Shown here: piece by piece, positions 1-64,000 of the stretch | Numbering within the stretch: the stretch's first letter is position 1 | Layout: each line of letters begins with the position of its first letter | Assembly: GCA_036630325.1 (NCBI GenBank) | Contig: CP142729.1 | Coordinates: 310,001 to 374,000, forward strand | Direction: 5' to 3' | From: Vairimorpha necatrix | Lineage: Eukaryota | DNA: 64,000 nucleotides | Program-made: the position numbers and the translations under genes | Notes under the pieces: generated by a model | What the model saw: only the letters and a program-made list of their open reading frames with translations | Told to the model about the DNA's origin: nothing | Databases searched by the model: none

Positions 1-499
1 AAAAAATTTATGACTGCGATGAATGAAAGAACGTTACAATGAAGACCCTATGTATATATATATGACCGATATTGTGTGCAGGCGCTTTATAAAAATTAAT
101 TAATTTTTAACTTTTATGGGTAACATAAAAAAATATTGCCTTTGTACAAGACAAAATTTAGTTAGAACACCTTGTATGTAATATTCTACGTGCTTTAATA
201 TTTCAAATGCTAGGTAAAATAAATCATGTTTGGTATAATTAAATTGAGCAACTTAAATAATATTAATTTCCCTACAAAGACTTTAGTTTTATGTGAGTAT
301 TACTCACATATCATGTTGTGGGGTTACATGTATTTCTTTTTAATACAAAATATATTGGATTATAAGTAGAAAAGGGGCAGAAGCAAATATCATATGGTCG
401 TTTGGTATGTAAGGTAATTAGCTGTAATTTCAAAATACTTTTACCGAGGTAATAAAAAAAATCAAATAATTAAATTCATTAAAAAGATCTTAAAGTTAG

Positions 500-600
500 A
501 AGGCAAACACGGAGAGGACGAACAAAAAGTGGATTTACTGGCCGAAGAACTCCACTAAATGCAAGAACGACCGAGCTACCCAAAGCCATGGACAATCCTT
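500..600 (+). pseudogene. possible tiny remnant of a non-LTR (RLE-type) retrotransposon C-terminus
   Basis: aaagtggatttactggccgaagaactccac reads KVDLLAEELH, resembling the KYDxxANELG segment of the remnant at 21.9 kb; no ORF. Confidence 0.2.
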
Positions 601-1860
601 AATTAACTATGTCAATGTGTATATTTTATATTTGATTAGGCTTATTTTGGAAAAACAAACATATATATATATATATATTAGAAATTTATAAAAGCCGTTT
701 GGTTTTTTTAATAATTTCTTATCTATTTATTTGAATTTACCATTAGGCTCAACTACTATGTCCTTTTATGTGATTTTAAAAACAAATGTTGTAATCTGAG
801 AAACAGTAATTGTTTGAAATACTTAAGGAATTTTACTCTAAAAATAATCAAGTTGATTATCACATTGAAGTCAATTGTCCTAAAAATATTCTAATAATGC
901 TTTAGTAGTCAAAATTAAAAAAAAATATAAACAATCGCATATGTGTTAAAACTAATGTATATATACGACCGAAATTTACTTATTAACAGGATGTTATTGG
1001 TTTGTGATATAACACACAATTATTAAGTGAATTCCGTGGGTTAATAACTTTATTCGGCCTTGTATCATATAAAAATTTAAAAGCCTTTAGCGTATATCTT
1101 TGATACTGGCGGATATTACTAGAAAGTGTACTCACGTAAGACATAGAAAATGTATCGATAAAGCGATCCAATTTTATAATTGCGCTAAAAATTGCATAAA
1201 TGTATTTGTAATGGTTACAAAATAGCCGCTAAAAATATTTTTTGTAGTAAATATATACCAACGAGATATGTATAGCTAAATAAAAATAGTTAAACTAGAA
1301 TTGCCTTTAACAATAAATTTGTCATATTTTTCCGTCATAATTTATATGTTTAATGAGTTTTTAAATTCTCTTTTTCCAATTGATCGTAAAAAATAAATTA
1401 TATTCGCAAAAAACCTTTTAATCGGTGTGAAAAAAATGTACTAATGAAATTGAAACAATATTTTTAAGCAATAACATAAAATAAATATGTTTTATAAATT
1501 ATTCATCATTAATTTCCAGCTAAGATCTTTGAATACATTTTTTACTAATTATTTTCTTTTATTTAATTAAAATAGTAAATGTAATCATAATTTGCTATTT
1601 TTTAATTAAATAAACTTTTTAATTTGAAATGTACCATATAATTTCAACAGAATACATAATAAAGATTTTTTTGTTTAGTTTTTAAATTTTTTGTCTGAAG
1701 ACAAAATTTGTAAATTAATTTGTCAGACAATTAAGATTCTCTCATATTTGATTTCACGTCATTTACTCTTTACATATACATTAAAAATTTAATTAATATT
1801 TTTTGAAAATATTCTGTGTTAAGAATGTATATAAAAAGAATTCCAATGATTGCCCTTCTA

Positions 1861-2382
1861 ATGTATTTGATGTTTTATTTATGTGTTATACTAACAAATA
1901 GAGATCATGAGTTAATCGAAAGCCTTCGAATTGATTTATCTGGTTTGTTCAGTGTAAAAAAATATATTCAAAAATTAGATGGTATTTTGAGCGAGTACGA
2001 GCCTGAACATCCAAAAATTGAAGATTATGATACTGAAGAATATAATTTCAAAGAAAGCAGCTTTGAAAGTGAATGGACTCGCAGGTGGAATAAAGAGTGT
2101 GAAAAACACGTAGATATAGTGTTCGATATATATTTTCGCAATGTACGTGTAAAAATCCAACGAGAGTTATTTAATGAAATGGAATATGAAGACGTTAACC
2201 AATTTGATCATACGCGTAGCTTAAGGTGTGAACATGAATTAGCTGATAAAATATTCCACGCAATCAAAGGTATTCAAAAGCAAAAGAACGAAGAACTTCA
2301 AAAGTTTAACGCCAAGATAAACTACATCCGGGAAGATATAAAGAGGGATAAACTTGCGCTCGAAAGGAGATATTGTAAATAA
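1861..2382 (+). CDS. hypothetical secreted protein
   Basis: ORF track 1816..2382 starts at GTG. The ATG at 1861 follows a CCC motif (tgcccttcta ATG) and gives a short hydrophobic signal-like N-terminus (MYLMFYLCVILT) followed by a charged helical body. Confidence 0.65.
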   Translation: MYLMFYLCVILTNRDHELIESLRIDLSGLFSVKKYIQKLDGILSEYEPEHPKIEDYDTEEYNFKESSFESEWTRRWNKECEKHVDIVFDIYFRNVRVKIQRELFNEMEYEDVNQFDHTRSLRCEHELADKIFHAIKGIQKQKNEELQKFNAKINYIREDIKRDKLALERRYCK

Positions 2383-3562
2383 AATTGTAGTATTTGTAGT
2401 ATATATATATTTTTATGAAATATATAAATTTTATTGTAAATTTTTTTACAAAATTAGTCACCATCTTATTTATTTGATAAGTTGCTTTCATTTAGTTAAA
2501 TTATGTTAAAATTTTTTATTAACCATTGTACTAAGTATGAAAAATATCAAAAATCTCATAATTATTGAATTTAAATAAAAGATGTTTTTGTTTATAAACA
2601 AAATAATTAATATTCTATTCCTTTTCAATGACACAAATACTCTGTGTTTTATTGATAAACTAAGAGTTTATGTGTATCAAGGAACCATATACACTACAAT
2701 ATAAATATATAACATTTTCACACTGCTCTAATTGTTACTAATTACCGTATATCATTCATTGGTGCTTTTTGGTATTTTGAATATAGAATGTTTTTTATAC
2801 ATTAGAGATACTCTTTTTTATGCATAACCGCTTTATTTTTTTCCAATAATTTTTGCTTTCAAAAAATAATTCCATTATTTGACATTGCAAAAAAATCCGC
2901 GTGTCTAATTTATTGCGTGTTGAAAATTTACAGATACTTCGACTAAGTTGTTCAATCATGCTATAAAAGAGTTTTAAAAATATATCTTAAAACAAGTTAA
3001 ATGTATCAAAATAAAAATCATTCATTAAGTACCACTCCGTTAGTTAAATGTATTTGACCTAGATCTTATAGCTACCTACACCACTTTGCTACCACATAAA
3101 TTGATAATGTTCATGTTTAATTTAGTTTACTCATTCCGCTAATTGAAGTATATGGCGATAAGAATAAAACCTTTTATGTCTTTATATATTTTATTAAGTT
3201 GTTTCGGGCTGCTATTATAGATTGTAGGAAAAATCCATTAAATATAACGTGGCAGTTTTGACCTAAATAATACATGAGATAGTAAAAAATAAGTTCAATT
3301 AGTAACTTATTCTCTTGAAATTAATTCGAAACTGATTTTTTAGGCGTCAAGTGAGTATTTACTTAAACTTTAATTTATTGACGATTATTCTGTACTACAT
3401 TATTACAATAAAAATCATTTTTTATTTGCAATGTCAAGCCTATTTAATGCCGTTTTTGAAGTAAATACCTCTTTAAATAAATTTTTTTTTTAGTAAAATG
3501 ATGTTTTTAATACACACTATTTTACCTTATATTATATAATAAAAATTTTTACATATTTTTTT

Positions 3563-4123
3563 TTATTTTTTATAATTTTCTTCATGGCTACTTTTCTCAT
3601 CGTCAGCTATCAAATACTCTTCAATCCGTTTTTTACTTTCAATTAAAAAAGGTTTTAATCTTTCAGATGCATAAGTAAAAACATGTCCACTTTCACTAGA
3701 TACAATCAATAAAACATCTGACCCCGTCAATGTCGATATCTCATATGCTTTTTTCATTATCCCTTTTTTCCTTTTACTAAATGTAACATTCCGTCTATTT
3801 TTTTCTTCTATATATTTGATTTTCGGGTCTGTTTTTTTAGATAATGAATTGTATTCAAATCCCATTTCCCTTAAATTAAAATTTGGATTTATATTATCAT
3901 ATTCAGGGTTCATATCATAATGCTTAATGTTTTTTGATGAGTATAAATTTCTCCTTTTGTTGTGGTCGTATCCGTTTATGATTTTTGGTTCATAAGGTGG
4001 TTTTGTATATTGTGGATTATTGAAGAATGACATTTCTTCGTTATAGTTTTGTGGGTTTTTATAATTTGGTCTATTTTGATATTCCTCTTCTGAAGATGAG
4101 TCTGTTGTTCTTTTAGTTTTCAT
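3563..4123 (-). CDS. MADS-box transcription factor, SRF/Mcm1 type
   Basis: IKYIEEKNRRNVTFSKRKKGIMKKAYEISTLTGSDVLLIVSSESGHVFTYAS is a canonical SRF-type MADS domain. Confidence 0.95.
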   Translation of the reverse strand: MKTKRTTDSSSEEEYQNRPNYKNPQNYNEEMSFFNNPQYTKPPYEPKIINGYDHNKRRNLYSSKNIKHYDMNPEYDNINPNFNLREMGFEYNSLSKKTDPKIKYIEEKNRRNVTFSKRKKGIMKKAYEISTLTGSDVLLIVSSESGHVFTYASERLKPFLIESKKRIEEYLIADDEKSSHEENYKK

Positions 4124-4864
4124 TTTGGTACTAAAAAGTATAATGTTTTTAAGTATATTATGGGATAATGAATAAATTAAAAAAAATAAGGAGGTAAAGT
4201 ATAAAAAAGTTAAAAGTTATTTGACCTTTATAAAGGTTAATAGATTATTTTTTATATTTATTTTTGATTTATGATTAACTTTTTAAAGTATCAAATAGTG
4301 TTTTATTATATTGTACCAATAAGAATTAAAAATGATAAAATTTTAAGTATAAATTAGATTATAATTTTTCATAAAAGATCATTTGCAAGTATTTGTTTGA
4401 ATCATTTTAATGTTTATGTTTTTTTTTAAACGATGAAATTCTTAAAGATGCTTTGTTTGAAGAATTCCAAAGGTTTTTTCCGGAAATTTTTTTGATTTAT
4501 TAATACAACATTGACGTATATAATTTTTTACATATTATATTTTATATTTTTTAAATATATACTTAATGTTGTTTTTTATACATTATATATTTTTCAATAT
4601 AAATTTAATGTTTTTTTTGTACATTATATTTTTTATTTCAAATCTAAACACAGTATATTGGTTTTTATATTATAAAAATACTTCTTTATTTTTTAGGCCG
4701 CAAATATAGCCTAATGTGCTTTTTTTTAAATTTAAATTTTTTTTTTCACACAATATATTTTGTTTTGTAATTTTTTATAAACACAGTATATTGGTTTTTT
4801 AAACACATTATAAATTTTTTTTTAAACACTTTATGTTTTTTTTTAATATTATATACACATTTTT

Positions 4865-5590
4865 TTAATAATTTGTTTCTGTTTCATTAGACTCCTCATT
4901 TCTCTTCTTAAAATTCCTTCTACACATGTTTTCATTCCCAAAACTCAAATCTATATCACTATTATTATTATCAAAACTCATATCAAGTTCTCGTCTCCTA
5001 TTTATAAATTTTTCAAATGCTCCCCTATGATCATAAATATTTTTATATTGTAAATCATTATATTCCTCATTAATAATCCGTCCATACCTTTCAAATATGT
5101 CGTCATTATGACTCATTATATTTTTTCTTATTACACACAAGTTTCGTTTTTTTTTATCATTTAAATGTGTTCTCGCCATTTTACTATACGACTCAGGTAT
5201 TATATTTTTCCGTATCTGGCTATAAATAGTACAACAGACTCCTCTTTCTTCATGATTATATACGTTATATATGACTATATGTACTATTTTGTCCATAAAT
5301 TTTGCAGTATAAATTTTTTTTATTAATGGGTTAGTACTCCGTTTTTCTACATACATCATAAATGGACCTAGGGCCCTTGACGGTGACCAGGATTTTGAGT
5401 CAGTCCATCGTATGATACCACTTTCTTCTTCTAAGTATACGAATGAGTATCCTGGTTTTATCATTCGTTTTTCGTTTTCTGTTAGTCTTCTTTTTAGTCT
5501 GTTTAAGAGTCCTTCCATTGCTAAGTTGATTATGTGGCTACATTCCATTTCAGAATGAAGACATCCTATGAAATTAGTAAGATTTTCCAT
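4865..5590 (-). CDS. Gti1/Pac2 (WOPR) family transcription factor
   Basis: GLLNRLKRRLTENEKRMIKPGYSFVYLEEESGIIRWTDSKSWSPSRALGPFMMY matches the WOPRa box (RRL..ER..I..G..FV..E..SGI.RWTD...WS.SR); CCC motif before the ATG. Confidence 0.9.
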   Translation of the reverse strand: MENLTNFIGCLHSEMECSHIINLAMEGLLNRLKRRLTENEKRMIKPGYSFVYLEEESGIIRWTDSKSWSPSRALGPFMMYVEKRSTNPLIKKIYTAKFMDKIVHIVIYNVYNHEERGVCCTIYSQIRKNIIPESYSKMARTHLNDKKKRNLCVIRKNIMSHNDDIFERYGRIINEEYNDLQYKNIYDHRGAFEKFINRRRELDMSFDNNNSDIDLSFGNENMCRRNFKKRNEESNETETNY

Positions 5591-5987
5591 ATTAGGGTTG
5601 ATTAGAGATTATTAAGACTTTTCATGATTTAGAAGTAACTTTATTTTATACTTGACATATAGAATATTAATTAAATTTTTTTTTACAATATTATTTAGAT
5701 TAATTATGAATTTATAAATAAGTTTTTTATAAATTCCTGATTAATCTTTTTTTATATATTTCTTGAGTATTTTGACATGTATCTTTAATATTTTAGTATG
5801 CTCAGATAAGGTTAATTATATTTTTAATTTGAGACATGTCAAAAACCATAAAAAAATATAAAAAAGATGAGTAAAGTATCTATAAAAAAATATAAAAAAG
5901 ATGAATAAAGTATCTATAAAAAAATATAAATATGATGTGAATTATATAATTAAGATAATTACTTATATAATGAATTATTTTATTATT

Positions 5988-6140
5988 TTATCTTGCTTCG
6001 AGTTGTACTACATTTTTAGTCCTCATCTTCCTTAAGATTCTGTTCCCACAGTCCAGACATTTTATGGGGTCCCCTTGTTTTATTTGTCTCTCAGTGATGC
6101 AGTTCAGACAAGCGTAGCTGTAAATTTTCTCCTCATTCAT
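5988..6140 (-). CDS. RPB12: RNA polymerase I/II/III shared subunit RPABC4 (Rpb12/Rpc10), 50 aa, absent from the ORF track
   Basis: Manual translation MNEEKIYSYACLNCITERQIKQGDPIKCLDCGNRILRKMRTKNVVQLEAR*: CxxC...CxxCG.RIL.K.RT...VQ.EAR zinc ribbon; cccctc directly before the ATG. Confidence 0.93.
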   Translation of the reverse strand: MNEEKIYSYACLNCITERQIKQGDPIKCLDCGNRILRKMRTKNVVQLEAR

Positions 6141-6153
6141 GAGGGGTAAAATA

Positions 6154-8313
6154 TTATGGATTTAAATAAATGAAGGAAGTGACTACAGTTCTGTAAGAAA
6201 CATGACTCATTTCATCTTGTTGAGATATTGTGCTTTTATCACTTAATGATAAAGTGCTTTGATCACTTATTAATATTGTGCTTTGGTCACTTATTAATAT
6301 TGTATTTTGATCTTGAAAAGATGTTATACTCTGGTCTTGAAAAGACGATATACTCTGGCCTTGGGAAGATGTTGTGCTCTGGTCACTTATTAATATTGTA
6401 TTTTGATCACTTATTAATATTGTATTATGGTCTTGAGAAGATATTGTGCTTTGATCTTGACTCATTTCATTTTGATCTCTTAGTGATATTGTGCTTTGAT
6501 CTTGAGAAGATACTGTCTTATATTCTGTGTAATATTTAGTCCTGTATATAGTGACTGTCTTTTTAGGGGGTCTTTCTATTTCTAAGTCCAGGATGATTTG
6601 TCGGCCCTTCTTGCACTTGGGGCGTGTACTCGGGGGACTAACAGAGGACGGGATTGTGGAATCTAAAGACAAGGCATTAGTGCTCACATATTTATCTATG
6701 ATAGTATTCATAGACTTGTTTATATTCTCATTTGACTTAATCTGATCACTTGAGACCAGTGACAGGGTTACTAATTCTATATTACTCTGGGGGAATATAC
6801 TAGTAGGGGTAAATGTTCTATTTGTCTCTGTTTCTTCTACTAGTAAAGTTATAAGATCATCCTGACTGGAAGAGATGCTCTTTAAATTCACCGTAGGAAG
6901 GAAAAGGGACGAGGATCCTGATAGAGAGCTGGTATTTAACATATCTCTAGTATTAGACAATATACTTGAGTCACTAATAGACTTTATACTGGATTTATAT
7001 TCTTGATTTTCTTCTATACTTGTGACATTTATAGTACTTGACTTATTTGTTTTATTTTCTTCTGAGTTTATATCAAATTTATATTTTATCTCACTGGTCT
7101 TATTTTCTTGAGTCTTCTTGTCTTTGTACAGTAGTCCCTTAAATGTATTTTTTTCCTTATCGGGGAACCTATTAAATGTATTTTTTTCTTTCTTAGGGGG
7201 TCTATTAAATATGTTCCCTGTCTTCTCTGGGTTCCCCAGTAAGTCACAGTTCTTTTTATTTATTTGTACCGTGTTTCTAATATTCTTGTCTCTGCTTACT
7301 TTTTTCTTCTTTTTCTGTTTCTTTATGGTCACTGTACTTGAGACAGTCTTTGTTTTATATATTGTGACGGGAGAGTGCATGTCCTTATTCTGTTTAAGTT
7401 TATTTAAATCTTCCTTATATATTGTTCTGTATATTGTAGTAGTAGATATTTTATCTTGATCTGACTCTGTGGTCAGTTCACTGAGTTTTGTATAAGTGGG
7501 CTTGTCTTCTATCGTCTTATAAATTGTAGTGGTGTCTTTAGTATCATCAAATATTATATATTTCTTCGTAGTAGTAATCCGGTCTCTCTTAGTAATTGTC
7601 TTGGTCCTGGTCTCTTTCTTAGTGTCTGTCTGTGTCTCGATCTCTTTCTTATACACTGTCCTTGTGTAGGACAGTGTCTTCTTCTCTACTTGTCTCTTCA
7701 GAAGAGTCTTTATATTTGTAGTAGTGGATGTTAAGACTACAATATTCTTAATATTCCTTATCTCTTGTATTAGATCATTATAAGGGAAGTTAGGTCTACT
7801 TGTAACAGTTGAGATAGAAGTAGTAGTGCATGTACTTGTAATCTGTCCTACTAATGTAAGAGGATTCTCTTTATAAGTCGAGTACGGCACAATAATATCC
7901 TCCGTATAAATCGAATATGGCCCGAGAGGATTTACAATATTCTTTGTATCTTTATAAAGACCATTAGGATTCACTTTATAAGTAGTGTATGGCATAAGAG
8001 GAGTCTCATTATGCTTTGTATTATGGCATCTATTAAATAATATCTGATTCTGCACTAAATAATTATACAAATCTCTATCAGACACTGAAACATAAGAAGG
8101 AGACTTAACAGACTTGTACCACTCATTGAGACTACAAATATCATAAGTCTTATCTTGGAATCTGAGATAATTATCTACTTTCTTCTTTAGTAAATTTATA
8201 TACGCAGACTTATTAAAGGCACAATATCTTTCACAATCTTTATTGTAACTACTGCAATTACAAGATTGTAAATCACTTTGAGAGGACAAAAGCAAGAAAA
8301 AGAGGGAAAACAT
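6154..8313 (-). CDS. large secreted Thr/Ser-rich (mucin-like) protein with C-terminal 8-aa repeats; candidate spore-surface structural protein
   Basis: Likely ATG 8313 (MFSLFFLLLSS, signal-like); Cys cluster near the N-terminus; TTTIY(K/R)T repeats; DQ(S/N)T(I/T)(L/S)xS repeats at ~6215-6520. Confidence 0.75.
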   Translation of the reverse strand: MFSLFFLLLSSQSDLQSCNCSSYNKDCERYCAFNKSAYINLLKKKVDNYLRFQDKTYDICSLNEWYKSVKSPSYVSVSDRDLYNYLVQNQILFNRCHNTKHNETPLMPYTTYKVNPNGLYKDTKNIVNPLGPYSIYTEDIIVPYSTYKENPLTLVGQITSTCTTTSISTVTSRPNFPYNDLIQEIRNIKNIVVLTSTTTNIKTLLKRQVEKKTLSYTRTVYKKEIETQTDTKKETRTKTITKRDRITTTKKYIIFDDTKDTTTIYKTIEDKPTYTKLSELTTESDQDKISTTTIYRTIYKEDLNKLKQNKDMHSPVTIYKTKTVSSTVTIKKQKKKKKVSRDKNIRNTVQINKKNCDLLGNPEKTGNIFNRPPKKEKNTFNRFPDKEKNTFKGLLYKDKKTQENKTSEIKYKFDINSEENKTNKSSTINVTSIEENQEYKSSIKSISDSSILSNTRDMLNTSSLSGSSSLFLPTVNLKSISSSQDDLITLLVEETETNRTFTPTSIFPQSNIELVTLSLVSSDQIKSNENINKSMNTIIDKYVSTNALSLDSTIPSSVSPPSTRPKCKKGRQIILDLEIERPPKKTVTIYRTKYYTEYKTVSSQDQSTISLRDQNEMSQDQSTISSQDHNTILISDQNTILISDQSTTSSQGQSISSFQDQSITSFQDQNTILISDQSTILISDQSTLSLSDKSTISQQDEMSHVSYRTVVTSFIYLNP

Positions 8314-9077
8314 TGTTTTGTTAGTAAACAAAAACAAAGAAAATATTTATCATAAAAATATTTTCTATGTGAAATATCTACTTTATAAGGACTAAAACTC
8401 CATGCATTAAATCTATAAGCTTACACATTTGCAACTCAAAGCATTAAATCCATAAGTTTACACATTTCATAACTCCACAAATTTGAACCTTTATACATTT
8501 TGTAACTCCACATATTATCTTGACTTCATACATTTACAACTCACAAAATCTTTGTTTATACATTTTGTAACTCTCCATATTGTTCTATAACTAAGAATAT
8601 TTTGTCTGTTAATTTTTGAATATTCATGCAGAAATTTTATATTTATAGTAAAAAAGTAGAGTTTGTTTGTTCAAACAAACTGCATAAAAAATCAAAAATA
8701 AAACTATAAATTATACTTTATGTATTATGATAATCAATTTCTAAACTATACATTTTAAAATTTAAAAAAATAATTTTTTTTGTAAAATATTATATATGAG
8801 ATCTAATGCACTCGAAATTAAACATACAAGCAGTTTAAAAAATTATGTAATTTTTTTGAAAGTCAATTTTTTTTACTCTAAAACACTTAAAAAACATATT
8901 AAAACACTGTTACAAAATATATTTTACCCCCATTAATAAAAAAAATTTTTCAAATTAATTTACTTTTTTAATTAAATTAATTAAAAATTCAATTTATTAT
9001 TTTTGAAACATATTTTCTGTTTCTGAAACACATTTCAAATATTTAAACAATAACAAAAGTAAATAAACAAAAAACTC

Positions 9078-10982
9078 ATGATACTCTTTTACATTTTCAA
9101 TATAACTTGTAAGATATTTGACAACAAAGAATTTGCTAGTTTCCTTGATGAAAAGTTTAATAAAGAAGAAAAACCTGGTATAGAGAAGTTTGTGGATAAT
9201 CTTGATACTAGTGAGTCTATAAATTTGATAACAAAAGACAATTTGGCGCCACAAGCAGGTGGAGAAGCGAAACCACAAGCAGGTGGTAAGGCAGGCGGCG
9301 AATCAAAACCACAAGCAGGCGGAGATAAAAAAGAAGGCGGCAAGGCAGGAGATAAAAAAGGAGGTGGCGACAAAAAAGAAGGAGGTGATGATAAAAATGT
9401 TACAGTTCAACAAATTAAAGTAAAAGATAAAGATGCGAAACTTGTAAAATCAACTGATGGTGATGGAACAAGTATAATTGTACTTGCTGATCAAGAAATT
9501 ATGAATAATGAAGAAGAATTAAAAAAATTACCATCTGAAATAGGACAAGCCGGTGGAAAAGAAGGCGAGAAAAAAGCCAGTGGAAAAGGAGGCGAATCTA
9601 AACCTCAAGCTGGAGGAAAAGGAGGTGAGCAAAAAGCTGGTGGAAAAGGTGGCGAGCAAAAAGCTGGTGGAAAAGGAGGCGAATCTAAACCACAAGCAGG
9701 TGGTAAAGGTTCTCCTCTTATAAACTCCCCATCTCAAGAATCAACCCAAGAAGGTCTTTCCCTATCAGAAAATTTTGACTCATCACTAGGCGATAAAAAA
9801 AATAAAAACCGAGAAGCATCAATTACTGTAATGATAAATAACGAGCCGAAAAATGTAAAAGTAGGTATAAAAACTTTTACTATAATCGAATCTATCTCTC
9901 AAGAAGCTATTAAAGATAAAAAAGGTAGTGTATCTGATAAAAGTATACAATCGTATCAAAAAATTAATACACCAGAAATGAAAAAAGATACAGAGGAAAA
10001 GAAAAACGAAGAGATAAAAAAGAAAGAAGCGGAAGTTAAAAAAGAAGCAGGGAAAGATAAAGAAGCGAAAAAGAAAGCTGAAGAAAAAAAAGATAAAGAA
10101 AAAGAAAAAGAAGAAAAAAAAGATAAAGAAGTGACAAAGAAAGATGAGGAGAAAGAAAAAGATGCAAAGAAGAAAGCAGACGAAAAAAAAGAGAAGGAAA
10201 AAGAAGAGAAAGAAAAAGAGGCAAAGAAGAAAGCGGAAGAAAAAAAAGAAGAAGTAAAAAAACAAGCAGAAGAACCTAAAAAGAAAATTGAAGATAAAAA
10301 AAAAGAAGATAAAAAAGCTGAAGACAAGAAAAAAGAAGATAAAAAAGCTGAAGACAAGAAAAAAGAAGATAAAAAAGCTGAAGACAAGAAAAAAGAAGGA
10401 GACACTGGGAATTTAGAAAAAGCAATCGACAAAAGCCAAGAAAAAATAGTTAAAGACGCTCAAAAAAACAAAGAAGATATCAAAAAAGATATAAACCAAT
10501 CAAAAACTGACATTAAAAAAGATTCCAAAGAAAATAAAGAAGAAATAAAAAAAGAATTAGATAAGAAAGAAATAAAATACGAGACACCTGACTTCGAGTC
10601 TGCTTCTAAACCAGAAAAACAAGGAATTTGGTCATCAATTTTTAATAATAATGATAATAAAAGGTTAAATAAATCCGAAGAAGAAGCAAGTAAAAAGAAG
10701 TCAGAAAATACAGATTTGAATAGTAAGAAAGCACTTGAATCAGTAGTCTTTGAAGGGAATACTAAGGATATGAAACCAGTCACGAATAATAATAAAGACC
10801 AAGGGTCTGCTTCAATTGATGATCTTCTTTATGTAATAAAGAATATGCCTGGGAAAGTTAATATTAATAAAGATGGACCTAAGATTTTTATAGAGGGAGA
10901 TTTTAAATCTCCTAATATGAAAGATAAGAAAAAGAGTGAGTTTAAGTTTAGTGGAGTAATTAAATCTAAAGCAAGTCAATAA
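9078..10982 (+). CDS. secreted Lys/Glu-rich protein with PQAGG repeats; candidate spore wall/polar tube-associated protein
   Basis: 634-aa ORF; signal-like MILFYIFNITC; GGxxKPQAGG and EDKKKEDKKA repeats. Confidence 0.8.
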   Translation: MILFYIFNITCKIFDNKEFASFLDEKFNKEEKPGIEKFVDNLDTSESINLITKDNLAPQAGGEAKPQAGGKAGGESKPQAGGDKKEGGKAGDKKGGGDKKEGGDDKNVTVQQIKVKDKDAKLVKSTDGDGTSIIVLADQEIMNNEEELKKLPSEIGQAGGKEGEKKASGKGGESKPQAGGKGGEQKAGGKGGEQKAGGKGGESKPQAGGKGSPLINSPSQESTQEGLSLSENFDSSLGDKKNKNREASITVMINNEPKNVKVGIKTFTIIESISQEAIKDKKGSVSDKSIQSYQKINTPEMKKDTEEKKNEEIKKKEAEVKKEAGKDKEAKKKAEEKKDKEKEKEEKKDKEVTKKDEEKEKDAKKKADEKKEKEKEEKEKEAKKKAEEKKEEVKKQAEEPKKKIEDKKKEDKKAEDKKKEDKKAEDKKKEDKKAEDKKKEGDTGNLEKAIDKSQEKIVKDAQKNKEDIKKDINQSKTDIKKDSKENKEEIKKELDKKEIKYETPDFESASKPEKQGIWSSIFNNNDNKRLNKSEEEASKKKSENTDLNSKKALESVVFEGNTKDMKPVTNNNKDQGSASIDDLLYVIKNMPGKVNINKDGPKIFIEGDFKSPNMKDKKKSEFKFSGVIKSKASQ

Positions 10983-11161
10983 TTAAAAAATTATTATAAA
11001 AATATTATATTTTTTAAATGTCCCATCGAATTATATATTTGATATATAAAAAAATATTATATTTTTTAAGTAGCATATTTAATTATAAAGTCAATTATTA
11101 TTATATTGACTTTTTATTCGAATAATAAAATTATTGAACATATACTTTCTTAATAATTTGT

Positions 11162-11707
11162 TTATTTAAACCAAAATCTTAATATAAAAAATATGAATAT
11201 AACAATCACCAATCCTGTCACAAATATCTTATTATCTGCCAAATATCTTCTATCGATTTCATTTACAAGTTCTTTACTCAGTCCTAATTTTATTAATCCT
11301 CCTTTTAATCTCGAATTTGTTCTTTCAATATATCGCCCTTGTTTTTGTATAGTGTCTAGAATATTTACTGCGTCTGTTATAATATTATTGACTCTTTGTG
11401 TCTTCTCATTATAATATGTGTCTTGAGTACACTCAGTAAAAGGCTCGTCTGGCTTCAATTTGCTTTTTATCATTTCTTCGTCTTCTTCTTTCCGTCTCAT
11501 TAATCTTTTATTACTAAGTTTAATAATCCTATGATTGAAATCTTCAGCTTTTAATTTTAATTCTGTGTCTTGGATATAACTAACTAATTTTACAAATTTT
11601 TGGATTCTTATGGCCAGTGTGCCAATATTTTGAAGAGACTCTTCTGACTTCAGAAGTTCTGCTTCTATTTCTTCTGATTCTTTTTGTAATTTTTTTATAT
11701 TTGTCAT
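11162..11707 (-). CDS. BOS1: Qb-SNARE, Bos1/membrin-like
   Basis: C-terminal SNARE motif ILDTIQKQ...LGLSKELVNEIDRRYLADNKIF followed by a terminal TM helix; CCC motif before the ATG. Confidence 0.75.
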   Translation of the reverse strand: MTNIKKLQKESEEIEAELLKSEESLQNIGTLAIRIQKFVKLVSYIQDTELKLKAEDFNHRIIKLSNKRLMRRKEEDEEMIKSKLKPDEPFTECTQDTYYNEKTQRVNNIITDAVNILDTIQKQGRYIERTNSRLKGGLIKLGLSKELVNEIDRRYLADNKIFVTGLVIVIFIFFILRFWFK

Positions 11708-12277
11708 GATAAAGGGCAGAATTATAAAATCATTGTGTTATTTTTACATAGACAAGGATATTTGTCAGATATAAGACATTTATAATTCTAAATAGAAACT
11801 ATAATAAGGAATTTTCACATTTAGAATGTTATTACTTTACTTCTCTAATATTCATAATATTACTCAATATACTAGTCTTCCCACTATGTTAAATCAGATT
11901 TGAGTGGTATTTCTTGTAAATTAAAGTACTTTAGATTTATAAATGATTATTCAATAATAATTTTTTACAAATGTATTTTAAAATGTATATGAGTTGCAAG
12001 GTCATAATAACTAAGCTTACTAGTCCATTACCTTAAAAAAGACTTCCCCCCAATAGAAGAAGATAGGGCCTGATTAAAGCCCTAGCAAATCTGAATGACA
12101 TAGGATTTATGTCAACTACAAATCTTCATAATATAATTTCATCTTGTAAAATATAATATTTTTCATATAATTCATGCAGATTTGTCTCTATTTATAGTTT
12201 TCATAAAATGCATAAACAAAAAACAAACAAATTCGAAATAAATACTTTAAAGACTTTTAATTTTTAATTTTATAATT

Positions 12278-15127
12278 CTAAGCTTCAACAACTACACACT
12301 TAATTCTTTCACAAGGATTTTCACATTCTTCTTCTTCACATGAACATTCTTGTTCACATTCCACATCTTCTTCATTATCATCTCCTTCTAAAACAACAGT
12401 AGTAGATACTGGATCATTCTTAGGCGAAGGCGCATTGACTGTTACAGTTTTGTATTCTGTGACTGTGACTGTTTGAGCATCTTGAGTCTTTACAACTACT
12501 TCTGGTGGTAATTGGACAGTAGACATGATAACTTCTGCGGGCATAGTGACTGTATTAGGAGGAAGTTGTAGAGTCTCAGTCAGTGTGGAGTAAACTGTAA
12601 GAGTAACTGTCTCTGTTACTGTTTGAGGAGTGGCTGTGACTGTCTTGGTAATTATGGCAGAGGGATGTTTATTTATCTTCGGAGTGCATTTGTTTTTAAC
12701 TTTGACTCTTAGTGTCTGGACAGAAGGTTCTTCACATGTTTCTGGGATTTGTACTGTTGGACTCACTTTTTGTTCAGGAGTAGGCTGAGATGGATGCGCT
12801 TCTTCAGTCAATCCTTGAGAAGGTTCTGGAGCTGGGCCATTTTGACCGCCTGCTTGTGGTTCAGTAGGAGAGACTGATTGGGCTTCACCTCCAGCGCCAC
12901 CCGCATCACTTGCGCCGCCTGCTGCACTTTGAGGTCCACCTGCGCCACCAGCTCCGCCTGCACTTTGAGGTCCACCTGCGCCACCAGCTCCGCCTGCACT
13001 TTGAGGTCCACCAGCTCCGCCAGCTCCACCAGCGCTTTGAGGGCCACCAGCCCCGCCTGCACTTTGGGGTCCACCTGCACTTTGGGGTCCACCTGCACTT
13101 TGAGGTCCGCCTGCACCACCTGCTGCACTTTGAGGTCCACCTGCGCCACCAACTCCGCCAGCGCCGCCTGCACTTTGAGGGCCACCAGCTCCGCCTGCTG
13201 CACTTTGAGGTCCACCTGCGCCACCAACTCCGCCAGCGCCGCCTGCACTTTGAGGGCCACCAGCTCCGCCTGCACTTTGGGGTCCACCTGCACCGCCTGC
13301 ACTTTGGGGTCCACCTGCACCGCCTGCTGCACTTAGAGGTCCACCTGCGCCACCACCTACGCTCTTTTGTCCGCCTGCACTCTGAGGTCCTCCAGCTGCA
13401 CTTTGGGGCCCACTTACTGCTGATTCTTTCTTATCACAGACTTTATTCAAAGTATCAACTTGTTTTTTCACTGTTTCTTCATCAACACTCTTATCTTGAT
13501 AAACTCCCACATCTGTAAGCTTGCCTTTCTCAGGTATCTCTTCATTCTTACATGAACAATCTTGTCCTACAAACAAGCCCGATGAATCCTTTATCACTCC
13601 ATTTTCTTCTTTCATCTTGATTTTACCACTATAATCAGTGTACTCGCCTTTTTCATTTTTACTACACAACACTTTGTCAATCTTCTTGCATTCCTGGCAT
13701 TCTTTTAATACATTTTCTACTGTTGAAGAATCAATCTTTACTGCTGACTCGATTTTCGCGTCTGTTTCTTTTGTACCTGGAGATGGTTCTTTGCCTACTG
13801 CTGATGATAAAGCAGATTGACTTTTTGCAATAGAAGAAGCAGGTGCTTTACTAGATGAACTTGAGACGAATGAAACTAATGGAGTGCTCATTGATGCACT
13901 GGATACGAATGAAACTAGTGGACTGCTCATAGATGCACTCGAAAGAGGTAAAGAAGAGCTTTGAGCCATAGAAGATTGTGAAGCCGACATAGACTGTGAA
14001 GCCGAAATTGGAATGGATTGAGAAGCAGAAACCGACATAGATTGAGAAGCAGAGGCTGGTACAGATTGGGAAGCAGACTGGGTCTGAGAAGCTGTTTTTG
14101 ATTGTGAGGCTGATTGTGTCTGAGAAGCCGTTTTTGATTGAGCCGCAGTACTCGCTCCCTCTGATTTTTGAGATACAGATTTTTTATCTTTTTCTTCTAT
14201 CTTTTTATCTTTATCCGCCTTTTCTTTCTCTTTCTTTTTGTCTTCTTTCTCTTTCTGTTTCTTCTCTTCTTCTTTCTTAGGCGCTTCCTCGGCTTTCTTC
14301 TTCTCTTTCTCCGCTTTTTCTTTTTCTGTCTCTTTCTTTTTGTCCTCTTTCTCTTTCTGTTTCTTCTCTTCTTCTTTCTTAGGCGCTTCCTCAGCTTTCT
14401 TCTTCTCTTTCTCAGCTTTTTCTTTTTCCTTCTCTTTTTCTTTCTCCGCTTTTTCTTTTTCTTTCCGTTTCTTCTCTTCTTCTTTCTTAGGCGCTTCTTC
14501 CGCTTTCTTCTTTTCTTTCTCAGCTTTTTTCTCTTCTTTTTCTTTCTCTTTCTGTTTTTTTTGTACTTCTTTCTCAGCTTTCTTCTCTTCTCTTTGTTGC
14601 TCCTTTTGTTTTTTCTGTTCTTCTTTCTTAGGCGCTTCTTCAGCTTTCTTCTTTTCTTTCTCAGCTTTCTTTTCTTCTTTCTTTTGTTCTTTCTGCTGTT
14701 TCTGTTCTTCTTTCTTAGGTGCTTGTTCAGCTTTCTTTTGTTCTTTTTCTTCTTTCTTTTGTTCTTTTTGTTGTTTCTGTTCTTCTTTCTTAGGTGCTTG
14801 TTCAGCTTTCTTTTCTTCTTTCTTTTGTTCAGCTTGTTTCGGTGCTGCTTCGCCACCCGGTTCTTGTTTTGTATCTCCACCTTTCAAGTTCGATACTATA
14901 GGTGTTACACCTATCATGTTAGAGTTTTTCAGTTTATTTACTTGGAATTTCTTGATGGTATCATTTTTCTTTAAGTTTATTGTCTTTGCTTGTTTAAATA
15001 TCTCGTCTATAAGTTGTTGTCCATTTTTAAATTCTTTTAAGTTTAGGTAGAATGTCTTTTCAGTTAGAATGTTTGTAATTAATAGGAGTAGGAATAAAAG
15101 TCTGTTGGTGTTTTTATACATTCTCAT
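12278..15127 (-). CDS. large secreted multi-repeat protein (K/E-rich, S/Q-rich, GGAGGPQSA repeats, TVT repeats, Cys/Glu tail); candidate spore wall/polar tube-like structural protein
   Basis: ORF track 12278..15172 starts at TTG; first ATGs are 15127/15121, followed by hydrophobic LLFLLLLITNIL; ~16 GPQSA repeats at ~12900-13410; AEEAPKKEEEK repeats. Confidence 0.8.
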   Translation of the reverse strand: MRMYKNTNRLLFLLLLITNILTEKTFYLNLKEFKNGQQLIDEIFKQAKTINLKKNDTIKKFQVNKLKNSNMIGVTPIVSNLKGGDTKQEPGGEAAPKQAEQKKEEKKAEQAPKKEEQKQQKEQKKEEKEQKKAEQAPKKEEQKQQKEQKKEEKKAEKEKKKAEEAPKKEEQKKQKEQQREEKKAEKEVQKKQKEKEKEEKKAEKEKKKAEEAPKKEEEKKRKEKEKAEKEKEKEKEKAEKEKKKAEEAPKKEEEKKQKEKEDKKKETEKEKAEKEKKKAEEAPKKEEEKKQKEKEDKKKEKEKADKDKKIEEKDKKSVSQKSEGASTAAQSKTASQTQSASQSKTASQTQSASQSVPASASQSMSVSASQSIPISASQSMSASQSSMAQSSSLPLSSASMSSPLVSFVSSASMSTPLVSFVSSSSSKAPASSIAKSQSALSSAVGKEPSPGTKETDAKIESAVKIDSSTVENVLKECQECKKIDKVLCSKNEKGEYTDYSGKIKMKEENGVIKDSSGLFVGQDCSCKNEEIPEKGKLTDVGVYQDKSVDEETVKKQVDTLNKVCDKKESAVSGPQSAAGGPQSAGGQKSVGGGAGGPLSAAGGAGGPQSAGGAGGPQSAGGAGGPQSAGGAGGVGGAGGPQSAAGGAGGPQSAGGAGGVGGAGGPQSAAGGAGGPQSAGGPQSAGGPQSAGGAGGPQSAGGAGGAGGPQSAGGAGGAGGPQSAGGAGGAGGPQSAAGGASDAGGAGGEAQSVSPTEPQAGGQNGPAPEPSQGLTEEAHPSQPTPEQKVSPTVQIPETCEEPSVQTLRVKVKNKCTPKINKHPSAIITKTVTATPQTVTETVTLTVYSTLTETLQLPPNTVTMPAEVIMSTVQLPPEVVVKTQDAQTVTVTEYKTVTVNAPSPKNDPVSTTVVLEGDDNEEDVECEQECSCEEEECENPCERIKCVVVEA

Positions 15128-15766
15128 TGTTATTTTTGTTATGATAGAGAATATATTTTTAATATGTTTCAAGATTATTTATTTGATACAATGTTACAAA
15201 ATATATTATAAAAAAAATAACTAAGGAAGATATTACATAATATAAAACATGTAGAAACAGCTTATTATATAGTTTTTATATATTTAAAGCATTCAATAAA
15301 AGTTAAATATTTTTTTCATTTGATTTTTTTTAGGGTTTGATATTTTTCCAATTCAATATAGTTTAAAATTAATAATTTTAAAAGACACGGTTTTTTATAA
15401 GTTTTAGTAGTTTTTTTTATTAAAAAAGTTTATTTTTATATTTTGTGTAAAATATCTAAGTAGATCACGTTTTTTTTTAATATGGCTATTCAACATATAA
15501 ATCAGGAGATTTGTTTATGTTTTTTACATATACACCAGTTCTTGTTTTTTAGAATATTTTTGATATACTGTTATTTTTTTAACATTTTGTTTTTAATATA
15601 TGTAAAAATTTTTATCGTTTTTAATATTGACTTTTATTTTTAGAATATGCCTTTTTTCCTAGCTATAGAAGCTTTCGATCTAATCGTACTTAATTTAAAT
15701 TTAAACTTAATTATTTATAATGCACAGTTCTTAATTTAATTATAGCGTTAAGCTTTAGTCTACTGT

Positions 15767-18700
15767 TTAAAAATTTTTTATTATTTTTCTAGTGTATTTT
15801 GGTACCAAAAAACATGCTATTCCACTCATTAATATTCCCAATCCTATAATTCCCATTTCTTTATTATCAATACGCTCAAATAAATATTTACTCAAAACCC
15901 AATTTATAAATTCATTATCCACCCAATTTAGTATTAATAATAAGATATTAAATATTAAAAATAATCCCGATATTTTTATAATTCGTCTATTTTGATATAT
16001 ACTTTCTCTATGTGGTACTGCGTCACTAAAATACAGTCCATTAAACACAGATTGACATGCACTTATAAAGAACACGATTGTACCCGCTTTAGATTTCTCA
16101 GTTATCTCATCAGACCCAGGGCCATACATAGATAAATAGAATATTATTAGAGATTGGGATATTAGACTTACACAAAAAGGAATATATTCTTTATAATCGA
16201 ATAAAGAGATATTAGGAGGAGATTTGTATAATTTATCGTTCATATTAAAATTTGGTATGATGAGCATCATAGGGACAATTATGAAGATGTCTATGTGTAG
16301 AGTCTGGAAGTCACTCAGGAATAAATTCCTGAGGACTAAGAAGCCTAAGCAGAAGAAAGCGAGTAAATAAGTCATAGAGACATATTTGAAAAGTGAAATA
16401 GACGAGACATACGCATTTCTACATTCTTTGATTAGTAAAGGGACAGATTTGATATTTGAGGCGCAGAAACTTGACGCCAAACTCGCCTCGTTATGAGCCA
16501 AGGCAATGCCCACGTCTGCAGTGGCGATAGCCCCACTGTCATTTGCCCCATCTCCACAGAACAAGATTTTATTTTTATTCCTTAAATCTTCCACTAGACT
16601 TTTCTTCTGCGCAGGATTAAACCTGGCGAATATTTTGCCTTTTTCCAATATAAAATTGAAATAATTTGTATTTTTGAAATATTCATATTCTTTCCCTTCA
16701 CATGCGACGACGAAGTCATCGCAGTACGTGTCATAATTATTTTTATATAAAAGAAGTCTGACTTTATCGAAGACAAGGTCTTCGTCACTTAGACACACCC
16801 AGTCTACGTCATAAATAGATGTACATTTCTCTGGGAGTACAGGGAAGATGACAGTAGGATTGTCTATAATTCCACTTTCTCTTCCTACAGAAATGGCAGT
16901 CAGGATGTTGTCCCCTGTACAAATCAAGGGGTTAATATTTGCCTGGTTTAATTCAGTGATGACCGATTTTGACTCAGGTTTAAGTTTATTTGAGAAGACG
17001 ACCAGGCCTAAGAAAAGTAAATCTTTTTCGCATTCTTCTTGTGTGCCTATTTCTTTGATTTCTTTGTATGCCAAGGATATGACCCTGTGGCCTACGAGGG
17101 AATGTTCTTTGACTTTCAAGTCGTAGTTTTCTGGGATTATTTTTAGTAGATTTTTTATTTTATCAGGGGATCCCTTTGTGAAGATGTATTTTTTTGTATT
17201 ATTTTTCACTATGACGCTCATTCTTTTTGCCTCTGAAGAGAAGTCGAATGTTCTCAAAATTTGCACGCAATTTGAGTCTTCAAATTTAAATGCATCTCTA
17301 AATATGTTTAATTCGTCATTGAATTCATCTTTATTAAATCCATCTCTACATTCATCTTTACATGCATCTTTACAAACATCTTTACATGCATCTCTATATA
17401 TGTTTAATTTGTCATCCCCATGTAGATTTAGTTCATTTTCCCCATGTAGATTTATTTCTTCTCTATTAAATTTCATATCTTCTTTTATAGTATAAAATAA
17501 CTTGTCATGATTTTTATCTTTCTCTTTTAAAAAGGGCCCTGTTATATTTTCATATCTCCCCATTATTATCTCCCTCATACACTCTTTTTCATTCTTCATT
17601 ACTAATCTGGACTCTGACAATATAAACATTTGTATATCCAAATTATCTCCACAATATTTCCCATCTAATTCATAAACAGAATGACAAGAACTAAATCCCA
17701 TCCTTGACATTCTACTAATATTTCTTATACTAGATGTCTTCATATTTAAATCATCAAAATATAGAAACTCTAGTCCTTCACTCGTCAGTGTACCTGTTTT
17801 ATCAAATATTGCCATATTAATATTTCCTGATAGAAATATTCTGTCTGTGTTGTTACACTTAATTTTGTAATTTGATAATTTTCTATTTGCGACTTGTGTG
17901 CCCACTTTAAGAGAAGCGTATAAAGCGGGACTGGCCAGAGTGAAGAGTAAGTCTAAGCTGTAGATGAAGTTTGAGAAGGGAGACCAGTTTAAAATGAAGT
18001 GGAAGTAGAAGCAGTAGAAGATGGTAAAAGATATTGCCAGGATTATAGTGTAGAAAATGTAAGACATGGCTTCTGAGAGAAAAGGAATGTAGACTGGTTT
18101 TGGGTTTATGATGTCTTTCATTATTCTGCCTCTAGCAGTATTAAATCCTGTTCCTACTACGACCCCAACAGCGTAGTCTTCTTCATCTTTAAATCGATTT
18201 TCTTCATCTTTAATATTTATTTTATTTATGAATTCATCTTTGTTATTTATTTTATTTATGCATTCATCTTTGGTTTTATTCATGCAGTCTTCTTCATCTT
18301 TAAATCGATTTTCTTCATCTTTGTTATTTTTGGTTTTATTTATGAATTCATCTTTGGTTTTATTCATGCTGTTTATTTTTCTTTTATTAAGATTTTCCTT
18401 ATAATATTTATCATTTATCTTTTTATTATGATTATCTTTATTAAGATCATTTTCCTTATTAAGATCATTTATCTTTTTATTAAGATCATTTATCTTTTTA
18501 TTTTGATTATTCGTTAGGTTCTTCACTCGGTAAAGTGAATTAATCTTCGTATTTTCTAGTCCTTTAAAATCCCCCACACTTCTTAAAACTGATGTCCCAC
18601 TATACAAAATCGACCCTTGACTCGCACTCTTACAAATGGGCACACTTTCCCCAGTCAAAAAACTTTCATCTGTTATACAATCCCCTTTCAAAATCTTTAT

Positions 18701-19483
18701 ATCAGCACAAAGTTCTTCACTAGGTCTTATTATTACCAAATCTCCAGGAAATAAATTCAAAGAATTTATTTCCTGAAATTTCCCATTTCTAAAAACTTTA
18801 ATTTTACTAAATTTCTGAGATTTCTCCATTTCTTGTTTATGCTTAAAATCTAAATAATTTTCTAAAAAATAAGAATATGTTCTAAATAAGCCTATTACTG
18901 AACCATAAGTTTTATATTCAATATTAAACCATAAGATTATACAAAGAATATCTATTAAATTACTAATACTGTAAGTATTAGTAAGTAATATTTGGAAATA
19001 TGAAGGAAGTTGTAAATTACTAATGTTTTTACCATAAAAAATCTCTTTTTCTTGGAGATCTAAAAATTCTTCATTTATGCTAAGTTTCAATTTTTTTGAA
19101 TATATATTTTCGAAATTGTCAGTTTGTTTGTTAGACAAACAAACTACGAATTTATCAGAAATATAATCATAAATAAATCTAGAGTATTTTGTATCAAGTA
19201 TTCTTACAATATTATCTTTTACAAATCTATTTTTATTATTAAGTTCAGTTTTATATTTTATAATTTTTTGTATTTCTAAATTTTTAAATTTATTAGTAAT
19301 TATTATTATTTCTGCTTCATTTAGATTTGATTTTTTAGTAGTTAGAAATATTTTGATTTTTGGGTTATATTTGCAGATCATGTATAAGAAGCCCAAGGAG
19401 ATTATACATAAGAAGTTGTAGAAGGAAGAAAGAAGAGTCTTCTTTCTTCCTTCTATGTCTATAAATGAATCTTTATTTCTCAT
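15767..19483 (-). CDS. P5(B)-type P-type ATPase (Ypk9/ATP13A-like), paralog 1
   Basis: DESFLTGES, FDKTGTLT, KGSPD, TGDNILTA, FARFNPAQK and CGDGAND motifs; multiple TM helices; N/K/D-rich repeat insertions. Confidence 0.92.
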   Translation of the reverse strand: MRNKDSFIDIEGRKKTLLSSFYNFLCIISLGFLYMICKYNPKIKIFLTTKKSNLNEAEIIIITNKFKNLEIQKIIKYKTELNNKNRFVKDNIVRILDTKYSRFIYDYISDKFVVCLSNKQTDNFENIYSKKLKLSINEEFLDLQEKEIFYGKNISNLQLPSYFQILLTNTYSISNLIDILCIILWFNIEYKTYGSVIGLFRTYSYFLENYLDFKHKQEMEKSQKFSKIKVFRNGKFQEINSLNLFPGDLVIIRPSEELCADIKILKGDCITDESFLTGESVPICKSASQGSILYSGTSVLRSVGDFKGLENTKINSLYRVKNLTNNQNKKINDLNKKINDLNKENDLNKDNHNKKINDKYYKENLNKRKINSMNKTKDEFINKTKNNKDEENRFKDEEDCMNKTKDECINKINNKDEFINKINIKDEENRFKDEEDYAVGVVVGTGFNTARGRIMKDIINPKPVYIPFLSEAMSYIFYTIILAISFTIFYCFYFHFILNWSPFSNFIYSLDLLFTLASPALYASLKVGTQVANRKLSNYKIKCNNTDRIFLSGNINMAIFDKTGTLTSEGLEFLYFDDLNMKTSSIRNISRMSRMGFSSCHSVYELDGKYCGDNLDIQMFILSESRLVMKNEKECMREIIMGRYENITGPFLKEKDKNHDKLFYTIKEDMKFNREEINLHGENELNLHGDDKLNIYRDACKDVCKDACKDECRDGFNKDEFNDELNIFRDAFKFEDSNCVQILRTFDFSSEAKRMSVIVKNNTKKYIFTKGSPDKIKNLLKIIPENYDLKVKEHSLVGHRVISLAYKEIKEIGTQEECEKDLLFLGLVVFSNKLKPESKSVITELNQANINPLICTGDNILTAISVGRESGIIDNPTVIFPVLPEKCTSIYDVDWVCLSDEDLVFDKVRLLLYKNNYDTYCDDFVVACEGKEYEYFKNTNYFNFILEKGKIFARFNPAQKKSLVEDLRNKNKILFCGDGANDSGAIATADVGIALAHNEASLASSFCASNIKSVPLLIKECRNAYVSSISLFKYVSMTYLLAFFCLGFLVLRNLFLSDFQTLHIDIFIIVPMMLIIPNFNMNDKLYKSPPNISLFDYKEYIPFCVSLISQSLIIFYLSMYGPGSDEITEKSKAGTIVFFISACQSVFNGLYFSDAVPHRESIYQNRRIIKISGLFLIFNILLLILNWVDNEFINWVLSKYLFERIDNKEMGIIGLGILMSGIACFLVPKYTRKIIKNF

Positions 19484-19922
19484 TAAGGGTAAAAAAATGT
19501 AAAAATTTTAAGATGCATTTTAAGATGCATTTTAAGATGCCTTTTTAACTTACATTTTAACTTGCATCTTTAACTTGCATTTTTAAGATGCTTTTTAACT
19601 CGCTTTTTAAAATGTATTGTCTCTTTACAGATCTTGATTTTATTTTAAAAATCTTGATTGTATCAAATATTAAAGGGGTATTTCCCCTTTTTAACTTATA
19701 AAAAGATCAATAATATTTGCTATTATTATATAGACTATGTCTATTATATGTCAAAAGATTAAATATTTTATTACATTTAAATTTATTTCAATTTTGTTTG
19801 TTTCCGTTGAAAAAGTAATGACGTGTCCAAATCAATGTATCATTCTAAATTAAATATATCATAGAATATATCTTTTTATATATATGATATATATCTTTTT
19901 TTATATATAGTATGTTTTTTTT

Positions 19923-20591
19923 TCATTTCATTAAATACTTACAATATTCTAATAATTCTATATTTTCTTCACATCTATTCTGTAATATATCTTCCAGTCT
20001 CTTTATTTTACTCTCTAATTTCTCTTTTTCTTCTCTTTCTTGATTATTTTGTCTCTCCAGTCTTCTTATTTCTTCTCTCATGTTTTCCATTTCACTCTGC
20101 GCTATACATTTAAATGCGTCAGATCTCTGTTCTGACTCAAAGAGATCTTTCTTTAGTGCTTTTATATGACTTTTAAGTCTCAGTTCTGTAGATCTCAGTC
20201 TGTCTAAGTCATTATCTTCTATAATATTATTATTTATATGTTGACTATTAGTCAAGAGTGTTAGAGTTTTGTCGTAGTCATTTCTCAGTCTAGTGTATTC
20301 CCTTTCTTTGATTTTGTAGTTATTATTCTGCATCCTTGAGAAAGATAATTCGCTTAGTACTCTGTCATAGTCAGATTTCTTAATAATAATTGTCTCATCG
20401 CAGACATTATCCTTACTCCATTCCAGAGAGGTGTCATTAGTTTTAGATGTATCATCTTTCAATGATGTATCATCTTTATAAGTTTTTATGTCATTTAGTT
20501 CTATGTCATCTGATGATGAATTAAATATCATAGTAGACATGTTACTTAAGGAATCTGAGATATATTTGACAATCTTCTTAGAGCTCTCCAT
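19923..20591 (-). CDS. coiled-coil protein with TACC-like C-terminus (spindle/microtubule-associated)
   Basis: ATG 20591 follows ccccc. ELRLKSHI...ESEQRSDAFKCIAQSEM and the terminal EENIELLEYCKYLM resemble TACC-domain signatures (EQRYQALKxHA; ENEELTxICDxLI). Confidence 0.55.
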   Translation of the reverse strand: MESSKKIVKYISDSLSNMSTMIFNSSSDDIELNDIKTYKDDTSLKDDTSKTNDTSLEWSKDNVCDETIIIKKSDYDRVLSELSFSRMQNNNYKIKEREYTRLRNDYDKTLTLLTNSQHINNNIIEDNDLDRLRSTELRLKSHIKALKKDLFESEQRSDAFKCIAQSEMENMREEIRRLERQNNQEREEKEKLESKIKRLEDILQNRCEENIELLEYCKYLMK

Positions 20592-20766
20592 GGGGGCCAA
20601 AAAAAGTCAAGAAAAATAAAGACATATAAATATTTATTGTATTACAATACATATTTAATATACAATATATTATACTAATACATAATATTGTACAATATAA
20701 TATTATAATTATATTATATATTATATATATATTTTATTATATATTTTTATTATATATTAGTTTGGT

Positions 20767-21177
20767 TTATCTTATCTTTATTTCTATGTCTTCATATTCC
20801 TCAATTATGTTCTTTATCCATCTTATTACTCTCATCCCCCGTATTATTATGTCATAATACACTTTCTTAATATCAAACATCCACAAATGTCCATTATTCT
20901 TATTTCTAAGGCATAACTTACAAGGCACTAAGATATTATACCCGAGGACTATAAGACACTTAATACATATAATATTAGAAATAAGACATGTACAAGAGCG
21001 GGTAGTATAAGTAGACCCAGATCTCCTTACATTACTAGTGGGATAATTAGTAGAGAAGAGCTTGATCTTACTATTAGAAATCAAGACAGATTTCATAGAC
21101 TTAAAAGAAAGATATTTACAACAAGATCTACATTTTAAGGAATAAACATATTTAAAACTAGACTTATTATATTTCAT
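20767..21177 (-). CDS. FAM72 family Cys-rich protein
   Basis: VYSLKCRSCCKYLS..SMKSVLI.N.KIKLFSTN.P ... CTCLISNIICIKC..VLGYNILVPCKLCL..KNNGHLWMF aligns motif by motif with FAM72; start at 21177 or 21225. Confidence 0.88.
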   Translation of the reverse strand: MKYNKSSFKYVYSLKCRSCCKYLSFKSMKSVLISNSKIKLFSTNYPTSNVRRSGSTYTTRSCTCLISNIICIKCLIVLGYNILVPCKLCLRNKNNGHLWMFDIKKVYYDIIIRGMRVIRWIKNIIEEYEDIEIKIR

Positions 21178-21429
21178 ACTAGAAAAAAAAAGAAGCAAAT
21201 ATTTATAATAAAATAAAATTATCATAAAATATTATTAGAATATTATTATTAGTAAATATTATTAGAATATAAAATTAGAAAATATTAATACTATGTAATG
21301 TGCAGGATAATTTATGATACAAAATCTAATTTATATTTTTTTAAGTAAATTTTTTTAAGTAAATTTTTTAGAGTAAATTTATTTAAGGTTATTTAAAAAT
21401 AGCATAAAAAAGTTTAATCCAAAGGGATG

Positions 21430-22150
21430 GACTTACTATGTCGAGAATGAAAAAACAAGAACACAAACCTGATCATATATATGAGACGGAGTGGTGACCA
21501 AATATCACAGAAAGTACATCAAAAAGAGGGATATAATAAAATCAAGTCTAATGAGGAAGCCATGGGGAGGATTTGAAAACACCCTCTCTTTTAATGAGAG
21601 GCGGAGAAGGCGAAAATAAAGCATAATAACACCACATCTAAAAAGACAGAGTGGCCAGACATATTAAGAAATATATAAGAAAAATTAACTCTATATAAAC
21701 AGGGCTAAAGGCATGTTAAAATAATCCCCCACGCTGGACTACAAGAGTGAGATCTCTTTATAGATCAATACTCTAAAAAACAAAGCTTCAAATAAAGAAC
21801 AGTATGCCAGAAATTGAGCCTAACCTTTTCAATATAAAAAGGTAAATAATTAAACTCTAGTAAACGAAAAGTTAAGAAAGTATGATGTCTTTGCAACGAA
21901 CTGGGCTTAATATATAGTTTTAAAACAGAAATAATTCCCTACGTAATCACTTGGGGCGGTATAGTGACTAAGTTCCACAAATCATATACCACAAACTTGG
22001 CATCCCTAAGAAGGTAGAAGCGCACATCCAGATGATCACGCTAAAGAAGACTCTAGAAAGCATTTCTCTGGACTACCGAAGCCGATGTGGAAAAGACTAT
22101 GGAAACGAGAAGCTACCTACAAGCAGGAGACGCTAACGCGGAACCTATCC
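21430..22150 (+). pseudogene. degenerate 3' part of a non-LTR retrotransposon (restriction-like endonuclease clade)
   Basis: Broken frames give EKLRKYDVFA.ELGLIY, EIIPYVITWGGIVTKFHKSY and HIQMITLKKTLESISLDYR, typical of microsporidian LINE C-termini; multiple stops and frameshifts. Confidence 0.7.
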
Positions 22151-22243
22151 TTGTTAAACTATAAATATAAACTACAATAAGGATACCCTAATTAAATTCA
22201 TTTACTTACTACATTACAAATATATAATTAGATAGTGGATAAT

Positions 22244-22984
22244 TTATTTGATCTTCTTATTTGGCTTCTTTTTCTTGATAATATTCCCTCTATTAGTATT
22301 CTTATTTATCTCCTCAATAATCCGCTCTACAAAATCCTTCTTCTCATTTTCTTTATCTTTCTCTATCCCTTCCATAATCTTCTTCTTTTCTTTCTCAAAT
22401 CTCTTCTCTGATTCCTCAGGAATATCTTTAAAAATACCAAAAAACTCATTTATAAACTCTTCATCCCCTAAATACTCAATATCTGTCTCTAAATACACCA
22501 CACTCCCTTCTGTAACATTTTTATCTTCTGTCCAATACGAACAGTAAAAATTATCCACTTTGTATTTATTACAAAACCCAACAATCTCTTGTGAAATATT
22601 TCCATAATAAGTGTAATTTTTAGTTTTAGTAATAGTAAAATATTTACGGGCGAAATGTTTATTAACATTTCTAACATTATTAATATAAAAATTGGGAGTT
22701 TTGTAATTTAAAAAAGATTTGAAGATCAATTTGTCAGTTTGGTCAGTGAAAAATAACTGGGTGAGACAGAAATCCTTTTTAAGTGTAATTATAGTGTACA
22801 TTAAATTGAAAATTGAATTGTTTTTTGAGAGGATTATGGATTGGTAGATTGAAGGGTAAAGGACTAAATTGTGAGAGAAGTTTGATTGGAGGAAAGAAGA
22901 AGTTTGAAGAATTTTTTGACGGGTTTGTCTTTTACGAAAGAAAAAATAGGCAGAAATGATAATTATAAGACAAGGGAGCCACAT
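22244..22984 (-). CDS. single-pass membrane protein, possibly CCDC47/DUF1682-like
   Basis: N-terminal TM, globular middle, charged coiled-coil tail ending in a Lys-rich stretch; CCC motif before the ATG. The CDS is well supported; the family call is weak. Confidence 0.5.
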   Translation of the reverse strand: MWLPCLIIIISAYFFFRKRQTRQKILQTSSFLQSNFSHNLVLYPSIYQSIILSKNNSIFNLMYTIITLKKDFCLTQLFFTDQTDKLIFKSFLNYKTPNFYINNVRNVNKHFARKYFTITKTKNYTYYGNISQEIVGFCNKYKVDNFYCSYWTEDKNVTEGSVVYLETDIEYLGDEEFINEFFGIFKDIPEESEKRFEKEKKKIMEGIEKDKENEKKDFVERIIEEINKNTNRGNIIKKKKPNKKIK

Positions 22985-23183
22985 TTAGGGGGTAAGTGAA
23001 AAATAGTTTAACAACATATAAAATTAGTACAATAAGAAGAAAAAAGGTCAAAAATTATTTATAGCAAATATTAAATATACTTGTATGTAACAAATATTAA
23101 TATATACTTATATGTAACAAATATTAATATATACTTTATTGTAATATTTACTTATATGTAATATTTTTAAATCGCATTTTTAT

Positions 23184-23834
23184 TTATAAATCTTTCTCTT
23201 CACTCTGCTTAGATGATAATTTACTTTTTAATGTTTGCATCACTGATTTCAAGGCACTCTCGAAATCTTCTTCTTCTTCTGCTTTAGTTTCTTCTTTAGT
23301 TTCTTCGTTTTTTGATTCATTTTCATTTTCTTCTAAATAATGTATAATTTCACAACTAATTTTCTCTCCTATAAAACTCCCATATATTTTATACACAAGC
23401 GACGACGCTTCACCACTAAAATATTTCTCAATTTTAGTTTCATCCTCACCCAACACAAATATAACTTGTGTCTTTTTACTAATATCACCATTAGTATAAT
23501 AAAAACATACATTCTTATTCTCAATTTTCAACTCGTCAAACTGGCCAAGACTTTTTAATTCATTATTAATTTGTATCTTGAAATATTCAAATGGTTTGAT
23601 TAAATACACAGAATTGTTCTTTTCAATTCTTAATTCGTCCATGTTCATCAGATTATTAATTTGTTGGGAGATTGGTAAAGGTTTGTAAACATCTTTGGAT
23701 TTTTGGGAATAAAAAACTAGATTGTTTTTTTTTGTAATGAAATGGAATTTGGAAGTGTCAGAGGATTTGGAAAGTTTGTTGAGTTTGTAGGAAACGAGAG
23801 CAAAGATGTGGATTGTGAAGAATAAAAAGAGCAT
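23184..23834 (-). CDS. putative ER-luminal protein, possibly a degenerate MRH (Yos9/glucosidase II beta-like) domain
   Basis: Signal peptide MLFLFFTIHIFA; YYTNGD...TQVIF segment; C-terminal EKDL resembles a KDEL retrieval signal. The family call is weak. Confidence 0.5.
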   Translation of the reverse strand: MLFLFFTIHIFALVSYKLNKLSKSSDTSKFHFITKKNNLVFYSQKSKDVYKPLPISQQINNLMNMDELRIEKNNSVYLIKPFEYFKIQINNELKSLGQFDELKIENKNVCFYYTNGDISKKTQVIFVLGEDETKIEKYFSGEASSLVYKIYGSFIGEKISCEIIHYLEENENESKNEETKEETKAEEEEDFESALKSVMQTLKSKLSSKQSEEKDL

Positions 23835-24818
23835 TTTTGAGGGGTATAAAAAAATAAGATATTAATATTTAAACTAAAATAATTACATGTATGAAATAGG
23901 CAAATGATATAAATTAGAAATAAAAAAATAAAGGAAGAAGAATATTTAAAAAGATTTTTAAGGATATTTTTTAGATGTATTAAGGACAGAATAAACACAA
24001 ATATGTACATGCCAGACAAGAACTATGCCAATTTTTTACAAACATTTCCTTCTTATATTATCATTCTATGCTAAAAAACTCAGAATGATATATCAAATTA
24101 AAGCTAAGAGGTTTTTTTTTAAAAATATACAAATACTTAACTGTGCAATATTGATTTTTAGAAAATAAAATTTTTTCTTAGAATATAAAAAGATTCCATT
24201 TTATAGGTAGAATTTAAAGAAGAAATTATAATTTTCAAGAACACCTTAAGTACCATTTAAATAAAGAAGAAATATAAAAGTCAATGAACCGCAGTGAATC
24301 TTCATATATCTATTTATAACACTCATTTGCTAGATATTAAAGGCTTAAACATTTTTTTACTACTTTTTGTGGAGGTTAAAAAGTTCTAAAAAAACATTTC
24401 TTACGATATTTTATAGCTTACGTTACAAAAATAACATTTAAAATATGATTATTTATATACACACTTATACTACCAAATTAAATTATTGAATTCAATTTAT
24501 TCTTAAATCTCCAAATTGAGCACTAAACACTATATTTAGTACGACCCAGCGAAAAAATGGAGCAAAAAATGGAGCAAAAAATTAAAAAAAAATTTATATA
24601 ATAATTAGATAAAATATCTATAAGTCTACAAAAGTATTAAAAACGTCCAAGTCTTTTAAGGACTGTGCTAAGTTCTACGAGTATTTGTCCAGTTTTATTA
24701 TCATATTTATTAGATATATTAAAAAAAACCAGAATAGTAGTAAAAACGTATAAGCCTTCATTAAAAATCGATCCTGTAAATAAATTTTATTTTTATGAAT
24801 CTTAGATTAATTAAAAAT

Positions 24819-25130
24819 TATTAAAAGAAATTGTATAAAAAATAAATGATTGAGCCAGAAAATTTTTAAACATTAGAAAAAAAAAATTGTATAAAAATCA
24901 TTTTTATTAAAGAAATTGTATAAAAAATAAATGATTGAGCCAGAAAATTTCTAAACATTAGAAAAAAAAATTGTATAAAAATCATTTTTATTAAAGAAAT
25001 TGTATAAAAAATAAATGATTGAGCCAGAAAATTTCTAAACATTAGAAAAAAAAATTGTATAAAAATCATTTTTATTAAAGAAATTGTATAAAAAATAAAT
25101 GATTGAACCAGAAAATTTCTAAACATTAGG
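24819..25130. repeat. 84-bp tandem repeat, ~3.7 near-identical copies
   Basis: gagccagaaa/gaaccagaaa anchor at 24852, 24937, 25021 and 25105 (spacing 85, 84, 84). Confidence 0.95.
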
Positions 25131-25149
25131 AAAAAATTTTATTGGTATT

Positions 25150-25503
25150 TTATCCGATTACTCCGCGTATATGATCATAATTTCTTGATAAAGATCTAAA
25201 ATTATCTTTTTCTACACTATCATTTTTATTATTAATACTTTCTATTCTCTTATAATTCCTAATATGTACCTTTTCTTTGCAATCAATATCATTCTCATTG
25301 CTAACCAACTTAGTATAATTGTTATCTCCAAAATCATGATAATTATTTTTGCTTTCTTTAAAAATAAATGGTATCATTCTGCTAAATCTATTGTCTCGTT
25401 TCGTATTTTTGGTATCAGTCAGAAAATTATCGACTAAAATGTTTTCAGTGGTGTCTGTTAGTGTTGTTGTAAAACAAAGATTTAATAAATAAAAAAATAT
25501 CAT
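25150..25503 (-). CDS. small secreted hypothetical protein
   Basis: cacccc-ATG; signal-like MIFFYLLNLCFT; 117 aa. Confidence 0.7.
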   Translation of the reverse strand: MIFFYLLNLCFTTTLTDTTENILVDNFLTDTKNTKRDNRFSRMIPFIFKESKNNYHDFGDNNYTKLVSNENDIDCKEKVHIRNYKRIESINNKNDSVEKDNFRSLSRNYDHIRGVIG

Positions 25504-27070
25504 GGGGTGAAATTTGAGGGGTTTTTATACTCAATTCTAATGAAGAGGTTTTGAAAGAAAATATTGCAGTAAATATATATAAAAGTGTTAATACTCAACG
25601 AATATTTAATTCGGAATTTTTAATAATTATTTTTTTTTGTAAAATAATCATTTAAGATATCTGATAGTATTAACGTGATATAATTATAAATTACAAAAGA
25701 ATAATATTGTACAAGATTGATTCGTTTAATTTTATTTTTCTTATACTTTATCATATCCTATACAAAAAGGAGAAATTACTGATAAGATTGTCTTTTTTGA
25801 TTTTTTACTAATAATCATTGCAAAAATATCTTTTATCAATTTACCTACTATATACCTAGCTAGAAAAAAAATTGATTTTAAATGATAATTTACTTTGAAT
25901 TGTTTGATAATTGGATTCTAATTATAAATCACAATTTATAATTATGCATTTATGATAAGAAATAGCATATGATACATTTCAAGTATATGAAAAATAATAT
26001 ATTTTGATATTAACAATCGACTTGCAAACCAGTTTAGGGTAGAATTATAATCTAGGTAGTAAGAAATATAGTTATTAAGTATGAATTAATTTTATTCATT
26101 AAGAAAGCTAAAAACCCGTAAAATCAGAATATCTGTAATTGGTTGTATATAAACAATATTCAGTTAGCAATCTAATTCATTTTATTGTACGAAGTTATAT
26201 ATAAAACTTAAAATTTATAAAGTCTTTAATAAAATTATACTTAATCAATCAATTCATTTAGAAAAAAAATTTAACTTTCTATTTAACATAATTGTGTTGT
26301 ATTTTAGCTATAAAATCTAAACAAAAAAAAACAAATTGGTTATATGTGCAAAGATAATGCATTAAATTATATATATGGCGTTTTCAGGAGACAACAAACA
26401 ACAAATAAAAGCCTTTTATCAGTTAAATTATGCTTTAAAATAGTAAAAGAATATTTGCATCATATGTTTATGATTTTAAACTGCCAAATCTCACATTATT
26501 TCCCCGAGAAATAATGAAATGAAAATTTTAATGTAGTTTTATAAAATAGAGTATGAAAGATAGTATTGAAAAATATTTAAGAATGTACTGTGCTTATTAT
26601 TATAACTAAACATTTTATAATTATAAAATATGTAAATAAAAAATAACAATAAATTTTTACCCATTCAGAATACGGGATTACAACTAAAAAATTGAACATT
26701 GATCAAATTTTAATAGAAAACGTATACGTCATGTTAAGGATCAAAATAGTAGAAATCTGCAATGGTCACAGAAAGTAAAAATTTAAAAAACAAATAAGAT
26801 TAATCGAACATTCTACGTAATTATATCATCCAATAGGTTTTTTTTAATAATATTAAAATTAGAAATATATTTATTTAATAAAAAGATGATTTTTAAAATT
26901 TCATATTTTGCATATTTTTAATACTGTCAAATATTAGAAAAATTGTGTCAAGATTAAAAATTCTGAATACAGAAAAATAAAGGAGAAATAAAAAAATAAA
27001 GGAGAAATTTTGAAAATCTTATAAAAAATGTTTTTTACATATAAAATTAATTATTTATTTAATCCCTTTT

Positions 27071-30000
27071 ATGAAAATATCTCAGAACAATGAAGCTCTC
27101 TTAGACTATCTAGATATTCAAGGACGAAAAATAACATGGATAGGAAAAATTTATAAATTTTTATGTGTAATAACTTTGGGTATTTTACACATTATTTGTG
27201 GCATATTCCCAAATATAAAAATCTTTCTGATATCCAAAGAATGTAAATTGAAATATTCTGACTGTGTTTTAATATTTAACAAATATAAAAAGGTCGATTT
27301 TAGATATCTTAAATATTACAATATACCAAAAAACACAGATTTACAAAAATATCGTAGCCTTTTAAATTATATAAAAGACTATAAAGTCAAAGTTTTAGAC
27401 ACAGAATATGGAAGATTTATTTATAATCATAAACAAGATAGATTTGTAATATCAAAATTTTTTTTTAATGAAAAAACCAAATTACAAAATATTTTTGATA
27501 ATAAAATAAAACAAACAGACGAAGAAGAAAATATTGAAATATTTTGTAAAGATATTTTATATGGGAAAAATCATTATAATCTTAGGCTTAATTCATATTT
27601 GGATATTTTCATTGAAAATACATGTAACTTAACGGTTTTTATTAATATTTTTTGTACAATTTTATATATAAAAATTGATTACAAAATCTACGCATTTATT
27701 GTTTCTTTGATATTTTTTTATGGGCATTTTCAACAAATTTATACTGAAATTAATATAAAAAAAAATTTAGAAAATTCCCAAAATTCTAAATATGTCATGA
27801 CGTTTAGGAATAAAAAATTTACTTCTGTAAATACAAGTGATTTGTATCCTGGCGATTTGATTTGTATAAATCCCTGTAAGGAACTTTTTTGTGACGCTGT
27901 GCTTTTAAAAGGAGATGTCATCACTGATGAATCCTTTTTAACAGGGGAAAGTGTGCCAATTTGCAAGTCATCAAGTCAAAGAAGCGTGATTTACTCCGGG
28001 ACTAGTATTTTAAGAAGTATTAATGTACCAAATAATAGCGAAGATACAAATTCCGAATCTTTACAGAGAGTTTTAAATCTTTTATCTTTAAATACGCCGA
28101 GCAATTTAGCCGATTTTGCATTAGGAGTAGTCGTAGGTACTGGATTTAATACTTTAAGAGGGAAAATAATGAAAGACATTATAAATCCGAAACCCGTACA
28201 TATAGATTTTTTAATAGCGGCTTATGAAAGTATAAAACATCTGGCCGTGGCTTCGTTTTTGGGGTCGTGTTTACTTTTTTATTATTTAAAAATTCATTTA
28301 TTATGGGATACAAGCCAGTGTTGGACGTATGCTCTTGATCTATTTTTTTCTCTTGCATCTCCCACTCTGTACGCTTCGTTAAATATCGGAATGCAAATAT
28401 CAAATATAAATTTAAAAAGAGAAAACATTTCTTGTTTGAATTTAGAGCGAATTTATTTGGGAGGCAATGTAGAAGTCGCTATATTTGATAAAACGGGTAC
28501 TTTGACCAGTGATGGTATGGAACTTATTCTTATTGACAATTGTGTAAAAATTATGAAAAATATTAAAGAAGTTGATGAAATAACGCGAATCGGACTAAGT
28601 GCTTGCCATTCAGTCTACGAATTAGAAGGAAAATATTCAGGAGATACTTTAGATTTGGAAATGTTAATTTTCTCTGAATCGAAACTAAAATATGACAATA
28701 ATAATGTTAGAAAAATTTATATAGGTATAGACAACGAAATACAAGGACCATTTCTAAAAGAATTTGACAATGAAAACGAAGTTTTATTCTATAAAGATAA
28801 AGTCGGCGATGACGAAATTATAGACTATAAAATAGATAATGATAAAAATATGAAAGAAGAAAAAGGCGTTGAAGAAACACTATTTAATAAGGAGATCACA
28901 ATTTTAGAGACAGAAGATTTCACTTCTGAGTCACGAATGATGTCAGTTATTGTATTTGATGGCAAGAAAAAAATTTATTTTTGCAAAGGATCTCCTGATA
29001 AAATTGGATCAATGATAAAAAACAAGCCAGAATTTTATGACGACAATGTACGCGATCATTCATTGAATGGATACCGTGTGTTGGCCATGGCATATAAAGA
29101 TTTATCAAACAATGAAGATTTGAAATTTCTATGTTTTATAGTATTTTCAAATAAACTTAAACCAGAATCTTGTCACGTCATTAAAGATCTGCGCAGTGCG
29201 GAAATTTTAACGAACGTCTGTACTGGTGACAATATTTTGACTGCTATTTCTGTAAGTAGAGAATGTGGAATTATCGATGAAAATACTACAGTTATATTTC
29301 CAGTTATAGATGATAAATGTAAAACTATTTATGATGTAGAATGGGTTTGTTTTGGGGATGGAGATATATATTTTGACAAAGCAAAGTTAGAAGTTTATAA
29401 AAATAATTATAAAGAATTTTCAGATGATTTTGTCGTTGCATGCGAGGGTGCAACTTATGAATTTTTTTATAAAACTCATTATAAAAATTTTATTTTAGAA
29501 AAAGGTAGAGTTTTTGCGCGATTTTCGCCCGCACAGAAAAAAAGTCTTGTTGAAGATTATAGAAATTTAAATAAAAATGTTTTATTTTGCGGAGATGGGG
29601 CGAATGACAGTGGTGCTATAGCAACGGCCGATGTAGGAATAGCTTTGGCTCAAAATGAAGCGAGTCTCGCATCAAGTTTTTGTGCCGCTAATATTGATGC
29701 TGTACCCCTTCTTATTAAAGAATGTAGAAATGCTTATGCGACCTCTCTAGGTAGATACAAATTTGTGGTCATAACAAATTTTCTTGTTTATTTTAATTTG
29801 CTTTTTTTGGTAATCAGGAATAAGTTTTTTACGGATTTCCAATCGCTTTATTTGGATATCATTCTAATTTTCAGCATTTCTTACTACTTAACTAATTTCA
29901 AAAGATCAAAGTCACTAAGTGTTAAAAAACCAAACGGATCATATTCTCAATTATCACTTATAAGAAACCTTATACATACTTCTCCTATGATATTATCTAA

Positions 30001-30358
30001 TCTTTTAATTAATTTACTAGAAAACTCTTACCAAACTTTGAAAAAATCTTCTAAATCTGGTACATACATTTTTTTTATAAACAGTTTTCAGAATATTTTT
30101 ATTGGATTGATGGTTTCAGACTGCGCTCCTTTTAGAGAGGGAATATTGGCAAATAGGAAATTTTTATTTGTGTCGTGTTTACTCGGTTTTTTTAATTTTT
30201 TATTGCTTACAATGTCATTCATGTGTCCAAAGATGCTACAAGAATATTTAGAATTTGAAAAAAATAATATCTATGATTTTATTATTATTACCTCTATAAT
30301 AATACTCAATGGATTATTTTGTCTTTCGGTCTATACATTTAATAAGTTAAAAAAATAA
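27071..30358 (+). CDS. P5(B)-type P-type ATPase, paralog 2
   Basis: Same catalytic motifs as paralog 1, with long identical blocks (e.g. GDGANDSGAIATADVGIALA, PLLIKECRNAY); ccctttt-ATG. Confidence 0.92.
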   Translation: MKISQNNEALLDYLDIQGRKITWIGKIYKFLCVITLGILHIICGIFPNIKIFLISKECKLKYSDCVLIFNKYKKVDFRYLKYYNIPKNTDLQKYRSLLNYIKDYKVKVLDTEYGRFIYNHKQDRFVISKFFFNEKTKLQNIFDNKIKQTDEEENIEIFCKDILYGKNHYNLRLNSYLDIFIENTCNLTVFINIFCTILYIKIDYKIYAFIVSLIFFYGHFQQIYTEINIKKNLENSQNSKYVMTFRNKKFTSVNTSDLYPGDLICINPCKELFCDAVLLKGDVITDESFLTGESVPICKSSSQRSVIYSGTSILRSINVPNNSEDTNSESLQRVLNLLSLNTPSNLADFALGVVVGTGFNTLRGKIMKDIINPKPVHIDFLIAAYESIKHLAVASFLGSCLLFYYLKIHLLWDTSQCWTYALDLFFSLASPTLYASLNIGMQISNINLKRENISCLNLERIYLGGNVEVAIFDKTGTLTSDGMELILIDNCVKIMKNIKEVDEITRIGLSACHSVYELEGKYSGDTLDLEMLIFSESKLKYDNNNVRKIYIGIDNEIQGPFLKEFDNENEVLFYKDKVGDDEIIDYKIDNDKNMKEEKGVEETLFNKEITILETEDFTSESRMMSVIVFDGKKKIYFCKGSPDKIGSMIKNKPEFYDDNVRDHSLNGYRVLAMAYKDLSNNEDLKFLCFIVFSNKLKPESCHVIKDLRSAEILTNVCTGDNILTAISVSRECGIIDENTTVIFPVIDDKCKTIYDVEWVCFGDGDIYFDKAKLEVYKNNYKEFSDDFVVACEGATYEFFYKTHYKNFILEKGRVFARFSPAQKKSLVEDYRNLNKNVLFCGDGANDSGAIATADVGIALAQNEASLASSFCAANIDAVPLLIKECRNAYATSLGRYKFVVITNFLVYFNLLFLVIRNKFFTDFQSLYLDIILIFSISYYLTNFKRSKSLSVKKPNGSYSQLSLIRNLIHTSPMILSNLLINLLENSYQTLKKSSKSGTYIFFINSFQNIFIGLMVSDCAPFREGILANRKFLFVSCLLGFFNFLLLTMSFMCPKMLQEYLEFEKNNIYDFIIITSIIILNGLFCLSVYTFNKLKK

Positions 30359-30625
30359 ACAAAAAATTGGTTTATTAAAAATTATGTTTATGGTAATCAT
30401 CTATCATCTTTTAATAGTATGTAATGTAGTTAAGCATTCTTTATTTGTTTGTTTTTATGCAACGTCATTAATGGCGTGTGTGTATATTGATACGTCATTG
30501 TTATGCTAGTAGAATTTGCACAAACTATTACTATAAATTTGACAAAATGCTGCAATACTTCAATAAAAATTAAATTTAAAGTATAACGCCTATTTTAATA
30601 TAAATAGAAAATGTATATTATCCCC

Positions 30626-31732
30626 ATGAAAAAGTTTTTTCAAGCTATTGGAAATTTATCTTTTAGGTTTTTTCACATAATGTTGTCTAAAGATAAAGAT
30701 TGTATAAAAAATCAAGCTATATCGCCGTACTCCTTTTCTCATGTATTTGGTATTCTTGCTAATTGTGTAGACAACGAGACACAGAAGCAAATGTTAAATA
30801 TACTTGGATTTCCAAATGATATCGATGAGTATAATAAGAATTCGAAGGACTGTTACGACTTGATAGTGTCAGGCAGTAAAGAGAACAAAGAAAATTTTCT
30901 GGTTAAAAATTTTATATTCTACAGAAATGATGTCAAAATTAGGGAAATCATCAGAAATGACTTTTTTAATACAAAATTAGTCTCATTCGATCCAAGCAAT
31001 ATAAAACAAGAAATTGTAAATTTTAATAATTTGATTTCAAAAGTTACCTACGGTAATATCCAGAATGCTTTGGACACACTTTCTCCAGATATTCCTTTGT
31101 TAATAATGAATGTTTTACACATAGATTTGACTTGGGTAAACATATTTAGGAATAGTGGACTTAAAAAATTTAAAAAATTAAATGGGGACACTGTTAAACA
31201 AATTATGATGCATCAAATTTCAGATTTTGATACATATGAAGACGAGAAGAAAATTGCTATTAAAATGCCATACAAATATTCGAATTTGAGTTTTGTTGCT
31301 GTTATGCCAAAAAATTTATTAGATTGGGAATTAGATTCTGTAAATAATTTCTCCGAAGATTCTTTCAACGACATTATTTCGAAAATGACTCGTAAAATAG
31401 TCAATTTAAGTTTTCCTAAGTTTAAATATGAGTATAGTATTAATTTCGATGAGCATATTAAGGATTTTGAACTAGATATTATACTTAAAAATCTAAAGTT
31501 GGATAAAACAAATGATATTACAATTAAGCAAAAAGTGGTTATTGATGTTAATATGAATGGCGCAATAGCGTCTGCCGTAGGGTTATTACATTTTATGGAT
31601 TCAGGAAGAGTCCCTAAAGTAACATACTCGTTTGATCAACCGTTTTTCTGGTTTATTGCACGTCATTCTGAGGACAAACAAACCAACACTCCTATCTTTA
31701 TGGGAAAATTTTTAGGGAATAGTTTAAATTAA
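30626..31732 (+). CDS. serpin (serine protease inhibitor fold), no signal peptide
   Basis: ISPYS, N.LHIDLTW, MM.Q, MPYK, FPKFKYE, QKVVIDVNMNG and FDQPFFWFI...PIFMGK serpin signatures; ATG 30626 follows cccc (alternative 30611). Confidence 0.9.
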   Translation: MKKFFQAIGNLSFRFFHIMLSKDKDCIKNQAISPYSFSHVFGILANCVDNETQKQMLNILGFPNDIDEYNKNSKDCYDLIVSGSKENKENFLVKNFIFYRNDVKIREIIRNDFFNTKLVSFDPSNIKQEIVNFNNLISKVTYGNIQNALDTLSPDIPLLIMNVLHIDLTWVNIFRNSGLKKFKKLNGDTVKQIMMHQISDFDTYEDEKKIAIKMPYKYSNLSFVAVMPKNLLDWELDSVNNFSEDSFNDIISKMTRKIVNLSFPKFKYEYSINFDEHIKDFELDIILKNLKLDKTNDITIKQKVVIDVNMNGAIASAVGLLHFMDSGRVPKVTYSFDQPFFWFIARHSEDKQTNTPIFMGKFLGNSLN

Positions 31733-32568
31733 ATTATTTGCAAAAAAATTATTTTATGTTTAAATGTAACAACAAAAAAATTAATATCAACAAATTTCTA
31801 TTGATTAACAATATTTAATATAAAAAATACGATATTCTTCATATGTAACTTTGCTGGTATAACCATAACGAAGAACACATACATGGATTTGAGATGTCAG
31901 CAACAACTTGAAGCATTATTTGATCTATCAATATTGTAAAAAAAACTCGCATGCATATGATGGTTTAAAATATATGCCGGTTATGGTCCGATTTGTTAAC
32001 AAAGAACAATGCTTCGGCCTTTTTTTCATTTACGTTAAAGTCAATTCCGAATTAAAAATAATAAATCTTACTTCAAACAAAATATATATTTATTAAAGAT
32101 ACAAGTATATAACGCTTTAAGAATAATAGAAGCAAAAGGAAGAACAAGTATTGGTAAATTATACAAATTTTGCGCATCAACAAATCAGGAATAATCTCTC
32201 ATTTATCACGTGAAATATCACGGTAACTATTACGATTAAAAGTATAAAAAACGTCAGAGCAAATGTTCGTTTTAAACTTAATTAAATTAAATTTTTAAGG
32301 AACTAAAAGTTCGAATGTACAATTTTCTAGTATTTCTTACCACAGAAAATTTAAAAAGAGCTATTTTCGCAGCTTATATATTTACAATTCAAATTTGGAA
32401 CGGAACGCTTACGCTTTAGGATACATTTAGTTCAAAGATGTGCTATCCCCAAATTAAAATTTGTAGTATGTATAAAGCATAATCGGAAAAGGTGTATTTT
32501 TCTCGTTATTATTAATTTTTTGATAAAAATCTATTTTTTGTATATAGTTTCCACATATCTAAATTAAT

Positions 32569-33798
32569 GGTTAAGTTCTCGACTTACCCCCCCCCCCCAC
32601 CCCTAAAAAAAATAAAAAAAAATAAAAAAAGGGGGAAATTTAAAAAAATTAAAAAAAGGGGAAAAAATAAAAAAAAATAAAAAAAATAAAAAATTTGACC
32701 CATAATGAGAATTAAAGAATTTAGAAAACTCATCTATAAAAAAAAAATGAGTTAATGCAATTTTTAATTGCAAAAAACATTTTGAGGGTCCCTATGTGCA
32801 ATAAATGCAATATACCAATGACTCAAAATCGGACCAACACTGAAAACTATCGTTGTTATTCAAGACGTGATGGTAAAAAATGTTCTAACAAAGGAACCAT
32901 AATGAAACAAAGCGTTTTTAAGAACTCAAAATTGCCTATTGAGGATCTTTTTATATTGCTTTGCGAATGGGTAAAGGGTTCAAGTAATTTGGCCGCCACG
33001 TTAGAACTTGATATAGGTAAATGTACGGTATCAAGATGGTTTACGCGTTTTAATAACGCCGTGTACGTCTCTTATTCAACATATATAAACAATCAAACGA
33101 TTGGCGGCGTCGGTTGTATTGTTGAAATTGATGAAACTTTACTTGTAAAAAGTAAAAACCATGCGGGAAGGGTTCTTCAATATCAAGTATGGGCAGTTGG
33201 AGGCGTTGTGAGAGGGGATGCAAATTCTTTTTTCTTTGAGATCGTAGAAAATAGAACAAGAGCTACTCTTGTTGAATTAATTACAAGAAAAATTGCTCCG
33301 GGGACCACAATTGTGACAGATTGTTGGCGTGGATATAGTGATATTCAAACAATCTGTGTAGAATATGAGTATCTACATTTGACTGTGAATCACAGCCAAA
33401 ATTTTGTTGATAATATAACTGGTGCGCATACTCAGACTATAGAGGGAATGTGGTCGGTTATTAAAAGAGAACTAAGAAAAGGCGGAACTAGTCATGGTAC
33501 TATTATGAATCTTGTAAGAAAGATTTACATTAACAGATTCAAATTAATATATCGTGAAAATCTATTAGATAAAATGTTAGAATTTTTTCAAATAGGTAAT
33601 TTTAGTATTGTAGCTTATGATATTATTCCTGAAATAGACTTTACAATTGTGGAATAATTTTTTTTGTTTTTTTTGGGGGGTAAGGGGGGGTTAAGTCGAG
33701 AATTAAACGTTTTTTTATTTTTTTTTATTTTTTCCCCTTTTTTTATTTTTTTTTATTTTTTTTAGGGGTGGGGGGGGGGGTAAGTCGAGAACTTAACC
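32569..33798 (+). mobile_element. Merlin/IS1595-like DNA transposon, near-intact
   Basis: Long TIRs starting GGTTAAGTTCTCGACTTACCCC; 8-bp TSD aaattaat at 32561-32568 and 33799-33806; internal second TIR-like copy at ~33676-33708. Confidence 0.95.
32755..33657 (+). CDS. Merlin/ISXO2-type DDE transposase
   Basis: N-terminal CxxC zinc ribbon; VEIDET, TDCWRGY, VNHSQNFVD..TGAHTQTIEGMW. The probable true start at 32705 is one base out of frame across an A10 run. Confidence 0.92.
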   Translation: MQFLIAKNILRVPMCNKCNIPMTQNRTNTENYRCYSRRDGKKCSNKGTIMKQSVFKNSKLPIEDLFILLCEWVKGSSNLAATLELDIGKCTVSRWFTRFNNAVYVSYSTYINNQTIGGVGCIVEIDETLLVKSKNHAGRVLQYQVWAVGGVVRGDANSFFFEIVENRTRATLVELITRKIAPGTTIVTDCWRGYSDIQTICVEYEYLHLTVNHSQNFVDNITGAHTQTIEGMWSVIKRELRKGGTSHGTIMNLVRKIYINRFKLIYRENLLDKMLEFFQIGNFSIVAYDIIPEIDFTIVE

Positions 33799-34570
33799 AA
33801 ATTAATATTGATTAAAGAAAAATGATATAAGCTATTGTCAATGCGTTGTATTATTTGTTTATGATTAATTAAGCTAAATGGTGCATTTTCTCAATATATA
33901 ACATGGAGGCATTATCGATCACCTTTTTTCACACCTACTATTTTAACTTTCTTCTAAGAATTACACGGACATGTGGCGTCCTTTGTGGTCTTCTATGGTA
34001 TTCTTTGTAAAAATTTCTTTGCCATTCTTTAAGCTCGTAATTTTGATGATTTTCTTATACTAAGATTTTATGTTCATAACTATTTTAGAACTTCAATGAG
34101 TAGCCAATAATAAGACAAGATATGTTATAAAGTTTAGATAATAAATACTATTGAAGCTTTTGCATTATATACTATCGTTTTAGATGATACTTATGTATAT
34201 AAGGATAAGCTTCGACGATTTTTTGTTCAAAAAATGAAGTTAGTAGCTGATCTTGAATTTTTTAAGCAACAGTTCAAGATATAGAGCAAATTTAGAAAGA
34301 GATTTAATTTAGGTCATTTTTATAGTATTGGAGTCTATATGATAGTATCACTGAAGTATCATTGGTGTTTTTTTTGCTATATATTCGAATATTATTACAT
34401 TAATTTGTACTTTCAATTAAATTATAATCGTTCTATGGATTTATTGCTTGTTTTAATTTAACTAATGCATTTTGCATGTAACTGCGAAAGATGTTTTAAT
34501 TTTTATATTATTTTATTATAATTGCTATCTGAATTATCAAAAAAGCATTTAATTAATTTTTTAGATTTTA

Positions 34571-34608
34571 TGTTAACCATTTATTTATTAAGGGTTCTAA
34601 ACCCTACA
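34571..34608 (-). repeat. 3' mini-LTR (38 bp)
   Basis: Minus strand TGTAGGGTTTAGAACCCT-TAATAAATAAAT-GGTTAACA; contains the integrase stop codon and AATAAA; preceded by polypurine tract GGAGGGGGGA (34618-34609). Confidence 0.8.
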
Positions 34609-35412
34609 TCCCCCCTCCAGACGGGTAGTCTCTCCATCTTCTAAACAACTCTTCCTTATCTCTTTCAAATCATAATGCCTCTTTTTAACAATTTTACCAT
34701 CCAGTAGTCTCACAATATATGAATCATTTTCACTTATAGCTACGATCCTTCCGCGACCCGTGAATCTTCCCTTGTCTGTTTTCGCACGTGTACCTAAATT
34801 TTCTCTCCTAGCGATTCTTACCTCTTGGCCTACTGTAAATGTCTCTCTGTGTCTTCTCTTGAACCGACCAGCATATTTTCCATTTTCATCATTTTCAATT
34901 ATAACTTCAGCAGTTTGATCTCTCCACGCTTCCATCGGCGTACATTTTATTGCTGTATGTAGTGTATTATTATATCCTTTGATTGCTCTTTCTATCTTTT
35001 CAGAAATATTCCCATCATTTTGCTTTATCAATGTCTCTCTTATAGTTCTGATGCATCTCTCGATTCTACCATTACTCCTATGAGCTTCTAAGCCCACTTT
35101 CCTATGTTTAATATCATTAATACTACACCATTCTTTAAATCTATTACTTACAAACTCTTTTCCGTTGTCTGTCACATATTCCTCTGGAAATCCATCTTCC
35201 CTTATCCACTTTTGTAATACCTCTATAACTTCACTACTCTCTTTACATCTCAAATTCGAACCCCACAACCTTCTAGTAAAGTAATCAATACCCAGTAACA
35301 CATACCTATTCTCTCCACCTATGTCCATTAAATCCAACGCCACTTTCTCCAATTTCTTTCTAGTTACTACGAAATCACATCCTCCTGTGTTTTTCCTATT
35401 GTAATCCCACAT
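34597..35412 (-). CDS. gypsy integrase (rve), frameshifted from the RT ORF
   Basis: VALDLMD, IDYFTR, TDNGKEF, SNGRIERCIRT, YNNT.HTAI..TP. The HHCC zinc finger ends the upstream ORF, implying a 1-bp indel near 35405. Confidence 0.88.
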   Translation of the reverse strand: MWDYNRKNTGGCDFVVTRKKLEKVALDLMDIGGENRYVLLGIDYFTRRLWGSNLRCKESSEVIEVLQKWIREDGFPEEYVTDNGKEFVSNRFKEWCSINDIKHRKVGLEAHRSNGRIERCIRTIRETLIKQNDGNISEKIERAIKGYNNTLHTAIKCTPMEAWRDQTAEVIIENDENGKYAGRFKRRHRETFTVGQEVRIARRENLGTRAKTDKGRFTGRGRIVAISENDSYIVRLLDGKIVKKRHYDLKEIRKSCLEDGETTRLEGGCRV

Positions 35413-37142
35413 ATTTCACAATTCTTAATTACCTTATTAATATGATCTTTCGTACCAGGCCAATACCATCTTTGTTTAATGTTATAATAAGTGCCTTTGA
35501 CCCCTCTATGGTTTAACTCCTCATGTACTCTTGTTATTTCATGTTCTCTACTATCTAGGCTCAATATCTCTTTCACCTCACCTGTGGGAAATTCCCAATA
35601 CTGTTTACCGTCCTTTTCTTTAATATGTTTCTGCTTTTTTCCCAAAATTTGTTTTTCGATCACTTCTTTTCTCTTGTTGTCCTTTTCTTTTTGTTCATCC
35701 GAAACTTCTACCTGATCATACTGCCTACTTAACGCATCCGCATCTGTCATCAACTCCCCTTTCACATACTCTATTGTAAAGTCAAACTCTTGTATCTGTT
35801 CTACCCATCTGTTTATTCTGTTATTATTGAAGTATGGCTTATTTCTGATCTCTGCTAATGCTTTATGATCCGTCATCAAATGAAATTTCCTTCCTCTCAA
35901 ATCACTTTCAAACTTCTTTATTCCAAAAAACACCGCCAACATCTCCTTCTCACTTATCGTATATCTTCGCTCGGTAGGAGTCAACATTTTCGATGCCCAT
36001 TGTATCGGAATCCACTCACCCTCTTTATTTTCTTGTAATAGAATTGCTCCGATTCCCGTATCACACGCATCAGTTCTTACTCTAAATAGCTTTTTTCCGT
36101 CCGGAATCTTCAACTTTTTCATATCTCTCAAGCCTTGCTTCATATCCTCAAAAGCTCTTTCCATATCCTCCGTCCAATTCCACTTAACATCTTTCTTTAA
36201 AGCCTCAGTAAGCCTTACTGTTCTATACGCATAGTTGGGAATAAAGTCTCTAAACCAACCAGTTAGTCCTAAAAATCTTCTTAACTCTCTAACATTCTCA
36301 GGTTTTCTATATTCCAATGTCTCCTGCTTTTTAATCTCATTCGGTCCCATGACCTCCCCATTAATTGTTACTCCCAGCAACATCACCTCATCTTTTTTGT
36401 ATTGTATCTTTGTTTGGTTTATTCTCAACCCACACTCTTTAAACTTTTTAATTACCCTCTCTAGTAACTCGTCATGCACTCTTACGTCTTTACCATGAAT
36501 AACTATATCATCCATATATACTTCCACGCCTTTACCTCTGAATTCATCTAAAACTCTGTTCATTACTCTCTGCATTATATGAGGCGAATTCTTAAACCCC
36601 ATAACCATACTATTCCATTCGTATACTCGACCATTCACTTCAAATGCTGTTTTGTGCTTATGGTGCTCCTCAATCTCAATATGATAAAACCCTTCTTTTA
36701 AATCGATAACCGTAAATACTTTTGACCCCTGTGTGGCTCTCATAATATCCTTAATTAACGGTAGTGAGTACGGGTCCTTGTCAACCAAATCGTTTAACGC
36801 CATCAAATTGCTTACCAATCTTACGTCCCCATTTGGTTTTTCAAGTGCTCTTATTGGACTCCTCCACTCACTTTTGGAACGTCTTATAACCCCTCTATTT
36901 TCCAACTTATTCAAGTACTCCTCAAATTTCACCCTAAGGTAGTATGGCACATTCTGCCCTCTTTTCACAACCTTTTCACCTTGCTTAGTATTTATTGGAC
37001 ACTTCTCTCCTGTGAGATATTTTATCTTTTCTTCTGATTCTTTAAAAACTTCCGGATACTTTTCAATTAAATTTTCTAACTTATTTACTGTTTTACATCT
37101 TTTCCCTTCATTGTTGATAATTGGTTCTTTCTGTAAAACTTG
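35367..37142 (-). CDS. gypsy reverse transcriptase-RNase H (plus integrase zinc finger)
   Basis: DLKEGFYH, MGFKNSP, YMDDI, FLGLTGWFR, TDAC, EKEMLAV, TDHKAL, DALSR. The frame is open from 37142, directly after the gag stop. Confidence 0.92.
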   Translation of the reverse strand, partial: QVLQKEPIINNEGKRCKTVNKLENLIEKYPEVFKESEEKIKYLTGEKCPINTKQGEKVVKRGQNVPYYLRVKFEEYLNKLENRGVIRRSKSEWRSPIRALEKPNGDVRLVSNLMALNDLVDKDPYSLPLIKDIMRATQGSKVFTVIDLKEGFYHIEIEEHHKHKTAFEVNGRVYEWNSMVMGFKNSPHIMQRVMNRVLDEFRGKGVEVYMDDIVIHGKDVRVHDELLERVIKKFKECGLRINQTKIQYKKDEVMLLGVTINGEVMGPNEIKKQETLEYRKPENVRELRRFLGLTGWFRDFIPNYAYRTVRLTEALKKDVKWNWTEDMERAFEDMKQGLRDMKKLKIPDGKKLFRVRTDACDTGIGAILLQENKEGEWIPIQWASKMLTPTERRYTISEKEMLAVFFGIKKFESDLRGRKFHLMTDHKALAEIRNKPYFNNNRINRWVEQIQEFDFTIEYVKGELMTDADALSRQYDQVEVSDEQKEKDNKRKEVIEKQILGKKQKHIKEKDGKQYWEFPTGEVKEILSLDSREHEITRVHEELNHRGVKGTYYNIKQRWYWPGTKDHINKVIKNCEICGITIGKTQEDVIS

Positions 37143-37598
37143 TTACTTTTTAATTTTATATTTTTCCCTACCAGCTACACTTTCATGACATTCTCTAGCG
37201 TAATGCCCTTCTTTCTTACATATAAAACATTTTGTAGTTTCTCTGATTTCTCTTCTTTTCCTATACATCCTAAGATTTTCTTTTCTTTCTTCCCTAAACT
37301 CTTTCAACACTTTATCCATAATCTCTTTAATCATTTCTTGTCTTTCTTCTGACTCTCTCTCAAATTCTGCTCCTTTTTGTAAGCCTTTATAAATTTCCTC
37401 CCAACTGCTCCTTCCGTCACAAAAATTTTCAAAAATATAATCCTGCAAGTTCGCAGATGCCAAATCCATAACATCTTTCCACTCAACTTTCAATATTAAC
37501 TTTAGTCTCTTATCTATCCTAATTGCCTCTTTCTCTAATGTTCTAGCCTCTTGACTACGGGACTCTCTTGTTTCCCTGTTCATCCTTGTGTTCGCCAT
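37143..37598 (-). CDS. minimal gag-like protein with CCHC zinc knuckle
   Basis: CFICKKEGHYAREC = CX2CX4HX4C; 151 aa; the A of the ATG is the last base of the 5' repeat. Confidence 0.8.
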   Translation of the reverse strand: MANTRMNRETRESRSQEARTLEKEAIRIDKRLKLILKVEWKDVMDLASANLQDYIFENFCDGRSSWEEIYKGLQKGAEFERESEERQEMIKEIMDKVLKEFREERKENLRMYRKRREIRETTKCFICKKEGHYARECHESVAGREKYKIKK

Positions 37599-37634
37599 GT
37601 TAACCCTTTTTTTTTGAGGGTTCTAAACCCTACA
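37598..37634 (-). repeat. 5' mini-LTR (37 bp)
   Basis: Minus strand TGTAGGGTTTAGAACCCT-CAAAAAAAAAG-GGTTAACA, followed immediately by TGGCGAACAC (PBS-like). Confidence 0.8.
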
Positions 37635-38737
37635 TTAAATATTAGAAAAAATAATTTTCATGTATAAATATGGATCTCACGTACTTAAAATCTTCCTTTA
37701 ATGAATATTTTAGAATAATTTTTTTGTTGAACTTCTGCTATATTATTTAAGTGACAAAGTAAGTTAAAATTACAGTACAGCATTTATATATCTACCCTAT
37801 GTTTTTATATGATAAATACTTTGTAATCTTCTCCTTTTTATAACATTTTTGCAATGCAAAAATTTGAATCTTGATGTCAAATATTAGAAAATTTAATCTT
37901 ACTTGGTCTTTTAAAAACTTACAGTTTTGATAAATAAATTATCTACATAAAAATTTTAGTTTTTATCGAATATTGATAACACATGACAAATAACAAATAC
38001 AAATATAAATTACTGTTGATGTTTACAGAGCACATCTTGCTAGTTAAGATGGGATCACATAATTATTAATGGAATGAATCATACAATGAAACTTTTTTTG
38101 TTTGAGTTTTTTGGTGTCACATTATTTGATTATCATACTAACAAACTTGAACAAAATATTTATAGAATATAAAAAATCATTAAGCCACTTTAAAGCTATT
38201 TTTGAAAATTTATATTAGATGACAGACAATGCACGTTAGATTACACACATATCTATTTAAAAAGAAAACTATCATAGTTCGCTATGTTTTAAGTTCTAAA
38301 CAAGAATTCAATATCGTTATATATTTATTTTAAAATACTCAATGGAACTGGACATGATTTTAATAACAACCAATAGTTTTTATTTTTAAAGAAGATTTCT
38401 CCTACTATACTCTTTTTTTAGAATAAATATGAGCAGATAACTTAGCTACTTTTTCTAGGCATATAAAACATAGAAAAGCCGATTGCACAGTTATTGTAGT
38501 TATAATTTGATTTTTTATTTAGAAAATTAGCAATAATATATTGTCGTATCCTAAAGACCACTTAAGCAACCATCATCTCGTTTCAGAATCCCTCACAATG
38601 TGTACACAAAAATCTAAATAATATTTTGAACAATGTTTCCAGTTAAATATTTTAAGAAAACGTTTATACAAATAAATGCATCTTCATTCAGACTCATCTA
38701 CTGTTTTCAATATTAATATTTTAAAAAAAAAATACCC

Positions 38738-39760
38738 ATGTTTGTAAAAATTATATTTTTTATATTAAGAATTACTGCTAATGAGGAAAATATGATATTT
38801 TCATTTAGAAATGGGGACTATAACGATATATTTATAGGATTAAATAGCAACATACCAACATCTGGATATTATTTTTTCAAAATTTTTGTATCTTGCACAT
38901 ATAGTAATTTGCTGTGTGAAGACAAAACATCAATAGATTCTCCTTTCGATACATATGATTTTATTAAGTGCAAATATGATGACGAGTTGAAAACATTTTT
39001 AGACAAAGCATTTTCCCACGATAATATCGACAAAATGAATTTTATTAGATGTAAAATGTTTTTAAAGGCTAAAATCAAACTTCAATCTTTTAGAACATAT
39101 TTTATAACCAGTGTATTCTCGTTATATGGAAAAAACATAAATCAAGTATGTAATTCTAAAGTTAATTATTTAGATAATAACACTAGTCTTAATTATATAA
39201 AACTATATCTAAACAATACAAATTATGATGAATTGAAAAAAATCGTGCCAGAAAATACTGAGCTGTTTGTCGTTGAACAAATACGTAAGCATAAATGTTT
39301 AATTCAGGATTATATTCAAAGCAGAAGAGTTGATTTAACAAGTTTAAGCAATGATTTTAATCAGAATAACAACGTAAAATTTTGCGTTATAGATAACAAT
39401 AAAAATGTAGAAAAAAACTATAGCAGTACAAATTTTAATATAATTGATGAAAAGGGCATCGTTTTAGACGTGGGAGAGGATAAACAATTTATAGATAAAG
39501 ACTATATAAGTACAGACACTAATGGTATAAAACATAAATTTATTGAAATGAACACTGAGAATGAAAATAATATGTGTAACACAAATAAAAAACGAACACT
39601 TCATGTAACTTTTGGTGAAGATGAAGTGGTTACATTAAAAACTCCTAGTAAACAAAAATTTTGCAGTAAATTCTGCAAAACAACCAAGCAAAAAATTGTG
39701 TGTGTCTCAGTTTTATATTTAATTTCCCTCATAATATTTCTATATTATCTATTTAAATAA
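38738..39760 (+). CDS. lineage-specific signal-peptide protein with C-terminal TM helix
   Basis: ccc-ATG; MFVKIIFFILRITA; terminal IVCVSVLYLISLIIFLYYLF; paralog of 43869..44441. Confidence 0.8.
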   Translation: MFVKIIFFILRITANEENMIFSFRNGDYNDIFIGLNSNIPTSGYYFFKIFVSCTYSNLLCEDKTSIDSPFDTYDFIKCKYDDELKTFLDKAFSHDNIDKMNFIRCKMFLKAKIKLQSFRTYFITSVFSLYGKNINQVCNSKVNYLDNNTSLNYIKLYLNNTNYDELKKIVPENTELFVVEQIRKHKCLIQDYIQSRRVDLTSLSNDFNQNNNVKFCVIDNNKNVEKNYSSTNFNIIDEKGIVLDVGEDKQFIDKDYISTDTNGIKHKFIEMNTENENNMCNTNKKRTLHVTFGEDEVVTLKTPSKQKFCSKFCKTTKQKIVCVSVLYLISLIIFLYYLFK

Positions 39761-40407
39761 AATCTTAATCAATACTCGAGGTTAAATAAGTTTTTTCGGT
39801 TTACAACATTGGTTTGCTTTTTTATAATTTGTAAATGGTTTAAACATGCTTGTTTACAATCATTCGCATGTCTATTTTTGATTTTTTACATTATTAACAA
39901 TTAGAAGTAATATTTTAAAATAAAAATGCATAAAATTTGAAAAAAAACATGTCATTATAATACGACGTATTTTATCAACACGCGTGTTGCTAAGTTGGTC
40001 TCAAGACAATAGTTTGTGGGCTTCTTTAGAGGATAGTGTTTTATTAATTATTTGTTAATTACTCAATGTCTCCCTTTTAAGGCATTTTGCATAATACTTT
40101 TCATAACGTTTCCCTACAAAATGATGCTTTGGGGGCTGGAACAATAAATAGAACAAAAGTTGTATTAGTATGCGTAGAACACATATTTGTAACATTTTTG
40201 TTTGATTTTCAAAATTTGTCAAATATCTCATTCGTTATAAATAATGCAGAATTCATTTTGTCTGTGATCCTGTGTTCAACTAATATTTCCAGCACGACAC
40301 TTTTTTATAAAACACGCCAAATAAAAAGGAAGAACTATATTCGTGGGTTGACGTATTACTGTAAAACTTGAGCATACATCATTTGTTCATCGACTTTTAA
40401 AAATTTT

Positions 40408-41524
40408 GGCGCTACAAGGAAAATCGCCCTCCTTTAAAAAAAAATTTACCTAATATTTATTGAATAACTAAACATTATTGTTTGTGTAAAACAAAGGCAT
40501 AAGGAATCGAATATTTTTTTCTATATTGACAATCTTTTTACACCAAGAAAATTTTTTATTAAAATTTAGCGATAAGATCATGATTTAATCCACTTCGTTT
40601 TCTATAATTATGCTATGAGTGAGACCAGAAATTTTAAATTTGATTTGATTGTCTACCTCGCTGCTTACAATTCTATTGCAATAATTTACTCTTTAATGCT
40701 CAGATCCAAATAGCCGTGACTTTAGAATATGATGAATATCTATCAGTTACAATGATAGTTTTAGGAAGTAAATGTTTTTTAACTCTTGTAATAAAGTTAT
40801 ATGTTTTCTGTTAGAAATTACTGTAACAAAAAATTTCGGTCCATCCCCTTTTACAAATACCCCAAGTAACTATTGTATATTAGGAGTATCGTCGTATAAA
40901 GACAACAGAATAATAATCACTAAGCCATTGCGTATGGCCGTTTTATCGACTTGTACCATTATATTTTCTCCCTCTATATTTCTATTTCTTAATGAGTCTC
41001 GCTTATGGTATCCATTAATATATTTTTGTATTAAATGTATCTTGACTCGGTTATTTTGCAAAAATTTAGCTTGATAGTTCGTGTAAGAAATGACCCGACA
41101 ATATAAATACCTTATAATTTTTTTTAATTCGATGGTCATTTAAATATAATTTCGTGCTTTTTAAACACATTTTTTTTTACAATTTTACGTTACATTTATT
41201 CGGTTTTCCATCAATGAAGGATGAAACTCTAGCAATTATCATGTTTCAATGTGCTTACTTTGAAACAAATGTATGGTAGGCGTTATTACACTTAATTCTT
41301 CCCGAATGTAAAAAAGAGAACATTATTTTGAAACATAGAATTCCAAAGATCAATTTTTTTTTCTTTTCCAAAATTCCTGCTAGTATGAAGGGTAAGAAAA
41401 GGGGAAGGGGCCATAGCTTGGAAGATCGCCCCTCCTACTTATAAAAAGAATAAACAAAAAAGTTTAAAATGGGAGATTTTTTGATACGCTTTGGAGGAGG
41501 GGAGGGCAGGTTTCCTAGTAGCCC
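40408..41524 (-). mobile_element. degenerate Merlin-type DNA transposon
   Basis: Imperfect TIRs (ggcgctacaaggaaaatcgccctcc / reverse complement gggctactaggaaacctgccctcc); remnant VQVDKTAIRNG corresponds to the VEIDET motif; many stops. Confidence 0.7.
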
Positions 41525-43704
41525 AATTATCTTATGTGCTTATAGTGTCTTTTTACGATTTGAGAATATGGTTGAATTTAATTTATCTTAAGCAAGCCGA
41601 AATGACATTCAAGATTTAAGGCAAAATAAGTACTCGTAGGTTTTTAATCTTCTTTTAAATTGATCTTGGTTTTTTCTCGTGCAATATGTAAATTTTTACT
41701 TATGATTCTAAAAATTTACTATATTTATGATTGATTATTGACACAATACATGTTTACATATAATTAAAAATAATGATATTTAAGTATATTGATTTTTATT
41801 GAAAGAATATTGACTTTTTCGTGAAATCTATTAAATGTTACAGGCCATCGACAATATTGCGCAAATTATCTTTTTGCACATACATAAAAATTAATTTAAG
41901 TTGACATTTTAAATAAAAAGCAACAACATTGTTAATTACATTATAAAATTTGACTTACTTTAATTTTTCTGTCGATCTATGCGAATCTTTGACAAAAATT
42001 ATCATTTAAGAAAAAAAATAAAACATTTACGATTATAGAGGGTAAAAGTGGCCAATTTAGGTTTTTTTGTTTTTCATTCTAGTTATCTAATTTATCGTAA
42101 CAAACTTTTAATGATAATTTCTTATTGTTTAATTAAAAAAATATATTTATAAATTGTTAAAACATTATTTATCCGCAAAAAATAATAGCTTCAAGTATCT
42201 GCGATGTAATATTGCAAAATCCATGATTTTGGCATATTATAACAATGTAAATTAGCTTGATGCAATTTTGGTTTTTGATGTTAATACTCAAAACATTCAT
42301 TATTGTTAAGACTGAAAATACATCGAAAATGGTGTTCTTTTTTAAAATAAGGATTATTTGAGCAAATATTGTATGTTTTTTTTAAACATAAAAATTATCA
42401 AAATTTTTTAGCATAATTTATATGCGATTTTAAAAACACAATCGATTTCTAGACATAAAAAACCAAAACATAACTTTTATCTGAAATATTTAATTAATTT
42501 AAACTTTTTTGTAAGCATACATTCAATTTATAAATGAAGAAAATTTAATATATGTTTCGAGATCCGAAAAAGATAGGCGTGATGATAGATGTGAGTGCAA
42601 AGCCTAAACGTACTGGTTAATAAAAGCTGCGCGCAACTAGAGAGTCTTTATAATTTAGAGTTTAATAGATTTAATCACTTCATAGTACTAACTATGATAA
42701 ATTGACTCACACGAAATATAAGAGAACGTGGTAAAACATTATCTATAATCTTTTTGAACTAATATATTGGGTTCTTTCATAAAAACATCTCTTAAGATAT
42801 AAAAAAATTCTGAAAGCATACAGATAGCTGTAATATATCATTATGGCCTTGTCGTCGGCGTAAATATTTCCATCATCTATAACAACAAATAACTTTAGAG
42901 TAGAGTTGATAGATCTTTAGTGTCAAAAACTATTAGGTTATTTGATATTAAAATCCTTCAATAATATCAACAATGACTTTTATTGAAAACAACAATATAA
43001 AAAGACTTTTTCTGAGGTCAGAAATAATTTTTTACTAATTAAAAATTCTCAAACGTATAAATAAAATGCGACGGACTTATAAAGACCCCCAACATTAAAA
43101 AAAATTATAGAAACAAAAAAAAAGATAGTGAACGATATTTTTGAAATATTTTTTATTTTTAACATTTTAAGGTGGAAATATACAAACATATCGGGGAATG
43201 CACCATTATAGTAAATTTTGCACTTATTAATCATTTATAAAAAATCCTTTTTTATTTTTCAGGTATTCGTATAGTTTTCTTCAATATTCATTCTCTTTTC
43301 AAATAGTTTTCTAAGCTTGCCTTTTGATTATTTTAATCTTTACAACCCCAGTACTCGTGGTTCATGTGTTTTTGTTTTAACAGAAGCAATTTAAACGAAA
43401 TTGTATCGCATTTTTTCTTATGCAATCTTGTTTTTAGTATTTTCAGGCCACGATTATAATATGATCGAAGTTTTTGTATTATTTTACCGCAAAATGTTGA
43501 TCTTGAATTTTTTAAAAATAAAAACCTTAAAATTTTTCAGACAAGAAAAATAAAATAATATTTCGATCGCAAAAGGTATTTTATGGCCATAGAAATGTTG
43601 TAAGTTAAGTACGGTTACTGTGGCAGTAGATCTTTAAGAAAAGTATAACAAGCAAAAGCTTTTTACAATAAAATAAAAATTACATAGTAGAGTCTCTGTG
43701 GCTA

Positions 43705-43707
<3 letters not shown>

Positions 43708-43739
<32 letters not shown>
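43708..43739. repeat. (AT)16 microsatellite
   Basis: Uninterrupted AT dinucleotide run. Confidence 0.95.
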
Positions 43740-43742
<3 letters not shown>

Positions 43743-43868
43743 AGTTTTGTGTTTGCTTTTTATATATTTTCATTATAGATCTTATACGTAAAAAATGATT
43801 TTAAATTGCAAAAATATTTTCTTGAACAAAATCTTTCAATTTTATAATTTTTTTGTAGCTGCTTACCC

Positions 43869-44441
43869 ATGATTTTACGAATTATATTATTTACATATAT
43901 AATTAGTGCCACTCAAGAAAATATGTTATTTTCTTATATAAATAATGATATTTGTACAATATGGATTGGTTTAAATGTTCATTTACTAGTTTCCGCTTCA
44001 ATATACTACAAATTAATTGTTTATTCTTCAGATTCTGATATAGTACAAGATGATAAACCAACTATTGATCCTTCCTTTAGAATATATAATTTTATTAATA
44101 GTAATTATGATCCAGAGTTATTGATATATTTAGAGAAGACGTTTTTCAAAGATAATCCATATAAAATGAAACTTATCAAATCTAAAATGTTATTAAAAAC
44201 CAAAATTGATATAAAGGCATATGAAAAATGTTTCTTGGCTGCTGTCTTTTCTAAGGATGCGGTAAACATTAGAAGATTTTGGAGCACTGATGTGTGTGAT
44301 TTAAAAAATAATAATATTTGTTGTATACAATTTCACTTAAATAATTCAAACTTTGACGAATTATTAAAAATTGCTCCAGAAAATTCCGATCTATTTGTTG
44401 TCAAAGTTTTAAATGAAATCAAGTCTTCGCTGAAAGATTAA
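43869..44441 (+). CDS. truncated paralog of 38738..39760 (secreted form or pseudogene)
   Basis: Colinear similarity (ENM.FS..N.D...I.IGLN; DK..ID..F..Y.FI; KM.LK.KI; LNN.N.DEL.KI.PEN..LFVV); stops before the C-terminal TM region. Confidence 0.75.
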   Translation: MILRIILFTYIISATQENMLFSYINNDICTIWIGLNVHLLVSASIYYKLIVYSSDSDIVQDDKPTIDPSFRIYNFINSNYDPELLIYLEKTFFKDNPYKMKLIKSKMLLKTKIDIKAYEKCFLAAVFSKDAVNIRRFWSTDVCDLKNNNICCIQFHLNNSNFDELLKIAPENSDLFVVKVLNEIKSSLKD

Positions 44442-46266
44442 GAAAAGGGTTTAGATAAAAAAATATGTCTGCGGGGTGCAGTAATATAAAAAAAAAATGA
44501 AAACAAGTATTGGTCCAATTGATAATGACAAAGATTAAATAGTACGGGCGTAGATGATCACAATGAGCATGTTTTTTTTAGAATTGAAGAGAACAACTTG
44601 ACCAAAACTATAATTTCTTGCATTTTAAAGTTGTAATTCGATTTCTTTTAGCATTTTTATAACGCCACTAAAAAGAATTGGTTCCTTGACCGATCCATTC
44701 TAATAATTTCTTATGATAACTCTATCCTATCTCAGAAAACAGAGGAAATATCACAGGGTTCTTTTTAGGGGTACCGATTGTATATTGGATTTTAATTTTG
44801 TTTGTAATTCTATTTCGGGTTCTTTTTTCTGCGGAAAACACATGAAAAAGGAGGTTTAAAACAAAAAGCCTTGTATTATGTTATGTATTTGGTCTATACT
44901 CGTTTGTCGTGAATACGCACCATATTGTGTAAATTATACCAGTTCTATTTTGAACTTTCCTCGAATGTCTTTACAAGAATAAAAAAAAAATTTAGGTTTT
45001 TTAATAATTTATAACTATAGTGACCATTTGTAGGTATAAAGCTTTAATTGTGTATATTCATTTTGAAATTAATTTCGATTTAGAGAGGGGTTGATAGCTA
45101 TAATATCATAATAAAATACACGTGTTAACATAAAATTTATGATAAGGCAGATAAATTTATTAAATTCAAAAAAAATTACATGTGAGAATTAAAGATGAAT
45201 TAACATATTAACAATGTTTTTTAGAGGAAATTTGGTTGACCCCAATGAGGTAAAAAACAGAGTCGATGCTTTAACAACTAAATTAATCCTCTAAAATTTA
45301 AAAGTAAAGATTTTTGCTTATGAATAGATGTGCTAGTATTTTAACTTATTGCTGCTTATATGCTTTCTATTTAATATTTTAATAGTTGAAAATATTTTGT
45401 AAGAAATTTTTTAAGATAAGAGGTTTTTGTACGATTTAGAATTGTTCAAAAGCAATAAACTTTCGAGAGTATAACGAAATTGTTTAGAATTACAAATTAA
45501 AAAGATTAATTTTTATGCCAGATATATTGATTATTATACTCTAATAAATTATTTATAAATATTAAAAATGGATTTAAACTCTATTCTATCTCGAAATTTA
45601 TTATACTTAATAAATTCTTTAGGATATCGCAAAATGTAAACTAAAAGTTTTTTCTGCTTAAGTTGTTATTATTTTTACACATTTTTTTAATGATAACCAA
45701 TATTTTTAGCATATTGATTGTAGATAAAACGTAAAAAGTGCATACAAATGCGATATAAGAGGTTAATAACAATTTAAATAAAGACCTACTGGTTTAAGAT
45801 CACTAGATAATAACCGAAAATAAATAGTAAATTAATAATTTTTGGATACTAGATATGGGTCTGATTCGCCCATTACATTTGAACATGACGAATAAAATTG
45901 TAATTTCTAATAAACCCTAAAATCAGAATGTAACTTATGAGAAATCATTCTACGTAACCCATAAATATGCTAAAATCATCAATGACAACGAATTAAAAAA
46001 AATGTTAAATTTTACCGATAGAAAATGGAAAGTTTCTAGATGAAAGTCTAAATCGTAGGCACGGAAGTTTTCTTAAACCGGTATAATTAAAAGATTAACG
46101 TACTCGATTTCACATCGCGTTTTATACAATCTTCTTCACAATAAAAAATTTTGATCATAATTTCAATGTGAATTTTAAATTTTACAATTTTGTATCTGAA
46201 CTGAAGATAATTATCATTTTTGCAATTTATTAAAGCATTTTTTTTACGTTTATAGAATAGAATTAT

Positions 46267-48757
46267 TGTCGCGCGCCAACGAGGGATCGCGCCCAGTGCA
46301 CAACCGGATTTTGTCCTAATTTTTTAACCTAACTACATTTTTTAGATTTAAAATTTTTAATTGTATTATACGAACCATATATGTATATGAATATTAGCTT
46401 TATGATTTTATTTAACCACATTTATTTTTATTTACAACCCCAAAATAAATTTATGCTCGCTGAGAAACGTCCAAGACCTCAAAAGTATTAAACGTCAAAA
46501 CAACCACTGTGCCAAGCTGGTTGATAATAATGCCTTCATTTATTTTAGTGTGGGTTCATCATTTAAAGTAAGATTTACTTTTTTGCCTCAATGAAAAAAG
46601 TAAATGACCAAGTTGAGTATGATCTGCTTGTCCAAATACTCAAAGGAGAAGAGGGTAGCCTTAAATTTGACAAACTTTTAAATCTAGGTAAACAAAGGAA
46701 TCCCGAGATTTTATTCTTGAAGATGTGGGAGGCTGTTACAAACGATTATTTTTGAGTTTTATGGTCCAAGCTATGTAATAGAAATCTAAGGACTTTATCT
46801 TCAGCATCAACTTGCGCGAACCGCCTCTATATAATTGAAATAACAGTACTTTAGCATATTTAGGGGTAGTATAATGGAAGTTTGCAGTATATGCAATATA
46901 TGTATGCAAGCACAACCTCTTAAAACAAAAGAAAAGTTAAAGCACATCGTCGCTAAAAGTCTTTTGTAAGATTTAATATTGATCTTGTTGATATGAGGGC
47001 TTATAGCTGCAAAAATGGTGCTTTTAGTTTGATACTGTCAGCAATAGATGTATTTTCAAAATATGCCTTTATCTCTGCTTTAAAATCAAAACTGTCGTTG
47101 AAGTCGTATTAGTGTAAATTACAAAATTCAAACGTTAGGTTTATCAGCTATACTTCAATTTGACAACGGCAAAGAGTTTAAAAATATAACATTAGTTGAA
47201 TCCCGCAACAAAATAAAATTTTGATTATTTATGTCAGAATCATCATCTATAGAATCAAGGACAAGTCAAGTTGTTTAATTAAAACTTATTCAATACTTGC
47301 AAAAACATCTTTGCGAAAAAAGATTATAACAGAAAGAACTGGCTAAGTTTATCATTTAATATGTTTATGATTAAACACCGCCGTTCACTCCGCTACAAAG
47401 AAGTCTCCCTATAATTTATGGTACGAAAGCCTCGGTTACAATACATATCTGAGGTATAATGATGATTCTACTGATAAGGATTAAACAATTTCAAACACGA
47501 TATCGGCAAGATGTGCCTTGAGTTTTGAGAAATATCTTGAAAGAATGGACAGAAAATGTGTTCATAAATCTAACATTGATTTTCTATCGGTGATTATTTG
47601 GTCGTAAAAAATGACTTCGACACTAATTTTAATATAAAAAAACTAAAATTAAGTTCTTATTATAGTGTGCCAACGAAAAGAATAGAAATTTTTAAATACC
47701 ATTTAAGTCTAAGATTTGACGGCAATAAATAAATAGATCAACGAATTCCAAAAAAAAAACTAAAAAAAGAGACCCTAAATAAGTTTTACTTTTTGTTATA
47801 TTGAAAATTTTGGTTTTTTATGATTTTAAATATATACTTTATACATTGAAAACTGCTTTTGATGTTTTTACTTATAAGTAATTGTTTGTTTTTGAACAAG
47901 AAATATTTGTCTTAATACCCATAAGACAAATGAAGTTTTTTTACGTTCTATATTTATAAAATAAAATTACTTTATTTGTGCGCTCTTATTAGAAAAAAGA
48001 GTAAAATGTCGTATACCAACGTATAGCAAAATATAATATCTCATTTTGAACCTTCGTAAAATAGTGATCAAAGGGCATAAAAAATTGTATCTTAATATAG
48101 TTATGGTTCTTTTCTATACTAAAATGAAATTTTGTGAAGTCAAGATTATGCGAATATTCTTGTAAATTATTTATATGAACACAACATCATATTTTCGAAT
48201 TTTGGTTTTTTTAATTTATTTTCCAAGATATTCAATACTTAAGATTAGAGTTATTTAATCAGAAACAGGTATAAGTTCTTTTAAATTTTTTTTTAGTATT
48301 TATAAAAATTCTTGTAAATTGAAGTTTAATAATTTTCTAAGAATCTCTGAAAAATATCTTAAAAATTAATCGAAAAAGAGAGCTAATTGTGGGATTTTTA
48401 AAGAAATAATGGAACACAATATACTCATAAATTTGTAAAAATAATATTTTTTATATATACATATAACTTAATAAGTTAAGTAATTATCAGACAGCAGCTC
48501 TTTGTTATAATCTTAATCCGCTTAAAAAACATAATGAACATGACCCAATTTGGCAAAAACTTATTTTGTATTCACAAAAATGATTTCATGTTTTTATTTT
48601 CATAATGTAAGTGGGCGTTAGTAAAGTGCTATCTAAAAAGCAAGATACTTTCGTATATATTCTTATTTATATACATTTTCTTACCCAATTAATCAGTTAA
48701 ATCGAACACGCTTCATCTTTTGGGACATTTTTTTACGAATTGTTCCGGCGCGCGACA
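46267..48757 (+). mobile_element. degenerate Ginger/TDD-like (rve integrase) DNA transposon
   Basis: Inverted termini TGTCGCGCGCC...GGCGCGCGACA (15-bp match if the flanking TTAT/ATAA is included). Broken frames at ~46890-47420 give CNICMQAQPLK, IDLVDMRAY, LSAIDVFSKYA, ILQFDNGKEF, QGQV; no RT. Confidence 0.75.
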
Positions 48758-50839
48758 ATAACTAATAAATTAAATGCAAAAAAATGAGTAGCATAGAGGA
48801 GAAAATATATATATAAAATTAAAAAAATTCTTTTCAATATGTTTTTATTTTTCTCAATACTATGAAATATTTTTAATAGCTTGATATTCTAGAAGAAGAT
48901 ATAAATATAAATCTTTTTTTATAATAACAAATATTTAAAAAAGAATACCAGTAAACATAGAACAATTAAACACAATTTTACATCTAGATAAATTTTTTAT
49001 TAAAAAATAATTTGCATATAAAAGAAGTCGAATGCATATAAAGTTTTAATTTAATTAAAATCACATTATTCAAAAGTATATTTTATGTAAAAGATATATT
49101 TATTTAATATTTTTAATATTTAAAGATGGCAGTAATTTGCGCTGTTTTTGCTCATGTTTTTTTCTATTTCATTTTTAAGTAAAAATATAAATGAACAACC
49201 TTAAGAGGAGGCATTTTATATACCAATTCCGATTTTAATGTAAATACTTTGGGATTTATTTGTAAACATTTGCTTAGATTTGTAAATTAATTAAAAATTT
49301 TTTGTAAATAAAAAACTATTTTTACCAAATAAAATATTTTTGAATTCTCTATTAGTCCTCGTACATATTCAAAAATCTATCACTAAACCTTTGAGCAAAG
49401 AAGATCGAAAAAGAATAAGTATTGCGATAAGAAACTTAAAAAAATATAATAGCAGGCCCTTTAGCGGTGGTTTACTGAATGAATGTAAGAAGAAATAGCA
49501 AGATGGCTTTTTGAATCTGTTTTGGACCAAATAATTTATCCTCAAAAAAGTCGGTACCTATGGTCGAAACTACCTAAAAGTGAATATCAGAGATTATTCG
49601 AGAAGACGTAGATTTGAAAGATATAAAGAGCTTTTAAAATATAGATTAAGTATACCGAAAAATTTTAAAGATAATTCGCGAACATTTGACATTTTTACAA
49701 AGGTATTTGTATGGCGTACTAAAGGACTATTTGAAGATCTTATATGCATGCAGTTCAATGGAATAAAAATCAATGAAAGTAAGATTAATATTATACTGAA
49801 AAGAGCAATTTTGTGTTAAATTTAGTGGATAATAAAGATATAGATTTTTAATTTTTTTGTAAAAAAGACCAGAATGAAGATTATATGACCACGTTGAACG
49901 AGCTTATCTCAATCATGCAAAAAATTACTTCTGCTAACATTCTTAAATATGATAATAATCTAAGTTTACCATTAGATTATAGTGTCATTTTTTCGGAAGA
50001 TTCATCGATTTTATTAACCTTTTTGAATCGTATTAAGTTACTTTAAATTAAAATTGTTATGATTAGTAACTTTTTGTGCAATGCGGAAATATTTTGTATT
50101 TGATTCTTTTGAAACGAAAAGAATTACACTGTAACATACACAAGCGTATGCTTTCCCGTTTTGTAAACAGAATTTAAATATTTTTGCATTTTTGATAATC
50201 TATAATGTAGAAATCCTAATTTTTTATCTAAACAAATTAATTAGGTCATGTGTAATTAGTTAGATCGATTTAAATCGGAGTTAAAATAATAATGTACTAT
50301 ATAACTTTTTCATTTCATTTTATAGCATTATTTTTTTGGGAAATTTCATTTTTCTTGATTCTATAATGTTTTACGATTTTTGTAATTTTTTAAAGAAGTT
50401 TTAGCTAAAGATATTTTGGAGACAAGTTTTACAAACTGTATTATTGATATCTAAATAAATCAACATAAAATTTAGCCACTTAAAATGGTCAAATTAATGT
50501 GTTAAATCCACTTTTGATGTTACAATAACATAAAAGTAGATTAGATATTTTATAAACACGAAAAGAGGGGTTAAAAATTAAAAAACTTCTTTTTATCATA
50601 TAGTAGATATACAGATGTATGTTTTACATATGTAAAGCGAAAAGTACTTTTAGTTTCCTTTTTGCTCCTTCTTTTTATAGTTAAAAAATTTGAAAGACAG
50701 ACTAGAAGGCCCTTATAATATCGCCTTAATTGAATACGAGATGCACATTTAAACTTTCGGCGCTTAAGGGAATTTTCCACATTCCTAGAAGAATAAAATA
50801 CAGTCAATTTTAAAATTTTATTTTTTAACCCCCTTTTTC

Positions 50840-51406
50840 ATGAAAATTGCTGTCTGTTGTGCTATGAATCAAAATAGGAGCATGGAAGCACACAAAGTCT
50901 TACAGAATTCTGGCTATGAAATTGATTCTTATGGTACAAATAATCAGATAAAAATACCAGGGGAAACATTAGAAACTCCTAACATATATAAATTTGGTAC
51001 ATCTTACCGTGAAATATACGAAGATTTACATAATAAAAATGCGCCATTTTATGAAAAAATCGGCATTTTGAAGATGCTTGAGCGAAATATGAAAATTAAA
51101 AATTACGCTGAAAACTTTTTTGAGAAAAATGTGCACCACGATCTCATCATTACGGCTGAAGAAAAATGTTTTGTAGCAATTTACGAAAATAAAATAAAAA
51201 ATTCCGGGAATATTAAAACTTTTTTAATAAATTTTGATATTAAAGACACAATCTCAGATGCTAGTTCTGGAGCTTTGGAGATTAAAGATTTCATTGATAT
51301 GTGTATGATTAATACTGGGAGCATCGAATCGAGACTTATGAAAGCTCTAGAAAGTTTTAACAGAAAATATATGAAAAATAATATATTTACAATATTAGAA
51401 GAATAA
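50840..51406 (+). CDS. SSU72: RNA polymerase II CTD phosphatase Ssu72
   Basis: Catalytic CAMNQNRSMEAH (CX5RS); SYGT..IKIPG...PNIYKFGT.Y; MLERN..IK; DIKD. Confidence 0.95.
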   Translation: MKIAVCCAMNQNRSMEAHKVLQNSGYEIDSYGTNNQIKIPGETLETPNIYKFGTSYREIYEDLHNKNAPFYEKIGILKMLERNMKIKNYAENFFEKNVHHDLIITAEEKCFVAIYENKIKNSGNIKTFLINFDIKDTISDASSGALEIKDFIDMCMINTGSIESRLMKALESFNRKYMKNNIFTILEE

Positions 51407-52008
51407 AATAGAATACACAGTGCTTCAATGTATAAAATTTATGAAAGGTAAAATAATAGGCATATTTTAATAATTATTAAAAAGGAAAGTTTAGCGGCAA
51501 ATATTTTCTAACATTTAAATAAGAACTTAATTTCCGAAATATATTTCAAATAAACTTAATATAAATATAGTTTAAAATTTCTCCATCATTAAAATATGAC
51601 GTGTCTTAGATGATTTATATTTTATGATCAAATACCTGATAAATAAAGATTTTGATTATTGATCTACAAACTTTTAACTTTTAATGAATACTGCCAATAT
51701 AAAACTCATCTGTTGTCCAGACAAAAAAACCACAAATAAATTTAATATAACATCACATCAATTAAATCATAATAAGCATGACAAAAAAGCAATTCTAGTC
51801 TAAACATACAATAATCAACATAATATCTATATTGTACATAAAAAAATTTAGTTATTATTATAGAAATAATAATAAAAAAGTTTGTTTGTTTGTTTTACCA
51901 ACAAATTACAAAATAAAACTATTTAAGAAAAAAAAAATGCATAAATCAAAAATGGATAAAAAGTGTCAAAAAATAGGAAATATAAAATTTCGAAATTTTA
52001 ACCCCTCA

Positions 52009-54330
52009 ATGACGAAGGAGGAGACCTCATGCAAGATATGCCATGGACCAGAAACAAATGAGGAGAATTTATGTTGTCCTTGTAAATGTACAGGAAGTAT
52101 CAAATTTATACACAGATCTTGTTTATTGAAATATATAGAGAGTAGTGGTAAAGAGTTCTGTACGATCTGTAAGTACAAATATGAATTTAGAAATATCTAC
52201 AAAAAGGACACACCTTCAAGATTACCCATAAATTTAATTATCAGAGAAATATTTCAGAGATTTTTAAAATGTCTAAAATACATATTTTATACATTGATGA
52301 CGTTGTCAATAATATGCACAGTGGTTTATATTAATGGAAGTGTGTTCCTTAAATACATTTGTAATATTGTTTCAGATACCCATCTTAATATATGCGGAGT
52401 AGGGATTCCTATTACTTGCTTATCATTTTCTTTCTATTACTTGTATTTTAAGGTCTCTAGAGTAACAAGAAGTACAGCAAGAAGAAGGAACATTAGAATT
52501 GATTCAATGAATGTTACAAGTGAGACCATATCTTATGAAGAAACACCAAGACTGATATTGTCAAATATAGCCAATGAGAGGGTTATTCCATTTGTAAGTA
52601 CAACAGATGAGGTAATACCGCCAAGTAATGATTTAGGTGATGAAATGGAAGAAAATTTACAAAATCTAGGTGATGAAGTAATTTTTTATGTAAAAATAGA
52701 TTTTAAACTTATTCCAAAAATTTGCAGTCCTATTCTTTTCTGGTGGTTCTTTTTAAAAATTGCAAAATATGTCCATTTTGATTGGCCAAATTGTGAATTC
52801 TCAAAATTTTTACGACGGGTTTGTTTGTACGATTTTACAAAAACAGTATTTGTCATGTACACTCTCTTTTTATGTTTGCTTTTAGTTTCTTGGAAGTTTA
52901 AAAAAATTTACGATTTTTTTAAAATTCTAAATTTGATATTTGCCTGTTTTGCGATTATTATTTTCGTTGATGGAGTGTGTCTTCATTTTTTATTTTCTAA
53001 GATTTGCAATAATGGGGTCTTGGTAGATTTTGCCTCTGCATATTCCTGTGTTTTCAGTAGTTGTTTATTTCATATAATTATAGGTTATGAATTTAATTCA
53101 TTTTTTAAAAAGACTATCTTTTCCTATACTGATAAATTTAGACCTGGCATGTTATGGAGTGTTGCGGAACCAGATGAAGAACCATTTGATTTACTGTACA
53201 AATTATCACAGAGGCCTTTGTCTGTCATATTTTTCAAAGCAATTAGGAATTTTATTTTTCATCTTGTCACTTACTTAGTTATATTGACCACAGTAAAATC
53301 TGAAATCAATATCAAATTTCGTATTTTTGATATCTACAAATTCTTGATATTCTTTAGACTTAAAAATCATATTTTTTCGTCATTGAAGCCTTTTTTAGAA
53401 AAAATGTCTTTTTTCAATTCTGAAATACTGAAATGTTTATCAAGATATTTTAAAATGGAAAATTTTTTATTTGGAGAAAAAATTTTATATGATAAAAATA
53501 TGGAAGAAAATATCAAATGGTGTCCCAATAAGCATAAATATTATGACAGTAATAAAGTAAGAAGAAATAGTAAGCAAAAAGTGACACCTCTTGAAATAGA
53601 AAAATTTTTCAAAACGAGCCACAACAATGATTTTGGTCTATTTTATATTCCAAAATTTTATCAACTATATCTCGGAATTTTTTCTTTATTGATTATTTTC
53701 TCCACCTCACTTGCCTTTAAACTTGTTTTACGTTTTACTAAGATTTCCACCATTTTTTTATTGTCTAATGATCTGTCCTTTTCGCCCTTTGCTGATATTA
53801 TTTACATTTTCATAGCAAGCCTAGTTTTTTTTATTTTTACTATTCCTACAAATATAAAGAAATTTAGAAGCCTTCACAAGAAGATTTTAATTTTTTTTTA
53901 TGTGGATGTCTTCTGGCCACTTTGGTTTTCTTGTCTCATTGTTATTTTATACGGCGAAAAATCTATAAATGCATTTCCGTATAGAAGTTGGACTTTAATC
54001 TCTTCCACCTCTGATATTGTGAATTTCTTATTTAACAATCTAATATTCACTTCTTCTATTCAATATATCTCTTTACTCGATGTCTGTAAAAATTTGTTTG
54101 CTTTTACTTGTACAATTACTTTTTGTGTGTTCACAGTAAAGCAATATAAATATTGGATGTTGATGTTATATAAACATGGTATAAGTATTCCGATTTTTTA
54201 TCTGATCCCGATCGCCTACATAGTAATTTATCATAGTAATCGAATTGTAGAATATTTTAAAAGATTTTTAGAAAATATTAGACGAAAAAATTATCTTGTA
54301 GATAGAGAAATCATAAATTATAATAGATGA
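52009..54330 (+). CDS. DOA10: RING-CH (RINGv) multipass E3 ubiquitin ligase, Doa10/MARCH6-like
   Basis: CKICH...LCCPCKCTGSIKFIHRSCLLKY...CTICKY; many TM helices; FRPG motif; ATG 52009 follows cccctca (the ORF-track TTG start at 51832 is unlikely). Confidence 0.85.
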   Translation: MTKEETSCKICHGPETNEENLCCPCKCTGSIKFIHRSCLLKYIESSGKEFCTICKYKYEFRNIYKKDTPSRLPINLIIREIFQRFLKCLKYIFYTLMTLSIICTVVYINGSVFLKYICNIVSDTHLNICGVGIPITCLSFSFYYLYFKVSRVTRSTARRRNIRIDSMNVTSETISYEETPRLILSNIANERVIPFVSTTDEVIPPSNDLGDEMEENLQNLGDEVIFYVKIDFKLIPKICSPILFWWFFLKIAKYVHFDWPNCEFSKFLRRVCLYDFTKTVFVMYTLFLCLLLVSWKFKKIYDFFKILNLIFACFAIIIFVDGVCLHFLFSKICNNGVLVDFASAYSCVFSSCLFHIIIGYEFNSFFKKTIFSYTDKFRPGMLWSVAEPDEEPFDLLYKLSQRPLSVIFFKAIRNFIFHLVTYLVILTTVKSEINIKFRIFDIYKFLIFFRLKNHIFSSLKPFLEKMSFFNSEILKCLSRYFKMENFLFGEKILYDKNMEENIKWCPNKHKYYDSNKVRRNSKQKVTPLEIEKFFKTSHNNDFGLFYIPKFYQLYLGIFSLLIIFSTSLAFKLVLRFTKISTIFLLSNDLSFSPFADIIYIFIASLVFFIFTIPTNIKKFRSLHKKILIFFYVDVFWPLWFSCLIVILYGEKSINAFPYRSWTLISSTSDIVNFLFNNLIFTSSIQYISLLDVCKNLFAFTCTITFCVFTVKQYKYWMLMLYKHGISIPIFYLIPIAYIVIYHSNRIVEYFKRFLENIRRKNYLVDREIINYNR

Positions 54331-55115
54331 TAATATTTAGAGCCAAATAGTCAAAAAAAGGAAAATTACATAAAAAAATATCTATTATTGATATAAAAAA
54401 CATTGTACTAAATTAAGTCGGCGATAATAGTAAAATAAAAAATTATATATATTTTATAAGTGAAAAACAAATCATCTCTTTTTTTCTAATATATAAACTA
54501 TAGATATTTTATTCATAAACAAACATCATATTTGAAGGGAAACTATACGTTTTTTAAATTTACACATTTAACTTATAGTATAAGTTATGAACGCATTGGG
54601 AAAAAAATATAGACCGAAGAAGAAATTTATAGTTGTTAGAGTGAAAACATGGGTTGATTAATCATAAAATATATAAAGAAAGACATGTCAAATGTCTCAA
54701 GATGGACACTGCTGGATTTGACATGTGTTGTACTTCCCACAAAAGTGTTAAACTTTAAGCTTTCTAAACAAAATATTATAGCGTTTAACAATAAAAAAAG
54801 TTATCATTTTGATATAACAAAATAAAAATTTTGCCTTTAAAATCAATTACGATTCAAGATTAACAAAAATACATAAAACAGAAAATATCGAAACGTAAAG
54901 CAGCAATATTTAGAAATCAATAGAATAAAATGATTTAAAGTCTTATGTGTGATTATATTCATTGTATTTTCGAAATCTCTTTTCATAAAAATAATACATG
55001 TATAAACTTTTATTTTCAATAAGTAAGAAACCTCGTTTAAATTTTATCAACGAACTACTTTATATCAATATAAAAAATTATATTGTGATAACGATGCTAT
55101 AAATATAAAAAATTT

Positions 55116-56332
55116 GGCTCTACTTCATTTTCTGCCCCCCCCCCCCCAAAAAAAAAAAAACATCAATAAAAAGATGCAAAATCGTGTTATTTTTCAAATC
55201 TAAACATTTTTTTTTGAGAGGGGCAAGAAAATGAAGTTAAGGTATTTTTTGTCGATTTGAGAATTTTTAAATGCCTCCTTTAGATTCCTCATTATGGGGT
55301 TAAAAAATTTTAATTTTTTAACCCCATAATGAGGAATCTGCAGGAAGCTATTCGAGAGCTAAATATCTGCGAAGATGCGTGCTTTAGGAACAATGAAGCA
55401 GCAATTGATTTTTTTTAGATAATGATCTTCTAAAAAGATCGATTGCTTGCAGACATTGTTCGACATCAGAACGAACTGTTCTTATGAACATTAGTGGATG
55501 TTCCGGCTACATTGACGGTAAAGTTTATCGTTGTGCTAATAAAAAGTGTAGTTCGAAGGGCTCACTTAAAAATGGTACGATGTTTAAAGGGATAAGCGTT
55601 CCATTTCACAAAATCCTTAGAGCATTCTATTGCTGGATATTTAATTATACTACTTACCAGGCAATAGATCTTTGCAAATTATGTGAAAATATATATATCC
55701 AAATCAAGGATACAGTGATGGAAGTCATTGCTTCTAAAGCGATGATAGCTACCAAATTGGAGAAACTTCTGTTCGTGTACAATTTGATGAAACCGCCATG
55801 CAACGGGTTAATTGTATCTAATCCTTCTTCAACTTTGGATTCCATGCCTGGAATTCAATGGATTATAGGCGGCATAGTAAAAGGTAATTCTAGAGAATTT
55901 GTTCTTGAATTGCTACCTAATCGATAATCTAGTACTATTGAAGACTTTTTTAGACGCAGAGTAAAACTTGGCTCAATTATATTTACTGATGGATACCCTT
56001 TATACCCATCAGCCTCTAGAAATTTTGGAGTGAACATTACATAGTAAATCATTCGCTTGGATTTATAAATGCAGAAGGAGACCACACAAATAATATAGAA
56101 AATTTGTGGTTCCATTTGAAGAATGAGTATAGTTCGAGTTGGGCTTAAAAGGCATAGGATTAATTTATTTCTAAAAGAATTTGCTTGGAAAAAGAGACAT
56201 ATCAATCATTCTAATAATGATGATCATAGGTGTGCTTATATAAAAATTTTAGAACTTTGTAGGTTGGAATAAATAAGATTTCTTCAAAATAATTTTATTT
56301 CTAGGGGGGGGGCAAGAAAAAGAAGTAGCGCC
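55116..56332 (+). mobile_element. Merlin-type DNA transposon with frameshifted transposase
   Basis: TIRs ggctctacttcattttctgcccccc / reverse complement ggcgctacttctttttcttgcccccc. Fragments YRCANKKC, VQFDET, QWIIGGI, IFTDGYP, VNH, HTNNIENLW in shifting frames from the ATG at 55329. Confidence 0.88.
55282..55339. repeat. perfect palindrome (28-bp arms, 2-nt loop) spanning the transposase start
   Basis: agattcctcattatggggttaaaaaatt-tt-aattttttaaccccataatgaggaatct. Confidence 0.95.
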
Positions 56333-56339
56333 CCGAAAG

Positions 56340-57400
56340 GGCTAAAATCAGCATCTGTGTTAAAAAACTGGGGGGTCAAAATTTTTAAAAAATTACCCCT
56401 TTTTTTAAAAAACGAAGGGAATGATGAGTAATGAAGAAATTGAAGATTTTTATATATCTTTAACAATTTAGAAATACAATCAGAAATGTATAAAATGCGG
56501 TTGGGATTCAGCTATTGTATCAAATGAAACTGCTTACTTGAGGTGTAAGTCTTCAAGTTACAAACACAGATTTTCAATTTGGAAAATTCTTTTTTTGAAA
56601 ACACTAGACTAGAACATTTACTAATGTTGCAAATAGTAAATTTGTGGATATTAGAATTAAAGTAATTCTTATATCAAAGATTTTGGGATGTAATGTATAA
56701 AATGTAAGTTACACCCTAGATAAATTATATAAATTAAAAATTTATGATAAGTATTTGAACAAGCTGAAGCAGATAGGCGGACAAGATATCATTGTAAAAA
56801 TAGATGAAAGTAAAATTGGCAAAAATAAGCATCATAGGGATAGATTAGTTAAGGGGGTTTGGTATGGTGGAACGAACCGAAGCAAAGAAGATTGTATTCG
56901 TAATTATAAAGAAAAGAGACAGGGATGCATTATTTCCAATCATGTTTAAGCATGTAAATTTTGAATCCGGCATTCATTCGGATATGTGGAGGGCGTATGC
57001 AACGTTAAAAAATAATTATGCGGACCATAGGACTGTGAATCACAGTCAAACTTTTAGAGACAGGGAGACAGGTGTGCATACAAACACCATAGAAGGGAAT
57101 TGGGGGTCGATAAAAGCCTCCATATCTAATAGGTGTAGGACTTATAAACTTGCTGAAATATATTTAGTTCTATATATGATTAAAAGAAATGAGAGTGAAG
57201 ACATCTTCAAAGCATTATTAAAATTATGTTTTTGATATATTTTATTTATTTTAAAGTTAATTTTCATGCATTTTTATATCTTAATTATATTTTATTTTTT
57301 TTTCTGAAGTTTTCTCTTCCCTTCGTTTTTTTAAAAAAAGGGGCAATTTTTTAAAAATTTTGATCCCCCCAGTTTTTTTACACAGATGCTGATATTAGCC
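56340..57400 (+). mobile_element. second Merlin-type DNA transposon (different TIR family), frameshifted
   Basis: ~80-bp TIRs ggctaaaatcagcatctgtg.../...cacagatgctgatattagcc; KIDESKIGKNKHHR, IHSDMWRAY and VNHSQTFRDRETGVHTNTIEGNW split over ORFs 56755..56949 and 56864..57235. Confidence 0.9.
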
Positions 57401-57418
57401 TAAAGATTTATAATTTAA

Positions 57419-57643
57419 TTATAATTTATTTAATAACATTAAAAGTTGAAATTCATAGAGTTTCTCTACTTCTTCGGGGTCTAAAATATTTGATTCTTTA
57501 TTATCTAGAGATCTGGACATGGCCAGTGCCATGTCCAGATCATAATTATCTTTAAGTAATGTTATAGGGACAAGATCTCTGTCAAAAGAATCAGACTCTA
57601 ATTCTACAGAGGCACTATAATCGGACTCACTTCTATCAGACAT
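57419..57643 (-). CDS. small acidic protein with a possible ubiquitin-interacting motif
   Basis: 74 aa; DYDLDMALAMSR-like segment fits the UIM pattern (acidic-L-x-x-A-x-x-x-S); CCC motif upstream. Confidence 0.55.
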   Translation of the reverse strand: MSDRSESDYSASVELESDSFDRDLVPITLLKDNYDLDMALAMSRSLDNKESNILDPEEVEKLYEFQLLMLLNKL

Positions 57644-57685
57644 TCCCAGTTTGGGGACGCGTAAAAATCAAAATGTAAAAATATT

Positions 57686-57895
57686 TTATTTTTTTATGTT
57701 TATTGATAAAATGCAGTCTCCTTTTAATAAATATCTACTGTGTCCTGTCTCAATGACTAAATTCATGTATTCATCAAATCCCACTATCTTGCCCCTGTGT
57801 ATCATATTTCCTTCCTTCTCGTATACTTCTACTTCTTTCTTATCTACCATCCCCAGGTATATACTTTCTAACGGTCTTATTTCACTTTCTTCCAT
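57686..57895 (-). CDS. SME1: snRNP core protein Sm E
   Basis: RGKIVGFDEYMNLVI (Sm1) and LLKGD.I (Sm2) match SmE; shortened loop 4; GGG motif before the ATG. Confidence 0.85.
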   Translation of the reverse strand: MEESEIRPLESIYLGMVDKKEVEVYEKEGNMIHRGKIVGFDEYMNLVIETGHSRYLLKGDCILSINIKK

Positions 57896-58121
57896 TACCC
57901 CTTCTTTTTATAATTTATTTTATTTCATACAGCTTCCTCTTTCTGCACATTATCATTTTTTTTATTTTTCAACACATGATTTTTTTTTATTTTTCAAGGC
58001 ATTATTTTTTTTATTTTTCAACACGTTATTTTTTTTTTCCTATACATTATTTTTTTGATTTTGCTCTTAATTTTTTGATATTATTTTTTTTCTTGTTCTT
58101 TGATTTTTCTTTTGCCCTCTT

Positions 58122-58343
58122 ATGATTTCACTGGACGAAATTGCGCTGACCAAAGACTTAGAAACACTTTTTAAGAAGATTGTAAGGAATAGCGACATTA
58201 TAAAACAAATAAGAAACTTTGGACCTTTAGATTACAAAATAGTAGAAGGATATTTACATGATCCTAAGGTAATAGCAGAATTAGAGAAATATGGTAGAAG
58301 AAGCATACTTAAGAAATATTATATTAGTCAACAAAATAAGTAA
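58122..58343 (+). CDS. small hypothetical protein, divergent from SmE
   Basis: ccctctt-ATG; 73 aa with coding-like composition. Confidence 0.6.
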   Translation: MISLDEIALTKDLETLFKKIVRNSDIIKQIRNFGPLDYKIVEGYLHDPKVIAELEKYGRRSILKKYYISQQNK

Positions 58344-58625
58344 AGAGTCTTTTTAAGAAAGCAAATTATGGAATAAATATTCAATCTATACAAAATTAGA
58401 ATAACGGCCTTTTTATTTAAGTCTTATAAAATCAAAAAATGTTCGTATACATTTCTTGTTTTTTAATTGAAATTTAATATATTTTTATAATTTTCTCTCA
58501 AAAAAATATGATTTGATTTTAAAAACTCAGTTCTGCAGTATATTTTTCAGAAACTGTAGATATTCTGATTTGCTCTTTAATTTTATAGTTTTATAATATT
58601 TTTTCAGAAAAATTATTTCCCTTAA

Positions 58626-59222
58626 ATGATTGTGCTTTTTCTCTTTGATCTATGTATAACCTCGAAAATATCCAAAAATGATTCTAATTTTTTTTCCTAC
58701 ACTGAAAATAGTCGGAAATGTCATTTATCGCGTATCTTAGATAATGAGAGGTATAGTCATCTAACATGCATTTTTGAGAATTATCTAGAGAGTCAAATAA
58801 ATGGGACCAACAGTGCCTCGCCTTTTAATGAAGACAGTTATTCCGAAGATTCATTAGATGAAAACAACAATGAAGATAGCCAATCTGAAGATTCGTTGGA
58901 TGAAAATGATGATAAATGTATTAAACACAATCACAACAAAGCAGACAATATAACGCCAAATGATCAAGAAGATAATAGAAATACATCAGATGAATATGTA
59001 GATACATATGATGCATTAAATGAAAGCGAAAAATGTTGCACATTAACAAATGAAGGTAGCGACAGTGATACGTCAACAGACGAATTTGAAGATACATGTA
59101 CATCATTAGAAGATAACACTAAAGTCAGTGACTTAACATATTATAATATATGGCATGGTAGGGACAATTACAGACTGCCACAGAGAAACCAATTATACGA
59201 AATTAATAAAAATGATGTATAA
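58626..59222 (+). CDS. secreted acidic (D/E/S/N-rich) hypothetical protein
   Basis: cccttaa-ATG; signal-like MIVLFLFDLCIT; duplicated NEDSxSEDSLDEN. Confidence 0.75.
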   Translation: MIVLFLFDLCITSKISKNDSNFFSYTENSRKCHLSRILDNERYSHLTCIFENYLESQINGTNSASPFNEDSYSEDSLDENNNEDSQSEDSLDENDDKCIKHNHNKADNITPNDQEDNRNTSDEYVDTYDALNESEKCCTLTNEGSDSDTSTDEFEDTCTSLEDNTKVSDLTYYNIWHGRDNYRLPQRNQLYEINKNDV

Positions 59223-59333
59223 GAAATAAAAATATTTATTTATAAAATATTTTATATAGCATAAAATTATGTATGAGAAAAAACACAGCGATAAGTACAT
59301 TGGAATATTGAGATCAATTTAATATTTCAAACC

Positions 59334-59510
59334 AGAGATAGGGAGAAACCTTACATAAATATAAAAAGCACAATGTGGTTCTTATCAACTGATAATATAA
59401 AATATTTAGTTGTTAATCTCCATGTTCGTATAAAGCCAGTGCATCAAGCTCTGCCGTATCTCGAGACTTCGGCCTCGTATGCAAGAATTTTATAAAAATA
59501 TCATATCGCA
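59334..59510. repeat. degenerate dispersed copy of the element at 62874
   Basis: agagatagggagaaaccttacata vs agaggtagggagaaaccctacata; gccagtgcatcaagctctgccgtatc vs gccggtgcagcaagctccgccgtatc, at matching spacing. Confidence 0.8.
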
Positions 59511-60843
59511 AAACGATAATCGAACAGAAATAAACATTTTGCAGGTTTTTAATGATTCGAAAGGAATCCCAACACACTATTTAAAACATTTGATTTTATA
59601 TCTTATGCTTGCTGTTTTTTGACAACATGCAATAGTTACGCGTTATACACTTCGAATGCAAATTTTTGGCAATATGTAAAAAAAAACTTAAGTTTAGTGA
59701 TGTAAACTACACGCTCTGTATTGTCTTGGCTACTTGATTGAACACAAGTTTCATACATAAACATGTCGCTAAAAGGCATAATACATTCAGAAATCTACAT
59801 ACATCGAAGGAGTTATAGATCTTCCAATTTTAAATTTGTTAATAAACTAGATTTTATATTCTTGTGACGAAACACACTAATTCTTGGATGAATTTAATAA
59901 TTGACATAGTTATTTAGAAGTTCTAAATTACCAACTATTCTAAAATACAACAACAATTTAATCTATTAACACACAATATCGCTCTTATGTTTCAATACAA
60001 TGATTTGGTATCAAAGACAAGCCCTCGAAATACATAGACTCATATCGCTTCTAAAACTTTAAGTCGATAAAAGAACTACAGGTAATATTTAAAGGTTTAT
60101 TTATTTAATAATTTTATTACTGGGAAAATTTTATTCTCTTGAAAAAAAGATCTATTACTTTGATAGTGGTATTAAAATAGGAATAGGCGATTAAGTATGC
60201 TTTATATTCTATAACAACGTAATCAAGTTATATAATATTAAGTTAATTATTTATTAGACCTTTTAACTTCTTATGAATTGCTATATACAGTATTTTGGGC
60301 TAATAAAAAATTTAAGCCGAATCCTTTTGCGTTTAGTATGCTTGATTTGTTAATTCAATTAATAGATCTAAATAATCTGCAAATGATATATATTATTTTA
60401 TGTTAAAAAAACTTAATTCGAAATTTCCCAAAAAATCATGCCAATGTGTATCTATAGCTGCCAAAATATTAGTTATATTTTATTAACATAATTTCGTTTA
60501 TCATATACTCTATAAATAATAAATTCCTATTGCAAATCTTTTTTTCTTAGTTTAAAATTTTTACAAAATATATCTTCTCACACGTTTTTAGCAATCATAA
60601 TAAAATTTTGACATGTGGTTTATACCACAATTATGATCAGATGATATAAAACTATTATAGTAATAATGAACAGTAATATAAATTTATATTGCCATTGCAA
60701 CAAACATGTTATTTAATAGCTTTTGTCTTTAAAAGTTAAGTCATTTCCTCTTTTTGCAATAATCTTTTTCGTTATATTTATGATAAGTTTTGATTATATA
60801 CAACGTGGAATTTTTGTACAAACATAAAAAAGAAGAATAATCT

Positions 60844-61434
60844 TTAATTATTTTTTTTAGAATCGCTGTCGTTTAGTGTCATAAATTCCTTTACATTGGT
60901 CTCAGAAGTTTCCACATCATCAGAATCTGCATTTTTTAATAAGGTATAATAGTTTTTTTTATCTTCAGAATCACTATCATCCTCAAAATCAACACTTTCG
61001 TCGTCAGAACCTTTATCCTCTATTGAGGAAGAGGCCGATTCACTATCATTACACAGCAGATTATATTCATTGTTATCTTCATTAACACAAGTACGGCCAA
61101 TTATGAAATCATTAAAAGCGCAATTCTCTTCATAAACGCCATTTTCAAAACCAGAGTCGCCATCTCGCATCGAAGAAGTGATTGTTTCACTAAGCACAAA
61201 CTGCGGGTTTAGTTCACTAAATTCCGGCATAACAGTATAGTCAATTATAATATCTTCAGAATCACTATCGTCTATTAATGGCGTAAATTCCTCAAAATCT
61301 TTGAGTGCTAAATGACTATCAAAATACGAATGAAAACGTTCAGAAATACTATTGGTAACAGTAGGCATCATTGAAGTATCTATTGCACTGATATTATTGA
61401 TAAGACCACAGATCAATAAATAAAAATTTCTCAT
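60844..61434 (-). CDS. secreted acidic (D/E/S-rich) hypothetical protein
   Basis: aaccc-ATG; signal peptide MRNFYLLICGLINNISA; repeated DDSDSED. Confidence 0.78.
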   Translation of the reverse strand: MRNFYLLICGLINNISAIDTSMMPTVTNSISERFHSYFDSHLALKDFEEFTPLIDDSDSEDIIIDYTVMPEFSELNPQFVLSETITSSMRDGDSGFENGVYEENCAFNDFIIGRTCVNEDNNEYNLLCNDSESASSSIEDKGSDDESVDFEDDSDSEDKKNYYTLLKNADSDDVETSETNVKEFMTLNDSDSKKNN

Positions 61435-62873
61435 GGGTTGAAAAAAAAAGATTTATTTTATATCTTTGATTTTTGACATGTGTAAACATAAATTAATGTA
61501 AAAGTATAGAAATATAAAAATATTTATAATGGAAAATTTTTTATTTATAATTTAATTTTTATATTTTTGTTGTTTTGTTTGACAGGCATTTTGAGATTTC
61601 TTTGCAATTTCAAAATTTTTATTCAAAAAAAAACTTTTTTGTCGATCACAACTACTGAAAAAATTGTAAACTCAACATTGGAATCAATAAAAAAAATAAA
61701 GAATATGCAGACCAAAAATTTAAATTTAAATTTTTCATATAATTTATGTTTGGAGGGAAAGAATACAAATTCATCGTCATAATAAGTAATGCTTACATCT
61801 TTATAAGATGAACATTTTTAAGTCATTGAAAATGTTAAAATTATACATAAAACATTTGTGATCATTAGTAATTATTGTTTTAGCAGAACATTTATTAAAC
61901 AAATTAAGTGTTTAAACAACTACACGAAGAAAAAAAAAGGACGTTTTGTAAATCACTTGATTTCATAATTTAGCTTTGACATAACGCAAGGTCATTTTCT
62001 AAACTTTGAATAACAGATCGTTTTGTGTGTTCAATGACTGCATGTATTAAATCAAGCGATTTGATTTGTACAACAATTGAAATACTTTGATGATTATTCT
62101 GTATTCTTATTGTGTTATCATTGGATAGGAAAATTTGACTTAATTTATCAATTGATACTAAACATTATAATACTCCAATTTTTTTTTCACTTCTAATGCC
62201 TAACGATAGTTTTCTTAAGAGCCTTGTTTATAATTCTTTTTTTAAGAATTTAGATATTTTGCATAATCTATACTTTATAAGAATATTTTAACCTTTTTCA
62301 AATTTCTCATGTTTTTAAAATAGAAAAATTATTTTTTTAATTATGTACTAATTGTAGTAACAATTATATTCGTCTTTTTATTAATACAAGCCATATAAAT
62401 AGCTTACTAGAGCAAAAATAGTATTAATAAACATTATTTGCTCTATTGTTTTATCTCGCGATAAATTTTTATTCAGTGATTCGCTTGTCTTAACCTTTGA
62501 ATACTATTATATTATTAATTACTTAGTTAAAAATTAACTAGTAAATATAAAAAAATAAATTTAACTTGCCCGTATAAAATTCTTCAATTTTATCAACGAG
62601 ACGATACATAGCCTTCTTATATTGCAATAAAATTATTTAGAACGGCCCATTAACTAGTTAACATGTAATAGATAACAATTTAATTGTTTTCTGCATTAAA
62701 TGAATTTAATTAGTAACTATAGTATAATAATCGAAGGCATTTTCAAAATATGAATTCTATGTAAAAAATAATTAGAAGGTAATTTTGTCAAGACTTGTTA
62801 ATAATTCTTTAGAATTAATGCTGAGTCGTTTTTTTGTCCGATATTAGATTTAATTTTTTTTTTCTTGCAAGTA

Positions 62874-63482
62874 AGAGGTAGGGAGAAACCCTACATAGGG
62901 ACCAGAGGGATTTGGGAGTGATCCTCATCCAACTGGTACTGTGAGATTCTTACTCACTAAAACTCCCTCCATACAGTTTGCCGGTGCAGCAAGCTCCGCC
63001 GTATCCATTGGACTTTGGCTCCAGGAGAACACTTTCCATTTATAACTCAAATCGCGTCCAGAGTGACCTCACAGCGGATATACTTAACGGGCATGGTTAT
63101 CTATAACCCGAGGAGAGACATCATCGTACTGACTCAAAGGTCCCTACAATCATCTGTATTGCACACACGGCTCCTTACACGACCACATCCCCAGCCCGGC
63201 GTTTTTATTGGGCTGCGTTGACCTTTAGTCTCTCACTAGTTTCGGCCACCGTGTTACAGAATCTTGTGGGATAGGGTCCACGAGACCTTCTATTGCCCTA
63301 CTTCGTCTAGTCTCTTAGTTAGCTCTAGAATCCTACTCTAGAGTCACCAGCCATGGGCTCCAACTAGGCCGTACCTATTAGATACTTTTATTTATTATTA
63401 AGTCACCAAAGGGCGATACTGCTTTTTGGCCTTGAGGTGCGTTTCTACACTAGATTCTAACCCCCTGTGGCTGGACACACAC
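62874..63482. repeat. GC-elevated, hairpin-rich non-coding dispersed element (candidate SINE body or non-autonomous retroelement)
   Basis: Clearly higher GC than the flanks; no credible ORF; several hairpins; a second degenerate copy at 59334. Confidence 0.55.
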
Positions 63483-63570
63483 AAGTTTCATTGAATCAAC
63501 TTAATGATTATCGTAAACATTTTCATCATCTGAGTTGTTCCAACTGCATCATAGAAAGTAGAAACAATTT

Positions 63571-63643
63571 TGGTGCCCCTGGGAATCGAACTCAGCCATT
63601 GCTCAATGGAAGCATTGCATTCTACCACTGTGCTAAGGGCACC
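63571..63643 (-). tRNA. tRNA-like sequence with non-canonical anticodon arm (pseudo-tRNA, possibly Gly-TCC derived)
   Basis: GGTGCCC/GGGCACC acceptor stem; A box TAGCACAGTGG; B box GAGTTCGATTCC. It has an extra base before the D stem, a T-stem mismatch and an irregular anticodon arm (ATGCT-TCCATTG-AGCAA). Confidence 0.7.
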
Positions 63644-64000
63644 ATATTAGATTTAAACACTACACGAAATTAATTCCAATTAAAAAAAACCTAAGAAAAC
63701 CTAAAAAGAAATAGAAATAACATCAACAAATTTACGTTAGCCGAGTTGGCAAAGTTATAGAGATATGATCTATTGTCAACTAAATTTTTCTACTTGTATA
63801 ATTTGAATACCAATAGCAATTAAGTAATGACAAAATGATTTTTTACTCCAATAAACATGATTAAGTTTTAAATTTCTATCTTGACGAATATATGAAGAAT
63901 TCATCGAGAAAATTATTTGTATTACAGATAGATACAGACCTTGAAAGATTACGGGATGCTACATATGAAGTGTGGCGTAAATTTGTAGATTCAAGATGGC

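Follow-up and report, generated by a model that had tools for sequence, protein, structure and literature searches.

A small Ty3/gypsy-type retrotransposon copy with terminal repeats of about 38 nt in the microsporidian Vairimorpha necatrix

How short can the long terminal repeats (LTRs) of a retrotransposon be, and do two very short repeats divide the work between them? The question is raised by a locus in Vairimorpha necatrix, lying in a stretch of 64,000 nt (contig CP142729.1, positions 310,001 to 374,000), here called the window, whose own numbering is used below. LTRs are usually at least 100 bp long. The minus strand of the window carries, at 34571-37634, a single copy of a Ty3/gypsy-type LTR retrotransposon of 3064 bp, bounded by repeats of 37 and 38 nt, and a sequence-only reading had held that the cores of these repeats differ completely and are apparently specialised. 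Our analysis identifies the element as a small, slightly damaged Ty3/gypsy-type copy of a kind widespread in microsporidia, with LTRs of about 38 nt and without a protease.

Terminal repeats and their junctions

The 5' LTR (37634-37598, minus strand, 37 nt) reads TGTAGGGTTTAGAACCCTCAAAAAAAAAGGGTTAACA and is followed directly by TGGCGAACAC, and the 3' LTR (34608-34571, minus strand, 38 nt) reads TGTAGGGTTTAGAACCCTTAATAAATAAATGGTTAACA and stands directly after GGAGGGGGGA. Both have TG...CA ends, starting with TGT and finishing with ACA. An 18-mer of the LTR occurs exactly twice in the 64 kb, even with three mismatches allowed, while 0.02 matches are expected by chance and two were reached in 0 of 100 shuffles; the terminal repeat is therefore not a chance match. 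No longer direct repeat was found around the element within about 1 kb of flank. The geometry proposed at the outset, with TG...CA ends, a TGG primer binding site (PBS)-like sequence and a purine tract, is thus confirmed by the sequence, and relatives have the same architecture.

The PBS-like TGGCGAACAC (37588-37597, minus strand) adjoins the 5' LTR and at the same time codes for gag residues 1-4 (MANT). The gag ATG straddles this junction, the last A of the 5' LTR being the A of the start codon, and the N-terminus MANTR is common to the window element and the homologues P0004, P0009 and P0018. The polypurine tract GGAGGGGGGA (34609-34618, minus strand) adjoins the 3' LTR and is translated as the C-terminal ..EGG; a purine-rich stretch in the same place occurs in the relatives L033 and L001, and a weaker one in L041. 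PBS-like sequences of relatives read TGGTGGAGAAC and, in L001, TGGCACCCAGTC. The sole tRNA of the window, a tRNA-Met at 63570-63644, was no match for the PBS-like TGGCGAACAC, its end reading ...GGGGCACCA. For self-priming of the Tf1 type, a complement of the PBS was sought by eye in the LTR and was not found.

The cores of the two repeats are less different than had been claimed. Two AATAAA hexamers overlap within the 3' core TAATAAATAAAT and the variant 5' core CAAAAAAAAAG has no A(A/T)TAAA hexamer, but both cores are A-rich variants of one sequence, and the LTRs as wholes are identical in 34 of 38 columns of a global alignment (three mismatches, one gap) and in 35 of 39 by local blastn. The CCC triplet, formerly taken for a start motif of host type peculiar to the 5' copy, stands in both LTRs, 22-23 nt ahead of an ATG, and in 7 of the 13 non-element ORFs of the window CCC lies 3-9 nt ahead of the ATG; neither the restriction to the 5' copy nor the host-type spacing held. 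The AGGGTT-nnn-AACCCT inverted repeat is present, but its folding energy is ordinary (z -0.24 and -0.82 against shuffles). The LTR of L033 has only a weaker 5-bp stem (z -0.09), and the motif is missing from the LTR sequences of L001 and L041. With folding energies inside the shuffle range, the hairpin was rejected as a functional element.

A matching target site duplication was not found for the window copy (TTTAA before the element, TAAAA after it), in agreement with the sequence-only reading. L001 shows a perfect 5-bp duplication, TTATA on both sides, and the flanks of the L041 contig do not match each other.

Coding sequence, protease and relatives

From ATG to stop the element spans 3002 nt, and its pol domains follow the order reverse transcriptase (RT), RNase H, integrase (Pfam RVT_1, RT_RNaseH/RT_RNaseH_2, Integrase_H2C2 and rve). 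The gag ORF (37143-37598, minus strand, 151 aa) carries a zinc knuckle of CCHC type (37188-37232, residues 123-137; zf-CCHC, E 2.2e-4, 21.6 bits with a cut-off of 20.8) and is closed by an in-frame TAA at 37143-37145. The first part of pol (35367-37142, minus strand), in frame with gag, comprises the RT (36363-36842; RVT_1, 2.4e-31), the RNase H (35784-36176; RT_RNaseH, 1.4e-30) and the integrase zinc finger (35409-35549; Integrase_H2C2, 3.4e-12). A one-base frameshift near 35401 parts it from the second part (34597-35412, minus strand), which lies in another frame and contains the integrase catalytic core (35101-35328; rve, 6.9e-11) and a C-terminal tail, and whose stop TAG (34599-34597) falls inside the 3' LTR.

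No retropepsin family was matched in the window ORFs at E <= 0.01 (Pfam). Among members of the same clade a retropepsin-type Pfam match at E <= 1 was obtained in none of eight, and among more distant relatives in all four. In 22 proteins the zinc knuckle and the RT anchor lie 101-150 aa apart, and one of the 22 has a D[ST]G. In the window element 107 aa separate the knuckle from the W.NP anchor, which lies about 93 residues into pol, so that roughly 50 aa are left ahead of the conserved N-terminal block of the RT. The compact clade has no detectable protease.

The compact clade ('Aalg retro L'-like) is a grouping made in the present analysis and not a named family. In the tree, which comes from a quick search and carries no bootstraps, the window element joins P0001 (SH-aLRT 100) and then P0004 (100) within a clade of 29 rows (100), and the 29 rows without a protease match form this one clade with an SH-aLRT of 100. 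The LTRs of the clade (those of the window element, L033, L001 and L037) are at most 50 nt long and contain an A(A/T)TAAA, absent only from the 5' copy in the window, and a CCC that precedes the end of the LTR by 18-23 nt; the last LTR base forms an ATG with the TGG that follows. The window element also has the overall layout of the clade, about 3.0-3.16 kb with, in the relatives, one ORF of about 1000 codons. In L001 the LTRs are 39 nt long and identical at 38 of 39 positions, and the ATG spans the junction with the PBS; L033 has a 38-nt 3' LTR directly after GGAGGAGGGGA, and L037 a 5' LTR of about 49 nt followed by TGGTGGAGAC. Furthermore, 17 homologues of 987-1031 aa are encoded on contigs of 3035-3159 nt, which leaves 25-100 nt beyond the ORF, and homologue N-termini (MAN, MAS, MGA, MAP, MAT, MVE) are compatible with ATGG. 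Very short LTRs characterise the family as a whole and not the window copy alone.

The contigs L033 and L035 are mis-binned in bacterial metagenome-assembled genomes (MAGs), and a gag search of these two MAGs gave weak knuckle matches only. Viral contigs were scanned as well: a protein-pattern scan returned 111 pattern matches and no relatives, and the LTR/PBS junction, searched as an exact 15-mer, gave 65 loci, which were rejected as chance matches, a relative being encoded at 0 of 65.

Larger relatives connect this design with more usual elements. L041, L050 and L047 measure 3.36-3.96 kb, more than the window element, and fall in the tree outside the clade without protease matches. Their LTR pairs are 58/58 identical in L041 and 75/75 in L050, and the LTRs of L047 are about 170-176 nt long. 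As in the window element, the start codon of L041 and L047 joins the last LTR base to the TGG of the PBS, and their ORF reaches or enters the 3' LTR; in L041 the ATG lies at the LTR junction and the stop within the 3' LTR. L050 gives a clear aspartic-protease match, L047 a weaker one and L041 a weak one, in contrast to the compact clade with none.

The type member of the Metaviridae, Ty3 of Saccharomyces cerevisiae, is about 5.4 kb long, with LTRs of about 340 bp, separate, overlapping GAG3 and POL3 frames and a protease. The window element shares with it the order RT-RNase H-integrase, a CCHC gag, TG...CA LTRs and a purine tract at the 3' LTR, and it has a PBS-like site where Ty3 has a PBS of tRNA type, next to the 5' LTR. 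A target duplication of 5 bp is common to Ty3 and L001. The window element differs in its size of 3.06 kb, its 38-nt LTRs, the lack of a protease and the one continuous frame seen in intact relatives. Nearer in host are the Nbr elements of Nosema bombycis, reportedly described by Xu et al. in 2006, which like the window element are of Ty3/gypsy type, belong to a microsporidian of the Nosema group and code for a single polyprotein. According to Gill et al. (2008, PMC2474625), nearly all Nbr elements code for Gag, protease, RT, RNase H and integrase, and on that account they differ from the compact clade in having a protease.

The closest published counterpart is the 'Aalg retro L' consensus of Anncaliia algerae, entered with 3127 bp, an LTR of 50 bp and an ORF at 32-3049 (about 1006 codons) in Supplementary Table S1 (Parisot et al., 2014, Genome Biol Evol, PMC4202319). 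In the consensus sequence, its LTR starts with TGTTAT, contains AAATAAATACCC and ends in GTTAACA followed by TGGCG, which places an ATG across the LTR/PBS junction. The comparison, made by eye, involves another host genus. The LTR of retro L is longer by 12 nt, and its ORF as tabulated stops short of the 3' LTR, in contrast to the stop of the window element, which lies inside it. Term searches of the main text of Parisot et al. (2014) turned up no comment on the short LTR or the protease. The literature found on short LTRs yielded nothing on microsporidia; a part of it dealing with other organisms gives a tomato element with a 194-bp LTR. The mini-LTR architecture is thus already present in a supplementary table of 2014 and in public protein records, and the literature searches brought up no paper that discusses it.

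Copies in other sequencing runs and the two cores

The contigs of four other sequencing runs (X1-X4) were compared with the window element. In X1 the depth is 54-157 in bins over 34581-37628 versus 0-4 in the four bins wholly outside the element, and in X1, X2 and X3 there is coverage of the element but not of what lies immediately beyond its two ends. The copy number in X1 is derived from a single flank contig with a depth of 4.1. Loose ends of contigs depart at 34609 into AT-rich unique sequence (three contigs of X2, one of X3) and at 34570 into the PBS and gag of other copies (four contigs of X1). The homology in the runs therefore ends at the termini given above, and the proposal of a minimised, almost wholly coding gypsy retroelement with LTRs of about 38 nt is upheld. 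No run contig bridges the element as an empty site would, and its flanks are not repeated elsewhere in the window.

The lesions of the coding sequence belong to the window copy. Every run contig over 37145 has another letter there, so that a sense codon stands in place of the gag TAA; behind 35401, the site of the frameshift, one extra base is present in contigs of X1, X2 and X3; and X1, X2 and X4 have nine extra bases behind 37481, where the window copy has a 9-nt deletion. The stop codon and the frameshift are private to the window copy. Over its 3064 nt the window element differs from X1 majority contigs by only nine substitutions and two indels (about 0.3%), while its 5' core carries four differences within 12 nt. 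Random decay does not explain this cluster.

Very probably, the window element is a recently inserted and already defective copy of a compact, protease-less family of Ty3/gypsy-type elements of microsporidia, and the difference between its 5' and 3' cores is specific to this copy or a subfamily variant and not a division of labour. The unmatched target duplication, the cluster of differences in the 5' core and the spacing of the CCC weigh against this explanation. As a special case of this explanation, it is possible, though we would not presume it, that the odd 5' end, with its deviant core and unmatched target duplication, arose by recombination or gene conversion with another subfamily, or by a local assembly error at an A/T-rich stretch. 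The clustering of differences in a copy otherwise close to the majority agrees with such an origin, as do the unmatched duplication halves and the four X1 contigs that link the same LTR and PBS to a different gag, and unitig breaks at 34590/34591 and 37613/37614 suggest that the runs contain several variants of the core side by side. Against it, the window offers no second copy or empty site, and no run contig has its exact 5' core, although the contigs drop rare variants.

That the cores are fixed and functionally specialised, promoter-type at the 5' end and poly(A)-type at the 3' end, and are kept apart by non-canonical strand transfer or read-through RNA, is quite unlikely. This idea draws on the hexamer that is absent from the window 5' core and present twice in the 3' core, and on the 3' core being the best-conserved part of the LTR between the window element and L033 (12 of 13 positions, compared with 29 of 38 for the whole 3' LTR, counted by hand). 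It is contradicted by the runs, since the G at 37606 of the window is replaced in every covering contig of X1, X2 and X3, and the majority 5' core of X2, TAATAAAAAAAT, a 12-nt core seen in one contig with T19 and T22, keeps AATAAA and is one base from the 3' core. The like LTR pairs of L001, L041 and L050, hexamer and CCC included, speak in the same direction, and the conservation of the PBS-like site and of the purine tract points to priming of the ordinary kind. Neither the specialised cores nor the non-canonical strand transfer of the sequence-only reading is thus supported, and the core difference proved largely private to this decayed copy, with a single-base difference as the residue.

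This residue lies at LTR position 26. Both the window and X1 majority contigs have A there in the 5' LTR and T in the 3' LTR, and X2 likewise shows A in its 5' context. The difference is at odds with the explanation preferred here, as a canonical cycle should give like LTRs, and it counts in favour of specialised repeats. We regard it as unlikely that A26 of the 5' LTR and T26 of the 3' LTR are regenerated or inherited at each transposition, with LTRs that are not rebuilt from one template; in that case the first strand transfer might go onto an A-run or poly(A) tail, or a read-through RNA with both LTRs might be copied.

Finally, only the general expectation of LTRs of at least 100 bp favours long, conventional LTRs truncated in the window copy to about 38 nt each, and this is extremely improbable given flanks without further similarity, run coverage and loose ends that stop at the same termini, a PBS and purine tract that adjoin the repeats exactly, LTRs of 38-58 nt in relatives and in the published A. 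algerae consensus, and full-length ORFs on contigs with 25-100 nt to spare.

Proposed cycle and meaning for the family

For the compact family, whose member in the window bears a stop codon, a frameshift, a deletion of 9 nt and a deviant core in its 5' LTR, we propose an ordinary cycle of retroviral type in miniature. The LTRs are only 37-50 nt long, and each combines TGT...ACA ends, which the integrase would recognise, with a poly(A) hexamer of the form A(A/T)TAAA that stops 9-25 nt short of the LTR end and a CCC triplet 18-23 nt before that end; it also provides the A with which the gag ATG opens. Transcription may start within or just upstream of the 5' LTR, and polyadenylation would use the hexamer of the 3' LTR, so that R would be no longer than 10-20 nt and hardly any U5 would remain. 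Translation would begin at the junction ATG and yield one Gag-RT-RNaseH-integrase polyprotein. The minus strand would be primed on TGGCGAACAC by a putative tRNA and the plus strand on GGAGGGGGGA, and integration would produce a 5-bp target duplication.

At about 3 kb, with LTRs of 37-50 nt, a coding density of 98% and no protease, these autonomous elements lie at the lower size limit of LTR retrotransposons. They raise the questions of which minimum length of U3-R-U5 still supports transcription, polyadenylation and strand transfer, and of how a Gag-Pol polyprotein works without a protease of its own. Common LTR finders have a default minimum LTR length of about 100 bp, and with such defaults elements of this kind would be missed in microsporidian genomes or called "LTR-less".

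Anatomy of the element and its setting

The element (34571–37634, minus strand, 3064 bp) is bounded by two short direct repeats, a 5' LTR of 37 nt (TGTAGGGTTTAGAACCCTCAAAAAAAAAGGGTTAACA, 37634–37598, minus strand) and a 3' LTR of 38 nt (TGTAGGGTTTAGAACCCTTAATAAATAAATGGTTAACA, 34608–34571, minus strand). The primer-binding-site-like sequence (PBS) TGGCGAACAC abuts the 5' repeat on its inner side, and the purine tract GGAGGGGGGA stands immediately before the 3' repeat. The first ATG takes its A from the last base of the 5' repeat, the terminal stop TAG (34599–34597) lies inside the 3' repeat, and the span from ATG to stop occupies 3002 of the 3064 nt. The LTR geometry proposed in the sequence-only reading, with its PBS, purine tract and placement of start and stop codons, was verified, as was the lack of a clean target duplication (TTTAA before the element, TAAAA after). 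With up to three mismatches allowed, the 64-kb window holds the 18-mer that opens both repeats exactly two times; the chance expectation is 0.02, and two occurrences were attained in none of 100 shuffles. Within about 1 kb of either end, the element is not enclosed by any longer direct repeat, and the window contains no second copy.

The gag part (151 aa) carries a CCHC knuckle and is followed by an in-frame TAA, after which pol continues in the same frame for 591 codons (591-aa translation) with reverse transcriptase, RNase H and the integrase zinc finger. Between this zinc finger and the integrase core, the frame shifts by one base near 35401. The AGGGTT-nnn-AACCCT hairpin ascribed earlier to each LTR is present as an inverted repeat, but it folds no better than shuffled sequence (z −0.24 and −0.82). 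The related locus L033 keeps just a weaker 5-bp stem (z −0.09 versus shuffles), and the motif is absent from the LTRs of the related loci L001 and L041.

A search with the 591-aa reverse transcriptase part retrieved 148 proteins at E ≤ 1e-3 out of 7999 scored candidates. The nearest named matches are microsporidian, namely Nosema granulosis (81–85% identity, partial proteins), Vairimorpha necatrix, V. apis, Enteropsectra breve and Pseudoloma neurophilia. A CCC triplet stands 3–9 nt ahead of the ATG in 7 of the 13 non-element ORFs of at least 200 aa in the window, and a CCC start motif has been described for N. ceranae and E. cuniculi (Cornman et al., 2009, PMC2685015). The genes of the window therefore agree with a microsporidian placement.

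Two features of the adjoining DNA were also observed. The 22 nt next to the 5' end (37637–37658) are repeated 242 nt outward (37879–37900) at 86% identity, which may be chance, the DNA being AT-rich. On the other side lies a Merlin-type DNA transposon (32568–33799) with a 300-aa ORF (32755–33657, plus strand; DDE_Tnp_IS1595 domain, E 1.3e-13). Its inverted repeats of about 90 nt (32568–32657 and 33710–33799) are 84% complementary and include C/G runs set within A/T runs.

Short LTRs across the family

The mini-LTR is a trait of the whole family and no accident of the window copy. L001, a decayed relative (about 50% protein identity) on a metagenome contig, has the LTR TGTTGTATGTGAATAAATAACCCTTAATATTATATGACA and a variant with one G for A (38 of 39 positions identical). 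In this relative TGGCACCCAGTC comes after the 5' LTR, the ATG spanning the junction, and GGCGGGGA comes before the 3' LTR; a perfect 5-bp target duplication, TTATA, flanks both sides. L033 (73% identity) is a 3024-nt contig filed in a "Clostridium" MAG; it has an open frame of 911 codons and ends in GGAGGAGGGGA, then TGTTGGGTTATTAGCCCCTATTAAATAAATGACTAACA, then unrelated sequence. By hand count, its LTR agrees with the window 3' LTR at 29 of 38 positions, and at 12 of 13 in positions 19–31 (the core, or middle of about 12 nt, and the next base). In locus L037 a 5' LTR of about 49 nt precedes TGGTGGAGAC. The more distant L041 has two identical 58-nt LTRs; its ATG sits at the junction, and its stop falls within the 3' LTR. 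L050 has identical 75-nt LTRs and L047 LTRs of about 170–176 nt. All LTRs measured have a CCC that starts 18–23 nt ahead of their end. All but the 5' LTR of the window, which lacks the hexamer, also hold an A(A/T)TAAA that ends 9–25 nt ahead of the same point.

Seventeen homologues of 987–1031 aa lie on contigs of just 3035–3159 nt, with 25–100 nt outside the ORF. The N-termini of homologues (MAN.., MAS.., MGA.., MAP.., MAT.., MVE..), often behind a short in-frame extension, are compatible with ATGG and thus fit a start codon overlapping a TGG-initiated PBS; "MANTR" is common to the window and the homologues P0004, P0009 and P0018. Many C-termini (..GGC, ..GGDVV or ..GML) fit a translated purine tract continuing into TGT. 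The 20–30 nt before the 3' LTR are kept at the DNA level (window 34609–34640, L033 ~2700–2723, L001 ~3640–3663), with GAGACTACCCGTCTGGAGG shared by the window and L033 and GAGACTCCGTCTTAAGG in L001, and encode the recurring protein tail ..ETTRLEGG. This conservation suggests an extended plus-strand priming signal, which would overlap the coding sequence.

Eukaryotic retroelement contigs of microsporidian type (L033, L034 in G001 and L035 in G002) are filed under bacterial MAGs, Clostridium sp. and Turicibacter sp., which looks like mis-binning. For G001 there are 40 pol-like match rows and for G002 there are 13, some contigs accounting for several rows.

The divergent 5' core of the window copy

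The two cores had been described as completely different and apparently specialised. The repeats in fact align with 34 of 38 identical columns, and all differences (three mismatches and one gap) are confined to the 12-nt core. Contigs of four other sequencing runs (X1–X4), the only form of run evidence, cover the element at ≥99% identity. Sequence just beyond both ends is uncovered in X1–X3, and X4 has low depth across 34327–34580. In X1 the depth is 54–157 in the bins of 34581–37628, 27.5 in the bin straddling the 3' end and 0–4 in four bins wholly outside; a single flank contig (depth 4.1, ~95% identical) suggests a copy number of about 15. Loose contig ends depart from the element at 34609, entering AT-rich unique sequence (three contigs in X2, one in X3), and at 34570, where they run into ...GTGTTCGCC, the PBS belonging to other copies whose gag differs (four contigs in X1). 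The far left flank (34200–34355), covered in X2 by a 545-nt contig at depth 1158.8, is probably a piece of another high-copy repeat.

Nine substitutions, one 1-nt indel and one 9-nt indel set the window copy apart from the two long X1 contigs. The gag TAA (37143–37145) is a sense codon in every covering contig of all four runs, one extra base stands behind 35401, the frameshift site, in contigs of X1, X2 and X3, and 37606, the last base of the 5' core, is a different letter in the same three runs. Both the stop and the frameshift are therefore peculiar to the window copy, and so is at least the G at 37606. Nine extra bases behind 37481 (gag), absent from the window, are found in X1, X2 and X4. 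The sole contig reading on past 37613 (X2) has the 12-nt 5' core TAATAAAAAAAT, which retains AATAAA and departs from the 3' core TAATAAATAAAT at a single base; this contig shares neither the C at 37616 nor the missing base nor the lost T22 of the window. The core difference is thus largely private to this decayed copy, and the proposed specialisation is not upheld.

Random decay is no explanation for four changes within 12 nt of a copy otherwise about 0.3% from the majority. The clustered changes and the unmatched target duplication suggest subfamily exchange, an assembly error or an unseen process. Exchange with another subfamily could have brought in the odd core, since the places where unitigs break (34590/34591 and 37613/37614) suggest that more than one core variant exists side by side. 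The core could also come from a local assembly error in the A/T-rich run, or from some process not visible here.

LTR position 26 is A in the 5' context (window, X1, X2) and T in the 3' context (window, X1 and the L033 3' LTR), the comparison in X2, where the 3' core is uncovered, being of the 5' context alone. The canonical retroviral cycle makes both LTRs of each new insertion from a single minus-strand template and should leave no difference between them, so a majority 5'/3' difference across many copies, resting here on contigs that leave insertions unseparated, would be unexpected.

Protease, published record and working model

No ORF of the window matches a retropepsin-type family at E ≤ 0.01, and none of eight full-length clade members does at E ≤ 1, whereas all four more distant relatives (P0066, P0071, P0076, P0089) match; by locus, the match is clear in L050, less so in L047 and weak in L041. 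The zinc knuckle and the reverse transcriptase anchor W.NP are 101–150 aa apart in the 22 of 28 clade proteins with both landmarks (six lack one), and 107 aa apart in the window; D[ST]G occurs in one of the 22. In a quick maximum-likelihood tree of 42 rows (window, hits of at least 940 aa, P0001, P0035 and the L041, L047 and L050 ORFs; other hits below 940 aa left out), the 29 rows that lack a protease hit fall into a single clade (SH-aLRT 100). P0066 with L041 is the sister group of this clade, followed by P0076 with L047 and L050, the deeper order being unsure because of several long branches. An aspartic protease was undetected in the whole ~3.06-kb clade (P0001–P0044; window 37143–37232), and the nearest outgroups retain one. 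Nearly all Nbr elements described for N. bombycis, in contrast, have a protease (Gill et al., 2008, PMC2474625).

In Anncaliia algerae, "Aalg retro L" is listed with a 50-bp LTR, an ORF at 32–3049 and a total of 3127, "retro S" with a 45-bp LTR, and the remaining complete LTR elements with LTRs of 73–272 bp (Parisot et al., 2014, PMC4202319, Supplementary Table S1). The first LTR of the retro L consensus ends GTTAACA and is followed by TGGCG. Term searches found no comment on the short LTR in the main text of that paper, and no literature on microsporidian LTRs below 50 nt or on the missing protease; Repbase and Xu et al. (2006), outside the scope of the search, may bear on this. This element adds a new member to a Ty3/gypsy clade of microsporidia, and its architecture is already in public data, in the retro L consensus and annotated pol proteins.

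The anatomy is conserved across lineages with exact repeat boundaries, ORFs of about 1000 codons are intact in many diverged lineages, and one relative has a 5-bp target duplication. Transcription would start within the 5' LTR or shortly ahead of it, the conserved CCC possibly lying upstream of the start site, and the 3' LTR hexamer would direct cleavage at or slightly past the LTR end, so that R would measure at most 10–20 nt and U5 almost nil. In retroviruses, R regions of about 12–20 nt are known to be enough. A tRNA on the PBS would prime the minus strand and the purine tract the plus strand, and Gag-Pol would either stay unprocessed or be cut by a host enzyme.
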